A stretch of 64,000 nucleotides of DNA from Gemmatimonadota bacterium (GCA_034521595.1 JAXHMG010000003.1:3008001-3072000); one strand, 5' to 3'; counted from the first letter of the stretch, positions 1-64,000 are shown. Notes: generated by a model from the letters alone, not told the origin. Numbers and translations are program-made.

Positions 1-1
1 C

Positions 2-568
2 GGGCTGCGTGGCGCGTCGCGCTACTACTCGGAGCTGTATCGCGAAGCGTTCCTGCTCGAGTGCGAGGCGTTGCGAAGGGTTCGAGCCGATGTCGGGTTG
101 AAGAACGTCGTTCCGATGATCCCGTTCTGCCGGACGCCCGCCGAGGCCGATCGAGTCCTGGACCTCATGGCCGGGGCGGGGCTGAAGCGAGGGGAGGACG
201 ACCTCAAGATCTTCATCATGTGCGAGATTCCTTCGAACGTGGTCGTGGCCGAAGCGTTCGCGGAGCGTTTCGACGGCTTCTCCATCGGGAGCAACGACCT
301 GACGCAGCTGGTGCTCGGCGTGGACCGTGACTCGGCCGAGCTGGCGCACCTGTTCGACGAAGACGACGAAGCGGTGAAGTCGATGATCTCCGACGTCATC
401 GGCCGATGCGCCGAGGCCGGCATCTCGATCGGCATCTGCGGGCAGGCCCCGAGCGATCGAAAGGGATTCGCGGAGTTCCTCGTGAACGAAGGCATAGACT
501 CGATGTCCCTGAATCCCGACAGCATCGTGGACGTCGTGCGGCGGGTGGCTGCATTGGAAGGCGCATGA
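2..568 (+). CDS. ppsA: Phosphoenolpyruvate synthase, C-terminal part (runs in from left edge)
   Basis: Frame open from base 2: GLRGASRYYS..., MIPFCRT, MCEIPSN, FDGFSIGSNDLTQL, GICGQAPSD and SMSLNPDS motifs of the PEP synthase C-terminal domain. Confidence 0.93.
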   Translation, partial: GLRGASRYYSELYREAFLLECEALRRVRADVGLKNVVPMIPFCRTPAEADRVLDLMAGAGLKRGEDDLKIFIMCEIPSNVVVAEAFAERFDGFSIGSNDLTQLVLGVDRDSAELAHLFDEDDEAVKSMISDVIGRCAEAGISIGICGQAPSDRKGFAEFLVNEGIDSMSLNPDSIVDVVRRVAALEGA

Positions 569-2367
569 ATCCACCCCCGGTTACGCCCGATATCCTCATC
601 ACGGCGGCGATCACGCTGGGGGCGCTCGTCCTCTTCGTGCTCGATCGCCTTCCGATCGAGGTGGTCGGGCTGATGGTCATGGTCGCGCTCGTGCTGACCG
701 GTGTCGTCACGCCCGCCGAAGGCGTGAGCGGCTTCGCGAGCGAAGCGATCGTCACGATCGCGGCCATGTTCGTCCTGTCGGCCGCGCTCGTGCGCACCGG
801 TGGGGTGGACGTGCTGGGGCGCTTCATCTCGAAGCTGGCGGGCGATAGCGAGTTCCGCTTGTTGGCGATGTCGTTGGCCGTGGTGGTCCCGGCGAGCGCG
901 TTCGTGAACAACACGCCGGTCGTCGTGGTGATGGTTCCGGTGTTGCTCGGTCTGGCGCGGGAACGGGGCGTGCCGGCGTCCCGACTCTTCATGCCGATGT
1001 CGTTCGCCAGCCAAATGGGCGGAACGCTGACCCTCATAGGAACGAGCACGAACCTGCTCGTGGCGGGGCTCGTGCTGGACCTCGGACTTCCCCGTATCGA
1101 GCTTTTCGACATCACGCCTCCGGCCTTGGTGCTCACTGCGCTGGGCGTGCTGTACCTGCTCACGGTGGGTCGAAAGCTCGTTCCGGATCGCGACGGCGAG
1201 GAAGATCTCGAAGAGCGTTACGAGCTCGGAGAGTACCTGTCCGGACTCGAGGTCGGCGAGGAGTCCGACCTCGCGGGGCGGTCGCTCGAGGAGAGCGGTC
1301 TCCGTGAGAAGCACGGGCTCGACGTGCTTGCGATCGAGCGCGACGAAGAACGCATCTTCTTGCCCGACGGATTCGTCGAGATCCGGGAAGGTGACCGACT
1401 CGTGGTGCGTGGCAAGATCACGGGGATCGCCGACGCCGAGTCGGGCGCCGGCCTCCGGATCTCGGGTACCGGATCGACGTTTTCCTCGCCCGAGCTGGAC
1501 GCCGACGAGGGTGAGTCGAGGTACAGCGAGCTCCTCGTTCCTCCTCGGTCACGGGTGGTGGGGGCCTCCCTCGAGGAGCTCAGGTTCCGCGGCCGCTACG
1601 GGGTGCCCGTCGTCGGGATCCGTCGCCACGGAGAGGCGGTGCACGAACCGATGCGGTCGGTGTCGCTGCATGCCGGCGACATCCTGCTGGTGCGCGCGAC
1701 TCCGAGGGATCTGGAACGGATCCGCGATGTGGGCGACCTGGCGCTATTGGGGCCCCTCGACCTGCCCCCCCGGCGGAAGCACAAGCTGCCCCATTCCGTC
1801 GCCGTGATCCTGACGGTCGTCCTGCTCGCCGCTCTCGGCGTCACGACCATCCTCGTCGCTGCCCTGGCCGGTGTCGTGGCGGTGTTCCTCGCAGGATGTC
1901 TCACGCCCGAGGAAGCGTACGAGGACATCGACTGGAAGCCGCTCGTGCTCCTGGGCTCGATCCTGCCACTGGGCATCGCCATGCAGCAGACGGGAGCCGC
2001 CGAGCTCTCGGCGGCCCATTTCTTGACGTTGACCCGGACGTTGGGGCCGACGGGGGTGCTGGTCGCGTTCTACGTGTTCACCAGCCTGCTCACCGAGCTC
2101 ATCAGCAACGCCGCCTCGGCGGTGGTGCTCACGCCGCTCGCGGTCGCGATGGGCCAGAGCCTCGACGTCTCGCCGATGCCCTTCGTCGTCGCCGTCATCC
2201 TGGCGGCATCGAACAGCTTCATCACGCCGGTGGGCTACCAGACCAACACGTTCATCTTCGGGCCCGGCGGCTACCGGTTTTCGGACTTCCTGCGTGTCGG
2301 GGGGCCTCTCTCTCTGCTCTTCGCCGCCGCGGCGGGATTCGTGATCCCGGCCTTCTTCCCGTTCTAG
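565..2367 (+). CDS. SLC13/CitMHS-like anion permease with two TrkA-C (RCK_C) domains
   Basis: ATG 565 overlaps the ppsA stop (ATGA); SAFVNNTPVV, GGTLTLIGTSTNL and SFITPVGYQTN motifs; hydrophilic central region with two RCK_C-like repeats. Confidence 0.9.
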   Translation: MNPPPVTPDILITAAITLGALVLFVLDRLPIEVVGLMVMVALVLTGVVTPAEGVSGFASEAIVTIAAMFVLSAALVRTGGVDVLGRFISKLAGDSEFRLLAMSLAVVVPASAFVNNTPVVVVMVPVLLGLARERGVPASRLFMPMSFASQMGGTLTLIGTSTNLLVAGLVLDLGLPRIELFDITPPALVLTALGVLYLLTVGRKLVPDRDGEEDLEERYELGEYLSGLEVGEESDLAGRSLEESGLREKHGLDVLAIERDEERIFLPDGFVEIREGDRLVVRGKITGIADAESGAGLRISGTGSTFSSPELDADEGESRYSELLVPPRSRVVGASLEELRFRGRYGVPVVGIRRHGEAVHEPMRSVSLHAGDILLVRATPRDLERIRDVGDLALLGPLDLPPRRKHKLPHSVAVILTVVLLAALGVTTILVAALAGVVAVFLAGCLTPEEAYEDIDWKPLVLLGSILPLGIAMQQTGAAELSAAHFLTLTRTLGPTGVLVAFYVFTSLLTELISNAASAVVLTPLAVAMGQSLDVSPMPFVVAVILAASNSFITPVGYQTNTFIFGPGGYRFSDFLRVGGPLSLLFAAAAGFVIPAFFPF

Positions 2368-2529
2368 CCGCTCGGCCGAGCCTGGTGGTCGAGCTGCTGC
2401 TCGATGGTGCGTGCATGCTCGACGATCTCCGGTTCCTCAGACGGCGGTGTGCCCGGCGAAGATCCCGAAGAACCAGGTCGCGATCCGCAGTCGGGGCACC
2501 GGTGCCTCCACGTGCTATCTCTCCTCCCC

Positions 2530-2573
2530 GGACCCATCTCGAGACGTTGTAACCTCGTCCGCGGCCCTCAGGC
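2530..2573. repeat. Left copy of 44-bp exact direct repeat (53 bp with 2 mismatches from 2521)
   Basis: GGACCCATCTCGAGACGTTGTAACCTCGTCCGCGGCCCTCAGGC is identical to 6340-6383. Confidence 0.95.
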
Positions 2574-2819
2574 CGCCTACGCTGCCCGAGATCCTGTGGC
2601 TTCATGCCGGCTCGCCCTTCGCCAGATCCCCGGTCTGGGTTGACGATACCTCGCTAGCCGGTGGACAACCTGCTCGCCGTGACTAAGCCTCTGCTTGTCT
2701 GAGCGTGCACGGAACCATCTGCTCTGAACATTCGATTCTTCTGGTCAGTAGGCGACAATTGGAGCGTACTTGACGTAATAGCTGCTGGTTTCAGTGGCGT
2801 GAGGCCGAGAGTCGTGGAG

Positions 2820-3245
2820 GTGAACGTGGACCAGTTACTCAGGGCCGCCCGCGTGGCGTCTTCGCTTCTTTTGATGGCGATACCAGTAGCTGCAGTTGGG
2901 CAGGAGACCGGACGCTGTAATCCCAACGGTCCTCCGGATGTGGACTCCTTAGCTTTGTCTGTTCCACCTCGTCTCCTAAACGGGGCCGAAGCTAGGGAGG
3001 CGGTGAGGCGCCTGCACCCTGTTGAGTTGCGTCGTTCGGGAAGAGGCGGCAGCACCTGGGTGTCGGTGCTGATCAGCAAGACCGGCGCGGTTCAGGGGGC
3101 ACAAATCCGAGAACGCTCTCAACTCCCCGCCATCGACTCGGCGGCCCTAGCGCTTACCACCGTTCTTGAGTTCGCGCCTGCATATTCAGGTCGTGATCCA
3201 GTGTGCACTTGGTTCGAGTTCCCGGTCCGGTTTCCCGACGGCTAG
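2820..3245 (+). CDS. Secreted stand-alone TonB C-terminal domain protein
   Basis: Signal-like N-terminus (LLLMAIPVAAVG); VSVLISKTGAV...IDSAALA...FAPA...PV..WFEFPVRF resembles TonB_C; start uncertain (2799/2820/2826). Confidence 0.7.
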   Translation: MNVDQLLRAARVASSLLLMAIPVAAVGQETGRCNPNGPPDVDSLALSVPPRLLNGAEAREAVRRLHPVELRRSGRGGSTWVSVLISKTGAVQGAQIRERSQLPAIDSAALALTTVLEFAPAYSGRDPVCTWFEFPVRFPDG

Positions 3246-3329
3246 ATCCAGACCGTCCCGCGTTGCCAGAGTGGCGGCGCTTCCATCGCCCTCTTGAGAG
3301 GGCAGTCCAACAACCACAGGAGGTACAAG

Positions 3330-3521
3330 ATGCGCAGGGTTCTCTTCTTCCTCGGGGTCGCGCTTTTGGGCGCGAACGCAGCTGTCGCCGCCGAGAGCCT
3401 GTCCGTTGACTCTCCGTTCACCTACAAGCAGTGCGGGTATCAGGTGGGTGAAACCCAGGGCTACTGCACCAGTCTCGTCGATGACGACTGTCAGAACGAC
3501 AGCGAGTGCGTCCGCGAGTAG
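3330..3521 (+). CDS. Small secreted Cys-rich peptide (63 aa)
   Basis: Strong RBS AGGAGGT at 3318-3324; Sec-type signal MRRVLFFLGVALLGANAAVAA; mature part has C-x10-C-x7-C-x5-C. Confidence 0.75.
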   Translation: MRRVLFFLGVALLGANAAVAAESLSVDSPFTYKQCGYQVGETQGYCTSLVDDDCQNDSECVRE

Positions 3522-3539
3522 CACTACCGCTTCCCAACT

Positions 3540-3571
3540 GCGGTGCGCCGCTGATTTCAGCGGCGCACCGC
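3540..3571 (+). terminator. Strong hairpin after the peptide gene (attenuator or mRNA-stabilising stem)
   Basis: GCGGTGCGCCGCTG-ATTT-CAGCGGCGCACCGC, perfect 14-bp stem; only a weak U-tract follows. Confidence 0.7.
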
Positions 3572-3630
3572 CTTGCCTTCTCGTGAGACGCGGCAATTGT
3601 CTCGGCCAGCCTACGGAGGTACGAAACGTC

Positions 3631-4140
3631 GTGAAATTCTGGATCGGAGCTTGTCTTATCTTGCTCGGGACCCTGCTTGGACAACTATGGTTGCGTGAAC
3701 TGCGCACCAGAGCTCAGCGGACGTTGGCCGAGAATCCGGCGTTGCCGGGAGACCTGATGCGACATGAGTTTCGCACCTTGGATGGTGATCGCATTCCCTA
3801 CCCTAACCGATGCTGGCATGCGTACATCGCGTCTGTGGCGTGCGGTGCGTGTGCCGACCTTGCGGCGGAATGGATCCGTACTCCTGACCGTGCGTCGGCG
3901 TTTTGGGTGTTTCCGATCAGTGAGAGCGGTAGAGTATCCGAGTTCGCCCAAGAGCACAGGATTGCACGTGACTCGATACGCTTGCTTCCCGTTGAGAGCC
4001 TAGCCGAGGCTGGCTTCTTTGCGACGCCAACGCTTGTAGCAGGTGAAGGCCCAACGATCCGACACTTGACCATCGCTCTGAGTCTGGTCCGACGCAACGC
4101 GGCGGCCGGGGCCTGCAGACCGGGGCCCTCCAGACCATGA
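3631..4140 (+). CDS. Membrane-anchored thioredoxin-fold protein (CxxC)
   Basis: RBS GGAGGT then GTG 3631; N-terminal TM; SVACGAC motif; FATPTLV cis-Pro-like motif. Confidence 0.7.
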   Translation: MKFWIGACLILLGTLLGQLWLRELRTRAQRTLAENPALPGDLMRHEFRTLDGDRIPYPNRCWHAYIASVACGACADLAAEWIRTPDRASAFWVFPISESGRVSEFAQEHRIARDSIRLLPVESLAEAGFFATPTLVAGEGPTIRHLTIALSLVRRNAAAGACRPGPSRP

Positions 4141-5396
4141 GGTTTGTCGGATGCTGCGCCCTGCTATGCGGGGCTTGCTTGTTCGTCGCTTGCCGGTACT
4201 CCGACAGCGCCGAGCCTGGTTTCTGGGTTGAGAATGGCAATCCGAATACGATCCACAACGCTCGACCGGTACATCAGGATACGCTCCTCGCCGAACGGAA
4301 GCTTCGGATTGGATCGCTTGACGGGGACCCCGATCTGACCTTTGGAGAAATCACCTCTCTCGCGGTCCATCCAGACGGTCGCATTTTCGTGTTCGAAGAC
4401 GGGCGAGGCGTCCGGTCTTTTGATCGACACGGCACGTTCGTCGGTTCGGTCGCGGGTTCGGGGGAAGGACCCCGTGAGGTTGATTTCGTACCGTCAATGC
4501 ATGCTACGTCGGTAGGGGGACTGGTCCTCCACGACCTCGGCAACGCGCGCCTAGCGCGCTTCAGGGGGCCAGCGCCCACGTTGATCCCGTTGCGGCGTGT
4601 CATTCGGCAGAGCTACCAAGAGGATGCGATCGCCTCGCATGAGGACGGATCCTTATGGCTCGGTTTCCACCCTCTGCTGGGACCCGACGGAGTCGTAGAA
4701 TACCCTCGCCCGATATACGCGCGGGTAACCGACGAAGGAGAGCTCCGCGACACCATCTACGCCCCGGAATATTTTACAGATGACTGCCCGATATTGAGCG
4801 AGGCTCAGTATCGACGCGGCTTCTGGGACGACCGCCGAGAGCCTTACGTGCCGAAGGTCAAATGGGCATTGGGGCCGCGCGGTACACTCGTCGTAGGCTG
4901 CCCGGCTGAATACACCTTCGACATTTTATCCCCCGATGATGAGGTGCTCCGAGTCACGAGGCCGTATCGGTCCGTAGCCATCTCTGATGAAGAAAAAGAC
5001 TTCCTTGCCGCTCATGCGGGCATTGGAAGCCTTCCCGATGAGAAGCCGGCCTACGCGAGGTTGATTATTCCCGGTGACGGTCGAATTTGGGTTCGGCCGA
5101 GCTTCCCCAGCCGCCGGGTTCCGTTGCCACAGGAGACCTTCGACGCTACGGGCGTGTCGCACACGTGGGTGCCGTCTTCTGCTGGATCACTCGACGTCTT
5201 TTCATCGGACGGCAGATGGCTGGCTGTGGTCAAACTACCCCAGGGGATCGCTTACAGCGGGTTTCCGAACGAGCCCTCGATGGTCATCCGGGGCGACACG
5301 ATTTGGGCCGTGGCTCGAGATTCGTTTGATGTGGAATATGTTGATCGATACGAAGTGCCGCGGTTGAGCGATTTGGATGGTGGATCTGCCAACTGA
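4137..5396 (+). CDS. 6-bladed beta-propeller (NHL/TolB-like) lipoprotein
   Basis: ATGA overlap; lipobox-like LFVAC; LRIGSLDGDPDLTFGEITSLAVHPDGRIFV, GSGEGPREV, LDVFSSDGRWL, RGDTIWAVARDSFDVEYV. Confidence 0.8.
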   Translation: MRFVGCCALLCGACLFVACRYSDSAEPGFWVENGNPNTIHNARPVHQDTLLAERKLRIGSLDGDPDLTFGEITSLAVHPDGRIFVFEDGRGVRSFDRHGTFVGSVAGSGEGPREVDFVPSMHATSVGGLVLHDLGNARLARFRGPAPTLIPLRRVIRQSYQEDAIASHEDGSLWLGFHPLLGPDGVVEYPRPIYARVTDEGELRDTIYAPEYFTDDCPILSEAQYRRGFWDDRREPYVPKVKWALGPRGTLVVGCPAEYTFDILSPDDEVLRVTRPYRSVAISDEEKDFLAAHAGIGSLPDEKPAYARLIIPGDGRIWVRPSFPSRRVPLPQETFDATGVSHTWVPSSAGSLDVFSSDGRWLAVVKLPQGIAYSGFPNEPSMVIRGDTIWAVARDSFDVEYVDRYEVPRLSDLDGGSAN

Positions 5397-5485
5397 TGGC
5401 TAGGCTGCTTGCTTGCATACCCGGCGACGTCCACTCTACTATATTATTAGTAGCGTGGCCCGACCCGTACGCCGCAGGGTGGTAA

Positions 5486-6241
5486 ATGGAAGCAAATCTG
5501 ACCCACCGGACACCCTCCCTCGCGCATGTGAGTCTTCAACTCAGTGGACCGGGGTACGATGGCTGGCCAGTCGTTCAGCGCATGCCAGATCGCGTGGCGG
5601 ACGGGACCGTCTTGATCGCGACCCTTGAAGATCGCCCACCATGGCCCCACAGTCTCCAGTCGACGGTTGGTCTTGTTCGCGAGTTTCGTCGGGCTTTTCC
5701 GGCTCTAGTTATCGGCGCGAAGGTGAATTTCGACGGTAACGAGGAGGCGTTGGAGGCGTTTCGTGTGCTCCAGGCTTCAGGAGTGCGCCTCATGGTGCCA
5801 GGTCAGGTTTCGGAGGCTTCTGTGAGAGGCGCGAACGCGCAAGCCGGCCTATCGGTGTTCGATCTTGAAACATGGCTTATGTCGACCCTTTCGCCTCACG
5901 GTATCCGTGAGACCGGATTGGTGAAGTTGCTGGCACAATTGACCGCCGGGCACAATATCCGCGGAGGCACGGTCGACCGATGTCGTAGGTGGACGAGGAA
6001 GCTGGGCCTTCCTCCGTGGGGCGCTTGGCGAACGGTCGGGAGGCTGGTGCGCGCAGTTGTGCGACTCCAAGTGGGTCCGGGCCCGTTGGCGTACGAGGTG
6101 GGGCAGGACGAGGGGTTCGCTGACGGTCCAACCTTTTCAAGGGCGTGCAGCAGAGTTTTTGGTGAACCTCCTACGCAGCTGCGAACAATGATCGGATGGG
6201 AGTGGCTGTTACATCGGTTCCTGACGCGCCATATGAAATAG
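5486..6241 (+). CDS. Divergent AraC-family HTH regulator
   Basis: C-terminal VGQDEGFADGPTFSRACSRVFGEPPTQLR matches the second AraC HTH; AT-rich stretch upstream (about 5438-5452). Confidence 0.7.
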   Translation: MEANLTHRTPSLAHVSLQLSGPGYDGWPVVQRMPDRVADGTVLIATLEDRPPWPHSLQSTVGLVREFRRAFPALVIGAKVNFDGNEEALEAFRVLQASGVRLMVPGQVSEASVRGANAQAGLSVFDLETWLMSTLSPHGIRETGLVKLLAQLTAGHNIRGGTVDRCRRWTRKLGLPPWGAWRTVGRLVRAVVRLQVGPGPLAYEVGQDEGFADGPTFSRACSRVFGEPPTQLRTMIGWEWLLHRFLTRHMK

Positions 6242-6339
6242 GCTCCCCTCCCAAGCTCCGGCTTCCCATAGGCTGCGCTCATCCCGGATCCTGCATTGCG
6301 AGCATTATGGAGGTGTGATAAACACCGTCGCCCCTCCCG

Positions 6340-6383
6340 GGACCCATCTCGAGACGTTGTAACCTCGTCCGCGGCCCTCAGGC
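6340..6383. repeat. Right copy of the 44-bp direct repeat; includes the stop codon of the AAA ATPase gene
   Basis: Identical to 2530-2573. Confidence 0.95.
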
Positions 6384-7853
6384 GTTCCCCATGCCCCCCA
6401 TCGGATCGAATCCCTGGTATCCCTTGCCTTGCTGGGGATTCTGATGGATGGCCTTGCTGTAGCCGCCGGAGGTGCTGCGGCTGATCCGGCGCTGAGCCAC
6501 GAGCGCTTCGAGCACGAGCTCGCACGCCGCCGCGCGTACGCCGTCGCTGGCTCCGGAAGGCGCCAACCCGACGCTCTCGACGAGGTTGAGGAGGCCCGGC
6601 ACGGTGCTGAACCCCTTCACGCACGCTTTCGAGGCCGAATCCTCGCCGACCTGGATCGCGCCGCCGCCCTCGAAGTACTCGACGATGGAGTCCACGTCGG
6701 CTCCGGCCGCCCGCACGTCGAACGCCTGGGACGAGCCGAGCTGAATGAGCTCACGGGCGATCTTGTCCGCGCCGTGAAGCTCGCCCTCGTACTCGAGCTC
6801 CATCTTGCCCGTGATCGCCGGGATCGCGGCGTAGAGGTCGGTCATGCGCGGGATCGCCGCGTCTTCGCCATGGCGCAGCGCCCGCCGCTCCGCGTTGGAG
6901 ACGACCGTCTCCATGACGGTGATCGGTAGGCGCTGGCTCACGCCCGAGCGCTGGTCGATCCTCTTGTCCTTCCGCGCGAGGAACGCGATCCGCTCCACCG
7001 TCTCCTGCACGAAGTCGGGGATCTCGACCGGTAGGCCGTCGCGGTCCGTCCACGCTTCCTGCTCGGTGATGGAGGTGCCGGTCTCGAGCTCTTCGGGGTA
7101 GTGCGTCCGGATCTCGGCGCCGATCCGGTCCTTGAGCGGTGTGATGATCTTGCCCCGGGCCGTGTAGTCTTCGGGGTTGGCGGTGAACACCATCAGGAGG
7201 TCGAGCGCCAGCCGGATGGGGTATCCCTTCACCTGCACGTCCCCCTCCTGGAGGATGTTGAAGAGGCCCACCTGGATCTTGCCCGCGAGATCGGGCAGCT
7301 CGTTGATGGCGAACACGCCCCGATTGGCGCGCGGGAGCAGTCCGTAGTGGATGGTGAGCTCGTCCGCCAGGATGTGCCCACCCCGGGCCGCCTTGATGGG
7401 GTCGACGTCGCCGATGACGTCGGCGATGGTCACGTCCGGCGTGGCGAGCTTCTCCACGTAGCGGTGCTCGCGGTCGACCCATTCGATGGGCGCGTCGTCA
7501 CCGTGCTCCTCGACCAGAAGCTTCCCGTGCTTCGAGATCGGCGCCAGCGGATCGTCGTTCACCTCGCTGCCGGCCAGGATCGGGATCCGCTCGTCGAGGA
7601 GCGAGACGAGCTGCCGCAGGATCCGGCTCTTCGCCTGGCCCCGTAGGCCGAGAAGGATGAAATCGTGCCGCGCGAGCACCGCGTTGACGATCTCCGGAAC
7701 CACCGAATCATCGTATCCCTGGATGCCCGGAAAGAGCGGCTCCCCCGCTTGCAGCTTCCGAACGAGGTTCTGGCGCATCTCGTCCTTGACCGTGCGGCTC
7801 GCGTAGCCCGACGCCTTCAGCGCGCCGAGGGTGGTGGGGTGTGATTCGCTCAT
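6378..7853 (-). CDS. Magnesium-chelatase-subunit-I-like AAA+ ATPase
   Basis: GLRGQAKS Walker-A variant; RYVEKLATPD, HYGLLPRANRGVFAINELPDL, FTANPEDYTARGKIITPLKDRIG. Confidence 0.85.
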   Translation of the reverse strand: MSESHPTTLGALKASGYASRTVKDEMRQNLVRKLQAGEPLFPGIQGYDDSVVPEIVNAVLARHDFILLGLRGQAKSRILRQLVSLLDERIPILAGSEVNDDPLAPISKHGKLLVEEHGDDAPIEWVDREHRYVEKLATPDVTIADVIGDVDPIKAARGGHILADELTIHYGLLPRANRGVFAINELPDLAGKIQVGLFNILQEGDVQVKGYPIRLALDLLMVFTANPEDYTARGKIITPLKDRIGAEIRTHYPEELETGTSITEQEAWTDRDGLPVEIPDFVQETVERIAFLARKDKRIDQRSGVSQRLPITVMETVVSNAERRALRHGEDAAIPRMTDLYAAIPAITGKMELEYEGELHGADKIARELIQLGSSQAFDVRAAGADVDSIVEYFEGGGAIQVGEDSASKACVKGFSTVPGLLNLVESVGLAPSGASDGVRAAACELVLEALVAQRRISRSTSGGYSKAIHQNPQQGKGYQGFDPMGGMGNA

Positions 7854-8053
7854 GCCTGAGTCGTCTCCGGGGCGGCTGGTGGTCCGGCATCATGACGAAG
7901 GGTAGAGCCGTCGCCGCGAGTTGGCGATGTTATGTGCCGGTTACGACGACTGAGTCCCCCCGACGTCTGGACGTCGAATCGGTACACATGGTCGGCCGTG
8001 CGGATCCGCCCACGAACGACGTCGGGAAGTCCACCACAACACCCGGAGCCATT

Positions 8054-9739
8054 ATGTCCGAGGGCACGAGCGCCCTGCGCAACTCCGTCCGTCCACTCGA
8101 CGCCCAGCCTTCGCTTCCCCGTGAGCGCCTCATCGTCGAGGACACGCCCGATGACGAAGCGGTCCCCATGGATGTCGTCTTCGTGGGCGGTGGCCCCGCC
8201 GGACTCGCGGGCGCCATCGAGCTGGCGCGGTTGGTGCAGAAGGACAACGAAGAAGGCGACGGTCTCGGAGAGATCGAGATCGGCGTGCTGGAGAAGGCCG
8301 GAGAGCTCGGAGAGCACAGCCTCTCCGGCGCCGTGGTCGATCCCAGCGCCTTCCACGAGCTGTTCCCGGAGATGGGCGTCGAAGACTTCCCCTTCCGCCG
8401 GCCGGTCGACAAGGAAGCCGTCTATTACCTGACCGATTCCAAGTCGGTGCGGATGCCGACGCCCCCGACGATGAAGAACCACGGGAACCACATCGCCTCG
8501 ATCTGCGAGATCGTGCGCTGGCTCGGCGAGCAGGCGGAAGGGCTGGGCGTGAACGTCTTTCCGGGCTTCCCGGTGGACTCGCTCCTCGTGGAGGGCGACA
8601 ACGTGATCGGGGTGCGGACGGCCCCCGCCGGGCTGAACCGCGAGGGCGAGCCCTCCGGACCGGACGCGATGCCGCCCATGGATCTCACCGCCCGGGCGAC
8701 CGTGCTCTCGGAGGGGACGCGCGGCCCGCTCTCGCAGGCGTGGCTCGACTGGCAGGGCGTGACGTCGAAGAACCCCCAGATCTACGCGCTCGGCGTGAAG
8801 GAGATCTGGGAGGTGAAGAAGCCGCTCGACCGGATCATCCACACCATGGGGTGGCCTCTGCACGGGAGCATGTTCGGTGGGAGCTTCATGTACCCGATGG
8901 CGGACGACCTCGTGGCCGTCGGCCTCGTCGTCGGGATGGACTACGAAGACGCCCGGTTCGACGTGCACGAGGCGCTGCAGCGCATGAAGCTCCACCCGCT
9001 CTTCCGGCCCTATCTCGAGGGCGGGGAGATGGTCGAGTGGGGTGCGAAGACGATTCCCGAAGGAGGCTACTACTCGGTGCCGGAGCGCCGTCACGGCGAC
9101 GGTCTCTGCATCGTCGGAGACGCGGCGGGCTACGTCGAAGTCTCCTCGCTCAAGGGGATCCACTACGCGATGCATTCGGGCATCATGGCCGCCCGCCAGA
9201 TCTTCGAGGCGCTCAAGAAGGACGACACCTCCGCCGACGCGCTCGCGGGCTACACGGCCGCGGTGAATGAGAGCGTGATCATGAAGGACCTGAAGGAGCG
9301 CCGGAACATGCGGCTCGCCTTCAAGGGAGGCTTCACGGCCGGAAGCGCCAAGGCCGGGCTCATGACGCTCACCAAGGGCGCGTTCCCGGGCGGGCAGATC
9401 AGCGTCGAGGAGGACGCGGCCGAGACGAAGTCGCTCTCCGGGGACGGCGAGAAGTTCGTGCCTGACGGGAAGCTGACCTTCTCCAAGGTCGACGCGGTCT
9501 ACAAGGCGGGGAACCAGACCCGCGACGACATCCCGACCCACCTCATCGTCGGCGAGGACGTGAGCGCCGAGCTCGCCGAGCTCTACGAGCACATGTGCCC
9601 GGCCGGCGTCTACGAACGGGACGGGGAGAAGCTCGTGGTCAACCCGCCCAACTGCGTCGACTGCAAGGCGACCGACGTGCTCGGACCCCGGTGGACGCCA
9701 CGCGAGGGCGGGAGCGGGCCGTCCTACCGCAAGATGTGA
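8054..9739 (+). CDS. Electron transfer flavoprotein:quinone oxidoreductase
   Basis: DVVFVGGGPAGL FAD motif; LSGAVVDP, YALGVKEIW, GAKTIPEGGYY, LKGIHYAMHSG, C-terminal CPAGVY...NCVDCK...W.P.EGGSGP.Y. Confidence 0.92.
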   Translation: MSEGTSALRNSVRPLDAQPSLPRERLIVEDTPDDEAVPMDVVFVGGGPAGLAGAIELARLVQKDNEEGDGLGEIEIGVLEKAGELGEHSLSGAVVDPSAFHELFPEMGVEDFPFRRPVDKEAVYYLTDSKSVRMPTPPTMKNHGNHIASICEIVRWLGEQAEGLGVNVFPGFPVDSLLVEGDNVIGVRTAPAGLNREGEPSGPDAMPPMDLTARATVLSEGTRGPLSQAWLDWQGVTSKNPQIYALGVKEIWEVKKPLDRIIHTMGWPLHGSMFGGSFMYPMADDLVAVGLVVGMDYEDARFDVHEALQRMKLHPLFRPYLEGGEMVEWGAKTIPEGGYYSVPERRHGDGLCIVGDAAGYVEVSSLKGIHYAMHSGIMAARQIFEALKKDDTSADALAGYTAAVNESVIMKDLKERRNMRLAFKGGFTAGSAKAGLMTLTKGAFPGGQISVEEDAAETKSLSGDGEKFVPDGKLTFSKVDAVYKAGNQTRDDIPTHLIVGEDVSAELAELYEHMCPAGVYERDGEKLVVNPPNCVDCKATDVLGPRWTPREGGSGPSYRKM

Positions 9740-9761
9740 CGCGGGCTGCTTCTGCGGACCG

Positions 9762-10169
9762 TCAGGCTTCGTGCCCTTCGATCATCGGCGGATCACTCGA
9801 CAGCGGCTCGTCGACGAGGTCCCATGCCAGATCGATGTACTCGATCTCGAACCACTGCTCGAAGGTGCTCCAGCTCCGGTCCTCGGGCCAGTGCGCGGAG
9901 TCCATGACCCAGTCGTTGAGCATGACCTCGAACACGATCTCCACGTTGGCATGTACCCAGCCGAGCGTTTCGCCGGGATCCTCGAACTCGGGGACCAGGA
10001 ACGAGTTGACCGACTCCCACACGTCTTCGGCCTCGACCGACCCCTCGTCGTCCAGGGACAGCACCCAGTCGACGAACGGTTGGAGCGGACGGACGACGAG
10101 CACGCTCCGATTCAGGAACCAGACCGGACGTCCTTCAGAGGGTGCTGATGGCGACGGATTCTTCGTCAT
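9762..10169 (-). CDS. Conserved hypothetical acidic protein
   Basis: Host-like codon use; NRSVLVVRPLQPFVDWV...WPEDRSWSTFEQWF pattern looks protein-like. Confidence 0.65.
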   Translation of the reverse strand: MTKNPSPSAPSEGRPVWFLNRSVLVVRPLQPFVDWVLSLDDEGSVEAEDVWESVNSFLVPEFEDPGETLGWVHANVEIVFEVMLNDWVMDSAHWPEDRSWSTFEQWFEIEYIDLAWDLVDEPLSSDPPMIEGHEA

Positions 10170-10351
10170 TGGATAAACCACTTCCCGATGTAGTGCCTGG
10201 TGCCCCTGCCGGACCGATCGCCAGAGGCGTAGGGCCGGAAACATAATGCCGGTGGCCTCGTGGACCGTATCTCCTCGAACCGTTGCTCGGGGTGGGCCCG
10301 AGGCGTACCGTGTCCCTGGACGATCACACTACAGGCAACAGGAAGGGGTGC

Positions 10352-11341
10352 ATGCGCGCGACGACGAGAGTGGGTTTGACCGGGTTCGCGATCCTGGCGT
10401 TCGCGGGATGTCAAACCGAGGAGGCGCCCGGCTCCGCCGCGGGCGACACGGCTGCAGCGGATCGACTCAATCCCATGATCTCGCTTCACGAGGCGGACGC
10501 TCCGGTGTTCGGACTCTATGCGCCGCGGCCCACGGCCTCCGGGGGGAGTGAGGCGAGCCCGCCCGAGGCCAGGACGCCGGCCGAGCGTGCGGCGGAAACC
10601 ATTGAGTACACGCAGAGTGACTACGTCTTCCACAGCGCGATGGAAGGAGGGGTGGACGAGGCGCTTCCCGACTTCCGGGAGTTCGTGGGCGCGATGCACG
10701 AAGGTGGCGCGAGCGCCCGGACACACCCGTTCGTCGTGAAGATGGAGAAGATTTCCGAGGATCCCGACGCGGCCGAGCACGTCCACCAGCAGCTCAATGC
10801 GGGTGTGAGCGGCGTGATGTTCGTACACGTGGAGAGCGCCGAGGAGCTTCGCACGGGCCTCGACGCGATGCGCTTCACCTCGAACGGGGGGACCCGCCCC
10901 GAGGATGACCTGGGCATGGCGCCCGACTACTGGGGAGTGTCCGCCGAGGAGTACCGTGCGAAGGCGGATCTGTGGCCGCTGAATCCCGACGGTGAGCTCC
11001 TGTCGTGGGTCATCATCGAGAGTCGCGAAGGCCTCGAGAACATCCGCGAGATCGCGGCGGTTCCCGGTATCGGCGTGCTCTGGCCAGGGGCCGGCACGCT
11101 CCGGGGTGTGTTCTCCACGACCGGTCCGGACGGCTCCCGCGTGGTCGACGAAGAGGCGTGGGAAGGCGCGATTCAGACCGTCCTGGACGCCTGCGAGGAG
11201 TTCGACCTGTTGTGCGGCTTTCCGGCGGGTCCGGACGACATCGAATCGCGCATGGCCCAGGGCTTCGACGTGTTCGTCATGGGCTGGGGTGACGCCGGCT
11301 TCGAGACCGTCGAGATGGGACACGCGATCGCGGGCCGGTGA
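10352..11341 (+). CDS. HpcH/HpaI aldolase/citrate lyase family protein with lipoprotein signal
   Basis: Lipobox LAFAGC; VHQQLNAGVSGVMFVHVESAEE and IIESREGLENIREIAAVPGIGVLWPG match the HpcH fold. Confidence 0.8.
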   Translation: MRATTRVGLTGFAILAFAGCQTEEAPGSAAGDTAAADRLNPMISLHEADAPVFGLYAPRPTASGGSEASPPEARTPAERAAETIEYTQSDYVFHSAMEGGVDEALPDFREFVGAMHEGGASARTHPFVVKMEKISEDPDAAEHVHQQLNAGVSGVMFVHVESAEELRTGLDAMRFTSNGGTRPEDDLGMAPDYWGVSAEEYRAKADLWPLNPDGELLSWVIIESREGLENIREIAAVPGIGVLWPGAGTLRGVFSTTGPDGSRVVDEEAWEGAIQTVLDACEEFDLLCGFPAGPDDIESRMAQGFDVFVMGWGDAGFETVEMGHAIAGR

Positions 11342-11391
11342 GGGCGGAGCGCGCTTCGGCGCGTGCGTCCGGGAAGTGAGGACCGGGGCCC

Positions 11392-12750
11392 TCAGCGCGA
11401 CCCCGTGACCCGGTAACGGACCGCGTTCTTCCAGACTTCCCGGGCGGTTCGGAGGTTGCCGATGTCCTCGGTCGGATCCGCTTCGAGGAGCACGAACGTG
11501 GCTTCGGCACCGCGCTGGAGCGTGCCGGTCCGGCCTTCCAGACCGATCGCGGCCGCCGCCACCCGTGTGGCGGCCGCGATCGCGTCCATGGGGTCGAGGC
11601 CGGCGTGCTCGACGAGGGCCTCGAGCTCGAGGAAAAGCGCCGGTCCCTCGTCACCGTCGGCGGTGAAGTCGGTGCCGGCCGCGATGGGGACGCCCAGCTC
11701 GTGGGCCCGACGCACGAGCGTGCGGGCGAACCTCCGGTCACACACGGAGGGGGCCTCCGCGGGCGCGGGGCCTTCACCTTCCGGAGGGCCGCCCTCGACG
11801 GAGGTGTGCATCGCGAGGGTCGCGTCCAGGATGGTGCCGCGCGCGGCCATCTCGCCGAGCAGCTCATCGAAGACGGGAGCGCCGGCGGAAACGCGCGCGT
11901 ACCCGGGCCGGTCGTCGTGGTGGTACCGGTCGGGCGCCTCGGCCATGGCCTCCCACGCCATCGGGCAGGCGTGAGAGATCACGTCCACGCCCGCCCGGAC
12001 CACGTCGAGTGGCCGCGCGGGATAGACCGTGGCGTGCGCCCACACCACCATGCCCTGCCGGTGCGCCTCGGCCGTGATGTTCCGCACGAGGCCGGAATCG
12101 AGGTCCGCGTAGATCTTGAGCCCTCGCGCGGACGTTCCGCGCGCGCGAGCGACCGCCAACGGCAGGTCCGTGTCGGGCCCGACGGCTTGCATCCAAGGGG
12201 CCTCGCCGGGAGGGAATCCTTCGGCGGCGGCTCGCGAGCGCGGATCGTGGAAAAAGCTTCGGCCGGCGAACAGGGCCGCGTGGTGGATGTCGGGAGCCTG
12301 GATGCGTCCCGTGCGCGCCTCCCAGGCGAGCGCGGCCAACAAGCGGGCGTCCCCGGCCATGTCCCGGACCGTCGTGATGCCCGAGCGGAGCAGGCGCTCG
12401 AGCGCGGACACGGCCGCGGCTCGGTCGGGCTGGGTCGCGAGATGCACGTGGGCGTCGATCAGCCCCGGGACGACGTAGCCCCCACCGAGGTCCAGGCGCA
12501 GCGCCGCCCCGGGATCCTCGAGGCGGGAGAGCACGGCGTCGAGCGGCCCGGCGTCCACGATCGTCGCGCCCCGGACGGCCAAGGCGCCGTCAGTGACCGG
12601 GGGACCTCCCAGCCCGTCGATGAGCGTGAAGCCGTGCAGGATCTCGACCGGGGCCGTGGGCGGCGTCGCGTCCTGGGCTCGGAGCTCGCCGGGCGTCGCG
12701 AGAAACGGTGCGAGCAGTCCGACCGTGACGAGGAAAGGGATGCGCAGCAC
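11392..12750 (-). CDS. Secreted amidohydrolase family protein
   Basis: PGLIDAHVH, GITTVRDMAG, AAGTDF motifs; probable GTG start at 12750 followed by a signal peptide; the longer ORF extension runs through the MITE. Confidence 0.85.
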   Translation of the reverse strand: MLRIPFLVTVGLLAPFLATPGELRAQDATPPTAPVEILHGFTLIDGLGGPPVTDGALAVRGATIVDAGPLDAVLSRLEDPGAALRLDLGGGYVVPGLIDAHVHLATQPDRAAAVSALERLLRSGITTVRDMAGDARLLAALAWEARTGRIQAPDIHHAALFAGRSFFHDPRSRAAAEGFPPGEAPWMQAVGPDTDLPLAVARARGTSARGLKIYADLDSGLVRNITAEAHRQGMVVWAHATVYPARPLDVVRAGVDVISHACPMAWEAMAEAPDRYHHDDRPGYARVSAGAPVFDELLGEMAARGTILDATLAMHTSVEGGPPEGEGPAPAEAPSVCDRRFARTLVRRAHELGVPIAAGTDFTADGDEGPALFLELEALVEHAGLDPMDAIAAATRVAAAAIGLEGRTGTLQRGAEATFVLLEADPTEDIGNLRTAREVWKNAVRYRVTGSR

Positions 12751-12768
12751 GGGCCGTACCCGGTAGCT

Positions 12769-13047
12769 TAGCAGCCCGTGGCAGAAGTCTGGTGGTCCGC
12801 GCACGAGGGTCTTGCGTGTCGCAGGCAAGGCGGCTTCTTGAAGGCGATGCCGTAGCATCGGCGAAAGGAGCCAACGCCGCATGCGGCCGCAATCCCCTCG
12901 TGCCCTTCGGGCTGCGGCGGCACGGCCCCAGCTCCGTCGTCGTGAGCCCCTCGACGTGCGCTGATGGCTATGCCTTCGGGGTCCGCCATGGAGCACGGGC
13001 CGTGGCGCTCCCAACGCGGGCCACCAGACTTCTGCCACGGGCTGCTA
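12769..13047. mobile_element. MITE (non-autonomous IS-like element), ~277 bp
   Basis: 33-bp terminal inverted repeats TAGCAGCCCGTGGCAGAAGTCTGGTGG(T/C)CCGCG with 1 mismatch; TTAG/CTAG ends; internal nested hairpins; no transposase. Confidence 0.85.
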
Positions 13048-13058
13048 GCCGCTTCAGG

Positions 13059-13913
13059 TCACTCCTCCTCGTCGAGCTCCAACCCGACACCCGTGGGCGT
13101 GATGACCAAGCTCGGCAGAATGGTACGGACGGGCGCGGCGCCCATGCGCTCGAGGGCGGTCGCGGCGTCCGGGTGGGTGGAGAGCTCCTCGAGCGTCTTG
13201 ATGGTCGGGAACACCATGGGGAGCTCACCGCCTCGGTACCGCTCGAGCGCCTCGTCCGGCCCGAGCCAGAGCGCGTCGGTCATCTCTCGGGGGTCGATGA
13301 TGGGCTCCGCGCCGTCCGGGACGCGGGCCGCGAAAAAGCGCGTGTCGTAGCGCTTCGGCTCGGCGATCGGCGTGATCCAGTGGGCGAGGTACTCCACGGA
13401 GCGGCCCTCGATCCGGCATTCGAGCCTGGAGAGCGCCTCCGCGAAGTCGATGCGGTGCTCCATGACGTCGTCCCGGATACGGTCGACACGGGGCTCCGCC
13501 GCCGCGGTCGGCACGGGCGAGCCGTCGGGGCGGTGTGCGATCAGGATCCCCGTCTCCTCGAATGCCTCGCGCAACGCCGCCAGATAGTAGGCGATGGCCG
13601 GGGGCTCCGCCGAAGGAAGCTCGAGGCGGGACGCGGCGTCTTCGGGGGCGAGGCCGTCGATGCGCTCCAGGACCTGTGCGGTGGCGTCGGTCCCGTCCAC
13701 CCGTCCTCCCGGAAACACATAGGCACCGGGCACGAATCCCGCGTTCCGGTTCCGACGCATGAGGAGAACCTCCAAGCCCCCGCCGCCGTCCCTCATGAGC
13801 ACGATCGTCGCCGCGGGGCGGGGGAGCGCGGGGTCGGCCGGAGGGTGCTCGATCTTCTCGGCGAACCGGTCGGGAAGGCGGTCGAATGGGATTATGAACT
13901 CGGATTTACTCAT
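13059..13913 (-). CDS. NUDIX hydrolase (Nudt19-like)
   Basis: PRPAATIVLMRD, YVFPGGRVD, AALREAFEETGIL, HWITP...KRYDTRFF. Confidence 0.9.
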   Translation of the reverse strand: MSKSEFIIPFDRLPDRFAEKIEHPPADPALPRPAATIVLMRDGGGGLEVLLMRRNRNAGFVPGAYVFPGGRVDGTDATAQVLERIDGLAPEDAASRLELPSAEPPAIAYYLAALREAFEETGILIAHRPDGSPVPTAAAEPRVDRIRDDVMEHRIDFAEALSRLECRIEGRSVEYLAHWITPIAEPKRYDTRFFAARVPDGAEPIIDPREMTDALWLGPDEALERYRGGELPMVFPTIKTLEELSTHPDAATALERMGAAPVRTILPSLVITPTGVGLELDEEE

Positions 13914-13935
13914 AATATACTCATGTTATACTCAT
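13905..13935 (-). promoter_or_regulatory. Three 11-bp-period direct repeats ATGAGTA(T/A)A across the ggt stop and nudix start
   Basis: Minus strand reads ATGAGTATA-AC-ATGAGTATA-TT-ATGAGTAAA; the regulatory role is inferred. Confidence 0.5.
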
Positions 13936-15512
13936 CCACCGACCGCCATGCCGTCTTTTCGGGGGTCGGACGCCGCGGCCCATCCGCGGGTGAGTCTTAC
14001 AATGGCCTGAGCGCCGCCGAACGCGAAATCCTCGGGGTCGAGGAGCTCGTGGCCGAGTCGTCCGAGCTCCGTCGCCGTCGGCTCACGCAGCTCCTCCACG
14101 GCGACGCGCCGGCCGTCGAGGTGCCGGAAGCGTGGCGCGTCGAGCGCCTCCTGCGGATCCATGCCGAAGTGGAGGAGGTTGAGCAACACCTGCACGTGGC
14201 CCTGGGGTTGCATCGGGCCGCCCATGACGCCGAACGACATCCAGGGCTGGCCGTCCCGGCTGACGAAGGCCGGGATGATGGTATGGAACGGCCGTTTGCC
14301 GGGCGCGAGGCGGTTCGGGTGTCCGGGCGCCAGGGAGAAGCCGGCACCCCGGTTCTGCAACGCGAATCCGGTGCCGGGCACGACGACACCCGATCCGAAC
14401 GGCCGATAGATCGAGTTGATGAACGAGACCATGCTCCCCTGCTCGTCGGCCGCCGTCAGGTACACCGTGTCCGACCCCGCGGCCGGCGCTCCGGGAGCGA
14501 CGCTCTCCGCCGCGGACGAAGCGTCGATGCGTGCGGCCCGCTCCCGTACGTACTCGGGCGCGAGCAGCGCGGCCGTCGATACCGGCATGTGCTCGGGGTC
14601 CGCGACGAAGCGCTCGAGGTCCGCGTACGCGAGCTTCTTGGCCTCGATCAACGTGTGCAGGTACTTCGACGAATTGTGTCCCATCGATCCCAAGTCACGG
14701 TCCTCCAGCAACTTGAGCATCTGCAGGGCCGCGATGCCCTGTCCGGCCGGGGGCAGCTCGTGCAGCCTCACCCCGTGGTAGTCGACGGCCAGAGGCTCCA
14801 CCCAGCGCACCTCGTGGCGGGCGAGGTCGTCGAGGGTGAGCGAGCCGCCGAGCCGGTCGAGTCCGTCGACGAGCCGTTCGCCGAGCGGACCGCCGTAGAG
14901 GGTTCCGACCCCGAGCCGGCCGATGTCCCGGAACGTGCCGGCGAGGTCCGGGTTCGTGAACCATCCGCCGGGTGACGGGACGCGCCCGCCGGGAAGGAAG
15001 GTCGCCGCCGCGCCCGGATCAGCCCGCAGGACCGGGGCGAGGCTCGCCCATTCGTGCGCGATGATCGGCGTCACCGGAAAGCCTCCTTCGGCGATCCGGA
15101 CGGCGGGTGCCAGAGCCCGCTCCAGGGGGATCGAGCCGTAGCGGTCCAGGAGGGCCGCCCAGCCCGCGAGCGCTCCGGGCACGGTCACGGCGCGAGCGTC
15201 CCGCTCGGGCACGGAGGCATGCCCCTCCGCGAGCAGAGCCTCGGCGTCCGCGCGACTTCCGGCCGTTCCGCTCGCGTCGAGCCCGATCAGCGTCCGGTCC
15301 GGCGCGGACCACAGGAGCGCGAACATGTCGCCGCCCGGGCCCGTCATATGGGGCTCGGTCACGCTGAGGACCGCAGCCGCGGTGACGGCGGCGTCCACGG
15401 CGTTTCCTCCTTCCTCCAGCACGGTCAGGCCCGCCCCGCTCGCCAGCGGCTGGCTCGTGGCCACCGCGTGGCGCGGAGCGTACACCGTGGAGCGCCCCGA
15501 CCGTCCGGTCAC
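13932..15512 (-). CDS. ggt: Gamma-glutamyltransferase family protein
   Basis: GGNAVDAAV, DTVYLTAAD (catalytic Thr), LQNRG, KRPFHTIIP, GVMGGPMQPQGH, ASDPRKDG. Confidence 0.92.
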   Translation of the reverse strand: MTGRSGRSTVYAPRHAVATSQPLASGAGLTVLEEGGNAVDAAVTAAAVLSVTEPHMTGPGGDMFALLWSAPDRTLIGLDASGTAGSRADAEALLAEGHASVPERDARAVTVPGALAGWAALLDRYGSIPLERALAPAVRIAEGGFPVTPIIAHEWASLAPVLRADPGAAATFLPGGRVPSPGGWFTNPDLAGTFRDIGRLGVGTLYGGPLGERLVDGLDRLGGSLTLDDLARHEVRWVEPLAVDYHGVRLHELPPAGQGIAALQMLKLLEDRDLGSMGHNSSKYLHTLIEAKKLAYADLERFVADPEHMPVSTAALLAPEYVRERAARIDASSAAESVAPGAPAAGSDTVYLTAADEQGSMVSFINSIYRPFGSGVVVPGTGFALQNRGAGFSLAPGHPNRLAPGKRPFHTIIPAFVSRDGQPWMSFGVMGGPMQPQGHVQVLLNLLHFGMDPQEALDAPRFRHLDGRRVAVEELREPTATELGRLGHELLDPEDFAFGGAQAIVRLTRGWAAASDPRKDGMAVGG

Positions 15513-16168
15513 CTGGTACCGTCCGGCTCCTTGCGCACGCCTTGCCGCTCGAGCACCACGACGGCTCGAGGAAAGAGTGCTTCCAGCCGCTCGATGTCGG
15601 CGCGCGTTCCGTGGGGCTCGCCCCAGCGGATGGGCACCACGACTTCCGCCCCGCAGGCCTCGCCCGCGCGGGCCGCGTCTTCCACCGACATGGTGTAGTG
15701 CCCGTCGCAGGGAAGGAACGCGATGTCACATCGGACACCGTCCATGGATGGGAGGTAGTCGGTATCACCCGCGTGGTAGAAGGTCGTGCCCCCCACCGTG
15801 AACACGTAACCGAGCCAACCGTCGTCGGGTGCGTGGAACTTCTTGCCGACGTTGTGGGCCGGCACGGCGAGGACGTCGAAGCCGTCGAGCTGGAGCAGGT
15901 CCCCGGCCCTCACGAAATGATCCGCGTCGGCCATCTGCTTCTTCATGGTGACGGGGGCGATGACGACCGTGTCGGGCCCCCGCACGCGGGCGATATCCTC
16001 CTCCGAGAAGTTGTCGAAGTGCGGGTGCGTGAGGAGGATCATGTCCGCGCGCGCGCTTTCGGTCACGCCCGACGGATCGACGTGGACCTCGCAGCCCCTT
16101 CCTCGAACCCGGACGGAGGAGCCGCGGAACCACGTGATGCCATCGAGCCATTCGTGCATTGAAGCCAT
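15509..16168 (-). CDS. Metallo-beta-lactamase fold protein (UlaG-like)
   Basis: LLTHPHFDN, AVPAHN, YHAGDT motifs; start at 16168 or 16159. Confidence 0.8.
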   Translation of the reverse strand: MASMHEWLDGITWFRGSSVRVRGRGCEVHVDPSGVTESARADMILLTHPHFDNFSEEDIARVRGPDTVVIAPVTMKKQMADADHFVRAGDLLQLDGFDVLAVPAHNVGKKFHAPDDGWLGYVFTVGGTTFYHAGDTDYLPSMDGVRCDIAFLPCDGHYTMSVEDAARAGEACGAEVVVPIRWGEPHGTRADIERLEALFPRAVVVLERQGVRKEPDGTR

Positions 16169-16302
16169 GCGTGTGGCGCGGGAAGGTGGAACGTGCCAAG
16201 CTAACCGTCGGGAGTAGCCCGAAAAAGTGGCGGATCTCGCCTCCGCGGCGCGCCAGAATGACAGGGTTCATGCGATTCGGGCATGAATTCGAGCCGCGCC
16301 GG

Positions 16303-16319
16303 CTGGCAGGGATCCTGCA
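16303..16319 (+). promoter_or_regulatory. Candidate sigma54 (-24/-12) promoter of lon
   Basis: CTGGCAGGGATCCTGCA = GG-N10-GC with TGGCA and TGCA; 7-7-7 inverted repeat TTCATGC-N7-GCATGAA at 16267-16287. Confidence 0.5.
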
Positions 16320-16385
16320 CCTGAGGCTCCCGGCGCGCTCCGCGTGCCGACGACGACCGAGGTCCCGAACGAGACCCGAGGCAAG

Positions 16386-19121
16386 ATGACCGCAGAAGAG
16401 TTGAAGACATCCCCGGCGATAGTCGAGGGCGAAGAGGGCCAGGATACGAAGGGTGAGCGGTTCACGCTCCCCGTCCTACCGCTACGTGACACCGTCGTTT
16501 ATCCAGGGGTGGCCGTGCCGATCTCCGCCGGCCGTGCCGGAACCGTCGAAGCTGTCCAGGACGCCCTGGACGGTGATCGTCGGCTCTTCGCCGTGGCGCA
16601 ACGGGAGAACGTCGACGACGCGCAAGCCGAGTACCTGTACGACGTCGGGACGATCGTCCGGATCATCCAGACGCACCGCGTTCGTGGGGGCGTGCAGCTC
16701 CTCGTGCAGGGTGAGGGCCGTGCGCAGGCGCTCTCCTACAGCAGCGAAGGTGAAGCGATGCTGAGCGCCGTCCTGCTGGAGATGGTGCCGCAGGAACCGC
16801 AGAACCCGTCCGACCCCGCCTTCCAGGCGCTCGACCGGGAGCTCAGGGAACGGGCGGCCGAGCTCGGCACCCGTCGCGGCGTTCCCGCCGAGGCCCTGAA
16901 TCAGCTCATCCGGGGCGTCGACGACCCGGGGCCGTTCGCGGATCTCGTGGCGTTCTACCTCGAGCTCGAGACGGCGGACAAGCAGCGCCTGCTGGAGATG
17001 CTCGACGACGAGGAACGGATGCGCCAGTGCCTGGTCGCCGTCGAGCGGGAGCTCGCTCGGATCGACGCCCAGGAGGACATCCAGGCGAAAGTCCAGTCCG
17101 AGCTGGGTGAGCGCCAGCGCGAGATGCTTCTGCGCGAACAGCTCAAGGCCATCCAGAAGGAGCTCGGGGAAGAGGAAGAGCGCGACGACGTCGAGGAGAT
17201 GCGAAAGCGCGTCGAAGAGCTCGAGCTCGACGAGGAACAGCGGACCGAGGTGGACCGGGAGCTGCGGCGTCTGGAGCGCACCAGCCCGCAGTCAGCGGAA
17301 TATCAGGTCATCCGGACGTTCCTCGAATGGGTTACCGAGCTCCCGTGGCGGGAACGCACCCAGGAGAAGATCGACCTCCATCGGGCCGAGCGAATCATGG
17401 AGGCCGACCACCACGGTCTCGATGACGTGAAGGACCGCATCCTCGAGTTCCTCGCCGTACGCAAGCTTCAGGTCGAGCGTGCCGCCGAAGAGGCCGAAGA
17501 GGCAGAGGCCGCCGCCGAGGCGGAATCCGTGGCGGACGGCTCCTCGGATGAAGCGTCCGCGTCCGGAGGAAACGGTGGCGACACGGGTGGCGGCGCGCCG
17601 CCGTCGAGTGGCAACGGCCACGCCACCGACGAAGGAACGGTGGCCGAGATCGGTGGCCCGGAAGGGAACGGCGAGGATGACGTCGACCCGGACGAAGTCG
17701 ACGAAGACGAGCTCACGGGCCGCGGCCCGATCCTTTTGTTCGTAGGGCCTCCGGGCGTGGGCAAGACGTCCATCGCGCAGTCCATCGCGCGCTCGCTGGG
17801 ACGGAAATACGTTCGGATCTCGCTCGGTGGGGCGCGGGACGAAGCGGACATCCGTGGGCACCGCCGCACCTACGTCGGCGCCATGCCGGGACGTATCATC
17901 CAGGGCATGCGGCAGGCCAAGTCCAAGAATCCGGTCTTCCTGCTCGACGAGGTCGACAAGCTCGGCGTGTCGTTCCAGGGGGACCCCAGCTCGGCGCTGC
18001 TCGAGGTGCTCGATCCCGCGCAGAACTCCACGTTCGTGGATCACTACCTCGGCATTCCGTTCGACCTTTCCGAAGTCCTGTTCATCGCGACCGCGAACTA
18101 CCTCGACCGGATCCCCGGGCCCCTGCTCGACCGCATGGAGCGGGTGGACTTCGCCGGGTACACGGAGCGTGAGAAGCTCGAGATCGCCAAGAAGTACCTG
18201 CTGCCGCGTCAGCGGAAGGGCGCCAGCCTCGGGGAGCACGAGCTCGAGATGAGCGACGATGCGATCTTGACGGTCGTGCAGAGCTACACGCGGGAGGCCG
18301 GCGTGCGCCAGCTCGAGCGTGAGATCGGGAAGTTCGCCCGAAAGGTCGCCCGCCAGATCGCCGCGGGAAGCATCGAGAGCATGAACGCGACCGCCGACGA
18401 GGTTCGCGAGTTCCTGGGCCGGCCCCGGGTGCATCCGGAGCGCATGGCCGAGCAGGACATCGTCGGTGTGGCCACGGGCATGTTCTACACCCCGATGGGC
18501 GGTGACATCATGTTCGTCGAGGCGAGCGTCATGCCCGGCGAGAGCGGCTTCGTGCTCACGGGACAGCTCGGTGACGTCATGAAGGAGTCGGCTCGCGCCG
18601 CGCTCACGTATGCGAAGGCGAACTGGAAAAGCCTCGGGATCGCCGAGGACGCGCTCCAGGACCGAGAGGTACATATCCACGTCCCCGCCGGCGCGGTTCC
18701 GAAGGACGGGCCGTCGGCGGGCATCACCATGGCGGTGGCGCTGATCTCCAGCGTCTCCGGACGGCCGGTACGGCGCGACGTGGCGATGACCGGAGAGCTG
18801 ACGCTCACGGGCCGGGTCCTGCCCATCGGAGGTGTGAAGGAGAAGGTGCTCGGCGCGGTGCGCGCCGGCATCAAACAGATCGTCTTGCCCGCGGATAACG
18901 AGGAGGACCTCGAAGATCTGCCGGACGACGTGCGCGAGCAGCTCGAGTTCCACCCGGCGGAGACCCTCGACGACGTGATCGCGGTCGCGCTGGGCCCGGA
19001 CGACGGTCCCCCAACGGATCCGGGCGCCGACCGGGAAGCCTCTCAGCCCAAGAAGAAGGCGTCGGGGGCGAAGAAGAAGCCGGCCGTGAAGAAGGAGCGA
19101 AAAAAGGAAAAGGACGCGTGA
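16386..19121 (+). CDS. lon: Lon protease (endopeptidase La)
   Basis: LPVLPLRDTVVYP, GPPGVGKTS, IRGHRRTYVGAMPG, PKDGPSAG; alternative GTG start at 16344. Confidence 0.96.
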   Translation: MTAEELKTSPAIVEGEEGQDTKGERFTLPVLPLRDTVVYPGVAVPISAGRAGTVEAVQDALDGDRRLFAVAQRENVDDAQAEYLYDVGTIVRIIQTHRVRGGVQLLVQGEGRAQALSYSSEGEAMLSAVLLEMVPQEPQNPSDPAFQALDRELRERAAELGTRRGVPAEALNQLIRGVDDPGPFADLVAFYLELETADKQRLLEMLDDEERMRQCLVAVERELARIDAQEDIQAKVQSELGERQREMLLREQLKAIQKELGEEEERDDVEEMRKRVEELELDEEQRTEVDRELRRLERTSPQSAEYQVIRTFLEWVTELPWRERTQEKIDLHRAERIMEADHHGLDDVKDRILEFLAVRKLQVERAAEEAEEAEAAAEAESVADGSSDEASASGGNGGDTGGGAPPSSGNGHATDEGTVAEIGGPEGNGEDDVDPDEVDEDELTGRGPILLFVGPPGVGKTSIAQSIARSLGRKYVRISLGGARDEADIRGHRRTYVGAMPGRIIQGMRQAKSKNPVFLLDEVDKLGVSFQGDPSSALLEVLDPAQNSTFVDHYLGIPFDLSEVLFIATANYLDRIPGPLLDRMERVDFAGYTEREKLEIAKKYLLPRQRKGASLGEHELEMSDDAILTVVQSYTREAGVRQLEREIGKFARKVARQIAAGSIESMNATADEVREFLGRPRVHPERMAEQDIVGVATGMFYTPMGGDIMFVEASVMPGESGFVLTGQLGDVMKESARAALTYAKANWKSLGIAEDALQDREVHIHVPAGAVPKDGPSAGITMAVALISSVSGRPVRRDVAMTGELTLTGRVLPIGGVKEKVLGAVRAGIKQIVLPADNEEDLEDLPDDVREQLEFHPAETLDDVIAVALGPDDGPPTDPGADREASQPKKKASGAKKKPAVKKERKKEKDA

Positions 19122-19142
19122 GCGGGCGGGAGCCGGGCGCGC

Positions 19143-20201
19143 TCACTCCACGGTGACGAGCCCGGCTCCGCCTTCCTCCACGGTCCCGATCACGGCGGCC
19201 GCCGGCGCTCGTCCTTCGAGCGCCTCGAGCAGCGCCTCGACACGGTCGGGCGCCACCGCGATGAGCAAACCGCCCGACGTTTGGGCGTCCGCCAGCAGCG
19301 TCCGGTCGGTTCCTTCGACGGCGGCGGAGAACGTTACGTCCGCCTCGAGGTCGGTCAGGTTCCGCTCCGTGCCCCCCGGCACGTGTCCGGCCTCGATGAG
19401 CTTCCGGGCGCCGTCGAGCGCGGGCACGTCGGTGACGCGGATGCGGCCGGCCGACCCGGAGGCGCGCAACAGGTTGCGCAGATGGCCGAGCAACCCGAAC
19501 CCGGTGACGTCGGTGGCGGCTCGCACGCCGACCTCCATCATCGCTTCCGCCGCCCCTTTGTTCAGCGTGGCCATGCATTCCACCGCTCCGGAGATCACCT
19601 TCGCGGGCGCGCTGCCCGCCTTGATGGCCGTGGCCACGATTCCCGAGCCCAGGGGCTTGGTCAGCACCAGCACGTCGCCCGCACGGGCACCGACGTTCGT
19701 GACCATCTCGGCCGGGTCCACCTCGCCGACGGCGACCATCCCGTATTTGGGCTCGGCGTCGTCGATCGTGTGCCCGCCCAGAACCGGGATCCCCGCGCTC
19801 CGGGCCACGTCCGCGCCCCCGCGCAGGATCTCTTCCAGGATCCCTTCCGGAAGGAGCTTTCGGGGGAACCCCACGAGATTGAGCGCGAAGAGGGGCCTCG
19901 CGCCCATGGCGTAGACGTCGGAGAGCGCGTTCGCGGCGGCAATCCGCCCGAAGTCGTACCCGCTGTCGACGATGGGCGTGAAGAAGTCGGCCGTCACCAC
20001 GAGGGCACGGTCCGCGGATATGCGGTAGACGGCGGCGTCGTCCCCCGTGGCATGGCCCACGAGGGCGTTCGGGTCGTCGATCGGGAGCAGGTGACGCAAC
20101 ACGTGCGCCAGCTCGGACATGCCGAGCTTACACGCTCACCCGGCGCCGTGGCTGAGCTGGGACAGCCGGATCTCCGGCCTCCGGTCCCTCGGCTCGTCCA
20201 T
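19143..20201 (-). CDS. selD: Selenide, water dikinase with in-frame UGA (Sec) at codon 22 (20136-20138)
   Basis: RBS GAGGAGG then ATG 20201; RLSQLSHGAG-UGA-ACKLG continues in frame into DDAAVY, DFFTPIVD, AANALSDVYAMG, TDVTGFGLLGH, DAQTSGGLL. Confidence 0.93.
20101..20135 (-). promoter_or_regulatory. Candidate SECIS of selD
   Basis: Immediately 3' of the UGA: GCGUGU/GCACGU lower stem and AGCUCGG-CAUGU-CCGAGCU upper stem-loop. Confidence 0.7.
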
Positions 20202-20515
20202 CGTGGCCTCCTCTGGGTGGGGGAGCGACGTGTCTCCTGCTTCGTTCGGAACGCCCGAGTCCACCGGTGGGTTCCGCCGGTGTGCCCGTTCGCGCCCGGA
20301 AAGTGGCGACGGAGCGGGAGCCGGCAAAGACCGTGGGCTCTCGAGCCGCGAGCCGTCGAGCCGCCCGTTCCCCTGTCGACCGCCCGTCGTGCTCCCGACG
20401 ACCACCGGACTGCCGCCACGGGCCGGGCAGGAAACCCGTGGGTGGAATGGTGTACCCGACGCGACAAGACGTGCCGGGACGCCCGGCACCCTACGTTCGA
20501 CCGGGAGACAAGGTC

Positions 20516-21370
20516 GTGAATCAGAAGGGAGACTCGCCCAGGGGCCTGCTGGCCGATGAGCTTTCGCTGGCCGAGCCGGACATCGATCTGGCTCGGGCGG
20601 CGCTCCTCATCGCCAAGGAGGAGTACCCGCAGCTTTCGGTCGAGCTCTATCTGGCCCGTTTCGATCAGATCGCCGAGGAGGTGAAGGATCGCCTCTCCGA
20701 CGAGTCGGCACCCCTTCTCGTGCTCCAGGAGATGCTGGAGACCCTCTACGAGCGGCGGAGCTTCGGCGCGAACCGGCAAGCTTACTACGATCCGCGCAAC
20801 TCGTTCTTGAACGACGTGCTCGACCGGGGCGTGGGCATCCCGCTCACGCTCGGCATGGTAGTGCTGGAGGTCGGCTGGCGTCTGGGGCTCCCGCTCGAAG
20901 GCGTCAACTTCCCGGGGCACTTCCTCGTGCGTTACCGGGGCGAAGTCATGGACCTCCTGGTCGATCCGTTCGACGGCGGCAAGATCCGCTTCGAGGATCA
21001 GGCGCAGGAGCTCCTCGACCGTGCCTACGGCGGGGTGGTGCGACTCCAGCCGTCCTTCCTGCGCGTGGCGAGCCGGCGTGACATGCTCGTGCGCATGCTC
21101 ACGAATTTGAAAGGCGTCTACATGCGCGTGGGTGACGACGAACGGGCGCTGGCCGCCGTCGAGCGCATCCTCATGCTCACCCCGACGGCACCGGCCGAGA
21201 ACCGGTCGCGCGGCCTGCTCCTGGTGCGACTCGGGCGCAGGAACGAGGCCGCCAAGCAGCTCGAAAAGTACCTCCGGGTGGCTCCGGGGGCGTCGGACGC
21301 GGACCGCGTCGAGGACATGTTGCGAGATCTGAAAGCCGGCCGGGATCCGGCCGATGTGGAGGGATTGTGA
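20516..21370 (+). CDS. SirB1/transglutaminase-like core plus TPR protein
   Basis: YYDPRNSFLNDVLDRGVGIPLTL, GVNFPGHFLV, DPFDGG, RMLTNLKGVY and a C-terminal TPR. Confidence 0.88.
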   Translation: MNQKGDSPRGLLADELSLAEPDIDLARAALLIAKEEYPQLSVELYLARFDQIAEEVKDRLSDESAPLLVLQEMLETLYERRSFGANRQAYYDPRNSFLNDVLDRGVGIPLTLGMVVLEVGWRLGLPLEGVNFPGHFLVRYRGEVMDLLVDPFDGGKIRFEDQAQELLDRAYGGVVRLQPSFLRVASRRDMLVRMLTNLKGVYMRVGDDERALAAVERILMLTPTAPAENRSRGLLLVRLGRRNEAAKQLEKYLRVAPGASDADRVEDMLRDLKAGRDPADVEGL

Positions 21371-22368
21371 GCACTGACGCGTACCGAGCCGCGGTGGAGC
21401 ACGCCGCCGTGTTCGACCATGACGACCGCCTGCGCTTGCGCGTGTACGGCCGCGCGCCGCGCCAGATGTTGAACGGGATCCTCACCGGTACGCTCCCCGC
21501 CGCCCCCGAAGCGACCGAGGACGGCGTTCTCGGTGGAACCGGCACGTACCACGCCGTGCTCACCCCCAAGGGGAAGATGGTCACCGACCTGTGGGCGTAT
21601 CTCGCGGACGATGAAGAGGAGCGCGGGTTCCTGCTCGACGTTCCCGCCGCCGGGCGCGGGGCCTTCCTCGAGCATCTCGAAAAAGTCCTCCCCCCGAGGT
21701 TCGCGCGTCGGGAGGACGTGAGCGAGACGACGTCCATGCTCGCGGTCACCGGTCCGGAGGCGGCGGCGCTGTTGTCCCGGATCGCGTTCGGGCTCCGCGT
21801 CGAGGCGGAGACGTTGGCCGCCCTCCCTGAAGGGGGATGGCTCATGGCGGGCGCCGCTCCGGACGGGATGATCGTGGCGCGCACGCTCGACGTGCGTCCC
21901 GAGGCATACCAGGTGCTCGGAGAGGCGGAGGCCGTACGTGCCCTTCGGAGCCGACTCGTGGAGGCCGGCGCGGTCGAAGCGGATCCCGATACCTGGGAGA
22001 TCCTGCGCGTCGAGGCCGGTCGGCCCGCATTCGGCACGGACATGACGGATGCGACGATTCCGGTCGAGGCGGGCATCCACGATCGGGCGATCGACTACCA
22101 GAAAGGGTGCTATACGGGCCAGGAAGTGATCGTTCGCATCCGCGACCGGGGGCGGGTGAACCGGAACCTCCGGCGGCTCGTGCTCGGCGACGTTCCGGTG
22201 CCGTCGTCCGGCACCGAGATCTTCGCTCCGGACGACGACCAAAAGGCGGCCGGATGGATCACCTCGGCGGTCCTGTCTCCCGCGGAGGACGCCGTGGTGG
22301 CGCTGGCCTATGTGCGCAGGGGGGTGGACCGGATTCGCTTCGCCGAGCGTGAGATTCCGGTCGGCTGA
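21367..22368 (+). CDS. ygfZ: YgfZ/GcvT family folate-binding protein
   Basis: KGCYTGQE signature; LTPKGKM; LRVEAGRP. Confidence 0.88.
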   Translation: MSTDAYRAAVEHAAVFDHDDRLRLRVYGRAPRQMLNGILTGTLPAAPEATEDGVLGGTGTYHAVLTPKGKMVTDLWAYLADDEEERGFLLDVPAAGRGAFLEHLEKVLPPRFARREDVSETTSMLAVTGPEAAALLSRIAFGLRVEAETLAALPEGGWLMAGAAPDGMIVARTLDVRPEAYQVLGEAEAVRALRSRLVEAGAVEADPDTWEILRVEAGRPAFGTDMTDATIPVEAGIHDRAIDYQKGCYTGQEVIVRIRDRGRVNRNLRRLVLGDVPVPSSGTEIFAPDDDQKAAGWITSAVLSPAEDAVVALAYVRRGVDRIRFAEREIPVG

Positions 22369-22385
22369 GCGGGCTCCGGGCCGGC

Positions 22386-23057
22386 TCAGCGTTCGCGGAG
22401 CTCTTCGAGGGCCGCCCGGATATCTTCGTTCTCGGGCCGGATCCGGTAGTTCACCTCGGTCATCTTCCACCGCACGACCCCCTCGCGGTCGATGACGTAC
22501 GTCGTGGGGTGGGGGATCAGCCGGTCCGGTGCCGCGTCTTCGTTCAGCAAGCCGTAGCGTCGGATGACGGCGGCCCCGGGATCGGAGAGCAGCATGTACT
22601 CGATCGTGCGGCCGTCGGTCTCCTCTCGGACCCGATCCACCATGCGTTGCAGATCTTCGGCTCCGTCGGAAGCGACGGCCATCAGCTCGGTCGTCTGGTT
22701 GAGCTCGTCACTCAGCAGGTCTCGCAGCTCCCCGAGCTGCCGCGCGCAGTACGGTCACCAGTGGCCGCGAAAGAAGACCAACACGACGTCCTTCGCCCCG
22801 CGGAAATCCGAGAGCGTGACGGTGCCGTTCCGGAGCGACTCGAGCCGGAAATCCGGCGCCGTGTCGCCGACCGCGACGCGCTCGAGGTCCGCCGGGGGAA
22901 GCTCCCGCCCGTCCGACGGACCGAGCGCGGCCGGCGTGCTGCGCTCCGACGGGGCGTCCCGGCTCGTCCTCGCGTCGGACGTGCAGGCCGTGATCAGCAA
23001 AGCCACGATCGCGATGAACAGAGGGCGGGGAGCGCTTCGCACGGGATCGTCTCGCAT
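22386..23057 (-). CDS. Peroxiredoxin-like (AhpC/TSA/redoxin) lipoprotein with in-frame UGA (Sec) at 22755-22757, UxxC motif
   Basis: Lipobox LLITAC; VGDTAPDFRL...TLSDFRG.KDVVLVFFRGHW-UGA-PYCARQLGEL continues in frame into ORF 22386..22682 (LLSDP...PHPTTYVIDREGVVRW). Confidence 0.88.
22724..22740 (-). promoter_or_regulatory. Candidate SECIS of the Prx-like gene
   Basis: GCAGCUC-GGG-GAGCUGC hairpin starting 15 nt after the UGA, G-only apical loop. Confidence 0.65.
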
Positions 23058-23417
23058 CCGAGAAAGGTACGATGGGCGGGTACGAGCCGTACAATCCCCG
23101 GTGCCGGACAGGGGTTCCTCCCGGCCCGTCGTACCGCGCCCGTAAACGGGGCCCGGCAGCCTCAACAGTCGGGAGGGCCGGCCGGGTTGGCGGATTCCGG
23201 GGAACCCGCAGCGTTTCTTACTTTAGTAGGTAGTGGCCGGTCACGGCCATTCGGTCGTCCGCACGGCCCCCGGCCCGAGCTTCCGTCGAAGTGGACGCCC
23301 GTCGAGTGAGCGATGCCTCGACGGGTGTTTTCACGCCCGGTGGTCGCACATCCGTGTCGTGACGCGTCGGAATCAGAATCTGCAAACGAGACAAGGGCGG
23401 TTTCAGTGAGGATAGAG

Positions 23418-24761
23418 ATGTCGAAGGTGGGTTCATGGTATCGCGGGATTACCACGGTACTGCTGGTGGGCGGATTGAGCGTGGGCTTCTGGTCGTTCGC
23501 CCCCGACCCGTTGACGGCGCAGATCCCGACGGGCTTCGAGAACGGGTCTCCTCCAAGGCCCGCCGTGTTCCTGGATTGCCAGGGGGGCCCGAACTGCAAC
23601 CGTTCCCAGTTCCGCACGGAGATCACCTTCGTCAACTGGGTCCGTGACCGGGAGGACAGCGACATCCACCTGATCTTCACGAGCCAGGGAATGAGCGGCG
23701 GCAACCGCCAGTACACCCTGGACTTCGTCGGACGTGGCGAGTTCGCGGGACTCGACGAGCACCTCACCTTTCAGTCGAGCGGCCAGGACGTTCAGGCCGA
23801 GACGATGGACGGTCTCGCGCGCACGATGCGGCTCGGCTTGGTCCGCTACGCTCTGGCCGCGGGCCTCGGGCCCGACCTCGATGTGCGGTTCACCGGCGAC
23901 GCGGCCCGGGTCGAAGACGAGTCCGAGGGCAACGGCGATACCTTCTACGATCCGTGGAACTCCTGGACCTTTCGGGTCGCGGTCTCCGGCGATATGGACT
24001 TCGAGGAGACCCAGACGTCTTCCCGGCTGAACCCGCAGTTCAACGCGGACCGAGTCACCGAAGCGTGGAAGCTCAACCTGAGCTCACGCCTCGATATCCA
24101 GCGAGAGCGCCGTGACCTGGCCGACGGCCGGGAGGTCCGCGACGACCGGAACGACTGGCGCTTCTCGGCCCTCATCGTGCACAGCATAGGGGGGCACATG
24201 GGCATCGGAATAGACACGGATTTACGCAACTCCGTGCGGCGTAACCAGACCGCGCGCATCCGCTTGAGTCCGGCGATCGAGTACAACTACTACCCGTACT
24301 CCGAGGCGACCCGCCGGCAGTTCATCGCGCACTATTCGGTCGGCGTCGAACACTCGAATTACATGGAGGAGACCGTGTTCGGCGTGGACCGGGAGACGCT
24401 TCCGGTCCACCGGGTGGGTGTGCAGTACCGGGCCCGTGAGCAGTGGGGCAACGCCGGTGTCGGCGTCGATGCCAACCAGTACCTGCATTCGGGCGGAGAG
24501 TTCTACAGCTTCGGAGTCAGCGGGAATCTGAGCTACCGCATCCTCCGTGGCCTCGAGTTGAACTTCTCGGCCGGAGCGTCGCGGGTGAACGACAACCTCT
24601 ATACGCCCGCGGGCGAAATCTCCGACGAGGACATCCTCCTCGGACGGCAGAGGCTGCCGTCGGGCTACGAGTACGATGCTTCGCTCGGCTTGAGCTACCG
24701 CTGGGGGTCCTCGTTCGCGAACATCGTGAACAACCGCTTCCCGCGCTCGGTGCGCTGGTAG
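23418..24761 (+). CDS. Hypothetical outer-membrane beta-barrel-type protein
   Basis: Signal peptide; VFLDC...C; FVNWVRDREDSDIH; alternating beta-strand pattern; ends LSYRWGSSFANIVNNRF. Confidence 0.7.
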   Translation: MSKVGSWYRGITTVLLVGGLSVGFWSFAPDPLTAQIPTGFENGSPPRPAVFLDCQGGPNCNRSQFRTEITFVNWVRDREDSDIHLIFTSQGMSGGNRQYTLDFVGRGEFAGLDEHLTFQSSGQDVQAETMDGLARTMRLGLVRYALAAGLGPDLDVRFTGDAARVEDESEGNGDTFYDPWNSWTFRVAVSGDMDFEETQTSSRLNPQFNADRVTEAWKLNLSSRLDIQRERRDLADGREVRDDRNDWRFSALIVHSIGGHMGIGIDTDLRNSVRRNQTARIRLSPAIEYNYYPYSEATRRQFIAHYSVGVEHSNYMEETVFGVDRETLPVHRVGVQYRAREQWGNAGVGVDANQYLHSGGEFYSFGVSGNLSYRILRGLELNFSAGASRVNDNLYTPAGEISDEDILLGRQRLPSGYEYDASLGLSYRWGSSFANIVNNRFPRSVRW

Positions 24762-24776
24762 GTCTGGTCTGGTAGG

Positions 24777-25778
24777 CTAGGAGGCCTTCCGCGCGGCGCG
24801 TGAGACCCGGTCGGCCACGATGAGGGAGCCGTGCTCGCGGCCGTTCTCGATGAAGATCTTGTTGGCATCGTTGCCGGCCGCGATCACTCCCGCGATGTAG
24901 ACGCCGGGTACGTTCGTCTCCATCGTCGCGGGATCGTGCGCGGGAACGTTCGTCGTCTCGTCCACGTCCACGCCCAGCGCCCGGAGCGGCGCGGGATCCG
25001 CCCGCCACCCGGTCATCGCGACGACGAAGTCGTTGACGACCGTGGTTTCCTCGCCGGTGTCCACGTGATGGAGCACTACCGAGTCCTGACGGATCTCCTT
25101 CACCCGGTGCTTCCAATAGGGCGTGATCTCACCCCGCTCCAGCCGGTTCGTGATATCGGGCACGACCCACGGCTTCACGCCCCGGTCGATCTCGTCCAGG
25201 AAGTGCGCGAGGGAAACCCGCGCGCCGTTGCGGTACATCTCGAGCGCCGCTTCCACCGCCGAGTTCCCGGCTCCGACGACGAGAACGTCCTGGTCGTAGT
25301 ACGGATAGGGCTCGTGGTAGTAGTGGCGCACCTTCTCGAGGTCCTCGCCCGGCACGTCGAGCATGTTCGGCCGGTCGAACCCGCCGGTCGCCACGACGAC
25401 GGCTCTGGCCTCTTGGACGTGCTCGGAGCCGTCCCGTCCGCGGGTGCGGACCGTGAACGCCCCTTCGCTGCCCGCGATCTCGACGACCTCCTCGTACTGG
25501 CGGACGTCGATCTCCCAGTGCTCGACCACCCGGCGGTAGTAGGCGAGCGCTTCTCGTCGCGTGGGCTTGGACTCGGGGATGGTGAACGGGACGTCCCCGA
25601 CCTCCAGCATCACCGCGGTGCTGAAGAAGGTCATGTAGTAGGGGTAGTCGATCAGGGAGTTCGCCACGCATCCCTTGTCGTACAAGCGACACGAGAGGCC
25701 CTTCGCCTGCGCGGCGGCTCCTACGGCGATGCCGCACGGTCCCGCCCCCACCACGATCAGATCTAATCGGTTCGACAT
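24777..25778 (-). CDS. ypdA: YpdA family putative bacillithiol disulfide reductase
   Basis: VVGAGPCGI, KGCVANSLIDYP..MTFFST, KPTRREALAYYRRV, HYYHEPYPY, IFIENGREHG. Confidence 0.88.
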   Translation of the reverse strand: MSNRLDLIVVGAGPCGIAVGAAAQAKGLSCRLYDKGCVANSLIDYPYYMTFFSTAVMLEVGDVPFTIPESKPTRREALAYYRRVVEHWEIDVRQYEEVVEIAGSEGAFTVRTRGRDGSEHVQEARAVVVATGGFDRPNMLDVPGEDLEKVRHYYHEPYPYYDQDVLVVGAGNSAVEAALEMYRNGARVSLAHFLDEIDRGVKPWVVPDITNRLERGEITPYWKHRVKEIRQDSVVLHHVDTGEETTVVNDFVVAMTGWRADPAPLRALGVDVDETTNVPAHDPATMETNVPGVYIAGVIAAGNDANKIFIENGREHGSLIVADRVSRAARKAS

Positions 25779-25853
25779 AGCCGACCGATAACCCTATCGG
25801 AACGGACTGTTCCACCATTGCCGCGGGCGTCTCCCTCGGCCAAACTGAATCCC

Positions 25854-26111
25854 ATGGAATCTGCGGAATCCGAAGCACGGAAAGCGTTGAACCGCCTCCG
25901 GCGCGCGGCCGAGAAGGCCGACCGCGAGCTCGAGACGCTCACGGGTGCCCTTCGTCACGCCGAAGGGGACGATTTCCCCTCCGATCGGTACGAGGAGCTC
26001 GCCCGGTCGGTCCGGTCTCTCCTCGATTTCACCGAGGAGGAAGGCGACCGCCTGCGGGAGAAGCTTCTACACGCGGGTGGGCTCGAAGCAGGGAGGGTCC
26101 GGCGGGGCTGA
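25854..26111 (+). CDS. Small helical hypothetical protein
   Basis: Host-like codon usage; fills the gap between ypdA and the DUF5916 gene. Confidence 0.6.
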   Translation: MESAESEARKALNRLRRAAEKADRELETLTGALRHAEGDDFPSDRYEELARSVRSLLDFTEEEGDRLREKLLHAGGLEAGRVRRG

Positions 26112-26125
26112 CGACGGGTGCCAGA

Positions 26126-28417
26126 CTAGAACCGGTAGGTATAGCTCAGCTTGACCGAGGCGCCGCGTGAGAGCGTGACGAGGTCGGGATTGTCGAGCAG
26201 CCCCGCGCCGAAGTTCTGCCAGTTCTGCGTGTACACCAGGAAGAGGTCGCTTCCCGGGGTCACGATCCACCGGAGACGGGCGAACAACCCTACGAGCTCC
26301 GTCTGGTCGTCGTACTGGAGCTGCGTGGTCGTGCTCACCCACGGCGACGGGTTCCATTCTCCCTCGAGCTCGTACACGTCCGCCGTGAAGCTCCCCTGCG
26401 GCAGGGTCACGTCGTTGTGCTCGAAGTTCGTGGAGATGCTCAGTCCGGGCGCCGGCCGGAACGTGACGCGCGCGTTGTAACCGAGCTGGTCGCCGTTCCA
26501 GAAGCCGCCCCAACCGAAGCCGCCCCAGAGCGAGACCTTCCGCCGGCCCGCCGTGCGACCGAAGACCCTGTAGTCCCAGTTCGTGTATCCACCGGGCTGG
26601 ATCGGCACGTCGAAGATCGCGAACGATCGGTCCAGGAACTCATAGGTGCGGGTCGCCTGGAGGTTGAACCCGTCTCCGCTCTCGAAATTGACCCCGAGCG
26701 GTTGGAACTGCCACTGGCGTTCTTCGAGCACCCCGGTGTCGAGCTGCGTCAGGTTGCGGAACTGCGCCGACCAGTCGATCTCCCGAATCCACGGGATGCT
26801 CTCGGGGCGGTGTGTATAGCCGATTCGGGGCTCGACACGCCGGAAGTTCCTCCGGGTCACGAACCCCACGGCCGGCCGGTAATCCTCGCCGAACTCCCGG
26901 TACGAGAGGTGTCCGCTCCATTCGGGGTTCGGAAAGTTCAGGCGGAAACCACGCGCGGAGAGGTCGCCGAAGGAGCGCTCGACGGACGGCTCGGGGTTCG
27001 AATTCCAGACGACGAATGCTTCGAGCTCGGCGTTGTGGTCCCCCATGAAGTTACGGGTCCCGAGGTCGAGGTCGATGCCGGCCGTGTGGGCGTCGTTGGG
27101 CGCGAATCCGGTCTCGTCCGGGGCGGTCGCCCGCCGGGTGTAGATCGCTCCGATCGCCGACTGCTCGAAGATCCGACGCTTCACGCGAGCGACCGTGAAG
27201 TCCTCGCTGGGGATCTCGACGGCCTCGCCGTCTTCGTCGAGGAACCGCTCGCGTCCCGTGCCGATCTGGTAGAACCCGAGCTCGTAGCGGTCGGCCTGTC
27301 CGGTGAGGCGGGCCCCGTAGTCGATGGGGATCGCCCGTCCCGACGTGAGGCCGATGCGGCGGGAGAAGAAGGGTTGGGGGTTGCTCCGGGGCGCGAACGA
27401 GAAGACGCTGGAGCCTTCGAGGAAGAAGTCGCGCTGCTCGGGGAAGCGCTGCGGGAAGCGGGTCAGGTTCACCTGTCGCTGGTCGCTCTCCACCTCGGCG
27501 AAGTCCGTGTTCAGGCTCACGGAGGCCCGAAGGCTCGAGGTCAGGCTGTAGTTGAGGTCCAGGCTGACGTCCCGGGGATAGGTGTTCGGCTCGCTCACGT
27601 TCGCGGGTGTGTTCCGCCAGCTCGCGACCGCCGAGGGGACGGCCTCGAGCCCGATGCCCTGCGAAAGGTTCTCGAGCCCCTCGAGCCGCCCCGCGAAGAT
27701 CGGGCTGAACAGACCCTCCCCGCGACGCCATCCCCGCCAGAGGATTTCCTCGTTCCGGCGTCGGATGGTCCGCTGGAAGTTGATGCCCCAGCTGTCGATG
27801 CTCGGATTGAAGTTGAGCGTCCGGAACGGAATCCGGATCTCGGCCGACCACCCGTCGGGACGCATCGCGGTGCGGGCCTCCCAGATGCCGTCCCACGCCT
27901 TGTTGATGCCGCCCCCGCCACCCGGGCCGCGCCCGCCCCCTCCGCCGGTGAGGATGCCGTCGCCCATCAGCCCGGCGGCGTTGATCTCGAAGAAGTATCC
28001 GGTCCGTCCGTCCCGGAACGTGTCCAGAATCCACATGAACCGGTCGTCGGTGCCCAGACGGGCGTCCCTCTGACGCTGATACGCCAGCACGCGGTCGGGG
28101 TCGTCGTAGATGACGGCGCCGATGTACAGGTGGTCCTCGTCGAACAGCACCCGGACCTCGGTGGGTTGCGATGGGGCCGCTCCTTCCACCGGCTCCTGCT
28201 GCGTGAAGTCCGTGATGGGCCGGGCTCGCTCCCACAGCTCCTCGTCGAGCCGGCCGTCCACGTCGAGCTCGGCTCCGTCGGGCAACGGCTCCGCGATCAG
28301 CGCGATCTCCTCGTCTCCATCGTCCGAGGGCTCCGTTGGCGTTTGAGCCGAGACGGTCGAGAGGGAGGTGAGCACGACCATCAGCGCGAGGAGGGTCGAA
28401 TGGATCACGGGTGTCAT
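26126..28417 (-). CDS. CBM9-like / DUF5916 outer-membrane protein
   Basis: Signal peptide; DGRLDEELW, WSAEIRIPFRTLNF, WGINFQR, NTDFAEVESD..QVNLTRF...FPEQRDFFLEG; C-terminal YTYRF. Confidence 0.85.
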   Translation of the reverse strand: MTPVIHSTLLALMVVLTSLSTVSAQTPTEPSDDGDEEIALIAEPLPDGAELDVDGRLDEELWERARPITDFTQQEPVEGAAPSQPTEVRVLFDEDHLYIGAVIYDDPDRVLAYQRQRDARLGTDDRFMWILDTFRDGRTGYFFEINAAGLMGDGILTGGGGGRGPGGGGGINKAWDGIWEARTAMRPDGWSAEIRIPFRTLNFNPSIDSWGINFQRTIRRRNEEILWRGWRRGEGLFSPIFAGRLEGLENLSQGIGLEAVPSAVASWRNTPANVSEPNTYPRDVSLDLNYSLTSSLRASVSLNTDFAEVESDQRQVNLTRFPQRFPEQRDFFLEGSSVFSFAPRSNPQPFFSRRIGLTSGRAIPIDYGARLTGQADRYELGFYQIGTGRERFLDEDGEAVEIPSEDFTVARVKRRIFEQSAIGAIYTRRATAPDETGFAPNDAHTAGIDLDLGTRNFMGDHNAELEAFVVWNSNPEPSVERSFGDLSARGFRLNFPNPEWSGHLSYREFGEDYRPAVGFVTRRNFRRVEPRIGYTHRPESIPWIREIDWSAQFRNLTQLDTGVLEERQWQFQPLGVNFESGDGFNLQATRTYEFLDRSFAIFDVPIQPGGYTNWDYRVFGRTAGRRKVSLWGGFGWGGFWNGDQLGYNARVTFRPAPGLSISTNFEHNDVTLPQGSFTADVYELEGEWNPSPWVSTTTQLQYDDQTELVGLFARLRWIVTPGSDLFLVYTQNWQNFGAGLLDNPDLVTLSRGASVKLSYTYRF

Positions 28418-28578
28418 CGATGCGTCTTGGGGTGGATGTCGTCGGGTCGTCGGGATGGGTGGTTGACTGTCCGCAGAGCCCGGGCGAGCTACAGAAGTGT
28501 GATGTACATTGTTTCGTCCTCCAGGGTCCGCGGCTTCCGTTCCGGCCGACCCGACCCGACACGCCCGAACCGACCGGC

Positions 28579-29691
28579 ATGACCACCAACGGCCCCACGG
28601 ACCACGCGTCCGCAGCGCTGATCCGAGACCTCCTCGCCGTTCTGGCCGAGGGGGTCGAGACCTGGCCGCGAGAGCGCTTCGAGGGGTTGGCCTTACGAGT
28701 GTTCCGCCACCAGTACGAGAGGAACGCCACGTACCGGCGCTTCTGCGAGGGACGGGGGCGGCGGCCGGACACCGTGACGTCGTGGACGGACGTGCCCGCG
28801 GTCCCGGTGAGCGCGTTCAAGGCGCTCGACCTGGCGTGCGGTGAGGCGGATCGGGCCGAGGCGGTGTTCCGGACGAGCGGCACCACGGGGGGAGCGGAGT
28901 CCCGGGGGCGTCACTTCGTGCCGTATCTCGACCTCTACCGGGCTTCACTGGAGCCTCCGTTCCGCTCCTACGTCGTGCCGGACGTGGAACGCATCCGCTT
29001 CGTGTCGCTCGTGCCTCGTGCGTCGGACCTCCCCGATTCGTCGCTCTCGTTCATGGTCACCGCGGCCGCGGCGCGGTGGGCTTCGGACGCGAGCTGGGTC
29101 GTGGACGCCGAGGGACGGCTCGACGAGGAGGCGTTGGCCCGAGCGCTCGCGGAGGCGGCCGAAGCCCGCGAGCCCGTGCTCCTTTTGGGCACGGCCTTCG
29201 CCTTCGTGCACGCGCTCGATCGGCATCCCTCGCCCCTGCGCGCGCTTCCGCCGGGGAGCCGGATCATGGAGACCGGAGGCTTCAAGGGCCGCTCGCGCGA
29301 GCTGACGAAGGACGAGCTCCACACGCTCCTCTCCGACCGGACGGGCGTGCCCCGTGCGCGCATCGTGAACGAGTACGGCATGACCGAGCTCCTTTCGCAA
29401 CTCTACGAGCCGGTCCTCGTGGAGGGAGCGGGCGCGGCCGGCACGCACCGTCCGCCCCCGTGGCTGGCCGTGCGGGCTCTGGATCCCGTCACCTTGGACC
29501 CCGTCACCGCCGGCGAGGAGGGCCTTTTGGCGTTCTTCGACCTGGCGAACGCGGGATCGGTGAGCCACGTGCTCACGGAGGATGTCGGCTCGGTCGTCGA
29601 CGGTCGCGTGAAGCTGGTCGGGCGCCTCGAAGGAGCGGAGCCCCGGGGATGCTCGCGGGCGATGGACGAGCTCATGTCGGCGGGGCGGTGA
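28579..29691 (+). CDS. LuxE-like acyl-protein synthetase
   Basis: PAVPVSAFK, FRTSGTTG, METGGFKG, EYGMTELLSQ, DLAN...TEDVG and C-terminal GR..GAEPRGCS. Confidence 0.85.
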   Translation: MTTNGPTDHASAALIRDLLAVLAEGVETWPRERFEGLALRVFRHQYERNATYRRFCEGRGRRPDTVTSWTDVPAVPVSAFKALDLACGEADRAEAVFRTSGTTGGAESRGRHFVPYLDLYRASLEPPFRSYVVPDVERIRFVSLVPRASDLPDSSLSFMVTAAAARWASDASWVVDAEGRLDEEALARALAEAAEAREPVLLLGTAFAFVHALDRHPSPLRALPPGSRIMETGGFKGRSRELTKDELHTLLSDRTGVPRARIVNEYGMTELLSQLYEPVLVEGAGAAGTHRPPPWLAVRALDPVTLDPVTAGEEGLLAFFDLANAGSVSHVLTEDVGSVVDGRVKLVGRLEGAEPRGCSRAMDELMSAGR

Positions 29692-29692
29692 C

Positions 29693-31153
29693 ATGAGCCC
29701 GTCGTCTTCGTTCGACGCGTGGGCGGTTCCGGACGGCGTTCCGACGCTGCCCGGTACGCGCGAGGTGACCGCCTCGCCCGACCTGCAGGTCCGGTGTCCC
29801 ACCGCCGATCCGGACTGGATGCGCGCGGTCGTGCGGAGCCTGGGGGAGGGGCCGGCCGGAGCGGGAGCCGAGGACGAGCACGCCGTGACGGCGCGCGTCG
29901 AAGCGCTGGGCGCGGTCGGACGCCGCTTCCTGGACCCGGACGATCGGCTCCGGCGGGAGGCGCTCGCGCTGCTGCCGCCGACGTCCGGGCTTTCCGAGGC
30001 CATGGCGGAGGTGGTCCTGGACGGCATGGCGCGGGACTGGCTCCCCGAGCGACTGGCGCGCCTCGTGCGCGAGGAGCTGGGCGAGCGCCCCGCGCTCGGC
30101 CGTTTCGTGCCGAGCGGGGACCGCGCCGTCATGGCGGTCGCGCCCCGGCTCTGCGTGCAGTTGGTGGCGGGTAGCGTGCCCGGCGTCGCCGTGAACGCGT
30201 TGATCCGAAGCCTGCTGTTGGGCGCGCCGACGCTGCTGAAGCCCGGCTTCGGGGACGTGACGCTGCCCGTCCTGTTCGCGCGGGCGCTCCGCGAAGAGTC
30301 TCCCGACCTCGCGCGGCGGCTCGCGGTCGTCTACTGGCCGGGAGGCGAGGAAGAGCTGGAAGACGCGGTGCTGGCCGAAGCCGAGGTGGTCACGGTCTAC
30401 GGAAGCGACGCGACGGTGGCTTCGATCCGGTCGCGCGCGCCCGTGAGCGCCCGTGTCATCGGATACCATCACCGCAGCGGCGTGGGCGTCGTGGGGTCCG
30501 GTGTTCTGACTTCGCCCGGGGCGGCCGCCGAGGCCGCCCGGGCGGTCGCGCGCGCCGTGGCCGTATTCGACCAGCGCGGGTGCGTCTCACCGAGGGTCGT
30601 GTACGTGGAGGATGCCGGAGCGGATGTCGCGCCGCCCGGCTTCGCGCGGGAGCTCGCGCGCGCGCTGGACGGGCTGGAAGCGAAGCTGCCGTCCGGTGCG
30701 CTCGGCCGGCTCGAGCGGTCGGCCGTGCATCAGCTCAGGGGAACCGCGGAGATGCTCGCGGCGGGGTGGGGCGATGAGGCCGATGACCGGCCGCGGGTGA
30801 TGCACGGCGGAGACGCCGCGCCCTGGACCGTCTTCTACGATCCGTACCGGGCCCTCGAAACGAGCTGCGTTGGGCGGGTCGTCGTGGTGCGGCCGTTCCG
30901 CACCCCGGAGGAGCTCCATGCGCGGCTGGCCCCGGTGGGCCCGCACCTACAGACGGTGGGCGTGACCGGACTCGGCGACCGCCTCGAGGCGGTCGCCGAA
31001 GCGTTGGGCCGCATCGGGGTCGCGCGCGTCGCGCCCTTCGAGACGGTTCCTTTTCCGCCGCCGTGGTGGCATCATGACGGACGAGGACCGCTCAACGACC
31101 TCGTTCGCTGGGTCGATCTCGAAGGGGGCGGAGTCGGATTCGATGGCGATTAA
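29693..31153 (+). CDS. LuxC-like acyl-CoA reductase
   Basis: AGSVPGVAV, LLKP, YWPGG, VYGSD.TV, FDQRGCVSP (catalytic Cys region), HHDGRGPL..LVRWVD. Confidence 0.85.
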   Translation: MSPSSSFDAWAVPDGVPTLPGTREVTASPDLQVRCPTADPDWMRAVVRSLGEGPAGAGAEDEHAVTARVEALGAVGRRFLDPDDRLRREALALLPPTSGLSEAMAEVVLDGMARDWLPERLARLVREELGERPALGRFVPSGDRAVMAVAPRLCVQLVAGSVPGVAVNALIRSLLLGAPTLLKPGFGDVTLPVLFARALREESPDLARRLAVVYWPGGEEELEDAVLAEAEVVTVYGSDATVASIRSRAPVSARVIGYHHRSGVGVVGSGVLTSPGAAAEAARAVARAVAVFDQRGCVSPRVVYVEDAGADVAPPGFARELARALDGLEAKLPSGALGRLERSAVHQLRGTAEMLAAGWGDEADDRPRVMHGGDAAPWTVFYDPYRALETSCVGRVVVVRPFRTPEELHARLAPVGPHLQTVGVTGLGDRLEAVAEALGRIGVARVAPFETVPFPPPWWHHDGRGPLNDLVRWVDLEGGGVGFDGD

Positions 31154-31344
31154 TCCTCTTCGGGTTGCTGCTCCGCCCTCCACACGACCATCTGCCGGCC
31201 ACCGTTCGGGTTTTCCTCGACTCGGACCGTAAGTGAGTCCCCTTCATCGATTCCCAGGTCGTCGCGCATATCCAGTGGAATCGTGATCCGGCCGCCCACG
31301 CCGACAGTAACGTCCGTGTAGTAGAGCGTCCGATAGATTGCCAT
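31150..31344 (-). CDS. AbrB/MazE/SpoVT family DNA-binding protein
   Basis: RBS GAGGAGG; VGVGGRITIPLDMRDDLGIDEGDSL. Confidence 0.8.
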   Translation of the reverse strand: MAIYRTLYYTDVTVGVGGRITIPLDMRDDLGIDEGDSLTVRVEENPNGGRQMVVWRAEQQPEED

Positions 31345-31460
31345 CGAGCCTCCTCGTGTTCGCAACAGAGCCGAGTAATCTAAACAAAGTCGCATGCCTC
31401 GGGTACGGACGCCGCGCGTCCCACGCTACACGGAGCATCCCACCACACCATGACCCGTTG

Positions 31461-32408
31461 ATGACCGACTACGAGCTCGCCGTGCGCATGCAGGGGGTGA
31501 CCAAGCGCTTCGGGTCCCATAATGCCGTGTCGGACTTGGATCTGGATGTTCCGGCGGGGTCCATCTACGGCCTTCTCGGACCCAACGGATCCGGCAAGAC
31601 GACGGCGATCCGGATGATCATGGGGATCCTGCATCCGGATGTCGGGACCGTGAGCCTGTTCGGAAGTAACCCGGATCTCTCGCGGCGGGAACGGGTCGGC
31701 TACTTACCCGAAGAGCGGGGCGTCTATCGGAAGATGAAGGTCATGGATCTGCTCCTCTTTCTGGCCGAGATCCGTGGCATCTCCCGGGCCGAGGGACGCA
31801 GGCGCGCCTCGGCGTGGTTGGACCGGCTCGATCTCGGGCCGTGGGCCGAGCGGCGGGTCGAGGATCTCTCCAAGGGTATGCAGCAGAAGGTCCAGTTCGT
31901 GGGCACCGTCATACACGAGCCGCGCCTCCTGATTCTCGACGAGCCCTTCAGCGGGCTCGACCCGATCAACCAGGACGTGCTCGAAGGCATCGTGCGGGAG
32001 CTGAGCCGAGCGGGCGTCACGATCCTCCTGTCCACGCACCTCATGGACCAGGCCGAGCGCCTGTGTGAGCGTGTCTGCTTGATCTCCAAGTCCCACAAGG
32101 TCTTGGATGACGACCTGCGCGCACTCAAGGCACGGGAGCGCCGGGGCGTCGTCGCCGTCGAGTTCACCGGACCCGACCGCTGGCTCGAGCGGCCGGAGAT
32201 CGAGGCCGTGGAGTGGGTGGAGGGCACGCTCCACCTGGTCCTCTCCGATCCGGACGCCCACCAGTCCGTGTTGCGCGGGGCCATGGCCGACGGCGCGGAG
32301 ATTCTGAGGTTCGATCTGGTCGAGCCCCGCCTCCACGAGATCTTCCTGCGGCACGTGGGAGCCGAGGGCCCCAGGCCGGCCGAGTCCGACCCGGGACGGG
32401 TCGCGTGA
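31461..32408 (+). CDS. ABC transporter ATP-binding protein (NatA/YhaQ-like)
   Basis: GPNGSGKTT, GYLPEERG, LSKGMQQK, LDEPFSGLDP. Confidence 0.92.
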   Translation: MTDYELAVRMQGVTKRFGSHNAVSDLDLDVPAGSIYGLLGPNGSGKTTAIRMIMGILHPDVGTVSLFGSNPDLSRRERVGYLPEERGVYRKMKVMDLLLFLAEIRGISRAEGRRRASAWLDRLDLGPWAERRVEDLSKGMQQKVQFVGTVIHEPRLLILDEPFSGLDPINQDVLEGIVRELSRAGVTILLSTHLMDQAERLCERVCLISKSHKVLDDDLRALKARERRGVVAVEFTGPDRWLERPEIEAVEWVEGTLHLVLSDPDAHQSVLRGAMADGAEILRFDLVEPRLHEIFLRHVGAEGPRPAESDPGRVA

Positions 32409-33670
32409 GCGCGCGCAACGTCTGGGCGGTCGTGCGCCGCGAGTACCTGCAGCGGGTGCGGTCGCGTTGGTTCGTCGTCTCGACCGTGGGGGGGCCCGTC
32501 CTGCTCTTCGCCGTGCTCGCCGTCCCCGCCTGGTTCGCGACCTCGTCCGACGAGCCGGGACCACGCATCGCCGTGGTGGACGGGACCGACGCCCTCTACG
32601 AGCGCGTGGCCGACGACTTCACGGAGGCGGGCTACACGGTGGAGGAGGTCCGTTGGCGGAATACCGTGGTCGACACCCTCCGCCGCCGTGCCGCCGAGGG
32701 CGAGATCGGCGGATTCGTCATGCTCGACCAGTTCACCCTCCAGTCCGGGGACGCGGTCCTCTACGTGAACCGACGTCCGACCGGACTGCAGCGAGCTGCC
32801 CTGCGCTCGGCGATCGTCCGCGCGGCCCTGGAGGTTCAACTCGAGCAACAGGGGGTCGACGTCGAAGCGATGCTCGCCGGTGGCGCGCTGGACGTGCAGA
32901 TGCTTTCCCCGGAGAGCGCGCGCGAAGGCGAGCCGCGCTTCCTGATCGCCTACGTGGGCGCCTTCCTTCTCTACATGGTCATCCTCCTCCACGCCGTAGC
33001 CGTGATGCGGGCCACGTTGGAGGAGAAGACCAGCCGCATCGTCGAGGTCATCATCTCGGCCATGGAGCCGTGGCACCTCATGTTGGGCAAGGTGCTCGGG
33101 GTGGGGGCGGTCGCGTTGACGCAGCTTCTCGCGTGGACGCTGACCGGCGCCCTGATCGTTGTGAGCGGCCTTCCCACGTTCGTGGCCGGCGGCGGGTTGC
33201 CCCCGGCCGAGCCGGGGACGGGTGGGGTGGACCTGATGTCCGCGCTTCCCGGTCCCACCCTCCTCGCGCTCTTCGGCGGGTATTTCGTCTTCGGCTTCTT
33301 CATCTATTCGGGACTCTACGCCGCGGTCGGGGCCATGTGCAGCAGCGACGACGAGGCGCAGCAGGCGCAGCTGCCGCTGGTGATGTTCTTGATCGTCCCG
33401 ATCGTGTTCGTCCTCCACGTCATCGAGAACCCTGGCGCGCCCCTGTCGGTCGCGCTGTCGCACTTCCCGCTCTTCACGCCCATCCTGATGTGGGCGCGCA
33501 TCGCGGGCGGAGCGGTCCCCGCCTGGGAGATCGCCGTCTCTTTCGTTGTGATGGCCGCGGCGATCGTGGCCATCGCCTGGGTGGCCGGCCGCATCTACAA
33601 GGTCGGGATCCTCATGACGGGAAAGCGTCCGACGCTGGGTGAGCTGTGGCGGTGGGTGCGCGAAGCCTGA
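32405..33670 (+). CDS. ABC-2 type permease (NatB/YhaP-like)
   Basis: GTGA overlap; RREYLQRVRS, EEKTSRIVEVIIS, LMLGKVLG, RIYKVGILMTGKRPTL.EL.RW. Confidence 0.88.
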   Translation: MSARNVWAVVRREYLQRVRSRWFVVSTVGGPVLLFAVLAVPAWFATSSDEPGPRIAVVDGTDALYERVADDFTEAGYTVEEVRWRNTVVDTLRRRAAEGEIGGFVMLDQFTLQSGDAVLYVNRRPTGLQRAALRSAIVRAALEVQLEQQGVDVEAMLAGGALDVQMLSPESAREGEPRFLIAYVGAFLLYMVILLHAVAVMRATLEEKTSRIVEVIISAMEPWHLMLGKVLGVGAVALTQLLAWTLTGALIVVSGLPTFVAGGGLPPAEPGTGGVDLMSALPGPTLLALFGGYFVFGFFIYSGLYAAVGAMCSSDDEAQQAQLPLVMFLIVPIVFVLHVIENPGAPLSVALSHFPLFTPILMWARIAGGAVPAWEIAVSFVVMAAAIVAIAWVAGRIYKVGILMTGKRPTLGELWRWVREA

Positions 33671-33690
33671 CCGGCGGGGCGCCCGCCCGG

Positions 33691-34188
33691 TCAGGGACCG
33701 CGTGCGTCCGCGGGATGTCGGACGGGAACGGTCAGCGTCACATCGGACGCCTTGGCGAGCTCGAACGTGACTTCGATGCTGTCGCCGGCCACGGGGCGCC
33801 TGACGAGCGTCTCCAGCATCCCGTGGAGGGAGCCGGGCGCGAGGTGGACCGGACTCCCGGGTGGTAGCTCGATCGCGTCCAGAGGGCGCATGCGCATGAG
33901 CCCCTCCTCTCGGGTCATCTCGTGAAGCGAGGCGTCACGCGCTACCGGGGACGCCACCGCGGCCAGGGTGTCGGGCGTCGAGGCGTGGTTCACCAGGGTG
34001 GCGTAGAGCCCGAGCCGGTCGGTGCCGAGGGGATCCAGGGCGAACGCGTCCGAGACCGTGACCGTCGGCGGGGTTCCTTCGCCCTCCGGCGTGCACGCAC
34101 CGGCGACCAAGGAGCACGCGATCACGAGGAGCCCCATGGACCGCCCGGCCACGGCCGCCGGTCCGTTTACCACGCCGGGTCCGTTCAC
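33691..34188 (-). CDS. PCuAC copper chaperone lipoprotein
   Basis: LHEM...MRMR...LAPGSLHGML motif; lipobox VAGAC; start at 34188 or 34137. Confidence 0.82.
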   Translation of the reverse strand: MNGPGVVNGPAAVAGRSMGLLVIACSLVAGACTPEGEGTPPTVTVSDAFALDPLGTDRLGLYATLVNHASTPDTLAAVASPVARDASLHEMTREEGLMRMRPLDAIELPPGSPVHLAPGSLHGMLETLVRRPVAGDSIEVTFELAKASDVTLTVPVRHPADARGP

Positions 34189-34820
34189 CAGTCGTGCGCG
34201 AGGAGGGTGCGAAGATCCGCGGCGATGGCGTCCGGGGTCGCGGAGCCTTCGTGGTAGCCGAAGCGCCCCAGAAGCTCCGGGGTGAACACGAACAGAACGT
34301 CCGGGTGCGCGACCTCGTACCATCCGGAGTCGGGCCGCTCCTGGTCGGGCAGGACGTAGCCGAGCTGCTCCGCCGCGTCGTCGACCTCCTCCTGCGTGCC
34401 GGTCAGGCCCACGAAGGTGGAATCCATGCTGCCGAGCCACTCCCCGACCCGGTCCGGCGAATCACGCGCCGGATCGAGGGTCACGAAGACGGGCAGCACT
34501 CGGGCGCGCTCCTCCGGCTCGAGCCGAGACAGCGCGCGTGCCACGCTCGACATCGTGATCGGGCAGACGTCGGGGCAGTGCGTGTACCCGAAGTAGAGCA
34601 GGGTGACCTTGCCGCTCGCCTCGGCGCGTAGCTCGAATGGCTCGCCGTGCTGGTTCGTGAGCGTGACGACCGGCATGTCGCGTGGCTGCCTGAACTGCGT
34701 GGCGGAGATGTTCTCCGTCACGCTCGCGAGCTGGCTCCCCTCTTCGGGAGGCGCGCACGTCGCCAGCGCCAGCCAGGCTCCGGTGAGCGCGAAGAACGAA
34801 GTCAGCCGCCGCGTTCGCAC
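34185..34820 (-). CDS. SCO1/SenC family copper chaperone
   Basis: YFGYTHCPDVCP, VTLDPARD, GLTG, YEVAH. Confidence 0.92.
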   Translation of the reverse strand: MRTRRLTSFFALTGAWLALATCAPPEEGSQLASVTENISATQFRQPRDMPVVTLTNQHGEPFELRAEASGKVTLLYFGYTHCPDVCPITMSSVARALSRLEPEERARVLPVFVTLDPARDSPDRVGEWLGSMDSTFVGLTGTQEEVDDAAEQLGYVLPDQERPDSGWYEVAHPDVLFVFTPELLGRFGYHEGSATPDAIAADLRTLLAHDW

Positions 34821-34824
34821 GGGA

Positions 34825-35136
34825 TTACTCCGCTCCGTCCGCGTTCTCGGGGAGGCACGACCTCAAGAGACCCTGCAGGTGCCTGGTGTCGAAGGTGCGC
34901 GCCTTGGCCACCGCCTCCTCGTAGCTGTCCTCGATGATGATCACGGTGGTCCGAGCGGCCAGCCCCGGAGCCTCGTCGGCCGGGTCGAACCGGAGCCGCC
35001 CCCGATAGGACGTCGGCCGATGGGGATCGTCGTCGAACTCCAGATAGGCTTCCCAGATGCGGCCTTCGTGCGTGAGGGTCGCCACGTGCAAGCCGGGCAC
35101 GGAGCCGGAGGAGGATTCGTGAGGTCCGGAAGTCAT
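34825..35136 (-). CDS. Hypothetical protein
   Basis: Tightly packed in the operon with host-like codons. Confidence 0.65.
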   Translation of the reverse strand: MTSGPHESSSGSVPGLHVATLTHEGRIWEAYLEFDDDPHRPTSYRGRLRFDPADEAPGLAARTTVIIIEDSYEEAVAKARTFDTRHLQGLLRSCLPENADGAE

Positions 35137-35137
35137 G

Positions 35138-37211
35138 TCAGGACGATACGCCTTCGCGGGCTTCGCGTACACCCGTCGCCGACGGCCGGAACGTGCGGTG
35201 CCGGAGGCCCGCCCGGGCACCCGAGAGCGCGTCCCGCATCTCCCGCAACTCGGGGGCGTTGAGCGCCTCGCCGCCCCATCGTGCGCGCAGGTACAGCTCG
35301 ACGATGCGCTCGGCCGGTCCGGCGGCGTCCGGCCGCTCCGTCCTGACCCGCGCGAGGAGCTCGGTGGGGGTCACGCTCGGGGTCACTTCGAGACCCGCTC
35401 GAGCGCACGCTCGGCGCAGCTTCGCATAGAGTCGCGTCGAAGCCTCCACCGTCCGGTCGCGACGTCGCAGCAGCAGCCATCCGACGACGGCGGCGGCGAG
35501 AATCAGGATGGGAAGCAGGTAGCGGCGCATCCCCCCCTCGGCGCTCGCGGCGTTTCCGGCATCCGCTCGGTCCCGGGTTCCGGTGAGGATGCCCGACCAG
35601 CGTGACAGAAGGCCCGACTGGTCGTCGCTCCCGTAGTCGAGCACCCACTTGCTCCAGCGGTGCTGGACCCCGTCGAAGAGGATGCGTCCCGGCCAGAACC
35701 ACGAGCTCGTCGCGGTTCCCGATCCGTCGTCCGCGGGGGTGGGATCGAACGTCACCCACCCGTACTGGGGAAACCAGACCTCGACCCAGGAATGCGCCTC
35801 GTTCTGCGTCACGACGAGATAGTTGCCGAACTCGGTCCACTCTCCTCCCAGGAAGCCGTTGACGTTCCGCGCCTGGATGCCCGCCGCGCGGAGGAGGACC
35901 ACCATCGCGGTGCTGAAGTACTCGCAGTGTCCCGCCTGACGCTCGAACAGGAAGTGCTCGAGCGAGGTTTCGGACGCCGAAGCCCGGGAGCTGGCGGGTG
36001 TAGTCGAACGTCCGGAGCCACTGCTCGATGGCGCGCGCCCGGTCGTAACGGGTCTCATGCCCTTCGGTGAGCGAGTCGGCGAGCGCCTGGATCCGGGGGT
36101 CGAGCTCCGGAAGCTGGAGAAAGTACCGGTCGGACGGGCTGAAGCCCCCGTCGACGGCCCGTAGCGTTTCCGGCGAGGGGGGAAGTGACGCCGAGCGCGC
36201 CGTGTAGGTGGGTGATCCCGAGCCCCAATACACGAAGTCGCCCGCGTTGTCGACGAGCGGCTGCACGCCGTTGTCCGCTTCGACGCTGAGGGTGGGGTGG
36301 AGGGCGAACAGGACGCGGCTGTCGAGGGGCGCGCCGTAGATCCGCTGCTCCACGACCGGGCCTTGCCAGCGCTCGCGATACCAGCTTCGCGGTGCGGACG
36401 CGGGAGGAAGCGCGTCCGAGCGGGTCCAGCGAACCCCGTCGAAGTGGTCGTACGACCGCCCGCGCCACCGGAGGTTCCCCACGTTCGCCGGAGCGCCGTC
36501 CGGAAACTCGACGCGGAGCACGATCTCGGGATTTCCCAGGATGGTCGATCCGTGTTGCCCGATCGAGACTTCATCGCTGAATCCGGCCATGGACGAGGCG
36601 AAGGTCTCACCCCGTCCCGAAAAGCCCTGGGATACACGGGGGAACGTCAGGAACACGAGCCCGGCCACGAAGAGGACCGCGACCGAGAGCATGGCCGTGG
36701 TCGTGAGGAGGCCCCGCCCCAGCGGCACCTGCCGCACGCCGTGCCGCTCCGCTCCACGGCGCAGGTGTCCCACCATGAGCGCGACCGTGGCCAGGCCGAC
36801 GTAAGCCACGAATCCGACCAGGAAGAGGACGCCCGGCCGGTACGCCGTCGCGGCCAGGATCAGCGCGAACGACAGGGCGTAGAGGCGCAGATCGTTGGGT
36901 GCTTCGAGCGCTCGGAGCGACTCGGCGGCCATGAGGAGCAGGAGCAGGTCGACCACGGGGATGACCACGTCGTCCTGGATCACGAAGACGTGCACTAGCG
37001 CGCGGGCCACCAGGAGGGTGGCCAGCGGAAGCCAGAGCCGCTCCAGGCGCGCCGACCACACGGGGTCGGGGTGCCACACGAGGCTGGTGACGAGCGCGAC
37101 GAGCGCCAACGCGGCCGTGAAGGGCTCGAATCCCGCGCCGCCGGAGAAGGCGAGCAAGCCGGCCATCCCCATGAGAACCGCCAGGCGGCGGTGGAGCAGC
37201 CGCAGGTTCAT
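35138..37211 (-). pseudogene. TgpA-like (DUF3488) transglutaminase membrane protein with a one-base frameshift near 35985
   Basis: N-terminal TM region and WRGRSYDHFDG in one frame; GHCEYFSTAM, AHSWVEVW, W..FDPTP in another; removing one base from the CCCGGG run joins them. Confidence 0.8.
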
Positions 37212-38290
37212 GCTGCTACCTCCGCCGGCCCGACCCGGAGCGTGTCGCTGAAGCCGCTGGCGCCTCGCAGCGTCACGAGCACGCAGCTCGCCCGTCCGGC
37301 CGGAGGCTCCGGCACCTCGGCATCCGCGGAGAAGTCGATCCGGGCCAGAAGGTCGAGGGCGCGCTCGAGCGTGCCGACGTCGCTCGCGGGCCCGACCACG
37401 CCCTCCGTGGTCACCAGGCCAAAGGGACGCCGCTCGGCGACGCACCGGGCCGCGAGCGTCGCCGCGATCTCGACGGCCTGTTCGGCGGCTTCACCCTCCT
37501 CGCCCCGTGTGTCGAGGCAGATCCAGCGCGTCTCGGCCGCTCCCCGCTCGTACTCCCGGACGACCGGATACTGCAGCCGGGCCGACGACTTCCAGTGGAT
37601 ATCGCGCGGATCGTCTCCGGTGCGGTAGCCGCGCAAGCTCCGGTACTCGCCCCGTGCGCCGCGTGCGCCCCGCGACGCTCCGCCTCCGTGTGGGGCGCGG
37701 CCGCTCCCGGGCGCGGGGTCGCGGACGGCGGCGTCCCTTCTCGGCCACACCACGATCTCCGCCGGCATGTCGAGGTCGCGTTCCTTGCGGAAGAGGCCGA
37801 ACGGGAAGGATGTCGAGAGCGTGAGGGTGCGGAGCGGATAGACGCCTCGACGGACGAAGCCGTTCGTCGAGCGGACCGTGGCGCTCCCGCCCGCCGGGAC
37901 GTGCGACAGGAACGCCGGCTCCGGGAGGCCCTCCTCGACGAGCTCCACGGCCAGGGTGGGGAGACGCCGCTTGCGGTTGCGCACATGGTAGGTCAGCACG
38001 ACGTCGGCCCCGACCGTGACGGCCCGGGGAACCTGGCGCTCGATCTCCAACGACCGGATCGTTTGCTCGGAGAGCCATCCGCTGACCGCGATGAAGCCGA
38101 GCATGGCCCCCAGCAGGAGGTAGAGGAGGTTGTTCCCGGTGTTGAGCGCGGCGAGCCCGACGGCCGTGGTCCCGATGGTGAAGGCGACCCCGCCGGCGGT
38201 GAAGTGGATGCGGCGCCACGCCCGGAGCCGCGCGAGGAGCGAGCGCGTCCCCTCCAAGGCTCGTCGCGGGAGATCCGCCGCGGAGCTCAC
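37208..38290 (-). CDS. DUF58 family protein
   Basis: AALNTGNNLLYL, RRGVY, FPFGLF, GEYRSLRGYRTGDDPRDIHWKSSAR. Confidence 0.9.
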   Translation of the reverse strand: MSSAADLPRRALEGTRSLLARLRAWRRIHFTAGGVAFTIGTTAVGLAALNTGNNLLYLLLGAMLGFIAVSGWLSEQTIRSLEIERQVPRAVTVGADVVLTYHVRNRKRRLPTLAVELVEEGLPEPAFLSHVPAGGSATVRSTNGFVRRGVYPLRTLTLSTSFPFGLFRKERDLDMPAEIVVWPRRDAAVRDPAPGSGRAPHGGGASRGARGARGEYRSLRGYRTGDDPRDIHWKSSARLQYPVVREYERGAAETRWICLDTRGEEGEAAEQAVEIAATLAARCVAERRPFGLVTTEGVVGPASDVGTLERALDLLARIDFSADAEVPEPPAGRASCVLVTLRGASGFSDTLRVGPAEVAA

Positions 38291-39270
38291 ACCGGAACCT
38301 CGACCTCGTCGAGAATGCCTTCGAGCACGCGCGCGGCTTCGTCGTGACCGCCCGGCGTGCCGGGCGTGCCGCCCGCCGCCATCACCCGGTGGGCGAGACA
38401 GGGCACGACGAGGTCCCGCAGGTCGCTCGGGATGAGGTACGTGCGCCCGCGGGTCAGCGCGTACGCCCGCGCCGCCCGGTGGAGCGCGATCCCGCCGCGC
38501 GGGCTCACGCCCATGCGGAGCCGAGGGGACGTCCGCGTCCGCTGCACGATCTCCATGAGATCGTCGAGGATGGCCGCATCGACCGTGACGTCGTCGATCC
38601 GTTTCTGGAGCTGAAGCACCTGCTCCGGCGTGAGCACCGTCCGGAGGCGCTCGAGGACCGGCTGCGCGGTGGACGACTCCGAGAGGATGCGCCGCTCGGC
38701 GTCGGCGTCCGGATACCCCACGGTGATCCGCATGAGGAACCGGTCGAGCTGGCTCTCGGGGAGCGGATACGTCCCGTGGTGCTCGAGCGGGTTCTGGGTG
38801 GCCACCACGAGGAACGGGCGCGGGAGCTCCAACGTCTCGTCGTCGATGGTCACGCGGCCTTCCTGCATCGCCTCCAGGAGCCCGCTCTGAGTCCGCGGGG
38901 GAGCCCGGTTGATCTCGTCGGCGAGCAGGACGTTGGTGAAGATGGGCCCCGGACGAACATCGAACTCGGTCGTGCGCGGATCGTACACCGACACCCCCAG
39001 GACGTCCGACGGGAGGAGGTCGGACGTGAATTGGATGCGGCGGAAGCCCAGCCCCAGCGTCTTCGCGAGGGCGTGGGAGAGCGTGGTCTTCCCGACCCCC
39101 GGAACGTCCTCGAAGAGAACGTGGCCTCCGGCGAGTAGGGCGGCGAGCGCGAGCTGAACGACTTCCCGTTTGCCGTGGAAGACGGTCTCCACCTCTCCGA
39201 CCAGGTGGTCGAGGAGCTCCAGCGAAGGACGCGTCTCCCGCGCGGGCGCCGTCGTGACGTACTCTGGCAT
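38287..39270 (-). CDS. MoxR family AAA+ ATPase
   Basis: EDVPGVGKT, RIQFTSDLLPSD, LADEINRA, ATQNP, GTYPLPESQLDRF. Confidence 0.95.
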   Translation of the reverse strand: MPEYVTTAPARETRPSLELLDHLVGEVETVFHGKREVVQLALAALLAGGHVLFEDVPGVGKTTLSHALAKTLGLGFRRIQFTSDLLPSDVLGVSVYDPRTTEFDVRPGPIFTNVLLADEINRAPPRTQSGLLEAMQEGRVTIDDETLELPRPFLVVATQNPLEHHGTYPLPESQLDRFLMRITVGYPDADAERRILSESSTAQPVLERLRTVLTPEQVLQLQKRIDDVTVDAAILDDLMEIVQRTRTSPRLRMGVSPRGGIALHRAARAYALTRGRTYLIPSDLRDLVVPCLAHRVMAAGGTPGTPGGHDEAARVLEGILDEVEVPV

Positions 39271-39434
39271 CAACACCTTCCACTGCGAGGAGCGTGCTGC
39301 CCGGGGGTGTATCGGACCTGTCGGGTGGGGGGATCCCGCGCGGACCCGGCGGACCCTCGCGGGCCGGGTTTTCGGAGTGAAAAAGTATAACACTCACAGG
39401 GTGAAAAAGGTTCTCACGCGGGGCCCGTGCCCGC

Positions 39435-39464
39435 TTGACCCCACCCGGTGGCATGGGGTAGGTT
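39435..39464 (+). promoter_or_regulatory. Candidate sigma70 promoter of the act operon
   Basis: TTGACC-N18-TAGGTT, about 120 bp upstream of actA. Confidence 0.4.
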
Positions 39465-39581
39465 GATCCCGATTTTTCGGGCATGTTCCGATTCGTCACA
39501 AGCGGATCGAATATTGAGCGGAACATCCCTCCTTGCGCCGGCTCCCTAGGCGCTTCGCTTCGTTCAGGACCTAGCCTTCGA

Positions 39582-40136
39582 ATGAAACAGCACTGGCTGA
39601 TCGGCGGCCTCGCCGGCGTGTTCGCCCTCGGCGGGCTCGCGTTCGTCCAGGGAGGAGGCACCGCGGATAGTGGTGCCGAGAGCGCCGCGGAATCCTCCGT
39701 CCAGCCCATCGCGTTTCCGCATGACGTTCATGCCGGCAGCGAGGACGGACAGGCGAACATGGACTGTCAGTTCTGCCACTTCTCGGCGGAGCGTTCCGTC
39801 GACGCGGGCATCCCGTCCGTGTCGACGTGCTGGGGCTGCCACCAGGTGGTGCAGGGCCGGAACAACCCGGAGGAGGTCGCCAAGATCCAGGAGTACGTGG
39901 AAAGCGGCGAGCCGATTCCGTGGGTGCGTATCTACAAGATCTCCGACCATGCCCACTTCCCTCACATGCGGCACGTGAACGCGGACGTCTCGTGCCAGAC
40001 GTGCCACGGTGAGGTGCAGGAGATGGGCGTACTCTCCGAACGAGACCCGGCCTGGGGTGGCGACAACATGGGCTGGTGCGTCGACTGCCATCGCGAGAAC
40101 GAGGCGTCCATCGATTGCGCCGTCTGCCACTATTAG
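39582..40136 (+). CDS. actA: Alternative complex III pentaheme cytochrome c
   Basis: Five CxxCH motifs; QPIAFPHDVH; PIPWVRIY; operon context. Confidence 0.9.
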   Translation: MKQHWLIGGLAGVFALGGLAFVQGGGTADSGAESAAESSVQPIAFPHDVHAGSEDGQANMDCQFCHFSAERSVDAGIPSVSTCWGCHQVVQGRNNPEEVAKIQEYVESGEPIPWVRIYKISDHAHFPHMRHVNADVSCQTCHGEVQEMGVLSERDPAWGGDNMGWCVDCHRENEASIDCAVCHY

Positions 40137-40161
40137 CCGCCACTCGGGCCGGATACGAACC

Positions 40162-43100
40162 ATGACTGATGGCATAAAGAGGCGCGACTTTCTCAAGGTG
40201 CTCGGGGTTTCGGGCGCCAGCGCGACACTGACCGGGTGCTCCACCGGAGACGTCGAGCGCCTGATTCCATACGTCGTGGCACCCGAGGAGATCACTCCCG
40301 GGGTGGCCACCTGGTATACGACGGCGTGCGGCGGTTGCTCCGCCGGGTGCGGGATGTGGGTCCGCACCCGCGAGGGCCGGGCCGTGAAGGTGGAAGGCAA
40401 CCCCGACCATCCGGTCTCGCAGGGCGGGCTCTGCACGCGCGGGCACGCCACGCTCCAGCACCTCTACAACCCGGACCGCTTCCCGGGCCCGATGATCCGG
40501 GAGGGCGACCGGCTTCGCCAGGGAACGTGGGACGAGGCCGAGCGCCTGCTGGCGGCCCGGATCCGCAGCCTGCCGGAAGAGCAGGGCGTGCTGTTCATCG
40601 GAGGCGATGTCGGTCCGACGCTGAGCACGCTGATCGACGACTTCATGGGCGCGGTCGGGGGAGAGCGGATCGGCTACGATGCCGTCTCCGACGCGCCGCT
40701 GCGGGAGGCCGTTCGCATCGCGTACGGCAGCACCGGCCTGCCGGAGTACGATATCGAGAGCGCGCGCCTGCTCCTCTCCTTCGGCAACGACTTCATCGAG
40801 ACGGGCAGCCAGCCGGTCGCGCACCAGAGGGGGCTCGCGCGCATGAGCGGGGTGGGCGAGGACGGCTCGAAGGGCCGGTTCGTCTTCCTAGGCTCGCGCC
40901 TGTCCCTGACCGGCCTGAACGCCGACGAATGGATTCCGATCCGGGCCGGGTCGGAGGCCGCGGTGGCGCTCGGGATGGCGTCGGCCCTCGCCCGGGGAGG
41001 CGCCGCGGGTCCGTACGAGAATCTGCTGCAGGCGTATACTCCCGCCGAGGCCGCCGAGGCCTCGGGCGTGGGCGAGGACACCATTCGTGAGCTCGCGGAG
41101 CGCTTCGCGGGCGAGGAGCCGAGCCTGGCCCTCGGGCCGGGTGCGGGGGTGCATCACCGCAACGCGACCGCCGCGAACCTCGCCGTGCTCATCCTCAACG
41201 AGGTCGCCGGCAACGTCGGCCGCACCGTCCGCTACGGACGGGAGCCCGCGGGCGCCACGAGCTCCTACATGGAGATGGAGCGCGCCATCGGGCGGATGGC
41301 CGCCGGGGAGATCGGCGTCGTCATGGTGCACGGGACGAACCCCGCGTACTCCCTTCCGGAAGGGGCGGGGTTCGCCGACGCCTTCGGGCAGGTCCCCTAC
41401 AAGGTGTCGTTCGCGTCCGCGCCGGACGAGACGACCGAGGTGGCGGATCTGGTGTTGCCGGACCGTCACTTCCTCGAGGCGTGGGGCGACACCGCCGCTC
41501 GCTCGGGGGTGACGACCATCCAGCAGCCCGTCATGCAGAACGTGCCCCACTTCGACAGCAAGCAAGCGGGCGACGTGCTCCTCGCGGTGGGGGGGCACCT
41601 CGAGCAGGACTTCGGGGCCAGCACGTTCTACGAGTACCTACGGGCCGCGCATCGGGCGGCGCACGATCCCGCCGACGGCGACTTCGAGCGCGCGTGGCGG
41701 GCGGCGCTCCGCCGCGGCGTCGTGGAGCGCCCGGACGGAGCCGGCACGGTGCCACAGCTCCGGGCGCCGGACGCCGCGCTGACCTTCGACGTGCCCTCGT
41801 TCGACGGTGATGGCGACCTGACGCTGATGGTGCACCCCTCGTCGCGCTTCGGCGGCGGCGAGTTCTCGAACAGCCCCTGGTTGCTCGAGCTCCCCGACCC
41901 GGTGTCGAAGATCACGTGGCACTCCTGGCTCGAGATCCATCCCACCACGGCCGAGGCGCGCGGCATCCGGGAAGGCGACATCGTCACCGTCACCTCGCCG
42001 CACGGAGAGGTGCAAGTTCCGGCCTGGCTCTACCCGGGCATCCGGGAAGACACGGTGGCGCTCGCCATGGGCGGAGGCCACACGAACATGGGCCGCTGGG
42101 CGACCGGCCAGGGCGTCAACGCGGTGCGCCTCCTTCCCGCTTCGGCGGAGCAGCCGTCCGGGACCCTCGTCACGGTCGCCACGACCGTCACGGTCACCCC
42201 GACCGGCGAGCGCCGCCTGCTCGCGAGCATCGAGGGCTCGGACGACCAGCACGACCGGCCCATCGCCCCGGCGGTCGCGTTGGCCGAGCTGGGACACGCC
42301 GCCGACGAGCACGCCGAGGAAGATGCGCACCACGGCGAGCTTCAGGAGCTCCAGGGCGTCGGCGGCTTCGTGCCGGTGCCCGGTGAGGACGGCGCGCCGC
42401 AGGCCTTCCCGCTCGAAGGCTCCCGCCACGGCGAGTACGCCGACGCGCAGGAAGGCCCGCGTTGGGCCATGGCCATCGACCTCGACAAGTGCACCGGCTG
42501 CAGCGCCTGCGTCACGGCGTGCCAGTCCGAGAACAACGTCCCGTGGGTCGGCGAGGACCAGATCCAGATGGGCCGGGAGATGAGCTGGATCCGGCTCGAG
42601 CGCTTCTACGAGCACATCGACGCCACGCAGGCGAGCCATCTCGACGTGCGCTTCCTGCCCATGCTGTGCCAGCACTGCGGCAACGCGCCGTGCGAGCCGG
42701 TCTGCCCCGTATTCGCCACCTACCACACGCCCGAAGGGGTCAACGCGCAGGTCTACAACCGTTGCGTGGGCACGCGGTACTGCGCCAACAACTGCCCGTA
42801 CAAGGTCCGCGTCTTCAACTGGTATCGGTTCACGGACGACGTGCCCGAGCCCATGAACTGGCAGTGGAATCCGGACGTGACCGTGCGCGACAACGGGGTC
42901 ATGGAGAAGTGCAGCTTCTGCATGCAGCGGATCCGGGACGCGGAGAACCGCGCGGCGCTCGAAGAGGGACGGGAGGTCCGGGACGGCGAGATCGTGCCGG
43001 CCTGCGAGCAGAGCTGCCCGGCCGAGGCGATCGTTTTCGGCAACATCCGTGACCCCGATTCACGGGTGGCTCAGGTCGTCGCGAACGAGCGGACCTACAA

Positions 43101-43188
43101 GGTCCTCGACGAGTTCATCAACACCCAGCCTGCCGTGAACTACCTGAAGAAGGTCACGTTCCACGAAGTGACCGGGGGCCACGAGTAA
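40162..43188 (+). CDS. actB: Alternative complex III subunit B (molybdopterin-oxidoreductase-like plus Fe-S domain)
   Basis: Tat motif KRRDFLK; KVEGNPDHP; NSPWLLELPDPVSKITW; CTGCSAC, CQHCGNAPC, RCVGTRYCANNCPYK, MEKCSFC. Confidence 0.92.
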   Translation: MTDGIKRRDFLKVLGVSGASATLTGCSTGDVERLIPYVVAPEEITPGVATWYTTACGGCSAGCGMWVRTREGRAVKVEGNPDHPVSQGGLCTRGHATLQHLYNPDRFPGPMIREGDRLRQGTWDEAERLLAARIRSLPEEQGVLFIGGDVGPTLSTLIDDFMGAVGGERIGYDAVSDAPLREAVRIAYGSTGLPEYDIESARLLLSFGNDFIETGSQPVAHQRGLARMSGVGEDGSKGRFVFLGSRLSLTGLNADEWIPIRAGSEAAVALGMASALARGGAAGPYENLLQAYTPAEAAEASGVGEDTIRELAERFAGEEPSLALGPGAGVHHRNATAANLAVLILNEVAGNVGRTVRYGREPAGATSSYMEMERAIGRMAAGEIGVVMVHGTNPAYSLPEGAGFADAFGQVPYKVSFASAPDETTEVADLVLPDRHFLEAWGDTAARSGVTTIQQPVMQNVPHFDSKQAGDVLLAVGGHLEQDFGASTFYEYLRAAHRAAHDPADGDFERAWRAALRRGVVERPDGAGTVPQLRAPDAALTFDVPSFDGDGDLTLMVHPSSRFGGGEFSNSPWLLELPDPVSKITWHSWLEIHPTTAEARGIREGDIVTVTSPHGEVQVPAWLYPGIREDTVALAMGGGHTNMGRWATGQGVNAVRLLPASAEQPSGTLVTVATTVTVTPTGERRLLASIEGSDDQHDRPIAPAVALAELGHAADEHAEEDAHHGELQELQGVGGFVPVPGEDGAPQAFPLEGSRHGEYADAQEGPRWAMAIDLDKCTGCSACVTACQSENNVPWVGEDQIQMGREMSWIRLERFYEHIDATQASHLDVRFLPMLCQHCGNAPCEPVCPVFATYHTPEGVNAQVYNRCVGTRYCANNCPYKVRVFNWYRFTDDVPEPMNWQWNPDVTVRDNGVMEKCSFCMQRIRDAENRAALEEGREVRDGEIVPACEQSCPAEAIVFGNIRDPDSRVAQVVANERTYKVLDEFINTQPAVNYLKKVTFHEVTGGHE

Positions 43189-44555
43189 TGGCCGTCGGAA
43201 CCACCGAGCGCGGCGCGCTCACGCATCCGGACGTCGAGCGGCTCGACGACGTCAACCGCGATGTCCTCAAGATGCTCTCCGCCCCCGGCAAGGGGTGGTG
43301 GGCGCTGTTCGCCCTGTGCATCGCCGGGGTCGGCCTCTTCTTCGTCTCCTGGATCTATCAAATGGTTCGGGGGATCGGGGTTTCGGGGCTCAACTCGCCG
43401 GTCGGCTGGGGTGTCTACATCACCACCTTCGTCTTTTGGGTGGGTATCGCCCACTCGGGGACGCTCATCTCGGCGATCCTGTTCCTCTTCAGGGCGCCGT
43501 GGCGACAGTCGATCTACCGCGCGGCGGAGGCGATGACCGTCTTCGCGGTCATGACCGCGGGGCTCTTCCCGCTCATTCACGTGGGTCGGCTGTGGCACGC
43601 GTACTGGCTCGTGCCCTACCCGAACTCCCGCTTCCTCTGGCCGAACTTCAAGTCGCCCCTGGTCTGGGACGTCTTCGCGGTCACCACGTATTTCACCGTG
43701 TCCGCGGTCTTCTTCTACCTGGGCACCATCCCGGACGTGGCCGCGGCGCGCGACCGCGCGACCGGACTCCGCAAGAAGCTCTACTCCGTCATCTCGATGG
43801 GGTGGCAGGGCACGGACCGGCAGTGGCACCACTTCGGGAAGGCCTACATCTTCCTGGCCGCCCTCGCGACCCCGCTCGTGCTCTCCGTGCACTCGGTCGT
43901 CTCCTGGGACTTCGCCATGGGGATCGTGCCCGGCTGGCACGCCACGATCTTCGCGCCGTACTTCGTGGCGGGCGCCATCTTCTCCGGGGTCGCGATGGTG
44001 ATCACCCTCACCGTGCCGCTCCGCAAGATCTTCGGGCTCGAGGCGTACCTCACGACCAAGCACTTCGATGCGATGGCGAAGCTGTGCCTGCTCACGTCGC
44101 TCATCGTGCTGTACGCCTATCTGACCGAGTTCTTCATGGCCTGGTACAGCGGTGAGGAGATCGAGCGGACCGCCTTCTGGAACCGTCTGTTCGGACAGTA
44201 CTGGTGGGCTAGCTGGACCATGCTGGTGTGTAACGGGCTCGTGCCGATCATGCTCTGGTTCAAGCGGGTGCGGCATTCGATTCCGGCGCTCTTCGTCATC
44301 TCGATCTTCATCAACATCGGGATGTGGTTCGAGCGCTTCGTCATCGTCGTCGTTTCGCTTTCGCACGAGTTCGAGCCGTTCGCCTGGGGCGCGTACCGAC
44401 CGTCGCTCACCGAGATGGGGATCATGGTCGGGAGCTTCTTCTGGTTCGGCTTCTGGTTCCTGCTCTTCACCCGGTTGCTTCCGCCCGTCGCCATTCAGGA
44501 GCTGAAGGAAGTCCTGCCGGCGCCCAACCGGAAGCAGGAAAAGGAGGCTCACTGA
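43188..44555 (+). CDS. actC: Alternative complex III subunit C (NrfD family quinol-binding)
   Basis: WGVYITTFVFWVGIAHSGTLISAIL, SPLVWDVFA, LVLSVHSVVSWDFA, GMWFERFVI. Confidence 0.93.
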   Translation: MAVGTTERGALTHPDVERLDDVNRDVLKMLSAPGKGWWALFALCIAGVGLFFVSWIYQMVRGIGVSGLNSPVGWGVYITTFVFWVGIAHSGTLISAILFLFRAPWRQSIYRAAEAMTVFAVMTAGLFPLIHVGRLWHAYWLVPYPNSRFLWPNFKSPLVWDVFAVTTYFTVSAVFFYLGTIPDVAAARDRATGLRKKLYSVISMGWQGTDRQWHHFGKAYIFLAALATPLVLSVHSVVSWDFAMGIVPGWHATIFAPYFVAGAIFSGVAMVITLTVPLRKIFGLEAYLTTKHFDAMAKLCLLTSLIVLYAYLTEFFMAWYSGEEIERTAFWNRLFGQYWWASWTMLVCNGLVPIMLWFKRVRHSIPALFVISIFINIGMWFERFVIVVVSLSHEFEPFAWGAYRPSLTEMGIMVGSFFWFGFWFLLFTRLLPPVAIQELKEVLPAPNRKQEKEAH

Positions 44556-45079
44556 TGAGTGAGGGGAAGCAGGGGTTGCTCGCGTCGTTCGAGTACCTCG
44601 ACAGCACGGTGGACACGATCGAGGGGCTCAAGAAGGCGGGCTTCGAGGACCTCAAGGCGTTCGCGCCGTACCCGGAGCACCACATCGAGGACGCGCTCGG
44701 CTACGGCCAGAGCCCGGTCCGGGTGTGGACGCTGGTGGGCGGCCTGACCGGCACCGCGACCGGCTTCGCGTTCACGACCTGGACGTCCATGGACTGGCCG
44801 CTGGTCGTCGGGGGCAAGCCGATCGTCTCCATTCCCGCCTATGTCGTGATCGCGTTCGAGATGACCGTGCTGTTCGGGGCGCTCGCTACGGTCATCGGGC
44901 TCTTCGTGCTCTCCCGGCTTCCCAACTTCAAGCCGGCCGTCGTCTACGATCCGGAGTTCACCGCCGGACGCTTCGGCGTCTACGTGGAGGCTCCGGCTGA
45001 ACGCCTCGAGGAGGCGCGCAGGATCATGAACGAGCAGGAACCGGTGGAGCTGCGGGAAGGGGAGGCGGCCCATGCGTAA
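44555..45079 (+). CDS. actD: Alternative complex III subunit D (DUF3341)
   Basis: DWPLVVGGKP, IAFEMTVLF, DPEFT.GRF. Confidence 0.88.
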   Translation: MSEGKQGLLASFEYLDSTVDTIEGLKKAGFEDLKAFAPYPEHHIEDALGYGQSPVRVWTLVGGLTGTATGFAFTTWTSMDWPLVVGGKPIVSIPAYVVIAFEMTVLFGALATVIGLFVLSRLPNFKPAVVYDPEFTAGRFGVYVEAPAERLEEARRIMNEQEPVELREGEAAHA

Positions 45080-45677
45080 GGCGATGACGGCGGTCTGCGT
45101 TCTGGCCGTGCTCGTGAGCTCGGGCTGCAAGCCGCTCGACGACGCGATGGTCGCGGTGTTCGGGCGCAGCATGCGGGACCAGCGCAGCTTCGATCCCTAC
45201 GAGAACACTCGCCCGCCACCCGAGAACTCGGTCGCCTTCTCGTTCGGCACCGTGCCCGCGCGGGACGGCGAGGTGAACCTCGGGCAGCCCGAGGGGGTGG
45301 ACGTACCCCACTTCACGCAGAACGACCTCGGGACGCCCGGCGTGGGCAACGAGGTCATCCAGGGGCTCGAGAACCCCATCGACCCGAACGACGAGGAAGC
45401 CCTGGCGCGCGGGCAGGAGCTCTACGAGCGCTACTGCATCGTGTGTCACGGCCCCGACGGCATCGGCGCCAACGCGTACATCGCGGAGCAGCACCCCATC
45501 CTCCCGCAGTACAACATCTCGGGTGAGCCGGCCGTGAATTACAGCGATCAGTACATCTACGCGATGATCCGGGTCGGGCGAGCCCTCATGCCGGGGCTCG
45601 GGAGCCGCATCACCCACTTCGACCGCTGGAAGGTCGTGAACTACGTGAGAACGCTTCAGGCGCAGGCGGACGACTAA
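45072..45677 (+). CDS. actE: Alternative complex III subunit E (monoheme cytochrome c lipoprotein)
   Basis: Lipobox SSGC; CIVCHG; MP...DRWKVVNYVRTLQ. Confidence 0.88.
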   Translation: MRKAMTAVCVLAVLVSSGCKPLDDAMVAVFGRSMRDQRSFDPYENTRPPPENSVAFSFGTVPARDGEVNLGQPEGVDVPHFTQNDLGTPGVGNEVIQGLENPIDPNDEEALARGQELYERYCIVCHGPDGIGANAYIAEQHPILPQYNISGEPAVNYSDQYIYAMIRVGRALMPGLGSRITHFDRWKVVNYVRTLQAQADD

Positions 45678-45680
45678 CCC

Positions 45681-46982
45681 ATGGCGCACATCCACGTACC
45701 CTCGGACATCCCGGTCCGCTACCTCCCCCGGTCGAAGTCGGCATCGCGCCTCGCGGGCACGCTCTTCGTCGTCGGGCTGCTGGCGTTCGTCATCCGGCTC
45801 GGCCAGAATCCGGACGAGGCCTGGATCAGCTACGTCTCGAACTGGCTGTTCTTCACCAGCATCGCGATGGGCGGGGTCCTCTTCGCCGTCGCCACCTGGA
45901 TCGTCAAGGCCAAGTGGAACTGGTCCATGCGCCGCGTGAGCCAGGCGTTCGCGGCGTTCCTTCCGGCGTCGTTCGTGCTCCTGTTGCCCATGCTCGGCCT
46001 CGGGGAGAGCTATTTCCCCTGGATCGAGGCGATGGTCGACGATCCGATCGTCCAGGAGAAGGCGGCCTACCTGAACATGCCGTTCCTCATCTCGCGGAAC
46101 GTGATCGGGCTCCTCCTCCTCTTCGGGCTCGGCATCTACTTCGTCTACCTCGCCGTTCGGCCCGACCTGGGGCTCGTCGAGGGCGCCGAGGAAGACGATC
46201 CCGTACGCGCTTCGTGGAGGGAGCGGCTCACCCTGGGGTGGACCGGGCAGGAGCAGGAGGAGGTCACGAGCTATCGCCGGATGACGACGATGGCGCCCGC
46301 CATCGTGCTCATCTACGCGGTGGTCATGAGCATCGTGAGCTTCGACTGGGCCATGTCGCTCGAGCCGCACTGGTTCAGCACGATGTTCGGCGCCTGGTTC
46401 TTCATGGGCGCGTTCTGGGGCGGCATCGCCGCGACCGCGCTCTGGAGCCTCTACCTGCGGACGCGGCACAAGGACTTCGCCAACCACATCGGGCTGCAGC
46501 AGCGGCACGACATCGGTAAGCTGACCTTCGCGTTCACGGTGTTCTGGACCTACCTGTTCTTCTCCCAGTACATCGTGATCTGGTACGGGAAGCTCCCGTG
46601 GGAGCAGGCCTGGATCATCAATCGCTCCGGCGAGGAATGGGGCGGTTTCTCCGTTCTCGTGATCGTGCTGTGCTTCCTGGTGCCGTTCGTCGGTCTGATC
46701 GGACGCAAGGCGAAGATGAAGCCGAAGCTGCTCGCCTTCTTCGCCTCGGTGATCATGGTCGGGCTGTGGCTCGAGCGGTACGGCCTCATCGCGCCGTCGC
46801 TCCATCACGAAGGGGACCCGATCTTCTCGATCTGGCATCCCCTCATCGGGTTGATGTTCCTCGGCCTCTACATCGGCTCCGTGCGCTGGTTCCTGAGCAC
46901 CTTCCCGGCCATGCAGATCTGGCAGCCGATGGTGGATCCGGAGTCGGTCGAAGCGGAGGTGCCGGCGCCGGCGGGACGCTGA
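45681..46982 (+). CDS. actF: Alternative complex III subunit F
   Basis: DWAMSLEPHWFSTMFG, HDIGKL.FAF..FWTY..FSQY..IWYG. Confidence 0.9.
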   Translation: MAHIHVPSDIPVRYLPRSKSASRLAGTLFVVGLLAFVIRLGQNPDEAWISYVSNWLFFTSIAMGGVLFAVATWIVKAKWNWSMRRVSQAFAAFLPASFVLLLPMLGLGESYFPWIEAMVDDPIVQEKAAYLNMPFLISRNVIGLLLLFGLGIYFVYLAVRPDLGLVEGAEEDDPVRASWRERLTLGWTGQEQEEVTSYRRMTTMAPAIVLIYAVVMSIVSFDWAMSLEPHWFSTMFGAWFFMGAFWGGIAATALWSLYLRTRHKDFANHIGLQQRHDIGKLTFAFTVFWTYLFFSQYIVIWYGKLPWEQAWIINRSGEEWGGFSVLVIVLCFLVPFVGLIGRKAKMKPKLLAFFASVIMVGLWLERYGLIAPSLHHEGDPIFSIWHPLIGLMFLGLYIGSVRWFLSTFPAMQIWQPMVDPESVEAEVPAPAGR

Positions 46983-46993
46983 GCGCGGGGCCT

Positions 46994-47824
46994 TCAGCCC
47001 GTATACAGGTCCGCGGCCGCGCGCGCCGACGTCACGATCCCGCGGATCATGGCCGACGAGAGGCCGTGGTGCTCCATCTCGTTGAGACCGGTGATGGTGC
47101 AGCCGCGCGGCGTCGTGACCCGGTCGATCTCACCCTCCGGATGCGCGCCGTCGCGGAGCGCCAGGGACGCCGCGCCCTTCGCGGTCTGGGCCGCCAGCAG
47201 CGCCGCGTCCTCCGGATGGAAGCCGATCTCGATGCCGCCCTGGGCGGCCGCGCGCACGGTTCGCAGGAAGAACGCGATGCCGCACGCGCACAGCGCCGTC
47301 GCCGGGACGATCATCTCTTCCGGGATGACCAGCGTTCGCCCGACCACGCCGAAGAGCTCTTCGGCCTCCTGAAGCAGCTCGTCCCGCCCTCCTTCCTCGA
47401 CGGCGAGGCAGGTCATGGACTCGCCGATGAGGACGGCCGTGTTCGGCATCGCGCGCACGACCGGCACGGGCTTGCCGCATGCGTCCTGGATGGCCTGGAT
47501 GGACGCTCCCGAGACGACCGAGACGACCCGATGTCGCTCGGGGTCGAGCTCCGGCCCGATCTCCTCGAGCAGTCCGGCGAGCTGCTGCGGCTGCACGGCG
47601 ATCACGATCAGCCTCGCCCCACGCACCGCGGCCTTGTTGTCGTCGGTGACCACGTAGCCCTGCGCTTCGAGGGGCGCGAGCTTCTCGGTCTGCCGCCGGG
47701 TGAGCGCGATGCGCTCGGGCGTGAACATGCCGGCGCCCGCCCATCCGCGCGCGAGCACCGCGCCGAGGTTGCCTCCGCCAAGGATCGCTACGTCATAGGG
47801 TCGCTTCATCTCGGTTTCGCTCAC
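46994..47824 (-). CDS. proC: Pyrroline-5-carboxylate reductase
   Basis: LGGGNLG, VVRAMPNT, VTTPRGCTI.GL. Confidence 0.92.
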   Translation of the reverse strand: MSETEMKRPYDVAILGGGNLGAVLARGWAGAGMFTPERIALTRRQTEKLAPLEAQGYVVTDDNKAAVRGARLIVIAVQPQQLAGLLEEIGPELDPERHRVVSVVSGASIQAIQDACGKPVPVVRAMPNTAVLIGESMTCLAVEEGGRDELLQEAEELFGVVGRTLVIPEEMIVPATALCACGIAFFLRTVRAAAQGGIEIGFHPEDAALLAAQTAKGAASLALRDGAHPEGEIDRVTTPRGCTITGLNEMEHHGLSSAMIRGIVTSARAAADLYTG

Positions 47825-47969
47825 CTTCGTACCTTCCGAATTGGGCGCGGTCCCGAGGACCGCGGCGTGCGATGGATTCCCGGTCGATGCCCGCCCGCAT
47901 GCCCTCTCGCGCGGGTGGCGGGGGAAGGGCTAACGTAATGCCTCTGGGAACGTTTCCGGAGTAACTACG

Positions 47970-48470
47970 ATGGACACCATGGAGCCCAAGCGCCGCCCAC
48001 TCTCGTGGTCCCTCGTTCTGCTGGCCCCGGTTCTGGCGGCGGCTGGGTGTTTCTACGACGGACCGACCGACGTCGAGGAAGTGGAGTTCGAGGTGATCGA
48101 GGAGGTGACCTTCGATTCCAGTCTCGGCATCGATCTCGCCCGGATGATTCGACTCCCGACGGGTATCTACATCGAGGACCTCTCGGTCGGCGAGGGCCCG
48201 GGGGTCGAATTCGGTGACTTGGTGGAGATCGTCTACACGGGATACCTGCGGGACGGCGTGGAGTACCTTCCGGAAGACACGATCGACTTCCAGATCGGGG
48301 GCGAGGTCGTGCCCGAAGGGGTTCACCTCGCCATGATCGGCCAGCAGGCCGGCGGGGAGCGCCTGATGGTCATCCCCCCGGAGCACGGCTACGGTGCCCG
48401 CGGCTACCAGAACGTGCCGGCGGGCTCGATCCTGATCTTCGAAGTGGAGCTGGTGGGGATCAACCAGTAG
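47970..48470 (+). CDS. FKBP-type peptidyl-prolyl isomerase lipoprotein
   Basis: Lipobox AAAGC; DLSVGEG, YTGYL.DG, IPPEHGYG...VPAGSILIFEVEL. Confidence 0.9.
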   Translation: MDTMEPKRRPLSWSLVLLAPVLAAAGCFYDGPTDVEEVEFEVIEEVTFDSSLGIDLARMIRLPTGIYIEDLSVGEGPGVEFGDLVEIVYTGYLRDGVEYLPEDTIDFQIGGEVVPEGVHLAMIGQQAGGERLMVIPPEHGYGARGYQNVPAGSILIFEVELVGINQ

Positions 48471-48621
48471 GTCCCACGCTGCACGCTCGCCCTGTGGCGT
48501 TCGGCCGGTTCTCCACTAACTTTGTACAATGCTTGCGCGTCTTGTGCGCAACGCACGCCGCCATGGCCGGACCGCGAAGGATCGGTCCGGCCCCGTCCCT
48601 GGGTGGAGGATCCCCGATCCG

Positions 48622-49287
48622 ATGAACACGTTGTCGTTAGGTCGCCGTAGCCTCGTCGTCGCAGCTCTCGTGGGCGCGCTCGCCCTGCAAGGCTGTTCCT
48701 CGAACCTCCGCACCGGGGCGTTGGGTGGCGCGGCCGCGGGCGCCGTGGTGGGCGGCATCGCGAGCGGAACGGCTCGCGGGGCCATCATCGGCGCCGCCGT
48801 GGGTGGCGCGGCCGGTACCGCCATCGGCGCCGTCATGGACCGCCAGGCCGAAGACCTCCAGGACAAGCTCCCGAACGCGCAGGTGGAGCGGGTCGGCGAG
48901 GGCATCGCCGTGACCTTCGATTCGGGGATCCTCTTCGACATCGACTCGTCCGATCTGCGCACGGAAGCGCAGCAGAACCTGAGGGATCTCGTGGCGTCGC
49001 TCGAGGAGTACGACGGGACGGAAGTCCTCGTCGTCGGGCACACCGACTCCACGGGTGCGGCCTCGTATAACCAGGGGCTCTCGGAGCGGCGTGCCTCGTC
49101 CGCGCGGACGTTCCTCGTCGGAGCCGGCCTGGACGCCGGCCGGGTGCGTGCGGTCGGCATGGGCGAGAACGAGCCCATCGCGTCGAACGAGACCACCGCG
49201 GGCCGCCAGGAGAACCGGCGGGTCGAAGTCGCGATCTTCGCCAGCGAGGAGATGCAGCAGGAGATGCTCCGCCGCCACGGCGGTTGA
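48622..49287 (+). CDS. OmpA family lipoprotein with glycine zipper (YiaD-like)
   Basis: LQGC lipobox; Gly-zipper; GHTDS, NQGLSERRA, NRRVEV. Confidence 0.92.
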   Translation: MNTLSLGRRSLVVAALVGALALQGCSSNLRTGALGGAAAGAVVGGIASGTARGAIIGAAVGGAAGTAIGAVMDRQAEDLQDKLPNAQVERVGEGIAVTFDSGILFDIDSSDLRTEAQQNLRDLVASLEEYDGTEVLVVGHTDSTGAASYNQGLSERRASSARTFLVGAGLDAGRVRAVGMGENEPIASNETTAGRQENRRVEVAIFASEEMQQEMLRRHGG

Positions 49288-49979
49288 TGCAGGGGGCCTC
49301 CAGCGACGCGCGGATCGAGGCGGCGCTGGAGGCGCGCCTGCCGTCGGGGGCTTCGGCCGCGGTCTGGCCGCGCTCCCATGTAGAAGTGCCGGAGCTCGGG
49401 CCGCGAGAAGCCGGGGCGGTGCGCCGGGCGGTGCCTCGGCGCCGAGCCGAGTTCGCCCGCGGCCGCCACTGCGCCCGTGAAGCGCTTCACCGGGCCGGAT
49501 GGAGCGGCGGGTTCGTGGAGATCCCCGTGGGCGATGCGCGCCAACCGTTGTGGCCGGACGGCTTCACGGGCTCCATCACGCACTGTGACGGGCTGGTCGC
49601 AGCCGTGGCGGCGCCCGTCCAGCCACACGTCGTCTCTCTCGGCTTGGATGCCGAGGTAGCGCGTCCGCTGCCCGAGGAGGTGCGCGCCCAGGTCCTGACC
49701 CCCGAGGAGCGGACGCTCGGCGGCGCGGTGACGCCGACGCTGGTGTTCAGCGCCAAGGAGGCCATTCACAAGGCGCTCTTTCCGGTGACCGGAATCTGGC
49801 TGGATTTCCTGGACGTGACCCTGAGCTTGGATCAGGAGCAGTCCGCGTTTTCCGCGGCCCGAGCGCCCGACGCGTCCATGAGCACACCGCTGACGGAGCG
49901 GCTCCGTGGCCGGTACCGGATCGGAGACGGGCTCGTGTTGGCCCTGGCGTGGCTCCCGGATGCCGGGACCGGGACGTAG
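49287..49979 (+). CDS. 4'-phosphopantetheinyl transferase (EntD/PptT type)
   Basis: RRAEFARGRHCAR, P.WP.GF.GSITHC, LGLDAE, FSAKEAIHKA. Confidence 0.9.
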   Translation: MQGASSDARIEAALEARLPSGASAAVWPRSHVEVPELGPREAGAVRRAVPRRRAEFARGRHCAREALHRAGWSGGFVEIPVGDARQPLWPDGFTGSITHCDGLVAAVAAPVQPHVVSLGLDAEVARPLPEEVRAQVLTPEERTLGGAVTPTLVFSAKEAIHKALFPVTGIWLDFLDVTLSLDQEQSAFSAARAPDASMSTPLTERLRGRYRIGDGLVLALAWLPDAGTGT

Positions 49980-50198
49980 CCGGCATGTTGCGAATTGCCA
50001 TGAAACTCGCAATTCCGACCCCAAGGAGACCCCGGCGAAGGTCCTTGCCGCCGCCGGTCCATGCCCGTTAAGTGACCGTGTCACAGCGGCTTGAGCGAAT
50101 GTCGCAGGGTCGGGGCTCGGCGCTTGCACGTTTCGGCTGTCCAAAGCCCCCCACTTCGACGAAGGACCCGCCGACTCCAACGCGTGCTCTCTCCATTG

Positions 50199-50666
50199 AT
50201 GACCTCTCACCGATACCTCGCCCGCCGGCCGCGACTCGGCTTCACCATGGTGGAGCTGCTGTTCGTGCTGGTCATCGTATCCGTGGTCGCCGCGATCGGG
50301 CTCCCGCGCTTTTCGGATTGGCTGGCCTACCATCGCGTCGAAAATGCTGCGCGTGTCGTCGCGGGAGACTTCGAGAACGCGCTGGCGCTCGCCGGTCGCC
50401 AGAGCACTCCCGTCCGCGTCGCGTACGACGCCACCGACATGGAGCTCCGGGTGACGGACCGCGCCACGGGAACAGTCCTGCACCGGCGTCGGCTCGGTGG
50501 GGGCTCGGAGTTCCCGGTCGGCTCGGCGACTTTCACCGGTGCCCCGGTGGACGTCTATCCGAGCCGCGAAGTGTCGGCTCCGATCTCGGTGACGCTCGTC
50601 GCCGGCGAGCACTCCCGCCGCGTCCACATGTCGAGTGCGGGTTTCATCCGGATCGTGAGCTCATGA
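50199..50666 (+). CDS. FimT/GspH-like minor pilin
   Basis: Class III signal RLG|FTMVELL. Confidence 0.85.
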   Translation: MTSHRYLARRPRLGFTMVELLFVLVIVSVVAAIGLPRFSDWLAYHRVENAARVVAGDFENALALAGRQSTPVRVAYDATDMELRVTDRATGTVLHRRRLGGGSEFPVGSATFTGAPVDVYPSREVSAPISVTLVAGEHSRRVHMSSAGFIRIVSS

Positions 50667-51082
50667 GCGCCGCGACTCCCCGCGGGCAGGCCGGCTTCTC
50701 GCTCGTGGAGGCCTTGGTGGCCATCGTGCTGGTCAGTGTCGTGGTGCTCGGCCTGGCCCCCGTGATGTTCGATGCGGCGTCGAGGCAGGCGGTGGATTCG
50801 GGCGGCGCGGAGCGTGACGCGATTCTCTTGGGCGAAGCGAATCGCCTTTCGACGCTCCCCGTCCAGGCCCTCGCCGGCGAGGCAGGTTGCCGGACGCTCC
50901 CTCCCCAGGCTCACAACTATGAGCACGACCTGTGCGTCACTGTCCAGCCGATGGGGGGCGCCCAAGTTCGAGTCGGCGTGTCCGTAACGCCCGACGCCGA
51001 CCTCGTGCAGGCGGACTCGGTGGTTCTTTACCGCAGGGCCGGAGGCCAGGGGAATCCGTTCAACACCGGGGGGTCACCATGA
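50663..51082 (+). CDS. PilV-like minor pilin
   Basis: AG|FSLVEALVA; ATGA overlap. Confidence 0.82.
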   Translation: MSAATPRGQAGFSLVEALVAIVLVSVVVLGLAPVMFDAASRQAVDSGGAERDAILLGEANRLSTLPVQALAGEAGCRTLPPQAHNYEHDLCVTVQPMGGAQVRVGVSVTPDADLVQADSVVLYRRAGGQGNPFNTGGSP

Positions 51083-51942
51083 GGTCGGAACCGCGGCCCG
51101 AGCGAGGTAAGACTGCACGGGCGAGACACGGAATGACGCTCGTCGAGATGCTGGTCGGCCTCGTCGTCAGTGGGATCATGCTGGGAGCGCTCGTGGGACT
51201 GTTCATCAATCAGTCCCAACTGACCGGCGACCGAGCTTCCCGCCGGGTGGCTCGCGACGTCGTCCGGAGTGGGTCCCAGATTCTGTCGGCGGACATACGG
51301 CGCCTCGAGAGCTCGGGCGGGGTCGAGGCCGCGTCGGCCGATTCCGTGACGCTGCGCGTTCCGCTCGCCATCGGCCTCGTGTGCGGAAGCTCGGGCGGCG
51401 GCAGTCCGTCGACGACCGTCAGCCTCCTGCCCACGGATTCGGTGCGGTATGCCACGGCGGCGGTCTCGGGGTTCGCCTGGCGTAGCCAGGCCGGTGCCTA
51501 TACCTACATGCCGACGACGGGGCTCGGCTCCGGCACCGCGAGCACGTGCTCCTCGGCGTCCGTCAGCACCCTGTCGGGAGGCCGGGTGGTGGAGCTCACG
51601 GCGGGGAGCGGAGCGATTCCGGCCGGGGCTCCAGCGTTGCTGTACGAGCGCATCCGTTACGCGTTCACTGATACGGGGTCGGGCGTGGCCCTCGTCCGGA
51701 CCCTCGTCGAATCGGGAGACCGGGAGGTCCTCGTGACGAACTTCAGCGACGGCGGGACCCGCTTCCGCTTCTTCGTGGGGTCGAGCGGGACCGCACAGGA
51801 TGCGCCGCCGGCCGACCTGAGCGACCTGACCGGCCTCGAGCTCGTGCTCGAGGGACAGGGTGACCGACCGAGGGTGTCGGACGGAGCTGTGGCGACCGTG
51901 CCGTTGACGGTGCCCGTTTACTTCAAGAACCAGATGAACTGA
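51079..51942 (+). CDS. PilW-like minor pilin
   Basis: HG|MTLVEMLVG; ATGA overlap. Confidence 0.82.
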   Translation: MRSEPRPERGKTARARHGMTLVEMLVGLVVSGIMLGALVGLFINQSQLTGDRASRRVARDVVRSGSQILSADIRRLESSGGVEAASADSVTLRVPLAIGLVCGSSGGGSPSTTVSLLPTDSVRYATAAVSGFAWRSQAGAYTYMPTTGLGSGTASTCSSASVSTLSGGRVVELTAGSGAIPAGAPALLYERIRYAFTDTGSGVALVRTLVESGDREVLVTNFSDGGTRFRFFVGSSGTAQDAPPADLSDLTGLELVLEGQGDRPRVSDGAVATVPLTVPVYFKNQMN

Positions 51943-51943
51943 C

Positions 51944-53023
51944 ATGCCTCACGACGGAGCCGGAACGATGAAACACACGCAGAGCCGGGCCGGGTTCGCC
52001 TTGCCCATGGCGATTTTCCTGCTCCTGGTCACGACGGGAGCCGTCATGACGACTCTGGCGCAGACGTCGACCGAGCGTCGCGTCTCGGACAGCGGCGCGA
52101 CGGGTGAGCGGGCGCTGGTCCTCGCGGAGTCCGGCCTGGCACGGCTCGACGAGCTCGGATTCGACTTCGCCTCTTCGGTTCAGGACTCCGCCCGCATCAC
52201 CATGTCGGACGGGTTCGCCGACGTCGTCATGGAGCGCGTGCGGGCACCGACGAGCACCGAGCGCGCCGTGTTCGTCGTGCGCGCCCGCGGCGTGCAGACT
52301 CAGGGCGGCTGGTCCGACGCCCCGAATGCGGTGCGCACCGTCGTTCGACTCGGCGAGTGGGTCGAGGGAACCATGCAGGTGCACGCCGGATGGACGAGCC
52401 TCACCGGTCTCCGGAAGAACGGGAACGCGGGCTCGCTGAGCGGAATCGATCAGTGCGGCGTCCAATCGCCGGTGGCGGGCGTGGCCGTGCCGGATTCGCC
52501 CGGCTACAGCGGACACAGCGGGCCGGTGAGTGGCAGCCCGCCGATCAAGAGTATCGGCTCGACGCCCGGGAACGCGGCGGCCCAAGTCCACATCGACTGG
52601 GCCGGGATCGTCGACGGCAGCGCGCTCGAGCCGGACTACGTCTATCCCGACGACGGATGGCCGAGTGACTTCGACGACTGGCCGGTCATCTACGTGGACA
52701 ATCCGGGCAGCGGCTTCTCCCTTCCCGACAGCGGGCGCGGAACCCTCATCGTGCGCGGCGACCTCACCATCTCGGGCAGTCGGAGCTGGGACGGCATCGT
52801 ACTGGTGGGCGGAGAGCTGACCTCGAACGGCAACAACAGGGTGCGTGGCGCGACGATCACGGGTCTGAACGTGAAGCTGGGCGAGACACCGGGCGAGAGC
52901 GACGTCGGAAACGGGAACAAGTCCTACGTCTACAACTCCTGCAACGTTCAGGACGCCATGCAGAGCCAGGCATCGCTCAGGATCCTGGACAACACCTGGC
53001 TCGATACATGGGCGCAGTACTGA
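51944..53023 (+). CDS. PilX-like minor pilin
   Basis: AG|FALPMA without Glu5; ALVLAESGL; start at 51944 or 51968. Confidence 0.8.
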   Translation: MPHDGAGTMKHTQSRAGFALPMAIFLLLVTTGAVMTTLAQTSTERRVSDSGATGERALVLAESGLARLDELGFDFASSVQDSARITMSDGFADVVMERVRAPTSTERAVFVVRARGVQTQGGWSDAPNAVRTVVRLGEWVEGTMQVHAGWTSLTGLRKNGNAGSLSGIDQCGVQSPVAGVAVPDSPGYSGHSGPVSGSPPIKSIGSTPGNAAAQVHIDWAGIVDGSALEPDYVYPDDGWPSDFDDWPVIYVDNPGSGFSLPDSGRGTLIVRGDLTISGSRSWDGIVLVGGELTSNGNNRVRGATITGLNVKLGETPGESDVGNGNKSYVYNSCNVQDAMQSQASLRILDNTWLDTWAQY

Positions 53024-53059
53024 TCGCCGAGGGCGACAGCCCGGATTCGGGGAGGTAGC

Positions 53060-53422
53060 GTGAAGGTATTGATCGCGGACGACGACCCGACCACTCTCCA
53101 GTATCTGGCCACCGGGCTACGGGGCAAGGGCTTTGAGGTCGATACCGCGGCCGACGCGATGCAGGCCGTCATGAAGGCCGTTCGCTCAGGGCCGGACGTG
53201 GTCCTCCTCGACATCAAGATGCCGGGTGGGACCGGCGTCACGGCGCTCCAACGGATCAAGAAGTCCGCCAAGACCGCGAGTGTCCCGGTGATCGCGATCA
53301 CCGGCAGCCCGACCGACCAGATCCGTCGAGAGGTCCTCGACCTCGGTGCCGTCGATTGTCTGGAGAAGCCCATCGATGTGGACGAGATCGCCGCGATGAT
53401 GGAGCAGATCGCCGACGGGTGA
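53060..53422 (+). CDS. Single-domain (CheY-like) response regulator
   Basis: VLIADDD, DVVLLDIKMPG, AITG, EKP. Confidence 0.9.
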   Translation: MKVLIADDDPTTLQYLATGLRGKGFEVDTAADAMQAVMKAVRSGPDVVLLDIKMPGGTGVTALQRIKKSAKTASVPVIAITGSPTDQIRREVLDLGAVDCLEKPIDVDEIAAMMEQIADG

Positions 53423-55385
53423 GCCGTCGATACGCTCCGAGTGATCCACGCCCGGGACCAGCTCGTCGATCCGGGCTTCCAGCCGCTCACGCATGGCTTC
53501 CACCTCTGCCCGTTGGGCCGCCACGCGGTCGAGGATTTGCGTCTCGGCGGTTTCCACCCGGCTTCGTGCGTCCTGCACGAGGGGCTGGATCCGGCTGTCG
53601 ACCTCTTCGCGGAGCCGGGCTTCGGCCGCTTCGATCTCCCGGCCGAGCTCGCGGCGGAGGCTCTCGGCCACGGCCGAGCCGATGTTGGACTGCACCGAGA
53701 GCGAGGGGTCGGAGAGGCTGCCCGAGAGGCCCATGGTGAGGCTCACCTGGTCGAGACCGCTCACCGCGCGCCAGAGAAAGTCACGGGCCCATTCGGCCGA
53801 TCCCGTCCGGAGGTCGTCGGCGGAGGTGCCGGAGAGCGACTGGGCCAGGGTGCGTGGCGCGTCGTCGTCCGTGTCGGAGGCGGCGGCTCCGGCCCGGAGC
53901 CAGGAGATGTCGTCGGAGCTCCAGTGCATGCGCGCGTCGATCTCGTCTCCGACGCGGCGGAGGTCGAACGCCGCGTTTCCGAGCCCGAGGTCGACGCGGG
54001 CGTCGAAGGCGTCGAGGTCGAGCGCGGGGAGTCCGATGCCGTCCAGGGTGAGCGAGACCGAGTCGCGGATCGTCTCCGTGGTGTGGTCGAGCACGGCCGC
54101 CAGGCTGAGCCCTTCGGGTCCCTGGGCGCTCTCGGCCCGCCCGGCCAATAGCTCGATCGGACGACCCACCAGGCTGGGCTGGGAGGTGAGGTTGCGCAGG
54201 TTTGCGGTGTACTGCCCGGCCGCCGGGCCGTCCCCGGCGATCTCCAGGCCCAGCTCGCCACGCTCCAGCAGGAACGAGGGGTACGTGGCGCGGCCCGGGA
54301 ACTCCACGGTCGTGCCCTCGGCGCGGGCGCGCTTGGGGCCGGGACGGTTGCGCGGGTCGAGTCCCGGCGGAAGGAAGCCTTCGGCCTTCTGTGCCCAGTA
54401 GAGCACGGGCTTGAGCCAGGTCAGCGCCGTGCCGCCGAAGAGGGCGGGCGAGATGTCGGGCGCGTCCAGCGACGGCAGGTCGAGCAAGCCCCGGGCGTAG
54501 GCGAGATCCCGAGCCCTGAGCTCCTGGAACTCCCCGGCCGCGGAGCGGAGTGACCCGACGCCGGCACGGACGTCGTCGTCGAGCGCGGCGATCTCCTCTT
54601 CGAGATCGGTCAGTCGATCCAGGGCATTGCGGCCGTCGCGGACCAGCCCCGGGACCCGAGTGGCGTTGAGGGGCGTGAGGCTGAAGTCCTCGAGCCGCTG
54701 GACCACCGCCCGCAGCGAGTCGATACGCGGCCGGGGGTCGAGGCTTTCGAGCCGGTCCTGCCAGCCGCTACGGAGCGAGTCCGCCCGGTCCACCAGTGCG
54801 CGCGCGTGCTGGACCGTGCGAAGGCTGTCGGTGGAGATCGCGTCCGTGCGCACCACGGTCGAGAGCCCGTCGAGGCTGAGCGGCGGCAGGTCGATCTGGT
54901 TCGCCCAGGCATCGACCTCCCGGAAGAGCGCGCCCGACTCGGGGTCGGGGTTCTCGAGGGCCCCGGAGGTCTCGCGCGGCGTGTTGAAGCGCACGCCGGT
55001 CACCACGAGGTCCTGCACGACCACCTTTTTCGACAGGAGCGGCTCGAGCAGCAGGTCGACCAGGATCTCGTCGGCCTCGAAGAGGTTCGTCATCGGGGCG
55101 TTCGGGTTCGTGACCTGGAGGCCGTTCAGCCGCACGCTGCCGTCCGTGGGGCGCACGTCCGCCGCGTCGAGGTCGACCGCCGCACCCGACGATGGACGCG
55201 CCCGTGGCTTCCACGCCTCGCTCGACGAGGCTGTCCGCCCAGAGCCAATAGCCCACCCCCAGCAGAAGGAGGACCACCAGGAACACCACGAGGCCCGGTG
55301 GCCGCAGGATATGGGACTTCCGGCGCTTGCGGGCCGGGGCCGCGGATGCGGATTCCGGAGTGGTCGTGTTCGGTCGGTCGCTCAT
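53186..55385 (-). pseudogene. TIGR03545-like protein with a one-base frameshift near 55186; 3' end uncertain
   Basis: ATG 55385 coupled to the TIGR03546 stop; VEATGASIVG|AAVDLD..., NLFEA, F.TPRETSGAL; one extra G restores the frame. Confidence 0.7.
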
Positions 55386-55909
55386 CAGCCCCCCGGCCGG
55401 AAGAGGCGGTAGGCGTTGTACAGCTTCGAGGCACGGAGCGCCCGGAAGAACCTCGCGTCCTTGTAGCGCTCGTAGATGGTGGCCCGGTAACGCGCCACGC
55501 CGAAGCGGGCCAGGAAGTAGATCGGCACCGAGAGCACGATCCATCCGACGAAGCTACCGACCACGATGGTGTTCGTCGGGTTGGCGAGCGCCAGGACGGG
55601 CGTGTTGTAGGCGGCGGCCCAGACGTCACGAAGTCCGCCCGCGTCGAGAAGAAGGGCTCGTCCGACCCGGTCGAACACCGGGTCGAGCAGAAAGCCGACG
55701 GGCGTGAAGATCATCCAGCCGAGGAGCGCGCCGGGCACCGAGACGCGAAAGAAGAGGATGGCGGCGACGACGAGCACGTTGTGCAGGTTGAGGAGCGGGG
55801 TGAGGCCGAGGCAGGCCCCGACCGCCATGCCCGCGGCCACCTGCCCCGGAGTCCCTTCCGAGTTGAGCGCCTTCACGAGGCTCTGGACGAGCTTGATGAT
55901 CCAATACAT
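55385..55909 (-). CDS. TIGR03546 family membrane protein
   Basis: KALNSEGTPGQVAAG, GLTPLLNLHN, LDPVFDRVG, YNTP...NTIVVGS. Confidence 0.82.
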   Translation of the reverse strand: MYWIIKLVQSLVKALNSEGTPGQVAAGMAVGACLGLTPLLNLHNVLVVAAILFFRVSVPGALLGWMIFTPVGFLLDPVFDRVGRALLLDAGGLRDVWAAAYNTPVLALANPTNTIVVGSFVGWIVLSVPIYFLARFGVARYRATIYERYKDARFFRALRASKLYNAYRLFRPGG

Positions 55910-55960
55910 GCGTGAAAGCTACCGCCCGTCGCCTGCCGGTGCACGGGGTGGCGACGTTCG

Positions 55961-56605
55961 TCAGCTCCGGGCCAGCACCCGCTCGAGGAACTCCACGAAG
56001 CGCCGGGCGACCCACGAGGGCGTGAGCTCCTCGACGGGTGTTTGCCCCAGCACGGTGAAGCGGTCGAGCGAGGCTCCGGTCGCCTCCAGAGCGATCACCT
56101 GGGCGCCGGGGCCGCCGGTCCCGTCGAGCGGGTCGGCCGGCCCGCGCTCGAACCCCAGACGGATCTCGAAGCCGGACCGCTCGCTCCCGGACGGCGCGAG
56201 CCCGGCGAGCGGGCCTCGGTCGGGCTGGAAGCGTACGATCAGCGCGGGCTGATCGTCGTCCAGCCGGTCGTCCAGCGAGACGTCGTGACCCCGTTCGGCC
56301 AAGCGGGCCGTCGCCGAGCGCAGCTCCGGAAGAGCAACCCGGTGGAGCGTGTCGAGCGCGGTCTCTTTATGTCGGGTCGGTTCTCGAGCGTCCTCGGCCG
56401 GCGTGCTGACGGGTGTCGGAGCCGGTCCTTCGCTCCCCCGAGTGCGGCCTGCGGGTGGGAACGAAGCATTCGGTGCCGGTCGCGGCGGCACCGACCAGCG
56501 ACGTCCCGACCCTGGTTCCCGTCCGGAGCGCGATGTGTCGGGCTCCGGATTGTCCGCGGTCAGCGGATCGAACGGGTCGAAGGCGTCGGGCGGGTTGCCG
56601 GGCAT
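55961..56605 (-). CDS. Hypothetical protein (paralog of 56611..57084, with Pro-rich N-terminus)
   Basis: Visible similarity to the neighbouring ORF. Confidence 0.6.
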   Translation of the reverse strand: MPGNPPDAFDPFDPLTADNPEPDTSRSGREPGSGRRWSVPPRPAPNASFPPAGRTRGSEGPAPTPVSTPAEDAREPTRHKETALDTLHRVALPELRSATARLAERGHDVSLDDRLDDDQPALIVRFQPDRGPLAGLAPSGSERSGFEIRLGFERGPADPLDGTGGPGAQVIALEATGASLDRFTVLGQTPVEELTPSWVARRFVEFLERVLARS

Positions 56606-56610
56606 GGTCG

Positions 56611-57084
56611 TCAGGACAGGTCGAGAACTTCACGGACGAAGGTCAGGAGCTGCTCACGCACCCAGATCTCGTCGAACTCCTCGGCGCTCACCACCGCTTG
56701 GTCGCGCGTCGACGACAAGCCCTCTTCGCTCCAGCGCTTCGCGATCACCTCGTCCGAGCCTTCCTCGCCCCACGTCAGCTCGAGCGTCGTGCGGCCCGGC
56801 TTCTCGTCGTCGAGCGGGCTGGCCTTCGGGTAGAGGTGGATGCGCACGTTCGGCGGATAGGCGTCCAGGAGCTCCTGGTACACGACCCCGTGCCCCGCCT
56901 GCTGCAGCCGCTCGGCCACGTCGCGCGTGTGCTGGAGCGCACAGGCACGCAGATAATCCGCGCCGCGCTTGCGGTCCTCTTCGAGCACCAGCGCCTTCTG
57001 GACCAGGCGTCGGGTTTCGTCCTGTTTACGCTGCTCGTATTCGCTGAGCAGGGTTTCGAGCTGATCGCCGGGGGCGTCGAGCAT
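56611..57084 (-). CDS. Hypothetical protein
   Basis: Host-like codons; N-terminal coiled-coil-like segment. Confidence 0.7.
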   Translation of the reverse strand: MLDAPGDQLETLLSEYEQRKQDETRRLVQKALVLEEDRKRGADYLRACALQHTRDVAERLQQAGHGVVYQELLDAYPPNVRIHLYPKASPLDDEKPGRTTLELTWGEEGSDEVIAKRWSEEGLSSTRDQAVVSAEEFDEIWVREQLLTFVREVLDLS

Positions 57085-57382
57085 GGGTTGCGTCGCGGGT
57101 GGGGTGGATAAAACGGTGCAAAATGCCCTACCTACCTACAAAATGCCTGGCCGTATGTGCGCACACTACCGTTTCGGGGCGCGTGTCCAGGCGGTTGAGC
57201 ACCTCGCTCAAAAGCAAGGGTCGTGCCCGGGGCGAGCCGTGACGGCGCGGGGTGCGCACGATCCCGGCGCCCCGGGCCCGTGCGTGCCTCCGGAGCCTCG
57301 CGGGTCGGTGGCGCCCGGTGTGGCACACGTGCCTCGGTGTGTCGGACCGGAGTCTCGGCCGGCACCAACCCCGTTACGGGAC

Positions 57383-59839
57383 TCATGGCGCAACCGTGAT
57401 CGTCCGGCTCGAGAGGTCGGCGATTTGTCCGAACCCTTCCACCGTCACCGTGATCGTCGCCTCGCCCTCGCCCTCGATCGAGAGCTCGACGCCACCGCCG
57501 TCGACGGTTTCCGGCGAGGCGTGCTCTCCCACGGGGATCGACACCACGACCGAGCCCGTACCGTCCGGAAATTCGTTCGTCACGAGGCTGAGCACCTGTG
57601 GGTCGCTGCTCTCGATGTAGGCGCTCACACCCGCCCCCTGTTCCGCGAGGGGGTTCACGGCCCTGGGCACGAAGAAGCCCGAGCCGCTGTCGTAGCCGGC
57701 CTCCACCCGGAACGGTTGGTTCGGGTCCGTCGGCCCGTAGCGGTCGTCCAGGTCGGTGAGCACCGCGACCGGCTCGACCACGCTCACGTCCAAGGTGTCG
57801 GCGACGAACCTCGGCTCCGAGGCGATGACGCTGAGCTGTCCGGCCTGCGCGAACGGGTCGCCCTGGATCCAGAACGGGACGTCGAGCACGCTGTCCGGCA
57901 CGGCGAGGTCGAGGGAGCTCGTGCCGGGGGTGAGCGAGTCCGGTGCGAAGAGCACCCGTTCGGGATCAGTGCTCGTGATGGTCATGGTCGAGCCTCCGTG
58001 CGCCCACGAGTCCCCGAGATAGAGGACCGCCGGAGCCTGCAGCGAAGCCGGGAGCGCTCCCGAGTAGAAGATGACGAGCTCGGGTGCGCCGACCTCGACG
58101 AGCTGGCTCGCGTTCATCTGCCCGAACCCGGGAATCGAGACGCTCGCCTCTGCCGAGCCGATGTCCACCGGGTCGAGCGCGAACCCACCCTCGTCCAGGG
58201 AGAACCCGGTGTAGGCGCTCGTCGGTGAGATCTCGGCCGTCACGGACGCCCCGGCGCCTCCGACCGTGGTCGGGAGCAACACGCTCGGATTGTCGCTGCT
58301 CAGGGTGACCTCGAGCGGCTCCGCACCGGCACGCACGGCCTGAGTGACGGGCCCGTCCGGAGTGTTCGCGCCCACACCCGCGTACACGATGTTGAGTCCG
58401 GTCAGCGTGTCGGGAGCCGGATGAACGCCGTAGAGGCTCACCACCGTCTCGACCACCGCGACATGAACCGTATCGGGCGTGAACCCTTCGGCCGAGGCCA
58501 CCACGGGGACGGTGTCCCGGACGCCTTCGAGGCCGTGCGGGTGGAAGAAGAAGAGCGGAAAGCCGTCCGGTACGTCGTACGTCGTCGTCGCGGTTCCTTC
58601 CACTTCGACATCGGGCGGCGAGACGAGCAGGGCGTCCGGATCGAGGCTCTCGATGGTGACGGTGGTGCCTCCGTGGGTCGTATCGCTGAGCTCACCGGAG
58701 TAGAACGCCTGCAGCCCCGCGCCCACCGGCAGCTCCGACGTGATCAGGATGTCACCATCGCCCGTGAACGGCTCCACGACGTCGACCTCTGCGAACGCGA
58801 CGTTGTTCTCCACCTCCGGGTCCTCGAACTCCACCGGGAGCACGAGCCTCGCCTCGTTCTGCAACGTCGTGCCGGCCGTGCCGTCGTCGACCGTGACCGT
58901 CAGGGAGAGCGTGTCCAACGCTCCGGCGGGAAGGAGCTCGAACGACCAGAGGGGCGTGGCGGCGTCCGGGTCGAAGACGCCCGCCGTGGCCTCGAACGAC
59001 TCGAGGGAGACACCGTCGGGAAGGTGCTCCTCCACGACCAGACCCTCGACGTCGGTTCCACCGCCGTTGAAGACCAGCACGGTGAAGTCGACGGTGTCTC
59101 CTTCCTCGACCTGGGTCGCCGAGACCGTCTTGAACACGGCGGGATCACCCGGCGCCGGAAGGACCTCCAGGGTCGTCGTATCGCTGTGCGCGCCCGCCGC
59201 CGCCACGATCTCCGTGATCCCCGGCGCGACCGCGGTCACCACGGAGTCGCTCACCACCGCGACCTCCTCCTCGAGCGAGACCCAGAAGACCTCGGGCGCG
59301 TCTTCGTCGGTCGAGCTCACTTCCGCGGTGAGGGCCGCCGACGTGCCCTCGAGAAGCTGCCCCGGCACCTCGCCGATCGTGACGCCGGTCACGTGGAGGT
59401 TGGCGAGCGGCCCGCGCACGATGTCCACGTCGGCCGGCTCCACCGAGGCGCCGGACTCGAGCGTCATCGGGTCGGTGATCCCGGAGAACTCGACGACCTC
59501 CGTGCCTCCCGAGGCGTGGATCAGGCTCAGCTCGACGACCACCTCCGCCGACGAGCTCGCGAGCGGCACGTCGATGTCGATCTCCCAGGACTCTGCCTCC
59601 GGATCCACGTCGAAGCGCGCTTCCGTGAGGACCGTGCCGTCGCCCTCGGCCCCGGTCGCCTCGCGCACGACGGCGCGGATGCGGTTGATGGGTAGGGCGG
59701 TCTCGTCGGCCGCGCCGGGAATGATGGCGGGCTGGATCGGGAGCCGGAGGCTCGTGTCCGAGGACGGTCCGGTCGCGGGCTCGCCGACGCAGGTAGCGAG
59801 GGCGAGCGCCAAGGCGGTGGTGAGGAATCGACGCCGCAT
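57383..59839 (-). CDS. Acidic surface lipoprotein with Ig-like and DUF11 domains
   Basis: Lipobox-like LATC; VTAVAPG.TEI.A (Ig-like); KTVS...EGDTVDFTV.VFN.G...HLPDG (DUF11-like); repeated TI.S.DP..L motifs. Confidence 0.8.
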   Translation of the reverse strand: MRRRFLTTALALALATCVGEPATGPSSDTSLRLPIQPAIIPGAADETALPINRIRAVVREATGAEGDGTVLTEARFDVDPEAESWEIDIDVPLASSSAEVVVELSLIHASGGTEVVEFSGITDPMTLESGASVEPADVDIVRGPLANLHVTGVTIGEVPGQLLEGTSAALTAEVSSTDEDAPEVFWVSLEEEVAVVSDSVVTAVAPGITEIVAAAGAHSDTTTLEVLPAPGDPAVFKTVSATQVEEGDTVDFTVLVFNGGGTDVEGLVVEEHLPDGVSLESFEATAGVFDPDAATPLWSFELLPAGALDTLSLTVTVDDGTAGTTLQNEARLVLPVEFEDPEVENNVAFAEVDVVEPFTGDGDILITSELPVGAGLQAFYSGELSDTTHGGTTVTIESLDPDALLVSPPDVEVEGTATTTYDVPDGFPLFFFHPHGLEGVRDTVPVVASAEGFTPDTVHVAVVETVVSLYGVHPAPDTLTGLNIVYAGVGANTPDGPVTQAVRAGAEPLEVTLSSDNPSVLLPTTVGGAGASVTAEISPTSAYTGFSLDEGGFALDPVDIGSAEASVSIPGFGQMNASQLVEVGAPELVIFYSGALPASLQAPAVLYLGDSWAHGGSTMTITSTDPERVLFAPDSLTPGTSSLDLAVPDSVLDVPFWIQGDPFAQAGQLSVIASEPRFVADTLDVSVVEPVAVLTDLDDRYGPTDPNQPFRVEAGYDSGSGFFVPRAVNPLAEQGAGVSAYIESSDPQVLSLVTNEFPDGTGSVVVSIPVGEHASPETVDGGGVELSIEGEGEATITVTVEGFGQIADLSSRTITVAP

Positions 59840-59842
59840 GGG

Positions 59843-60390
59843 TCAGCTCCGTCCGATGATGCCCACGCCTTCCGAGCCCTTCGACTCGCCGGCCATGGCT
59901 CTGGCGATCTGTCCGGCCCATACGAGTGCCGCGCGGGCCATCAGGAAGAACGCGAGGGGATATACCACGCTCTGGAACGAGGTCTTGATGACGGCCTTGA
60001 TCAGGCCCGGACGCGCCGGGCTCTCGGACACCGCGGCCAGCGCGACCGGCACGTTGGTCCAGTAGAGGATGGCGGCGGCGATCATCGCCGTGCCGAGCAG
60101 GACCGCCAGCACCACGCCCAGCGACACGCAAAGGCCAGGCTCCGGTCCCACTGGGCCAGCCAGAGCTGGATCAATCGCGAGGCCGAACGAGCACGCTCGA
60201 GGAACCCGTTGAAGCTGGCCGTGACCGTGCCGAAGACCCATTCCCGGTTCCCGAAATCGGTCGGAATCCAGGTCAGCACGTTGTCGGCGCCGGCAACCGC
60301 GAGTGAACAGCAGTCCCATGCCACCGATGAGCGACCAGAGCCGCCCGGGTGCGACCGGCGGATGCGGCGAAGGAGTGGACGATCGGACAT
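59843..60390 (-). pseudogene. Membrane protein broken by several frameshifts
   Basis: Hydrophobic segments switch between ORFs 60082..60441 and 59843..60319. Confidence 0.5.
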
Positions 60391-60474
60391 GACGCGACGC
60401 CGGAGCATGGAGTGGACAGTGCGAGTGGAGCGTCCGGACAAGCTAGGCGCACACCGACGCGACTGCGACAGACG

Positions 60475-60510
60475 AAAAAAGCGGGCCGGACCCTCGAGGG
60501 TCCGGCCCGC
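60475..60510 (-). terminator. Rho-independent terminator after the PEP-CTERM gene
   Basis: GCGGGCCGGACCC-TCGA-GGGTCCGGCCCGC followed by T6 on the minus strand. Confidence 0.9.
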
Positions 60511-60539
60511 TCATGCGGTGCACCGACGTCCGGTAGGCG

Positions 60540-61343
60540 TCAAGCCATCGGGTTCAACCCCGACTCGTGGCGGCGTCGGAGATGGACCAACCCGAGGCCC
60601 CCGAGACCCATGGCGAACAGCAGCCATGTGGTGGGCTCGGGAACCCTGACCGGCTCGCAGTTGAGCTTTCCACCGCCCGTGATGCACTGGAGGGAATCGT
60701 CGTCACCCTCGACCGCTCTGGCCGAAGACGAGCAGCTCGCAGGTGGCGACGATCCCACGTCGCCGGTCGATGTCGAACGTCGATGGTGATCCCGAGTCCG
60801 GCGTTCGCGTTCGGCGTCGTTGCGCGAAGCTGTCGTACCGCAGGGATTCAGCCACACGTCGTTGCCGCCGGCCGGAAGCAGGTCGAGGTCGCATCCGCCC
60901 GCGATCCCGTTGTCGACACCGTTCCCGTTGTGCGCGGCGAGGTCGAGCACGACGCCGCCTGCGTTGTTCGGGTTCCCGAGCTGCCACGGCGTCGCCGAGC
61001 CCTCGGTGGGTCCGCTCATCTCGAGGGAGCCGCCGATCGCATTCGCCGCGATGCCGCCACCCCGCCGGTAGTTCTGGTGAAAGAAGCCGACCTTCGTGAA
61101 GACCGTACCTTCGTAGGAGTCGTTCATCCCCGAGAGGTTCCAGACCTTCATGGTCACGGCCGACTGGTCGTCGACGCGTCGGCCGTGCCGACCGTCAGCG
61201 AACACCGAGGCGCAGGTGTCGAACGAGGTGCTGTTGCCGCCGCAGACGAGCCAATCCTTCGCCTGCTGGGCTTCGGACGCGGTCGGGGCGGCGAACAACG
61301 CCAGCGCCGCGAGCGCGCCCCAGGTCCAGATGAGCTTCTTCAT
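60540..61343 (-). CDS. PEP-CTERM sorting-domain protein (probable local compensating frameshifts ~60700-60830)
   Basis: Signal peptide; C-terminal VPEPTTWLLFAMGLGGLGLVHLRRR. Confidence 0.85.
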   Translation of the reverse strand: MKKLIWTWGALAALALFAAPTASEAQQAKDWLVCGGNSTSFDTCASVFADGRHGRRVDDQSAVTMKVWNLSGMNDSYEGTVFTKVGFFHQNYRRGGGIAANAIGGSLEMSGPTEGSATPWQLGNPNNAGGVVLDLAAHNGNGVDNGIAGGCDLDLLPAGGNDVWLNPCGTTASRNDAERERRTRDHHRRSTSTGDVGSSPPASCSSSARAVEGDDDSLQCITGGGKLNCEPVRVPEPTTWLLFAMGLGGLGLVHLRRRHESGLNPMA

Positions 61344-61399
61344 GTTGCGTCCCGTTGTGAGAGCCGAGCCAGCCGTGGTGCACCGGACCCGGACACAAT

Positions 61400-61415
61400 T
61401 GCAACCTCCGTGCCC
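61400..61415 (-). promoter_or_regulatory. sigma54 (-24/-12) promoter of the PEP-CTERM gene
   Basis: Minus strand GGGCACGGAGGTTGCA versus consensus TGGCACG-N4-TTGC(A/T), about 57 bp upstream of the ATG. Confidence 0.7.
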
Positions 61416-61534
61416 GCGCTGGATCCCCTGAAAACGGCGGATTTCCGGGGTCCGACGGATGCGAGCGGCCGGCGTGTTGTGGGTCGTGCGCCACAGGTTG
61501 TTGCGGTGTATCCACCACGCGGACGGCGCCGGCG

Positions 61535-62575
61535 TCAGGGCTCGAGGCCGAACTCCGAGGCGGAGCGGACCAGGAGCCGCCAGCGCACGTTCCCGCTCCC
61601 GTCGTCGTACGGCGCGAGGAGGCCGACGGCCTGTGAGACGACGTCTTCCTCGTCCGGCTGGACGGGAAAGCCGAGGAACGCTCGCAGCACGACCTCGACC
61701 GGTCCGCTGCCGTCGTCGGCGGTGAAGTGGAAGTCTCCGGTCGCCTCGACGGTCATCGTGTCCGACACCTCCGCGGAGCGGATGCGCACGAGCGCGGCGT
61801 CGAGCGGGCCGCCGCCAGCGGTCGCGGCGTCTCCGGTCGAGATCTCTCGGGGGACCGGGACGCGGGCCTGCGGGATGAGGATGATGGGCGTGACGTCGTC
61901 GAGGGCGGGCCGTCCGTCCCGCCTCGCGGTGCGGCCGAGGAAGCGCACCGAGTCGCCCACGGCGACCGCCGGGGTGCGGCCCACGTCCGTCGCCTGCAGG
62001 TAGGCCTCCTCGCCCTCCAGGAAGACCCGCCCGTCGCTGAACGACTGGCGCGGGTTGAGCGCGATGCCGCTGGTGAACACCCGCCGGCCGGGCTCGGCCT
62101 CGCGGACCTCCTCGATCGGGAGCTCCGGATAGGTCGCGCCGAGGACGACCTCGTTGGCGGTGTCCATCGTGACCTGGAAGGGCTCCGCCTCATCGACGGC
62201 GAGCAGCGAGTCGCCGAGCACGTCCTCGGCGAGGGTCACCGTGTAGGTGCCGACCGGGACTTCCTCGAACACGAAGAGGCCTTCGGCGTCGGTCTCGGTC
62301 TCGATGACGCTCGTCCCTCCGGCGGCGGCGGTGAGCACCACGGAGGCGTCCGCGACGGGGTCGTCGGGCCCGTCCGCGGTCTCGTTTCCGTTCAGGTCGA
62401 GGTAGGCCTGCCCGGCCACGGCGCCGCTCGCGGAGATCTCGAGACGCTCGACGTCGGTCGCGTCCGTGCAGGCGCCGAGCGCCACGGCCAGGATGGCGCA
62501 CGTCCAGAAGCCGCCCCCCGCTCGTCCGAGCGCGCTCCGCCACCGCTCCATCGCGTCCATCGCGCGCGCCCTCAT
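61535..62575 (-). CDS. Lipoprotein with SdrD-B/carboxypeptidase-regulatory-like domain and OB-fold-like repeats
   Basis: Lipobox LGAC; GQAYLDLNGN, TDAEGLFVFEEVPVGTYTV; ATGA overlap with the receptor gene. Confidence 0.75.
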   Translation of the reverse strand: MRARAMDAMERWRSALGRAGGGFWTCAILAVALGACTDATDVERLEISASGAVAGQAYLDLNGNETADGPDDPVADASVVLTAAAGGTSVIETETDAEGLFVFEEVPVGTYTVTLAEDVLGDSLLAVDEAEPFQVTMDTANEVVLGATYPELPIEEVREAEPGRRVFTSGIALNPRQSFSDGRVFLEGEEAYLQATDVGRTPAVAVGDSVRFLGRTARRDGRPALDDVTPIILIPQARVPVPREISTGDAATAGGGPLDAALVRIRSAEVSDTMTVEATGDFHFTADDGSGPVEVVLRAFLGFPVQPDEEDVVSQAVGLLAPYDDGSGNVRWRLLVRSASEFGLEP

Positions 62576-63999
62576 CCGCCGATCCTCAGACCGACGCGGA
62601 GCATGCGGCCGCGGCTCGTCGGCACGACGACCCGTCCGAAGTCCGGGTTGAGCTCGAGGGGGATCGTCACCCGCTCGCCCCCGCCCGAGACCGTGAGGTC
62701 GGCGTCGGGGTCGACCCGCAGGAGCGCTTCGTCGATGATGCCCTGCTCGGATTCGATCAGGTTGAGTCCCTCCACGAAGAGTCCGGCGTTCTGTCCGCCG
62801 AGGCTGCCCAGACCGAGCCGGATGCGCACCGACAGGTCGTGGCTCGCCGGGCCGCGGCACGAGTTCCGCACGGCGAACCCGCCGGATTGGTTGCGCAGGC
62901 ACTTCCAGTCCGCATGGAGCGTGCCGAGCTCGTCGGGCTGCGGTACGAACGGGACGTCGTTCTCGAACGAGCCGTCCCCGTTGGCGTCCGTGCCCCGCCG
63001 GTACCGGGGGGTGAACGGGCGGCCGGAGGCGTAGCGGTAGGTCGCGGCGACGGTGGTTCCGGGCCACGAGGGCACCCGCAGGACCGCCGACGCGGTCACG
63101 CGGTCGGGGACGTCGTAGTCCGACCGGGCTTCCGCCCAGTCGCCGACGTGGTCGGGGAGCAGCGGGTCGAGCTCGGCGTCGGCCGAGGCGCGCGCGGCCC
63201 CGATCCAGTTGTCGATCGTCTCGGAGCGCGTGAACGCGCCGTAGAGGTCGAGTCGGTCGCTCCGGTATTCGAGGCCCGCCGTCACGGCCCGGTGCTCCGA
63301 CCAACCGTCGGGGTCGAGCGCCCACACGCTCCCGAACTCCGGGAAGCGGCGGGCGTCGTCGCCGGTCGCGGTCACGAGCGCGCCGTTTTTGGCGAGCGTG
63401 CCGTAGACGTCCTGCGCCGCCTGATTCCTCGCGGTCGGTGCGGTGGGGAGGTTGAGGTCGCGCCGGCGCATCAGGAAGTCGGTGCGGCGGAAGTTGCCCT
63501 CGACGTGCACGGAGAGACCGCCCGCGATCTCGCGGACCACGCCGGCGCTCGCGCGGAGCGAGCGCGGGGGCCGGGCGTCGGGCCCGAGAAGCGCGAGGGT
63601 CGGGAGCTCGCTCGCCGTCCCGGGGATGGTTCCCTCCGGCCAGGCCAGCCCGGAGCCCATGTGGCGGGCGGTCTCCACGCCGCCGTCGAGCGCGAACGCC
63701 TCGAACAGGTTCCGGGGGTCGATGTCGCCGAAGTGGAGCGAGCCGACGCCGAACAGCCGCGTGCGTCCGTCGGCCGCGGGATCCCAGGAGATGGAGCCGC
63801 GTCCGCCGATCCTCGGAAAGCTGGAGGGATACTGGTCGTTCGCGAGGCCGGAGGTCTCGAGCCAGGCCTCGGCGAGCGCGGGCCCGTCGGCGGGGATCCG
63901 CTCGTATTCGCCCCGGGCGCCCACCGAGAGCTCCAGGCCGGGCGAAGGGGTCACGTCGTACTGCGCGAAGGCGCCGAACTCGCGCGTCGTGAACGACGC
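62572..63999 (-). CDS. TonB-dependent receptor (Oar-like), C-terminal part (runs off right edge)
   Basis: GAFAQYD...LSVGARGE, PRIGG...SWD, SDYDVPDR, YASGRPFTP...DANGDG, NPDFG. Confidence 0.8.
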   Translation of the reverse strand, partial: ASFTTREFGAFAQYDVTPSPGLELSVGARGEYERIPADGPALAEAWLETSGLANDQYPSSFPRIGGRGSISWDPAADGRTRLFGVGSLHFGDIDPRNLFEAFALDGGVETARHMGSGLAWPEGTIPGTASELPTLALLGPDARPPRSLRASAGVVREIAGGLSVHVEGNFRRTDFLMRRRDLNLPTAPTARNQAAQDVYGTLAKNGALVTATGDDARRFPEFGSVWALDPDGWSEHRAVTAGLEYRSDRLDLYGAFTRSETIDNWIGAARASADAELDPLLPDHVGDWAEARSDYDVPDRVTASAVLRVPSWPGTTVAATYRYASGRPFTPRYRRGTDANGDGSFENDVPFVPQPDELGTLHADWKCLRNQSGGFAVRNSCRGPASHDLSVRIRLGLGSLGGQNAGLFVEGLNLIESEQGIIDEALLRVDPDADLTVSGGGERVTIPLELNPDFGRVVVPTSRGRMLRVGLRIGG

Positions 64000-64000
64000 C

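Follow-up and report, generated by a model that had tools for sequence, protein, structure and literature searches.

Do five neighbouring genes in a Gemmatimonadota-type chromosome form a dedicated system for a secreted, cysteine-containing peptide? The window, by which we mean the whole 64,000-nt stretch of DNA that was analysed, encodes in close succession a TonB_C-domain protein, a short peptide whose gene is followed by a hairpin, a putatively membrane-anchored protein with a CGAC motif, a propeller lipoprotein, and an AraC-type protein (Table 1). A sequence-only reading of this DNA had combined them into one system, in which a disulfide-bonded extracellular peptide is served by its own folding catalyst and by a propeller that acts as receptor or immunity protein. 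The gene calls and envelope destinations given in that reading are borne out by our analysis; the linkage between the genes fares differently.

Table 1. Features of the locus, in window coordinates
Feature	Position	Strand	Details
Direct repeat, left copy	2518..2573	.	56 nt; bounds islet
Stand-alone TonB_C-domain protein, predicted secreted	2799..3245	+	148 aa from GTG 2799; GC3 0.64
GGAGGTAC Shine-Dalgarno context	3319..3326	+	ahead of peptide ATG
Prepeptide, Sec-type signal and ∼43-aa acidic mature part	3330..3521	+	63 aa; four invariant Cys, CGYQVG motif
Stem-loop, perfect, 14 bp, 4-nt loop	3540..3571	+	19 nt past peptide stop codon
Second GGAGGTAC	3615..3622	+	8 nt ahead of GTG 3631 (CGAC gene)
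Orphan membrane-anchored CGAC protein	3631..4140	+	169 aa, GTG start; stop overlaps propeller start (ATGA)
Lipoprotein, NHL-type six-bladed beta-propeller (predicted)	4137..5396	+	419 aa
Divergent AraC-type HTH protein, N-terminal domain of no named family	5486..6241	+	251 aa
Direct repeat, right copy	6328..6383	.	56 nt; overlaps stop and last codon of − strand ATPase gene 6378–7853

A repeat-bounded islet

The five ORFs lie on the same strand between two copies of a 56-nt direct repeat, separated by intergenic gaps of 84–109 nt and one 4-nt overlap. The repeat copies are 95% identical to each other, and similarity stops sharply on both sides of them. Their exact 44-nt core occurs only twice in the 64 kb; a match arose in none of 100 shuffles. 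GC content is 0.58–0.62 inside the repeats and 0.66–0.70 outside. Likewise, GC3 in four of the islet genes (0.64, 0.62, 0.65, and 0.63) falls below that of five flanking genes (0.84–0.92); crude gene calls outside the islet average 0.83 (sd 0.08, n = 42). The islet's neighbours are a CitMHS/TrkA_C transporter gene and, on the other side, an AAA-type ATPase gene that faces it with its 3′ end. Flanking direct repeats and atypical composition, two hallmarks of an integrative element or genomic islet, are both present; a further hallmark is an integrase or transposase of its own, and Pfam and NCBIfam profile searches identified none among the islet proteins. Window positions 2518–6383 apparently constitute a ∼3.8-kb laterally acquired islet. 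We infer the insertion from repeats and composition only, because an empty site was not seen in a relative. The locus is a clear example, from a high-GC genome, of an islet of this size that lacks an integrase and is delimited by 56-nt repeats.

None of the five proteins matched a PADLOC anti-phage family at E ≤ 0.01. They also match no enzyme family in Pfam or NCBIfam, which agrees with the earlier observation that no classical RiPP-modifying enzyme stands beside the precursor.

The outermost genes encode a free TonB_C domain and a putative regulator, both named in the sequence-only reading; the former label is secure and the latter is weaker. Residues 74–145 of the first protein match PF03544 (36.2 bits, E = 8.2e-9, cut-off 24.6), and the TIGR01352 match also clears its cut-off (30.2 versus 27.1 bits). 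GTG 2826 is the likelier start codon because GGAGG precedes it at 2816–2820. The N-terminus, as read from the sequence, is hydrophobic, and this leader runs straight into the C-domain. Full-length TonB energy transducers carry an N-terminal membrane anchor with an ExbB/D-interacting helix, followed by a Pro-rich spacer; the 148-aa islet protein has neither this anchor helix nor the spacer. The AraC-type protein matches HTH_18 over residues 168–234 with 25.9 bits (E = 1.2e-5), which is under the cut-off of 33.6, and its matches to NCBIfam AraC, QhpR, and SoxS are weak (E 0.04–0.2).

The four-Cys peptide and the CGAC protein

Every element ascribed to the 63-aa peptide by the sequence-only reading is present: the ORF, the Sec-type signal, the acidic mature part, and the Cys spacing. 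The cysteines at residues 35, 46, 54, and 60 give C-x10-C-x7-C-x5-C, and cleavage after AVA20, the inferred site, would leave a mature part with nine acidic and two basic residues. GC content by codon position (0.61/0.42/0.81) gives a clear coding signature. The GC3 of 0.81 stands apart from the 0.62–0.65 of the other islet genes, an offset that may reflect a different history or simply the small number of codons (64). The peptide has two relatives among 1.84 billion representatives (E 4.6e-6 and 4.5e-4), and a profile search for further members found none beyond these three sequences. Alignment of the three shows 18 invariant columns that include all four cysteines and the whole of CGYQVG, and it defines the family pattern K-x-CGYQVG-x3-G-x-C-x7-C-x2-D-x2-C. 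This conservation indicates that the peptide gene is real and belongs to a very rare family. The islet peptide probably carries two disulfides. A Pfam scan of 3330–3521 at E ≤ 1 returned 0 families. Like other small, disulfide-rich peptides and proteins that bacteria secrete and produce without modifying enzymes, the islet peptide combines a Sec signal and four invariant cysteines with the lack of a RiPP enzyme; it differs from them in having only three members and no assignable family, fold, or activity. We regard these sequences as a previously undescribed and extremely rare family of putatively secreted four-Cys peptides.

The perfect 14-bp hairpin reported behind the peptide gene was reproduced by RNAfold, which paired 14 bp; its arms (3540–3554 and 3557–3571) are 100% complementary. 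An 82-nt stretch containing it folds at −40.6 kcal/mol (z = −5.4), a value equalled by 0 of 200 shuffles. No T-run follows the hairpin and a terminator scan did not call it. Terminator, attenuator, and mRNA stabiliser are candidate roles. As the sequence-only reading had stated, GGAGGTAC precedes the start codons of both the peptide and the CGAC genes. One further copy brings the total in the 64 kb to three, a count that is not above chance (at least three copies in 16 of 100 shuffles).

The CGAC protein is more difficult to place. Its single CxxC is the CGAC motif, with a T-P pair ∼57 residues on. TlpA-like proteins follow the pattern F-x-x-x-D-G ... CxxC ... T-P, against which the islet protein reads F-x-x-x-D-G ... 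CGAC ... T-P. A word-indexed, non-exhaustive search recovered only the protein itself among 498 candidates, 0 Pfam and 0 NCBIfam families matched at E ≤ 1, and phmmer against the PDB gave as its sole match an unrelated CheX chain (E = 2). Single-sequence AF2 modelling reached a pLDDT of 44.7, with confidence in helix 3–34 alone; a second helix (72–83) lies right behind the CGAC motif, at pLDDT <50, and Foldseek returned 0 matches to the model at E ≤ 0.001. Some of its ESM Atlas neighbours (scores 0.91–0.93) carry Thioredoxin_2, Redoxin, or AhpC-TSA domains; these neighbours have 147–158 features in common with it where 170 are expected. GC content by codon position (0.62/0.56/0.62) gives no clear coding signature.

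The motifs and the language-model neighbours make a periplasm-facing thioredoxin-like oxidoreductase with a TlpA/ResA-like fold plausible. In common with TlpA, ResA, and CcmG oxidoreductases, the protein would have an anchor helix, a single CxxC that leads into a further helix, and a T-P near the place of the cis-Pro loop. It differs from them in its CGAC active site and in lacking a profile match, a homolog, or a confident model. The ORF could also be fast-evolving, decaying, or something other than a thioredoxin. Of the earlier description as a membrane-anchored CGAC/TP thioredoxin-fold protein, the anchor helix, the CGAC, the T-P, and the ATGA overlap stand; the fold itself was recovered neither by profiles nor by structure prediction.

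The propeller and its relatives

The CGAC stop codon and the propeller start codon overlap as ATGA (4137–4140), and the protein that follows is the six-bladed propeller, probably a lipoprotein, that had been proposed. Its AF2 model is confident (pLDDT 90.5, pTM 0.88). The top PDB matches in Foldseek are NHL domains (E 4.8e-11 to 1e-8, TMt 0.56–0.69, TMq 0.42–0.52), and the Bacteroides proteins BF0058 (PDB 4raa) and BVU_1028 (3s9j) also appear among the matches. The N-terminal sequence runs ...LFVAC19; across 24 sequences, this candidate lipobox cysteine is conserved at a level of 90% or higher. We found 43 homologs. PF17170 is matched by seven of 24 family members and NHL by five; the window's own propeller reaches no Pfam cut-off and does not match PF17170 at E ≤ 1. 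The model identifies the protein as a six-bladed NHL-type propeller; it is probably a lipoprotein and is distantly tied to PF17170. With PF17170/NHL propeller lipoproteins such as BF0058 and BVU_1028 it shares the fold and a lipoprotein-like N-terminus with Cys19; unlike them, it is 419 aa long (NHL domains are ∼280 aa, and TMq reaches only 0.42–0.52), scores below Pfam cut-offs, and belongs to a family expanded in, and essentially confined to, the Gemmatimonadota. Of the 63 related loci, 62 are labelled with that lineage, which also speaks for the Gemmatimonadota-type host.

These 63 loci, with 187 neighbouring genes and 727,585 nt of scanned sequence, provide the comparison on which the linkage can be judged. 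The sequence-only reading had said that it would fail if homologous propeller loci lacked an upstream Cys peptide, and for the propeller this is what we found: 0 of the 63 carry one. Searches of all 63 with the four other islet proteins (peptide, CGAC, TonB_C, and regulator) found no relative (best E 0.026–1.4 by blastp and 0.36–2.6 by phmmer). Among the propeller loci the CGYQVG-type motif is confined to the window, the HMM built from the peptide alignment gave a best E of 2.7, and the 727,585 nt contain no credible analogous small ORF with a signal and four cysteines. Just one of the 187 neighbours is a redoxin, encoded on the other strand, and none is a TonB_C protein. Five of 80 small neighbours contain CxxC or at least four cysteines, none of them redoxin-like or a signal-bearing peptide. 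Neighbours were assigned to Pfam families at thresholds of 1e-5 and 1e-8; the lack of AraC-like neighbours rests on blastp and phmmer, because these thresholds would let an HTH_18 match of the strength seen in the islet protein go undetected. As judged from the propeller loci, the five-gene combination appears to be a one-off and not a conserved system, and the proposed unit of peptide, folding catalyst, and receptor is not upheld.

Elsewhere, propeller genes occur in many unrelated contexts. They form tandem arrays of at least two copies at 29 of 58 loci, and lie beside ECF sigma factor genes at eight of 63 loci and beside M49 peptidase genes at seven.

Weighing the explanations

We consider it reasonably probable that the locus is a repeat-bounded, acquired islet in which four envelope-directed proteins and one regulator form a one-off combination. 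A dedicated system would go further: the peptide, acting as a signal, metal binder, or antimicrobial, would be folded by a catalyst reserved for it, the CGAC protein, and the propeller would serve as its receptor or confer immunity to it. The tight spacing, common orientation, and envelope direction of the genes fit such a system, as do their movement together within one repeat pair, a real and conserved peptide gene with a strong hairpin behind it, and the GGAGGTAC context that the peptide and CGAC genes share. It is nonetheless unlikely, since the "system" rests on one locus: none of the 63 propeller loci encodes anything related or analogous to the peptide or the CGAC protein, and propeller genes, often in tandem, keep varied company. 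The CGAC protein is moreover an orphan with a candidate fold only, and the PADLOC search was negative. A peptide-centred conserved system, approached from the side of the two peptide relatives, stays conceivable. Quite doubtful is the boldest version, a mobilisable, self-contained cassette in which a ribosomally made, enzyme-free disulfide peptide of a novel class, the CGYQVG family, is exported by Sec, oxidised or proof-read by a private CGAC thioredoxin that works as a split NHLRC2-like unit with the propeller, and switched by the AraC-type protein, with partners that evolve or swap too fast for a propeller-centred comparison.

A narrower reading couples only the CGAC protein and the propeller, as a split NHLRC2-like architecture acting on envelope proteins, with the peptide, TonB_C protein, and regulator as unrelated cargo. 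The ATGA overlap suggests translational coupling and the propeller is NHL-type. Fusions of Trx-like and NHL-propeller domains, in which the active-site motif faces the propeller, occur across eukaryotes and prokaryotes according to the account in PMC6107167. NHLRC2 and its prokaryotic homologs, as described there, likewise join a Trx-like unit (putative in the islet) to an NHL-type propeller; they are fused and carry CC(I/V)NC, whereas the islet has adjacent, overlapping genes for envelope-located proteins and CGAC. Several points make this reading improbable: the Trx fold is putative, no sequence relationship between NHLRC2 and the islet pair is demonstrated, no NHLRC2 chain appears among the 50 Foldseek matches listed for the propeller, and the pairing is absent from the 63 related loci, where the lone redoxin neighbour lies on the other strand. 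The opposite extreme, that the five genes are functionally unrelated, small fast-evolving envelope genes gathered in a variable or imported segment, with the CGAC ORF perhaps decaying or non-functional, is a serious possibility that falls somewhat short of an even chance. The comparison supports no pairing, the orphan CGAC protein comes from an ORF whose coding signature is weak, and the GC3 of the peptide is unlike that of its neighbours; against this, the overlap and the 84–109 nt gaps look operon-like, a regulator gene sits within the same repeat-bounded unit, and chance would rarely produce an open frame of 244 codons at 60% GC (∼4e-4 per frame, a rough estimate).

The sequence-only reading had also likened the locus to the NVEALA-type loci of Bacteroidota, in which a small NVEALA-domain peptide is encoded next to a six-bladed propeller lipoprotein of the PF17170 type; PF17170 (DUF5128) is presumably the propeller family that accompanies NVEALA peptides. 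The islet likewise has a small peptide gene near a propeller lipoprotein from the neighbourhood of PF17170, a family matched by some of the propeller's relatives, and BF0058 and BVU_1028 are Bacteroides exported proteins. However, the islet peptide has no NVEALA domain, given that the Pfam scan at E ≤ 1 came back empty for it, and we reject assignment to this class on that ground. The propeller misses PF17170 at E ≤ 1 as at E ≤ 0.01, the phylum differs, and the arrangement does not recur. The literature searched yielded no account of the make-up of NVEALA-type loci. A Gemmatimonadota version of these loci is hardly credible.

Within the favoured reading of a one-off acquired islet, the likeliest step is that the peptide would be exported and then oxidised in the periplasm. 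Next in rank, the hairpin would end or stabilise a short, abundant peptide transcript. Third comes a possible split Trx-plus-NHL-like pairing of the CxxC protein with the propeller, acting on envelope substrates of which the peptide is one candidate; lowest in rank, the AraC-type protein might control the islet. Were the linkage true, the islet would represent a minimal peptide system invisible to RiPP miners and would offer an initial way into what a large family of Gemmatimonadota propeller lipoproteins does. Independently of the linkage, that family is NHL-type, often arranged in tandem, and recurrently found beside ECF sigma and M49 genes, not beside peptides or redoxins.

Boundaries, composition and origin of the islet

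Five open reading frames, all on the + strand between 2799 and 6241, make up the islet, and a 56-nt direct repeat stands on either side of it (Table). GC content is 0.58-0.62 within the islet, compared with 0.66-0.70 outside. GC at third codon positions (GC3) is 0.64 in the TonB_C gene, 0.62 in the CGAC gene, 0.65 in the propeller gene and 0.63 in the AraC-like gene, compared with 0.84-0.92 in the five flanking genes; its mean elsewhere in the window is 0.83 (sd 0.08, n = 42 crude gene calls that include some wrong-frame picks). The repeat occurs within the 64 kb only as these two copies, and similarity ends sharply on either side of both. From these sequence features we infer that the block is a unit of ∼3.8 kb that was acquired laterally. 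The donor was probably another Gemmatimonadota lineage with lower GC, proposed because propeller relatives occur there. As an element, the islet itself is of a known kind.

Coordinates of the islet features (window positions)
Feature	Position	Strand	Description
Direct repeat, 56 nt	2518-2573 (left); 6328-6383 (right)		copies 95% identical, 44-nt core exact
TonB_C gene	2799-3245	+	PF03544, 36.2 bits (cut-off 24.6); TIGR01352 also above its curated cut-off
GGAGGTAC	3319-3326; 3615-3622		before the peptide ATG and before GTG 3631; third copy elsewhere in the window
Peptide gene	3330-3521	+	63 aa: MRRVLFFLGVALLGANAAVA, then a 43-residue part
Stem-loop	3540-3554 and 3557-3571 (arms)		perfect arms; 14 bp, 4-nt loop
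CGAC gene	3631-4140	+	169 aa; N-terminal helix, CGAC motif, later T-P
Propeller gene	4137-5396	+	
AraC-like gene	5486-6241	+	one weak AraC-type HTH: HTH_18, 25.9 bits (cut-off 33.6)

Several searches bear on the nature of the islet and its repeats. Neither Pfam nor NCBIfam finds an integrase or transposase among the islet proteins, none of the five matches a PADLOC model, and the islet DNA has no match among plasmids. A tRNA scan of the window returned 0 genes, which rules out reading the repeat as a tRNA end. No Rfam family falls on 2300-6500, where the sole hit is a sub-threshold sX6 (16 bits; gathering score 40). Readings of the repeats as an integron cassette or a Xer/dif-type element were dropped, as the repeat lacks palindromic structure. 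The right copy takes in the last codon and the stop codon of an ATPase gene (6378-7853, - strand), but its folding is unremarkable (z = +0.63), and a role as the terminator of that gene was likewise rejected. The ATPase (491 aa) has only sub-threshold AAA-type matches (Sigma54_activat, AAA_5, bpMoxR and Mg_chelatase); its gene looks like a conserved host gene, with its 3′ end as the insertion point of the islet. On the left, ∼430 nt (2368-2798) separate a transporter gene from the first gene of the islet; they contain no convincing ORF and hold the left repeat plus an islet leader of ∼225 nt. A sigma-70 promoter scan gave 0 sites, and this interval has neither such a site nor an Rfam match.

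The outermost two genes encode ordinary proteins. The TonB_C domain stands behind a hydrophobic leader, and GTG 2826 is the likelier start of its gene because GGAGG lies at 2816-2820. The AraC regulator of the sequence-only reading has one weak AraC-type HTH, an HTH_18 match that stays below its cut-off (Table).

A rare four-cysteine peptide family

The peptide gene has GC contents of 0.61/0.42/0.81 at the three codon positions, a pattern classically seen in the coding sequence of high-GC genomes. The 43-residue part of its product contains nine acidic and two basic residues, and the four cysteines, at precursor positions 35, 46, 54 and 60, are spaced C-x10-C-x7-C-x5-C. An exhaustive phmmer search of 1.84 billion representatives found just two relatives, P0046 (61 aa, E = 4.6e-6) and P0047 (70 aa, E = 4.5e-4), and no further member came from a profile search of 5.8 billion clusters (three proteins among 36 candidates). 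In the alignment of these three sequences (A2), the leader is hydrophobic yet variable, while K33, CGYQVG (35-40), G44, C46, C54, D57 and C60 are invariant. Because of the coding signature, the two relatives and the invariant cysteines, the peptide is, judged by sequence, a real, conserved and very rare family of small, predicted secreted proteins with four fixed cysteines. This CGYQVG family is undescribed within reach of these searches, and it belongs to a known kind, the small secreted disulfide proteins.

Neither Pfam (E ≤ 1) nor tblastn searches of plasmids and phages gave a match to the peptide. The ESM Atlas offered no lead (best feature score 0.83, structural TM ≤ 0.50, Atlas model pLDDT 0.46). 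A Ca-binding, LDL-A-like reading of C-x7-C-x2-D-x2-C was dropped, given the lack of a Pfam match and an acidic run that is not conserved in A2. The peptide GC3 of 0.81 is near that of host genes and differs from the 0.62-0.65 of the other four islet genes; possible reasons for this offset are a different history, strong selection on codons and small-sample noise.

The stem-loop behind the peptide gene is unusually stable: an 82-nt stretch containing it folds at -40.6 kcal/mol (z = -5.4), a stability that none of 200 shuffles attains. No T-run follows, and a terminator scan made no call there. The peptide and CGAC genes had been said to share a ribosome-binding context, and GGAGGTAC does precede both starts; its count in the window is not above chance, however, with at least three copies in 16 of 100 shuffles.

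CGAC protein and NHL-type propeller

The stop codon of the CGAC gene overlaps the ATG of the propeller gene (ATGA). The CGAC gene itself, with GC contents of 0.62/0.56/0.62 by codon position, has no clear coding signature. A word-indexed search of 5.8 billion clusters recovered the CGAC protein only as itself, Pfam and NCBIfam gave no match, and phmmer against PDB sequences found nothing relevant (a CheX chain only, E = 2). An AlphaFold2 model built without an alignment has a pLDDT of 44.7 and is confident only for helix 3-34; Foldseek with this low-confidence model returned noise (best E 2.3). In the ESM Atlas, neighbours at 0.91-0.93 include clusters with Thioredoxin_2, Redoxin or AhpC-TSA in 10-69% of their members; these clusters share 147-158 features with the CGAC protein, fewer than the 170 typical for true family members. 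The layout of the protein (F-x-x-x-D-G, a hydrophobic strand, a CGAC-helix, then T-P) fits the TlpA/ResA-like pattern. The motifs and N-terminal helix behind the proposed CGAC/TP thioredoxin-fold protein thus stand, while neither a profile nor a confident model backs the fold, which is plausible.

The six-bladed propeller, by comparison, was recognized correctly. Homologs of it number 43 at E ≤ 0.001, of which the best is 56% identical, and the alignment-based model is confident (pLDDT 90.5, pTM 0.88). The best PDB matches listed are NHL domains, namely Thin (6d69, E = 4.8e-11), Brat and TRIM2/3/71; also among the matches listed are the Bacteroides exported proteins BF0058 (4raa) and BVU_1028 (3s9j, TMq 0.52), streptogramin B lyase, PAL and the PknD sensor domain. 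PF17170 (DUF5128, a six-bladed propeller) is found in 7 of 24 family members and NHL in 5 of 24; the window's own propeller matches neither. At least 90% of the 24 aligned sequences keep Cys19, consistent with a lipoprotein. The predicted structure is that of an NHL-type propeller, and the protein, a putative lipoprotein, adds a member to a known fold class.

A report on NHLRC2 describes, in this protein and its prokaryotic homologs, a Trx-like domain combined with an NHL propeller, the active-site motif facing the propeller (PMC6107167). By analogy, the CGAC protein and propeller, which would be produced together, might be a split counterpart of this architecture, with the peptide as one possible substrate. 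Sec would export the peptide, in which two disulfides would then form in the periplasm; its short transcript would be ended or stabilised by the hairpin, and the AraC-type protein would control the islet.

Propeller loci in other genomes and competing readings

When 185,579 species-representative genomes were scanned once with the propeller alignment, 63 loci emerged, of which 62 bear titles from Gemmatimonadota lineages and one is labelled Polyangiales. Relatives of the TonB_C, CGAC and AraC-like proteins are absent from all 63 at E ≤ 1e-3, and for the four partner proteins up to E = 10 there is only noise (best E-values 0.059, 1.4, 1.2 and 0.026 with blastp, 0.36-2.6 with phmmer). In six-frame translations of the loci, CG[YFW]Q[VIL]G occurs in the window only, and the best hit of the A2 HMM has E = 2.7. 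A scan for small ORFs (35-120 aa, basic N-terminus, hydrophobic run, at least four Cys) recovers the window peptide; over 727,585 nt of loci it yielded 10 start variants at five places, all Arg/Ser/Pro-rich and of wrong-frame appearance.

Propeller copies were counted from a crude gene call, whose GC3 filter dropped the propeller at five loci. The other 58 carry 115 propeller genes, with two or more copies in 29 loci, often in tandem. Neighbours were defined as the 187 non-propeller genes within two positions and <1.5 kb of a propeller gene. Pfam scans (128 at 1e-5 and 59 at 1e-8, both too strict to catch a match as weak as that of the HTH in the window) found 0 TonB_C or HTH_18 domains and one redoxin (L053:8552-9721, opposite strand), to which the CGAC protein has no BLASTP similarity (best E 3.3). 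Among 80 small neighbours (≤260 aa), five have a CxxC or at least four Cys; none is redoxin-like or secreted-peptide-like.

Taken together, we lean towards an acquired envelope islet that carries a real peptide and is not a conserved system. The sequence-only reading had instead proposed a dedicated system of peptide, folding catalyst and receptor or immunity propeller. Its five co-oriented genes, four-Cys prepeptide, hairpin and CGAC/propeller overlap are all present in the sequence. The propeller side of that system is refuted on its own terms, because no peptide relative or credible Cys-peptide analogue occurs at any of the 63 loci. We regard such a dedicated system as unlikely. The peptide-propeller co-fold score, 0.01 against a mark of 0.32 with the partner's own fold uncertain, speaks neither for nor against it. 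A Trx-propeller pair that is independent of the peptide would accommodate the overlapping genes; CGAC relatives are missing from the 63 propeller loci, and we consider this reading equally doubtful. These readings overlap. We think it quite improbable that the islet is a mobile cassette for an enzyme-free disulfide peptide whose Trx and NHL partners form a split pair.

The suggested resemblance to NVEALA-type loci fails on the peptide, which lacks an NVEALA domain (Pfam, E ≤ 1). Literature searches returned nothing under NVEALA or DUF5128 and nothing related on six-bladed beta-propellers in Gemmatimonadota. Unlike RiPP clusters, the islet has no modifying enzyme, as had been noted from the sequence, and it is not a RiPP cluster for that reason.

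The other propeller loci have recurrent arrangements of their own. Tandem arrays reach 5-6 paralogs (L001:1821-8021, L009, L058 and others). The sole locus pairing a redoxin with a propeller (L053:2444-9721, 25% identical) has a TonB-dependent receptor gene upstream and encodes a 389-aa AhpC-TSA/Redoxin protein downstream on the opposite strand; TonB-dependent receptor genes occur at 4 of 63 loci (L032, L053, L058 and L062). Genes for ECF sigma factors lie beside the propeller at eight of the 63 (L014, L016, L017, L018, L019, L037, L039 and L043). They recur with a distant propeller subfamily (e.g., L017:4325-7206), where the next gene encodes ∼150 aa and, at several loci, a further gene encodes ∼200 aa, with no Pfam match at the thresholds used; this arrangement may be an envelope-signalling module. 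Peptidase_M49-like genes lie directly upstream of the propeller gene at 7 of 63 loci (L027, L028, L031, L034, L035, L044 and L048). Large ankyrin-repeat proteins are encoded near propellers in several Longimicrobiales MAGs (L009:2457-3968, L022:11950-13074 and L040:9963-13073).
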